5,659 bases of DNA from a virus (Duplodnaviria; Heunggongvirae; Uroviricota; Caudoviricetes). The position numbers and the translations under genes are program-made. The notes under the pieces are model-generated. The model ran no database searches, had not been told where the DNA came from, and saw nothing but the letters and a program-made list of their open reading frames with translations. How positions within the stretch are numbered: position 1 is the stretch's first letter; each line of letters opens with the position of its first letter. The stretch is from positions 1 through 5,659 of IMG/VR virus record IMGVR_UViG_2671181127_000006; one strand, written 5' to 3'. Shown here one piece after another: positions 1 to 5,659 of this stretch.

Positions 1-3000
1 GCTTTGAGTCCTCCGGGGCGGAAACCGCACTGGGCGTGGAGGTGACGAAGGCAAAGCCGGTGACGCGCACCATCACGTCAGCGAACATTGACCGTCTGCG
101 GGTGACCTTCGGGGTGCAGTCACTGGTGGAGACCACCTCAAAGGGTGACCGTAACCCGACGTCTGTCCGCCTGCTGATTCAGCTTGAGCGTGGTGGTAAA
201 TGGATGACGGAAAAGGATGTCACCATTAACGGCAAGACCACCTCGCAGTTCCTGGCGTCGGTGATTCTGGATAATCTGCCGCCCCGGCCCTTTAACATCC
301 GGATGGTCAGGGAGACGGCGGACAGCACCACGGACCAGCTGCAGAATAAGACGCTCTGGTCGTCATACACCGAAATCATCGATGTGAAACAGTGCTACCC
401 GAACACGGCCATTGTGGGGCTGCAGGTGGATGCGGAGCAGTTCGGTGGCCAGCAGATGACGGTGAACTACCATATCCGCGGTCGCATCATCCAGGTGCCG
501 TCAAACTATGACCCGGAAAAACGCACGTACAGTGGTATCTGGGACGGCAGTCTGAAACCGGCATACAGCAACAACCCGGCCTGGTGCCTGTGGGACATGC
601 TGACTCACCCGCGCTACGGGATGGGAAAACGCCTGGAGGCGGCGGATGTGGACAAGTGGGCGCTGTATGCCATCGGGCAGTACTGCGACCAGACGGTCCC
701 GGATGGTTTCGGGGGCACAGAGCCGCGGATGACCTTCAATGCGTACCTGGCACAACAGCGTAAGGCATGGGACGTGCTCAGTGATTTCTGCTCGGCGATG
801 CGCTGTATGCCGGTATGGAACGGCCAGACGCTGACGTTCGTTCAGGACCGCCCGTCGGATGTGGTGTGGCCGTACACCAACAGCGATGTTGTGGTGGATG
901 ACAACGGCGTGGGATTCCGCTACAGCTTCAGTGCCCTGAAGGACCGGCACACGGCGGTGGAGGTGAATTACACCGACCCGCAGAACGGCTGGCAGACCTC
1001 CACGGAACTGGTGGAAGACCCGGAAGCCATACTGCGCTACGGACGCAACCTGCTGAAGATGGACGCGTTCGGCTGCACCAGTCGCGGTCAGGCTCACCGT
1101 GCCGGGCTGTGGGTGATAAAGACGGAACTGCTGGAAACACAGACGGTGGATTTCACGCTCGGGTCACAGGGGCTGCGTCACACGCCGGGTGACATCATTG
1201 AAATCTGTGATAACGACTACGCCGGGACCCTGACCGGCGGACGCATTCTGGCCATCGATGCCGCCAGCCGTACCCTGACGCTGGACCGTGAGGTGACACT
1301 CCCGGAGACGGGGACATCGACGGTGAACCTGATTAACGGCAGCGGTAAGCCGGTGAGTGTGGACATTACCGCACACCCTGCGCCTGACCGGATACAGGTC
1401 AGCCCCCTGCCGGATGGCGTGGAGACATACGGGGTATGGGGACTGAAAATGCCCGGTCTTCGCCGTCGCCTGTTCCGCTGTGTGGCCATCCGGGAAAACA
1501 CGGACGGCACCTTTGCCGTTACGGCGGTGCAGCACGTACCGGAAAAAGAAGCCATCGTGGATAACGGGGCCCGCTTTGAGCCGCAGTCAGGCACCCTGAA
1601 CAGCGTTATCCCACCGGCAGTGCAGCACCTGACGGTGGAGGTGAGCGCAGCTGACAGTCAGTATCTGGCGCTGGCGAAATGGGACACGCCGAGGGTGGTG
1701 AAGGGCGTGCGCTTCAGTCTGCGCCTGACCAGTGGAAGCGGTGAGAACAGCCGCCTGCTGACCACCGCCATCACTGCCGGTACGGAGCACCGTTTCAGTG
1801 GCCTGCCTCTCGGGGAATACACCCTGACGGTCAGGGCGATTAACAGCTATGGCCAGCAGGGCGAACCCGCCACCACCACGTTCCGGATTAACGCACCGGC
1901 AGCGCCTGCCGGTGTTGAACTGACGCCGGGGTATTTTCAGATAACGGCAGTCCCGAAACTGACCATTTATGACCCGACGGTGCAGTTTGAGTTCTGGTTT
2001 TCGGAGGCAAAAATTGCAGACGCCGCACAGGTGGAAACCTCTGCCCGTTATCTGGGGACCGGCAGTCAGTGGAGTGTCTCCGGTCCGCACATTAAGCCCG
2101 GAAAGGATTTCTGGTTTTATGTGCGCAGCGTCAACCTGGTGGGTAAATCTGCTTTTGTGGAAGCCAGTGGACGGGCGAGCAATGATGCTGCGGGCTATCT
2201 GGAACTTTTCCGGGAAAAGATAGGAAAAACGCATCTGGCAGAGGCGCTGTGGGCAGAGATTGACAACAGTCAGCTGAAGGACGAGATGGCGGAAATGCAG
2301 ACCACCATCACAGAAACCCGCAATGAAATCACGCAGACGGTCAGTAAAACGCTGGAGGACCAGAACGCCACCATACAGCAAATCCAGCGTGTGCAGACGG
2401 ACACAAATAATGACCTGAACAGCATGTGGGCGGTGAAGCTACAGCAGATGCAGGATGGTCGTCGCTATATTGCCGGTATCGGTGCCGGTATTGAGAACAC
2501 CCCTGACGGGATGCAGAGCCAGATACTGCTGGCAGCGGACCGTGTGGCATTCATTAATCCGGAGAATGGTGATACCACACCCGCACTGGTCACGCAGGGG
2601 GGACAGACGTTTATCAATGAGGCCCTGATAAAGGTTCTTACCGCCCCCACCATTACCAGCGGCGGCAATCCCCCGGCATTCTCCCTGACGCCGGACGGCA
2701 GGCTGACGGCCCGTAATGCCGATATCAGCGGGAATATCAGTGCCAGTTCCGGTACGCTGAATAACGTGACGATTGCGGAAGACTGCACCATTAATGGAAC
2801 GATGAGCGCTGACCGAATCATTGGTGATATCGTCAAGGGATACACGGTTGATATGGGGCAGGGCGTAATGACTCAGAACCAGCTGACTTTTCAGAAAATG
2901 ATTTTGCTGAAAGACAACATGCCGTTTGATCGCAAGCTTATGCTTATGGCGTATTCATTTTCCAGAGGTGAATTCATCATGAAGATAAATGACAAAGTTG

Positions 3001-3293
3001 TCGTTCATGCCAGGTCAGGCAAAGTCAAAACCGGGGAGCGGGAGGTCCAGATTTCCAAAAACGCCAGCAGATATGAGCCGGTATATTCTGATGTTGGCGG
3101 AAGTGCGTCAGGCTCATGGAGTATTCCTGCCGGACAGGGTGATGTGCGGGTTGAAATTACATTCAGGTATGAAGCAGATGTGCTTTTTTACATGGGTGGT
3201 TCAATACTTCATGATAAGAGTAAAATTCGGATCCATGACCCGGTTCTGTTTTACCTGAAATCCTATACAGACGATTTTGATACCGCATCGTGA
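1..3293 (+). CDS. J: Host specificity / tip attachment protein J (central tail fibre), 5'-partial; stop TGA at 3291-3293
   Basis: The frame is open from nt 3 (codons 3,6,9...) with no stop until 3291, so the GTG at 36 in the ORF track is not the real start and the gene begins upstream of the window. The translation (FESSGAETALGVEVTKAKPVTRTITSANIDRL..., NNPAWCLWDMLTHPRYGMGKRL, KWALYAIGQYCDQTVPDGFGGTEPR, DFCSAMRCMPVWNGQTLTFVQDRPSD, AFGCTSRGQAHRAGLWVIKTELLETQTVDF, LTAPTITSGGNPPAFSLTPDG) matches, from memory, long conserved stretches of phage lambda gpJ. The single 1085-codon ORF has coding-like composition. Confidence 0.9.
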   Translation, partial: FESSGAETALGVEVTKAKPVTRTITSANIDRLRVTFGVQSLVETTSKGDRNPTSVRLLIQLERGGKWMTEKDVTINGKTTSQFLASVILDNLPPRPFNIRMVRETADSTTDQLQNKTLWSSYTEIIDVKQCYPNTAIVGLQVDAEQFGGQQMTVNYHIRGRIIQVPSNYDPEKRTYSGIWDGSLKPAYSNNPAWCLWDMLTHPRYGMGKRLEAADVDKWALYAIGQYCDQTVPDGFGGTEPRMTFNAYLAQQRKAWDVLSDFCSAMRCMPVWNGQTLTFVQDRPSDVVWPYTNSDVVVDDNGVGFRYSFSALKDRHTAVEVNYTDPQNGWQTSTELVEDPEAILRYGRNLLKMDAFGCTSRGQAHRAGLWVIKTELLETQTVDFTLGSQGLRHTPGDIIEICDNDYAGTLTGGRILAIDAASRTLTLDREVTLPETGTSTVNLINGSGKPVSVDITAHPAPDRIQVSPLPDGVETYGVWGLKMPGLRRRLFRCVAIRENTDGTFAVTAVQHVPEKEAIVDNGARFEPQSGTLNSVIPPAVQHLTVEVSAADSQYLALAKWDTPRVVKGVRFSLRLTSGSGENSRLLTTAITAGTEHRFSGLPLGEYTLTVRAINSYGQQGEPATTTFRINAPAAPAGVELTPGYFQITAVPKLTIYDPTVQFEFWFSEAKIADAAQVETSARYLGTGSQWSVSGPHIKPGKDFWFYVRSVNLVGKSAFVEASGRASNDAAGYLELFREKIGKTHLAEALWAEIDNSQLKDEMAEMQTTITETRNEITQTVSKTLEDQNATIQQIQRVQTDTNNDLNSMWAVKLQQMQDGRRYIAGIGAGIENTPDGMQSQILLAADRVAFINPENGDTTPALVTQGGQTFINEALIKVLTAPTITSGGNPPAFSLTPDGRLTARNADISGNISASSGTLNNVTIAEDCTINGTMSADRIIGDIVKGYTVDMGQGVMTQNQLTFQKMILLKDNMPFDRKLMLMAYSFSRGEFIMKINDKVVVHARSGKVKTGEREVQISKNASRYEPVYSDVGGSASGSWSIPAGQGDVRVEITFRYEADVLFYMGGSILHDKSKIRIHDPVLFYLKSYTDDFDTAS
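1611..2175 (+). other. Two tandem fibronectin type III-like (Ig-like) domains inside J
   Basis: Two consecutive ~90-aa segments with a beta-sandwich-like pattern: PPAVQHLTVEVSA...WDTPRVVKGVRFSLRLT...EYTLTVRAINSYGQQGEPATTTFRI and PAGVELTPGYFQITAVPKLTIYDPTVQFEFWFSE...KDFWFYVRSVNLVGKSAFVEA. FN3 domains are established in lambda gpJ. Boundaries are approximate and assigned by eye. Confidence 0.4.
2838..3290 (+). other. Divergent C-terminal distal module of J (putative receptor-binding domain)
   Basis: Recalled similarity to lambda gpJ runs through ...CTINGTMSADRIIGDIVK (ending nt 2837) and is then lost; the last ~151 aa (GYTVDMGQGVMTQNQLTFQKMILLKDNMPFDRKLML...YLKSYTDDFDTAS) do not resemble the lambda LamB-binding C-terminus. 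Composition drops: hand count gives about 35% GC for nt 2941-3000 against about 58% for nt 1201-1260 in the conserved body. Confidence 0.5.
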
Positions 3294-3371
3294 CAGGTGG
3301 ATAGTGAGGTTTCATCCATCTGTTCGTGATTGCCGGAAAACGACAAAAGCCGGACATCGTACATTATCCAC

Positions 3372-3395
3372 GGGTGCCTTTGACTGACGGCACCC
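3372..3395 (+). repeat. Inverted repeat / hairpin downstream of J (possible weak terminator or RNA structure)
   Basis: GGGTGCC (3372-3378) and GGCACCC (3389-3395) are perfect reverse complements around a 10-nt loop, followed by TTTAA. The T-tract is short, so terminator function is uncertain. Confidence 0.3.
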
Positions 3396-3430
3396 TTTAA
3401 CACCAGCCAGTCACAATTTATACCCCTGAT

Positions 3431-3464
3431 CGCAGACCGGGTAACCGGTACTGCGGTTTTTTTT
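3431..3464 (+). terminator. Putative rho-independent terminator between J and the tail-fibre gene
   Basis: CGCAGACCGG (3431-3440), GTAA loop (GNRA-type), CCGGTaCTGCG (3445-3455): a ~10-bp GC-rich stem with one bulged A, then G and an uninterrupted T8 run (3457-3464). Pairing was checked base by base. Confidence 0.6.
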
Positions 3465-3466
3465 AT

Positions 3467-3471
3467 GGGAG
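3467..3471 (+). promoter_or_regulatory. Shine-Dalgarno sequence for the tail-fibre gene
   Basis: GGGAG lies 6 nt upstream of the ATG at 3478. Confidence 0.5.
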
Positions 3472-3477
3472 AAATCT

Positions 3478-3750
3478 ATGACAGTCAGAATATCGGGCGT
3501 GCTGAAGGACGGCACCGGGAAGCCGGTGCCGGGATGCACCATAGAGCTGAAAGCGCGACGCACCACAGAGACAGTGATAGTCACCACGGTGGCGCAGGGG
3601 CAGCCGGGGGAAACCGGCAGTTACAGTTTTGATGTGGAGCCGGGGTGGTACCGGGTGACGCTGAACACGGAAGGGTACGCCCCGTCGTATGTGGGTGACA
3701 TTCTGGTGAAGGCGGATTCTGAGCCGGGAACGCTGAATAAATTTCTGATG
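3478..3750 (+). other. Conserved N-terminal domain of side tail fibre (probable tail-attachment domain)
   Basis: The first ~90 aa align with the lambda Stf N-terminus, including GTLN.FL near residue 84-90. An Ala/Glu/Lys-rich predicted helical linker ([34 protein letters not shown]) follows and leads into the collagen block. Confidence 0.5.
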
Positions 3751-4944
3751 GAACAGGATGAGGCGCAGTATTACCCGAAAGCGCTTGCAGAGCTGGAAGC
3801 GGTGGCAGCGGAAATCCTGAAGCGTGCTGAAGCGTCGGCGGCGAGTGCAGAGGAAGCGAAGAAACGGGCAGAGAATGCCCGGGGACCGGCGGGCGAGAAG
3901 GGGGACACAGGTCCACAGGGTGCCACAGGGGCACAGGGACCAGCCGGGGCAACGGGGGCGGTCGGACCAAAAGGTGAGCCGGGGCCAAAGGGAGAACGGG
4001 GAGAAACAGGTCCACAGGGACCGAAGGGCGATAAAGGTGACCCGGGCGGACCGCCGGGGCCGAAAGGTGACACCGGCCCACGTGGAGAGGCCGGACCACC
4101 CGGACCACAGGGTCCGGCAGGGCAAACCGGCCCGAAAGGGGATAAAGGTGAACCCGGCGCAACAGGTCCGGCAGGTCCCGCAGGCCCTCGGGGAGAAACC
4201 GGCCCCGCAGGTCCTGCGGGTCCCGCAGGCAGTGTCGCCAGTGTTCCGGATGCCAGCACATCACAGAAAGGTGTTGTACAGCTGAGCAGCGATACCAACA
4301 GCGATGATGAAACAAAAGCGGCAACCCCAAAGGCTGTGAAAGCGGTAATGGCAGAAGTGCAGGCAGCAAAAACGAAGGCAGAAGAGGCAGCAACCCGGGC
4401 AGCAGTCCCCGGACCGAAGGGGGACAGGGGGGAACCTGGCGCACCTGGTGCAGTGGGGCCCGCAGGCCCACGGGGACCGGCTGGTGCAGCTGGTCCCAAA
4501 GGTGATGCAGGCCCGGCAGGCCCCGCAGGAAAGGATGGTACCGCCGGAGCGGAAGGTAAGGCAGGTCCGGCAGGGCCACGAGGTGAAAGGGGACCAGCGG
4601 GGGCACAGGGTGTTCCGGGGCCGGTTGGTCCGGCAGGTCCTGCGGGTAAAACGGGGCCACAGGGCCCTGCCGGAGAGCGAGGGCCGATGGGACCGCCCGG
4701 GCCAGCAGGTGATGCAGGGAATGGCGTTATAAAAGGCATTCGGCTGGGAAATGAGAGCGTGTTTCGTCCACATGAAGGCTATATCAACTGGGATATACGC
4801 TTGACGGATGGCAGTGTGCTTACGGGAGTGGTGGGAATGAATGCGTCAGGGACAAACCGGATAAATGAAATCTATTACAGGCCGTTACAGATAACAACAG
4901 ATGGCGTTTACTGGCGTACTATTGGCATTGATAATGGTATGTGA
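3478..4944 (+). CDS. stf: Side tail fibre protein with collagen-like Gly-X-Y repeats (lambda Stf-like N-terminus)
   Basis: ATG at 3478 with upstream GGGAG, 488 codons, stop TGA at 4942-4944. N-terminus [26 protein letters not shown]... matches from memory the lambda Stf N-terminus ([26 protein letters not shown]...). It contains two long perfect (Gly-X-Y)n blocks and the conserved tail-fibre motif [27 protein letters not shown]. Confidence 0.9.
3883..4227 (+). repeat. Collagen-like Gly-X-Y block 1 (18 triplets, one extra Gly, then 20 triplets)
   Basis: Read directly from the translation: [116 protein letters not shown]. The DNA is a low-complexity GGN-CCN repeat. Confidence 0.85.
4255..4350 (+). 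other. Phage tail-fibre repeat motif between the two collagen blocks
   Basis: [32 protein letters not shown] resembles, from memory, the conserved lambda Stf motif (..[29 protein letters not shown]), the Phage_fiber_2-type repeat. It is followed by an Ala/Glu/Lys-rich helix ([18 protein letters not shown]). Confidence 0.5.
4411..4725 (+). repeat. Collagen-like Gly-X-Y block 2 (35 uninterrupted triplets)
   Basis: [105 protein letters not shown], with glycine at every third position throughout. Confidence 0.85.
4726..4941 (+). other. Small C-terminal tip domain of the collagen-like fibre (function unknown, putative receptor-binding or trimerisation knob)
   Basis: The 72-aa non-collagenous tail [72 protein letters not shown] is rich in aromatic and beta-branched residues. 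Its DNA is visibly less GC-rich than the collagen stalk. Confidence 0.4.
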
Positions 4945-5202
4945 GCAGATTATACCATCCTTACCGGATGAGATATAAAAGTTAAAAGAGGAAATGTCGG
5001 GTTAGCATCTTTCTGATTCGTCCGGCTGATATCACCACGCCATATGTTTACGCTGAACATGGCGGATAAAAAGACGGGGGAGCAGGCAGCAGACTCCCCT
5101 GAAAGTTATCCCTGTCATTTTTACATTTTTATTCTGTGTCACGGTTACACATATTTTCCCGAATAACCACTACTGATACTTACCGTATTCTGGTGATTAT
5201 TT

Positions 5203-5232
5203 TTGTGATGTGAACTGCATTTTATTTATAAA
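5203..5232 (+). promoter_or_regulatory. Candidate sigma70-like promoter upstream of the tfa-like gene
   Basis: TTGTGA (5203-5208), 18-nt spacer, TATAAA (5227-5232), inside an AT-rich spacer about 60 nt upstream of the ATG at 5294. Found by eye only; AT-rich DNA yields many such matches. Confidence 0.2.
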
Positions 5233-5278
5233 GAGCAAACAGATTAACAGCCGCGCGTTTTACTGTGCAGTGCTGCGA

Positions 5279-5283
5279 AAGGG
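5279..5283 (+). promoter_or_regulatory. Possible Shine-Dalgarno sequence for the tfa-like gene
   Basis: AAGGG lies 10 nt upstream of the ATG at 5294; the spacing is slightly long. Confidence 0.35.
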
Positions 5284-5293
5284 TAACGGATTT

Positions 5294-5659
5294 ATGATTA
5301 TTAAAAAATTCACGCTGTATTCCCCGGAGAAGGCAGATGTCCCCGGGGCAATGTATCTGAAGTCAGAAGACGGCAGGGACTGGTATGAAAGCCAGTCTTT
5401 ATTTTCAGCAGATACGCTGAAGGTGGCTTATGACAGTAACGGAATAATCTGCGGTATAAGCAAGGATGTATCTGTTATGTGGCCTGTTAACATGAGTGTT
5501 GCAGAAGTGCCTGATTCGGAGGAAAACCGCAAGGCAGACAGCTCAGGGCGCTGGAAGTTTGACGGGGAGCGAATAGTCGACACACTGACAGCGGAGAAAG
5601 CACGCGGGCTGAAGGGAGATGAAATCAACGCTTGGCGTAATGCGATGGAAGCGGCGAAC
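5294..5659 (+). CDS. tfa: Tail fibre assembly protein (Tfa-type chaperone), 3'-partial
   Basis: ATG at 5294 opens a frame that runs to the window end without a stop, which is why it is absent from the ORF track. Translation by hand: MIIKKFTLYSPEKADVPGAMYLKSEDGRDWYESQSLFSADTLKVAYDSNGIICGISKDVSVMWPVNMSVAEVPDSEENRKADSSGRWKFDGERIVDTLTAEKARGLKGDEINAWRNAMEAAN. The pattern SEDG..WYE ... DT.K..YD.N ... EVPD...NR.AD.SG.W.F matches, from memory, enterobacterial prophage Tfa proteins (TfaE-like, phage tail fibre assembly family). Confidence 0.65.
   Translation, partial: MIIKKFTLYSPEKADVPGAMYLKSEDGRDWYESQSLFSADTLKVAYDSNGIICGISKDVSVMWPVNMSVAEVPDSEENRKADSSGRWKFDGERIVDTLTAEKARGLKGDEINAWRNAMEAAN

What the first reader, a model, noticed from the sequence alone, without database searches (positions are those of the whole stretch)
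3883..4725. Bipartite collagen-like stalk in the side tail fibre (38 and 35 Gly-X-Y triplets) separated by a conserved fibre motif
Two long, essentially perfect collagen-like blocks rich in [12 protein letters not shown] and GER triplets (charge pairs typical of prokaryotic collagen-like triple helices, which lack hydroxyproline) flank a conserved non-collagenous motif. This points to a long, rigid trimeric stalk presenting the small C-terminal knob far from the tail tip. The repetitive GGN-CCN DNA is a substrate for slipped-strand or unequal recombination, so fibre length may vary between relatives.
Basis: seen in the sequence. Interest (0 to 1): 0.5.

Follow-up and report, generated by a model that had tools for sequence, protein, structure and literature searches.

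The report
Collagen-like shaft of prophage side fibre
This stretch encodes the two-part collagen-like shaft of an E. coli prophage side tail fibre, a protein class described in 2012 whose shaft length was already known to vary in whole Gly-X-Y triplets, so the finding is real but ordinary.

Summary
Window 3883-4725 lies in a 488-aa ORF (3478-4944, + strand). It encodes two Gly-X-Y blocks, 118 aa and 105 aa, separated by a 58-aa non-collagen segment that carries the Pfam Phage_fiber_2 repeat.

One correction: block 1 is not perfect. It has a one-residue interruption, GDP-G-GPP (G190).

The gene follows gpJ and starts with the Stf collar domain (PF08400; PDB 9e7m, E 3.5e-29). It ends in a 72-aa beta-rich knob and is followed by a Tfa-like gene. 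This is the 'EPclC' architecture of Ghosh et al. 2012 (PLoS One). That paper already reported the conserved G-X-P-G-G-P-X-G interruption, length differences in multiples of three residues, and experimental triple-helix and trimer formation for sister proteins.

- One allele with no point differences lacks 36 bp between two 9-bp direct repeats.
- Eight others lack 45 bp starting at the same left edge.
- More distant homologues carry 11-45 triplets in block 1 and 18-72 in block 2.

Near-identical relatives also switch to four different knobs inside block 2.

'Rigid' is not supported. Published EM and cryo-EM indicate a hinged, flexible shaft.

Verdict: already known; low interest.

The parts
36..3293 (+). 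C-terminal 1085 aa of the lambda gpJ-like central tail fibre / tip attachment protein. It is context: the fibre gene lies directly downstream.
   Evidence: Pfam Ig_J, Phage-tail_3, FNIII-A_GpJ and Phage_Tail_Tip, E 1e-31 to 1e-40. Annotated gpJ in relatives.
3478..4944 (+). Side tail fibre gene, 488 aa plus stop. It has the EPclC-type architecture: PfN, Col1, Pf2, Col2, small knob.
   Evidence: PHROG 366 'tail fiber protein' E 1.9e-119. 99.9% identical (one synonymous difference) to the annotated fibre CDS in E. coli S19-651.
3478..3879 (+). PfN, the prophage tail fibre N-terminal domain (aa 1-134). Aa 1-91 are the collar domain that docks on the tail. Aa ~98-135 are Ala/Glu/Lys-rich and probably form a short trimeric coiled coil leading into the collagen.
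   Evidence: PF08400 E 1.6e-42 over the full profile. PDB 9e7m Ur-lambda Stf collar E 3.5e-29. Function of the collar from PMC12617516. The coiled coil is an inference from PMC3368898.
3883..4236 (+). Collagen-like block 1 (aa 136-253): 18 triplets, one extra Gly, 20 triplets, then GSV.
   Evidence: Triplet count. PF01391.
4036..4059 (+). Conserved interruption motif G-D-P-G-G-P-P-G (aa 187-194), with the extra residue G190 at nt 4045-4047. It is a probable kink and a junction scar.
   Evidence: The motif G-X-P-G-G-P-X-G is described as conserved in PMC3368898. It is present in 19 of 120 homologues, and the same GEPGGP ends block 1 directly before Pf2 in other relatives.
4237..4410 (+). Non-collagenous joint (aa 254-311). 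It contains the Phage_fiber_2 (Pf2) repeat at aa 260-301 (nt 4255-4380), followed by an Ala/Glu/Lys-rich helical stretch.
   Evidence: PF03406 E 3.7e-16. Matches Mu tail fibre protein S, chain residues 106-154 (5yvq/8ju3). The equivalent segment of phi24B gp61 is described as a short coiled-coil motif.
4411..4725 (+). Collagen-like block 2 (aa 312-416): 35 uninterrupted triplets. It is also the zone where relatives switch to other C-terminal knobs.
4445..4489 (+). Deletion hot spot. In relatives, 36 bp (4445-4480) are lost between 9-bp direct repeats CTGGTGCAG (4445-4453 and 4481-4489), or 45 bp (4445-4489) are lost between CTGGT repeats (4445 and 4490).
4726..4944 (+). C-terminal knob (aa 417-488) plus stop. 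It is a small beta-rich tip domain, presumably for trimerisation and receptor binding.
5294..5659 (+). Start of the tail-fibre-assembly-like gene (DUF4376 protein in RefSeq), cut by the window end. It covaries with the knob type.
   Evidence: PHROG 11571 E 6.6e-70 and PHROG 136 'tail fiber assembly protein' E 6e-36. Pfam Caudo_TAP scores 20.7 bits, below the cut-off of 22.1. Annotations. Covariation.

Best explanation
The region encodes the shaft of a lambdoid prophage side tail fibre (an Stf homologue) of the published EPclC class.

Inferred assembly: three chains form one fibre. The N-terminal PfN domains dock as a collar on the tail just above the tip, as in Ur-lambda. A short coiled coil brings the chains into register. 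The shaft then runs through a 118-residue collagen triple helix with one conserved register break, a 58-residue Pf2-containing joint, and a second 105-residue triple helix. Together the two helices give about 64 nm of thin shaft.

A 72-residue beta-rich knob related to Mu/P1-type fibre tips ends the fibre. It presumably nucleates trimerisation with help from the downstream Tfa-like chaperone, and binds the cell-surface receptor. The shaft therefore acts as a long, semi-flexible spacer. It lets the knob sample the cell surface ahead of the central gpJ fibre.

At the DNA level the collagen-coding blocks are the plastic part of the gene:
- In-frame deletions between short direct repeats change the number of triplets.
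- Crossovers inside block 2 exchange the knob together with its chaperone gene.

Shown here: the architecture, the homologies, the indels and the mosaic joints. Inferred from published work on sister proteins: trimer and triple-helix formation, docking, chaperone dependence and receptor binding.
For: Architecture: (PF08400, PF01391, PF03406), with synteny gpJ, fibre, Tfa-like gene.

N-terminus: it matches the Ur-lambda Stf collar 9e7m at E 3.5e-29. In that cryo-EM structure, 12 N-terminal domains form a collar at the gpV/gpM junction and carry 4 trimeric fibres.

Class: Ghosh et al. 2012 define EPclC as PfN-Col-Pf2-Col with a non-PfC C-terminus (P-EibA ORF-401 and ECED1 proteins). They describe the G-X-P-G-G-P-X-G interruption and length steps of 3 aa. 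They show by SEC-MALLS/AUC, CD and EM that EPclA is a trimer with a true triple helix (Tm 42 C) and a hinged stalk. P-EibA orf-401 is 99% identical to nt 1-1027 of this gene. The X/Y composition matches.

Indels: a 36-bp deletion with zero other differences sits between 9-bp repeats, and a 45-bp deletion shares the same left edge in 8 genomes.

Length range: one homologue family with the same knob has 17 different block-2 lengths, 36-72 triplets. Block 1 ranges from 11 to 45 triplets.

Mosaicism: seven relatives are identical up to different points inside block 2, then carry four different knobs. All 13 distinct end points of near-identical matches lie inside the two collagen blocks. The Tfa-like gene covaries with the knob.

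Knob homology.
Against: - No experiment exists on an EPclC-type protein itself. Triple helix and trimer are extrapolated from EPclA/B.
- The receptor is unknown.
- Whether this prophage is inducible or the fibre is assembled is unknown. One relative carries a frameshifted copy.
- The clustering of mosaic joints in collagen DNA is partly expected, because block 2 directly abuts the variable knob.
- Pfam Caudo_TAP for the downstream gene is below its cut-off.
Confidence: 0.85

Rival explanations
1. The repeat blocks are an assembly artefact (collapsed or expanded repeats), so the triplet numbers are not real.
For: Repeat regions can be mis-assembled. Alleles of three lengths exist.
Against: An allele of the same length encoding the identical protein (one synonymous difference) occurs in an independent complete genome, S19-651. 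The shorter alleles recur in 8-9 other complete genomes and have clean microhomology-bounded, in-frame junctions. The DNA is only weakly repetitive, with no tandem array beyond about 2 copies of 9 bp, so collapse is unlikely.
Confidence: 0.02
2. It is a bacterial cell-surface collagen-like adhesin (like Scl1/2 or BclA) that merely sits in a prophage, not a virion component.
For: Collagen-like proteins of Gram-positive bacteria are surface adhesins. BclA gives a weak hit (E 1.3e-7). Relatives carry an Eib/YadA-like adhesin gene two genes downstream.
Against: No signal peptide or anchor is evident in the sequence. The N-terminus is the Stf collar domain seen on Ur-lambda virions. The gene sits between gpJ and a Tfa-like gene. 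The knob resembles phage fibre tips.
Confidence: 0.03
3. The Gly-X-Y blocks are a disordered or flexible low-complexity linker that does not fold as a collagen triple helix in the absence of hydroxyproline.
For: There is no prolyl hydroxylase in E. coli. The phi24B gp61 shaft is not resolved by cryo-EM. No direct data exist for this protein.
Against: EPclA, with the same composition and also without hydroxyproline, shows a collagen CD spectrum, cooperative melting at 42 C and rod-like EM images. Here there are 72 canonical triplets with 53% Pro in X and 15 K/R-G-D/E pairs. The strict in-frame, 9-bp-multiple nature of all indels argues for selection on the triplet register.
Confidence: 0.07

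Closest known systems
EPclC-type E. coli prophage collagen-like proteins (Ghosh et al. 2012, PLoS One 7:e37872), e.g. P-EibA ORF-401 (479 aa; Col 117 + 75 aa), ECED1_2081 (520 aa; 118 + 117) and ECED1_1681 (493 aa; 106 + 102)
   Same: Same domain order: PfN, Col, Pf2, Col, then a non-PfC C-terminus. No long PCoil. Same G-X-P-G-G-P-X-G interruption in the first Col. Same X/Y preferences. The first 1027 nt are 99% identical to P-EibA orf-401.
   Different: Col2 has 35 triplets here against 25 in P-EibA. The C-terminal knob is a 72-aa 'YYRPLQ...WRT(I/V)G' domain instead of the '...LFQRIV' type of ORF-401. This knob was not characterised in that paper.
[not shown]
   Same: Bipartite collagen shaft split by Pf2, with a small C-terminal globular domain. 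Trimeric lateral fibre.
   Different: EPclB has a ~109-aa PCoil rod before the collagen and a PfC (PF06820) C-terminus. phi24B is a podovirus with a different fibre attachment.
Bacteriophage Ur-lambda side tail fibre Stf (PDB 9e7m; Yu et al. 2025, Sci Adv)
   Same: Homologous N-terminal collar domain (E 3.5e-29). Same gene position after J. A Pf2 repeat and a chaperone gene downstream. Role as an accessory fibre that speeds adsorption.
   Different: The lambda Stf shaft is not collagen. Its distal part is T4 gp37-like and binds OmpC. None of that is present here.
Mu/P1 tail fibre S/S' variable tip with Tfa (U/U') chaperones (PDB 5yvq, 8ju3)
   Different: Mu and P1 fibres have no collagen. No invertible segment is present here. 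The sequence similarity of the knob is below the phmmer threshold.
Collagen-like repeats in the antireceptor of Streptococcus thermophilus phages (Duplessis & Moineau 2001) and in Guarani virophage ORF8
   Same: Gly-X-Y repeats flank the host-range-determining domain. They are proposed recombination hot spots, and in-frame deletions of repeats change host range.
   Different: These are unrelated proteins and hosts. The resemblance is functional, not homology.

Membership tests
EPclC (E. coli prophage collagen-like protein, type C; Ghosh et al. 2012) | N-terminal PfN domain (PF08400) | tested here: met
   PF08400 E 1.6e-42, aa 1-134, covering the full profile.
EPclC (E. coli prophage collagen-like protein, type C; Ghosh et al. 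2012) | Two (Gly-X-Y)n Col domains separated by a Pf2 repeat (PF03406) | tested here: met
   Col blocks at aa 136-253 and 312-416. PF01391 E 9.2e-34 and PF03406 at aa 260-301, E 3.7e-16.
EPclC (E. coli prophage collagen-like protein, type C; Ghosh et al. 2012) | C-terminal region without homology to PfC (PF06820); long PCoil usually absent | tested here: met
   No PF06820 hit. The knob differs from the '...GLFQRAY' PfC-type ends of relatives. Collagen starts 2 residues after PfN, so there is no ~110-aa PCoil.
EPclC (E. coli prophage collagen-like protein, type C; Ghosh et al. 2012) | Single G-X-P-G-G-P-X-G interruption in the first Col domain | tested here: met
   GDPGGPPG at aa 187-194. Described.
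EPclC (E. coli prophage collagen-like protein, type C; Ghosh et al. 2012) | Pro about 50% in X, Asp/Glu in X, Lys/Arg/Ala/Gln/Thr in Y, no aromatic residues or Cys | tested here: met
   One search compared with Table 4 of the paper.
EPclC (E. coli prophage collagen-like protein, type C; Ghosh et al. 2012) | Encoded in the tail module of an E. coli prophage | tested here: met
   gpJ lies upstream and a Tfa-like gene downstream. Chromosomal prophage context in 150 complete E. coli genomes.
EPclC (E. coli prophage collagen-like protein, type C; Ghosh et al. 2012) | Forms a trimer with a collagen triple helix | not testable with these tools
   Shown experimentally only for EPclA/B. Needs CD and SEC-MALLS of this protein, or a trimer structure prediction.
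Lambda Stf side tail fibre family | N-terminal collar domain homologous to Stf residues 1-91 | tested here: met
   9e7m_Ta E 3.5e-29, aligning aa 1-91 to 1-91.
Lambda Stf side tail fibre family | Gene downstream of J (with or without lom) and followed by a tail fibre assembly gene | tested here: met
   lom is absent here but present in relatives L002 and P-EibA. Pfam Caudo_TAP is only sub-threshold (20.7 vs 22.1 bits), but PHROG 136 gives E 6e-36.
Lambda Stf side tail fibre family | T4 gp37-like distal shaft and OmpC-binding tip | tested here: not met
   No such match in Pfam or PDB searches. The shaft is collagen and the tip is a different small domain. It is therefore an Stf homologue by its N-terminus and position only.
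Mu/P1 S-type fibre tip domain | C-terminal tip fold shared with Mu S/S' | tested here: inconclusive
   [not shown]

The most novel reading that the evidence does not exclude
The collagen-coding blocks may act as a general recombination adaptor. Any Gly-X-Y stretch can pair in frame with any other. Crossovers inside block 2 would then move knob-plus-chaperone cassettes between lambdoid, Mu-like and P1-like fibres. A recurrent deletion site (4445-4489) would tune shaft length, perhaps to match the depth of the host's O-antigen or capsule layer. The conserved GxPGGPxG interruption would be the scar of such an out-of-register junction.
Probability: 0.4. Interest if true: 0.35.

Novelty: already known. 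Interest (0 to 1): 0.2.

Why it matters
Side-fibre knobs and shaft length influence which E. coli strains a temperate phage can adsorb to. That in turn affects how prophage cargo spreads; relatives of this prophage carry Eib immunoglobulin-binding adhesins, and sister fibres sit on Stx phages.

The class, its triple-helical nature and its length variability are already published, so this window adds little. What it adds is a clean natural example of microhomology-bounded triplet deletions, and of knob swapping inside the collagen block.

It could serve as a convenient model for testing whether fibre length matters for adsorption. It is also a naturally modular scaffold for engineering receptor-binding domains.

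Tried and rejected
- Tandem Repeats Finder and direct-repeat search on the collagen DNA found only about 2 copies of 9-bp units and degenerate 39-104-nt families at 60-80% identity. The idea of a long perfect tandem array prone to classical slipped-strand expansion was dropped in favour of short-microhomology deletion.
- The Rfam scan of the window gave no hits.
- The promoter/terminator scan gave nothing above shuffled expectation within the gene. One terminator-like hairpin lies upstream, at 3443-3458.
- Sequence search of the knob against PDB gave only a weak hit to the C-terminus of the phiTE short tail fibre, a part that was not modelled experimentally.
- An exhaustive phmmer search of the knob against 1.8 billion representatives gave only 9 hits at E <= 1e-3. 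The six small hits I read all follow collagen triplets or a fibre motif. Two giant multi-repeat proteins (P0121, P0127) were not followed up.
It was rerun without that row.
- The 349-nt gap after the fibre gene was translated in six frames. It holds no credible ORF.
- The surface-adhesin, artefact and disordered-linker readings were considered and rejected (see rival explanations).

Full report
**1. What is in the sequence**

The window carries three + strand genes:
- the last 1085 codons of a lambda gpJ-like tip attachment protein (36-3293);
- a 488-codon ORF (3478-4944);
- the start of a further gene at 5294.

The finding's coordinates (3883-4725) correspond exactly to residues G136-G416 of the 488-aa protein.

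Block 2 (aa 312-416) is 35 uninterrupted Gly-X-Y triplets. Block 1 (aa 136-253) is 18 triplets, one inserted residue (G-D-P-G-G-P-P-G; G190 at nt 4045-4047), then 20 canonical triplets plus GSV. 'Essentially perfect' misses a single register break.

Pfam assigns these domains:
- Prophage tail fibre N-terminal domain (PF08400, E 1.6e-42, aa 1-134);
- Collagen (PF01391, E 9.2e-34);
- Phage_fiber_2 (PF03406, E 3.7e-16, aa 260-301).

No Pfam family covers the last 72 residues. The Gly-X-Y periodicity is far beyond chance. The long minus-strand ORFs over the region are a by-product of the GGN-CCN composition.

**2. Identity of the gene**

- PHROG 366 'tail fiber protein' matches at E 1.9e-119. The downstream gene matches tail-fibre and tail-fibre-assembly PHROGs at E 6.6e-70 and 6e-36.
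- Residues 1-91 match the Ur-lambda Stf chain in PDB 9e7m at E 3.5e-29. In that cryo-EM study, twelve N-terminal domains form a collar at the gpV/gpM junction and carry four trimeric side fibres. These fibres speed adsorption.
- megablast finds the gene only on chromosomes of E. coli: 150 of 5426 complete genomes, always annotated 'prophage tail fiber N-terminal domain-containing protein'.
- A copy of the same length, with one synonymous difference, sits after gpJ in strain S19-651.
- Prophage P-EibA orf-401 is 99% identical over the first 1027 nt.

This is the side tail fibre of a lambdoid prophage.

**3. It is a published class**

Ghosh et al. 2012 (PMC3368898) catalogued 'EHEC prophage collagen-like proteins' EPclA-D. 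EPclC is PfN-Col-Pf2-Col with a C-terminus unrelated to PfC and usually no PCoil. Their examples are P-EibA ORF-401 (479 aa; Col 117 + 75 aa), ECED1_2081 (520 aa; 118 + 117) and ECED1_1681 (493 aa; 106 + 102). The window protein (488 aa; 118 + 105) fits this class.

The paper states the following:
- Col lengths differ by multiples of three residues.
[quoted passage not shown] This is exactly the GDPGGPPG found here.
- Pro dominates the X position, Asp/Glu sit in X, and Lys/Arg/Ala/Gln/Thr sit in Y.

The window shows X = Pro 53%, Asp/Glu 25%; Y = Ala 33%, Lys/Arg 25%, Thr 12.5%. It has 15 K/R-G-D/E pairs and no aromatic residues or Cys.

For EPclA the authors showed trimers, a collagen CD spectrum with cooperative melting at 42 C, a C-terminal trimerisation domain and a dumbbell with a hinged stalk. 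Every sequence-level membership criterion I could test is met. Triple-helix formation of this particular protein cannot be tested with these tools.

**4. 'Rigid' is not supported**

- EPclA stalks bend in EM.
[quoted passage not shown] The shaft is unresolved by cryo-EM and the authors call it flexible.
- In the window protein, the G190 insertion and the 58-residue Pf2 joint are the likely hinges (inference).
- Using the canonical 0.286 nm rise per residue, the two helices would span about 34 nm and 30 nm.

**5. Length variation is confirmed and can be traced to specific events**

Ten of the 5426 complete genomes carry this fibre with the same knob:

| Allele length | Genomes | Difference from the window |
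|---|---|---|
| 1467 nt | 1 | same length (one synonymous difference) |
| 1431 nt | 1 | 36-bp deletion |
| 1422 nt | 7 | 45-bp deletion |
| 1421 nt | 1 | 45-bp deletion plus a frameshift |

The 1431-nt allele (JNEC-KY179) has no point difference from the window. It lacks nt 4445-4480, a 36-bp segment bounded by the 9-bp direct repeats CTGGTGCAG at 4445 and 4481. The 1422-nt alleles lack 4445-4489, bounded by CTGGT at 4445 and 4490. Relatives with other knobs have the long form, so both events are deletions of 4 or 5 triplets with a common left edge.

More distant homologues vary much more:
- One family with an identical C-terminal domain shows 17 different block-2 lengths, between 36 and 72 triplets.
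- Other relatives have block 2 as short as 18-28 triplets.
- Block 1 ranges over 11, 18, 19, 22, 28, 30, 32, 38, 39, 41 and 45 triplets.

The DNA itself is only weakly repetitive. There are 9-bp units of about 2 copies and degenerate longer families. All four Gly codons are used about evenly. The mechanism is therefore deletion between short microhomologies rather than slippage in a long perfect array. The same facts, together with the independent allele of the same length encoding the identical protein, argue against an assembly artefact.

**6. The collagen blocks are also the mosaic joints**

Seven relatives are essentially identical through PfN, Col1, Pf2 and part of Col2. They then diverge at different points inside Col2 into four C-terminal types:
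- the window's 'YYRPLQ...WRTIG' knob;
- a related '...FLQVHNGSQWVTI' knob;
- a PfC-like '...GLFQRAY' domain;
- the P-EibA '...TLFQRIV' domain.

In this set Col2 has 25, 30, 31, 35, 38 or 39 triplets.

Near-identical matches end at gene positions 444, 461, 590, 599, 1027, 1048, 1088, 1109, 1154, 1184-1190 and 1224. All of these lie within Col1 (406-759) or Col2 (934-1248).

The downstream chaperone-like gene changes with the knob. The last collagen triplets ([14 protein letters not shown]) travel with this knob into fibres of otherwise different architecture.

In EPclB-like relatives, Col1 ends '...GEPGGP' directly before Pf2. The GxPGGPxG interruption therefore looks like the scar of a junction between two collagen segments. 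This is an inference.

Collagen-like repeats flanking the host-range domain are an existing idea from Streptococcus thermophilus phages and the Guarani virophage. There they are proposed as recombination hot spots, and their in-frame deletions change host range. This part is consistent with known concepts, not new. A caveat: block 2 directly abuts the variable knob, so some clustering of joints there is expected anyway.

**7. The knob**

- The 72-aa C-terminus has no Pfam family.
- It has only 9 relatives at E <= 1e-3 among 1.8 billion representative proteins. The six small hits I read all sit behind collagen triplets or a fibre motif.
- tblastn finds 25-49% identical C-termini in fibres of other Stx and E. 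coli phages, a P1-like phage, inserted Mu-like phages, and Klebsiella and Pectobacterium phages.
- An AF2 monomer model built from an 8-sequence alignment is all-beta with mean pLDDT 76.
- A profile of the family hits the C-terminus of the phiTE short tail fibre at E 1.3e-5. That part of the phiTE fibre was not modelled experimentally.

It is reasonable, but unproven, that this is a trimerising, receptor-binding tip of the Mu/P1 S type that needs the downstream Tfa-like protein to fold.

**8. Verdict**

The object is an already described class (EPclC). Its collagen nature, interruption motif and length polymorphism were published in 2012, and the protein is in RefSeq.

The specific deletion junctions, the in-collagen knob swaps and the Mu-like affinity of the small knob are modest additions. 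Novelty: already known. Interest: about 0.2.

Noticed in passing
window 4945-5293: A 349-nt AT-rich (41% GC) non-coding gap separates the fibre stop from the Tfa-like gene. Relatives with other knobs have gaps of only 14-64 nt. The gap is 99.7-100% conserved in the four fetched relatives that carry this knob type (L001, L002, L003, L009), and holds no credible ORF and no Rfam hit. It contains a GC-rich hairpin (about 5076-5099, GGGGAGCAGGCAGCAGACTCCCC) without a T tract.
   Followed up: partly
window 3294-3477: No lom gene lies between gpJ and the fibre gene, unlike lambda, P-EibA and relative L002, which have an Ail/Lom gene there. A terminator-like hairpin with a T run sits at 3443-3458, just 20 nt before the fibre start codon.
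   Followed up: no
window 1-2500 vs 2500-5659, compared with locus L001: The window and E. coli S19-651 differ at about 165 positions in the gpJ part (nt 1-2500) but at only 3 positions from nt 2500 onward. A recombination joint therefore lies inside gpJ, and the distal gpJ, fibre and chaperone travel together.
   Followed up: partly
loci L002, L003, L005-L008, downstream of the DUF4376 gene: Most relatives carry a YadA-like / Eib immunoglobulin-binding adhesin gene right after the fibre-chaperone pair, as in prophage P-EibA. In S19-651 the prophage ends there instead, next to a ykgJ-family gene and potB. Whether the window's source has an eib gene cannot be seen, because the window ends at 5659.
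   Followed up: no
proteins P0121 (4332 aa) and P0127 (2990 aa): Two giant proteins match part of the knob (query aa 20-58 or 6-34) in 12 and 8 separate stretches. This suggests a repeated module related to the knob core in very large proteins of unknown origin.
   Followed up: no
locus L003 2001-3421 (E. coli STEC2018-607): The orthologous fibre gene is a pseudogene there. It has a 1-nt deletion at the position equivalent to window 3680, in addition to the 45-bp collagen deletion.
   Followed up: partly
window 3883-4725: Gly codons in the collagen blocks are spread almost evenly over GGA, GGC, GGG and GGT (18, 15, 18, 25), and Pro over all four codons. This keeps nucleotide-level repetition low despite the perfect protein repeat. 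It may limit slippage.
   Followed up: no

What the first reader, a model, noticed from the sequence alone, without database searches (positions are those of the whole stretch)
4945..5293. AT-rich 350-bp non-coding spacer between the fibre gene and tfa: likely mosaic junction with its own promoter
Tfa chaperone genes normally follow their fibre gene closely, but here a ~350-bp spacer intervenes. It is about 33% GC in a sampled stretch, far below the flanking genes, and contains a sigma70-like TTGTGA-N18-TATAAA (5203-5232) and a GGGGAG...CTCCCC hairpin (5084-5100 region). This fits a recombination junction where a different distal fibre/chaperone cassette was joined, or a regulatory region allowing independent chaperone expression. 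It could also be the edge of an invertible or exchangeable host-range cassette, but no recombinase or second repeat is visible to support that.
Basis: partly seen in the sequence, partly recalled or inferred. Interest (0 to 1): 0.45.

Follow-up and report, generated by a model that had tools for sequence, protein, structure and literature searches.

The report
Prophage fibre–chaperone spacer with backward terminator
The 349-base gap between a prophage tail-fibre gene and its chaperone gene is real, non-coding and AT-rich, but its only conserved feature is a hairpin that reads as a transcription stop signal on the opposite strand, not the suggested promoter, so it is a fairly ordinary piece of phage gene-module architecture.

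Summary
The spacer (4945-5293, 349 bp, 41% GC, minimum 26%) is real and non-coding. It lies in an E. coli lambdoid prophage between a collagen-like side fibre gene and a DUF4376/Tfa-like gene. It is not a fresh recombination junction. Homology to related phages breaks at about 4663, before the fibre tip, and again inside tfa. The spacer travels with a rare fibre-tip module. Only two versions were found anywhere: this one (10 of 5426 E. coli genomes, all identical) and a 271-bp sister version in 933W-like podovirus prophages.

Flanking synonymous sites are near saturation (dS 0.85-1.6), and the two spacers align in only one clear block. That block is an A-tract plus a GC-rich stem-loop (5066-5101). 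The stems are kept, the loops differ in sequence and by one base in length, and one outer pair changes on both sides. On the minus strand this reads as an intrinsic terminator.

The TTGTGA-N18-TATAAA motif is at the stated coordinates, but it occurs at chance frequency and is not conserved as a pair. No invertase, crossover site or inverted fibre fragment is present.

Best reading: a conserved stop for leftward (antisense) transcription, possibly the 3' end of a short non-coding RNA. Low interest.

The parts
3478..4944 (+). Side tail fibre gene, 488 aa: prophage tail-fibre N-terminal domain, collagen-like repeats and a short C-terminal tip.
   Evidence: ORF. Pfam PF08400, Collagen and Phage_fiber_2.
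4664..4944 (+). Rare fibre-tip module (51.6% GC). Similarity to PhiR12-type phages stops at 4663.
   Evidence: The only relatives found are the L011-type tip (59% aa, 75% nt) and the 1720a-02 type (40% aa).
4945..5293 (.). Non-coding AT-rich spacer, 349 bp, 41% GC.
   Evidence: It is 100% identical in 10 E. coli genomes and 4 metagenome contigs. It is absent from the phage and plasmid collections.
5066..5072 (-). A-tract ATAAAAA on the + strand, which is the U-tract (UUUUUAU) of the minus-strand terminator.
   Evidence: Shared 7-mer with the sister spacer at the same position relative to the stem.
5075..5101 (-). Conserved GC-rich stem-loop. On the minus strand: CA-GGGGAGU-loop-GCUCCCC-CG, followed by UCUUUUUAU.
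   Evidence: The homologous hairpin in L011 (3794-3821) is the top terminator-like hit on the minus strand, with 11 pairs followed by TTTTTATG.
5203..5232 (+).
   Evidence: Present, but at chance frequency and not conserved in spacing.
5187..5214 (-). Minus-strand sigma70-like motif TTCACA-N16-CAGAAT, 91 nt upstream of the hairpin. Candidate start of a leftward RNA of about 115 nt.
   Evidence: It is weak (9 of 12 matches) and not positionally conserved in L011.
5294..5659 (+). 5' part of the DUF4376/Tfa-like gene. The full gene is 223 aa and continues beyond the window.
   Evidence: Similarity to relatives starts at the ATG.

Best explanation
The spacer is an old, integral, non-coding part of a rare exchangeable distal-fibre module made of the tip domain, the spacer and the 5' third of tfa. 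This module occurs in both lambda-like and 933W-like E. coli prophages.

The functional core of the spacer is the A-tract plus GC-rich stem-loop at 5066-5101. On the complementary strand this forms a Rho-independent terminator. I infer that it stops leftward (antisense) transcription before it runs into the fibre gene. That transcription would arise in the AT-rich right half of the spacer, in tfa, or in the accessory Eib region further right. The hairpin is then either the 3' end of a short leftward non-coding transcript of roughly 45-115 nt or a plain insulator.

Rightward late transcription, which in lambdoid phages is Q-antiterminated (established knowledge), reads through to tfa. The spacer removes the close spacing seen in relatives, so tfa has to use its own, weaker ribosome-binding site.

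Shown: the spacer is non-coding, the hairpin is present, the hairpin is conserved against a diverged background, and no conserved promoter exists.
Inferred: that the hairpin terminates transcription in vivo, and that a leftward transcript exists.
For: Two spacer versions exist, 349 bp and 271 bp. Flanking coding DNA is near synonymous saturation: dS 0.85 in the tip and 1.56 in tfa codons 1-74.

The spacers are nonetheless homologous. Their local alignment scores 26, against 12 +/- 1.9 in 1000 shuffles with a maximum of 21. Nearly all of the signal is the block ATAAAAA..GGGGAGCAGG..ACTCCCC.

The stems and the A-tract are kept, while the loop differs in sequence and by one base in length. That length change shifts the reading frame of every ORF that crosses the hairpin. 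One outer pair changes on both sides: G.U in the window, C-G in L011.

On the minus strand the L011 hairpin is a canonical terminator of 11 pairs followed by TTTTTATG, at -25 kcal/mol. The window version is a 6-7 bp G+C stem followed by CGUCUUUUUAU. None of 3000 shuffles of the spacer gives such a site.

On the + strand no U-run follows the stem in either version.

Two strand-specific details favour the minus-strand RNA. The innermost pair is U.G on the minus strand but C/A on the plus strand in both versions. The L012 variant G3798A keeps a G.U pair only on the minus strand.

A non-homologous leftward terminator also lies immediately after a + strand DUF4376 gene, at the left edge of a long gap that precedes a second DUF4376 tfa, in L107.
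Against: There are only two independent versions, so this is effectively one comparison.

No minus-strand promoter is conserved. The candidates lie 91 nt (window) and 24 nt (L011) from the hairpin and are weak.

The window's terminator is imperfect: an A/C mismatch in the outer stem, a 9-11 nt loop, and four bases (CGUC) between the stem and the U5 run. Its hairpin is more stable on the plus strand (-21.5 kcal/mol) than on the minus strand (-13.5).

One wobble pair, the window's outer G.U, favours the plus strand.

Rfam gives no match, only sub-threshold noise. The whole spacer does not fold better than shuffles on either strand.

No expression data were available.
Confidence: 0.4

Rival explanations
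1. The hairpin acts on the plus-strand late mRNA as an intercistronic stem-loop. It would act as a processing or decay barrier that sets different amounts of fibre and Tfa, for example through cleavage in the A-rich stretch that leaves tfa mRNA with a protective 5' stem-loop.
For: The late operon certainly transcribes this strand. The stem forms 8 contiguous pairs on the plus strand in both versions, and the window's outer G.U pair exists only on this strand. The window hairpin is more stable on the plus strand, extended by GGATAA/TTATCC. Small G+C hairpins without T-runs also lie in the 63-bp and 68-bp fibre-tfa gaps of relatives.
Against: The conserved A-tract has no obvious role on this strand. 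The inner conserved T and G form a pair only on the minus strand, and the L012 variant breaks the plus-strand stem. Most relatives manage with 41 bp and no hairpin.
Confidence: 0.2
2. The spacer has no present function. It is leftover DNA carried with the fibre tip from a lower-GC donor phage in which a leftward gene converged on the fibre gene. The hairpin is that gene's old terminator.
For: The tip (52% GC) and spacer (41% GC) are lower in GC than the rest of the fibre (65%). The module is rare, in 18 of 5426 genomes. The dinI terminator at the prophage end has a similar form, GGGGAGC..GCTCCCC followed by a T-run. L107 shows that leftward terminators do lie at such boundaries. No conserved promoter was found.
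Against: With dS near 1 in the flanks, a useless hairpin and A-tract should have decayed like the rest of the spacer. Instead 21 of the 23 stem and A-tract positions are identical, and the two that differ form one pair changed on both sides. No gene remnant is detectable.
Confidence: 0.25
3. One reading: the spacer is a recombination junction that carries its own sigma70 promoter (TTGTGA-N18-TATAAA) for independent tfa expression.
For: The motif exists at 5203-5232. TTTTTGTGA and TTTTATTTA both recur, in the same order, in the sister spacer. tfa has a long leader and its own weak Shine-Dalgarno sequence. Genes expressed in lysogens, such as the Eib-like adhesin, lie downstream.
Against: The motif occurs at chance frequency. 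It was not reported by the consensus scan because it lacks T at position 6 of the -10 hexamer. The spacing between the two conserved motifs is 12 nt in the window and about 33 nt in L011. Breakpoints lie at 4663 and inside tfa, not in the spacer. Eib modules also follow tfa genes that have 41-, 63- and 233-bp gaps, so the spacer is not needed for them.
Confidence: 0.1
4. The spacer is the edge of an invertible or shufflon-like host-range cassette.
For: Nothing beyond the general precedent of Mu, P1 and e14.
Against: No recombinase lies in the 8 kb beyond the window. No Din-type crossover site is present. No inverted copy of the tip or tfa is present.
Confidence: 0.01

Closest known systems
Lambda stf-tfa and related fibre/chaperone host-range modules of lambdoid phages
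   Same: It has a distal fibre tip followed by a Tfa-like gene. The module is exchanged as a unit between unrelated phage backbones, here a siphovirus and a podovirus. Breakpoints lie inside the fibre gene and inside tfa.
   Different: The two genes are separated by 349 bp of non-coding AT-rich DNA instead of being adjacent. The chaperone is of the DUF4376 type, with only a sub-threshold Caudo_TAP match.
Rho-independent (intrinsic) terminators, including orientation-specific ones inside or at the ends of phage operons
   Same: It has a G+C stem-loop followed by a U-run on the minus strand. The stems are conserved and the loop is variable.
   Different: It points against the surrounding genes. 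No upstream gene on that strand is visible. The window copy is sub-canonical, with a long loop and four bases (CGUC) between the stem and the U-run.
Morons of lambdoid phages, for example the reverse-oriented bor gene in the lambda late region (own knowledge)
   Same: It is an insert of deviating base composition between two conserved late genes, with a terminator of its own in reverse orientation.
   Different: It contains no ORF, and no convincing promoter was found. If it is a moron, it is a non-coding one.
Prophage-encoded small RNAs in tail regions, for example 24B_1 in the lom region of Stx phage Phi24B (PMC4426718)
   Same: The location is among the tail or accessory genes of an STEC prophage. 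A short non-coding transcript is possible.
   Different: There is no sequence or Rfam relationship. No transcript has been demonstrated here.

Membership tests
Intrinsic (Rho-independent) terminator, minus strand | G+C-rich stem-loop | tested here: met
   Window: GGGGAG(U)/(G)CUCCCC, 6-7 pairs. L011: 11 pairs, -25 kcal/mol.
Intrinsic (Rho-independent) terminator, minus strand | U-run directly 3' of the stem | tested here: met
   L011: UUUUUUAU directly after the stem. Window: CGUCUUUUUAU, with four bases (CGUC) before the U5 run. 0 of 3000 shuffles have an equivalent site.
Intrinsic (Rho-independent) terminator, minus strand | Lies at the 3' end of a transcription unit on that strand, and termination is observed | not testable with these tools
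   No expression data. Only weak, non-conserved minus-strand promoter-like sites were found.
Sigma70 promoter for tfa | -35 and -10 hexamers at 16-18 nt spacing, above background | tested here: not met
   The motif is present (4/6 and 5/6 matches, N18), but sites of this quality are as frequent in shuffles.
Sigma70 promoter for tfa | Conserved in the homologous spacer | tested here: not met
   The motifs recur, but about 33 nt apart in L011.
Din-family invertible host-range cassette (Gin/Cin/Pin type) | Adjacent serine invertase gene | tested here: not met
   The context in a complete genome shows none.
Din-family invertible host-range cassette (Gin/Cin/Pin type) | Crossover sites and an inverted alternative fibre C-terminus or tfa | tested here: not met
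   No site within 3 mismatches. No inverted tip copy.
Any described RNA family (Rfam 15) | Covariance-model score at or above the gathering threshold | tested here: not met
   The best scores are 13-22 bits against thresholds of 38-79.
Moron (independent transcription unit inserted in a late operon) | Deviating composition, own terminator, own promoter, and a gene | tested here: inconclusive
   Composition and terminator are met. The promoter is unclear. No conserved ORF exists.
Tail fibre assembly protein (the downstream gene) | Caudo_TAP and/or DUF4376 domains, full length, directly after a fibre gene | tested here: met
   DUF4376 scores 62.5 bits, above its cut-off. Caudo_TAP scores 20.3 bits, just below its 22.1 cut-off. 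The gene is 223 aa, the same length as in relatives.

The most novel reading that the evidence does not exclude
The conserved hairpin is the 3' end of an undescribed short leftward non-coding RNA. It would be carried by a rare fibre-tip cassette of STEC prophages, be complementary to the fibre-tfa intercistronic mRNA, and tune the expression of fibre, Tfa or the downstream Eib adhesin in lysogens or during induction.
Probability: 0.2. Interest if true: 0.4.

Novelty: new member of a known kind. Interest (0 to 1): 0.2.

Why it matters
It matters little beyond annotation. The spacer in this fibre/chaperone module is an old, co-inherited part of the module, not a recent scar. A reverse-oriented terminator has been kept while everything around it diverged. 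If a leftward RNA is made here, it would be one more prophage-borne regulator in Shiga-toxin-producing E. coli, placed next to host-range genes and Eib adhesin genes. If not, the element is a simple insulator against antisense transcription.

Tried and rejected
1. Known RNA families. Rfam on the whole window and on both spacers gave nothing above noise.

2. Small proteins. All ORFs of at least 8 aa on both strands of both spacer versions were compared, and none is conserved. ORFs that cross the hairpin change frame between the two versions.

3. Gene remnants. Translated ORFs of neighbouring and related loci, including dinI, were compared with the spacers. Only self-matches appeared.

4. Copies elsewhere. 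None in the phage collection or the plasmid collection. In E. coli genomes only the same locus was found. The exact hairpin was absent from viral contigs. A degenerate hairpin pattern hit only unrelated organisms in species-representative genomes, and in viral contigs only the known loci plus what look like chance hits, which I did not inspect.

5. More versions through the fibre tip. Viral contigs, species-representative genomes and metagenomes gave only the two known versions. The word-indexed protein search found nothing for the 74-aa tip.

6. Link to the Eib adhesin moron. Rejected, because Eib modules also follow tfa genes that have short gaps.

7. Invertible cassette. Rejected.

8. The long 233/236-bp 'gaps' in other relatives. 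These hold a small Tfa-N-like ORF at 55% GC and are a different thing.

9. The L107 gap of 509 bp. It looked like a third version but is a composite that contains a gp38-like remnant.

10. Global RNA structure of the spacer. Not better than shuffles on either strand.

11. Literature searches for small RNAs or terminators between fibre and tfa genes, and for eib prophage structure. Nothing relevant was found.

Full report
WHAT THE WINDOW IS

The window is the tail end of an E. coli lambdoid prophage. It holds the J tail-tip gene (36-3293) and a 184-bp gap. A side tail fibre gene follows at 3478-4944 (488 aa), with a prophage tail-fibre N-terminal domain, collagen-like repeats and a short tip. 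Then come the questioned gap (4945-5293) and the first 122 codons of a DUF4376/Tfa-like gene that starts at 5294.

The stretch 4700-5659 is 99.6-100% identical in 10 of 5426 complete E. coli genomes. In one of them (STEC2018-607, locus L001) the sequence continues with:
- a full-length tfa of 223 aa;
- a 358-bp gap;
- a YadA-like adhesin of the Eib family (EibD, 2xqh, E = 2e-72);
- a 157-aa ORF;
- dinI on the other strand;
- the host genes yecD and aspS.

There is no recombinase. tfa is not truncated.

THE OBSERVATION

The gap is 349 bp. It is 41.3% GC overall, and 50-bp blocks range from 26% to 54%. The fibre gene is 62% GC and tfa about 50%.

In 50 or so relatives of this tfa recovered from viral contigs and E. 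coli genomes, the distance from the preceding gene is usually 41 bp, sometimes 63 or 68 bp. In distant relatives it is 6-19 bp. Gaps of 233/236 bp turned out to hold a small Tfa-N-like ORF at 55% GC, and the one 358-bp gap (L013) is 54% GC and looks like fibre coding sequence, probably a frameshift, though I did not check this. The long, AT-rich, ORF-free gap is therefore truly unusual.

The TTGTGA-N18-TATAAA motif is at 5203-5232 as stated. Motifs of that quality occur as often in composition-matched shuffles: 2 observed on both strands against 1.25 +/- 1.14.

The hairpin is at 5075-5101.

IS IT A MOSAIC JUNCTION?

Similarity to the closest phages (PhiR12 series, 96-97%) ends at 4663. That is inside the fibre gene, where the collagen repeats give way to the tip. 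Similarity of tfa to the 41-bp-gap relatives begins at the ATG.

A sister cassette exists (L006, L009-L012, L104 and 8 E. coli genomes). It has the same tip family (59% aa, 75% nt), a 271-bp AT-rich gap and a tfa that is 89% identical. It sits in a 933W-like podovirus prophage, not a lambda-like one. The module therefore moves between phage types.

Synonymous divergence between the two cassettes:

| Region | dS |
|---|---|
| Fibre tip | 0.85 |
| tfa codons 1-74 | 1.56 |
| tfa codons 75-148 | 0.31 |
| tfa codons 149-220 | 0.07 |

The tip, the spacer and the 5' third of tfa thus form one old block, and the recent exchange point is inside tfa. Within each version the spacer is invariant or nearly so, and no breakpoint falls in it. 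The spacer is a component of the variable module, not the seam.

WHAT IS CONSERVED

With flanking synonymous sites near saturation, neutral DNA should be unalignable, and most of the spacer is. Shared 7-mers number 13 against 7 +/- 3.6 by chance.

The two spacers are still homologous. Their local alignment scores 26 against 12 +/- 1.9 in 1000 shuffles, with a maximum of 21. Almost all of the signal comes from one block:

    window  GCGGATAAAAAGACGGGGGAGCAGGCAGCAGACTCCCCTGAAAG
    L011    GCGCATAAAAAACCGGGGAGCAGGGCGTTACTCCCCGGTAAAC

- The A-tract and both stem arms are kept.
- The loop differs at most positions and by one base in length. This shifts the frame of every ORF that crosses it, so the block is not coding.
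- One outer stem pair changes on both sides: G.U in the window and C-G in L011.

WHICH STRAND

On the plus strand no U-run follows the stem in either version.

On the minus strand the L011 element is a textbook intrinsic terminator, with 11 pairs followed by TTTTTATG. It is the best terminator-like site in 7 kb, at -25 kcal/mol.

The window element is GGGGAGU..GCUCCCC followed by CGUCUUUUUAU. This is weaker, but no such site appears in 3000 shuffles of the spacer.

Strand-specific pairs split two to one for the minus strand:
- for the minus strand: a conserved inner U.G pair, and the L012 variant, which keeps a G.U pair only there;
- for the plus strand: the window's outer G.U pair.

The conserved A-tract is hard to explain except as the U-tract of the other strand.

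A non-homologous leftward terminator (A9 plus a hairpin) also lies directly after a + strand DUF4376 gene, at the left edge of a long gap that precedes a second DUF4376 tfa, in L107. That gap is a composite containing a gp38-like remnant.

WHAT WOULD BE TERMINATED

No conserved minus-strand promoter was found. The window has TTCACA-N16-CAGAAT 91 nt upstream of the hairpin. L011 has an extended -10 (TGGTATCAT) 24 nt upstream. These would give RNAs of about 115 nt and about 45-55 nt with unrelated bodies.

Rfam gives only sub-threshold noise. The spacer as a whole is not unusually structured.

The existence of a discrete small RNA is therefore unproven. An insulator role is equally compatible: stopping antisense transcripts that arise in AT-rich DNA or further right.

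VERDICT

My best reading (confidence about 0.4) is a conserved leftward intrinsic terminator inside an old non-coding spacer of a rare exchangeable fibre-tip module.

The rivals are:
- a plus-strand intercistronic mRNA hairpin (0.2);
- a functionless relic of a donor phage's convergent terminator (0.25), which the conservation argues against;
- an invertible cassette, which is excluded.

This is a new instance of known kinds of element and is of low general interest. Strand-specific transcript end mapping in a lysogen would settle it.

Noticed in passing
window 3443-3458 (plus the T-run to 3466): A plus-strand terminator-like hairpin, AACCGGTACTGCGGTT followed by T8, sits directly before the fibre gene's ribosome-binding site and ATG (3478), in the 184-bp J-fibre gap. 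Some relatives (L003, L108, L109) carry a hok/gef gene in the equivalent gap.
   Followed up: no
window 4663; L002 (phage PhiR12_2): Similarity of 96-97% to the PhiR12 phages stops at 4663, at the transition from collagen repeats to the fibre tip. That is the left breakpoint of the host-range module.
   Followed up: partly
window 5294-5659 and L001 8595-9266 against L011 4001-4666: There is a steep dS gradient inside tfa (1.56, then 0.31, then 0.07 from the 5' to the 3' third). This points to a recombination point within the chaperone gene: its N-terminal third co-evolves with the fibre tip, and its C-terminal part goes with the downstream module.
   Followed up: partly
L001 9625-11091 and 11178-11651: The YadA-like gene after tfa belongs to the Eib immunoglobulin-binding adhesin family (EibD, E = 2e-72). 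It is always followed by a conserved 157-aa ORF with no Pfam match. This pair follows DUF4376 tfa genes whatever the fibre-tfa gap length.
   Followed up: partly
L001 about 11725-11848 (+), abutting the dinI terminator at 11835-11853: An unannotated 40-aa hydrophobic ORF (MEQEKIRCGKRKYTAGAMCFMLFVWLGGVVTLCVLAALITQ) ends at the hairpin that also terminates the convergent dinI gene. A counterpart exists in L011. In the sister-type genome (L105) a 41-aa hypothetical CDS is annotated at about this position.
   Followed up: no
L001 6825-8245: In STEC2018-607 the same fibre gene is annotated as frameshifted. It carries 46 extra bases in the collagen-repeat region relative to the window, where the gene is intact.
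   Followed up: no
L032-L046 class, for example L032 3768-4000; L108 2235-2459: In many relatives a 71-75-aa ORF resembling a Tfa N-terminus (MEQYVFSPS..NMFYP..) lies between the fibre gene and the DUF4376 gene. Those cassettes therefore have a two-gene chaperone arrangement.
   Followed up: no
window 4955-4969 and 5174-5188: Two small hairpins share the loop TTACC and have compensating stem differences: CATCC-ttacc-GGATG and GATAC-ttacc-GTATT. They are probably a chance two-copy repeat, and nothing equivalent is seen in the sister spacer.
   Followed up: partly
L107 1982-2490 (E. coli O170:H18): Two DUF4376 genes lie in tandem, separated by 509 bp. The gap begins with a strong leftward terminator (A9 plus CGGGAC..GTCCCG) and ends with the C-terminal remnant of a gp38-like receptor-recognising protein. 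It looks like a junction of two prophage remnants.
   Followed up: partly
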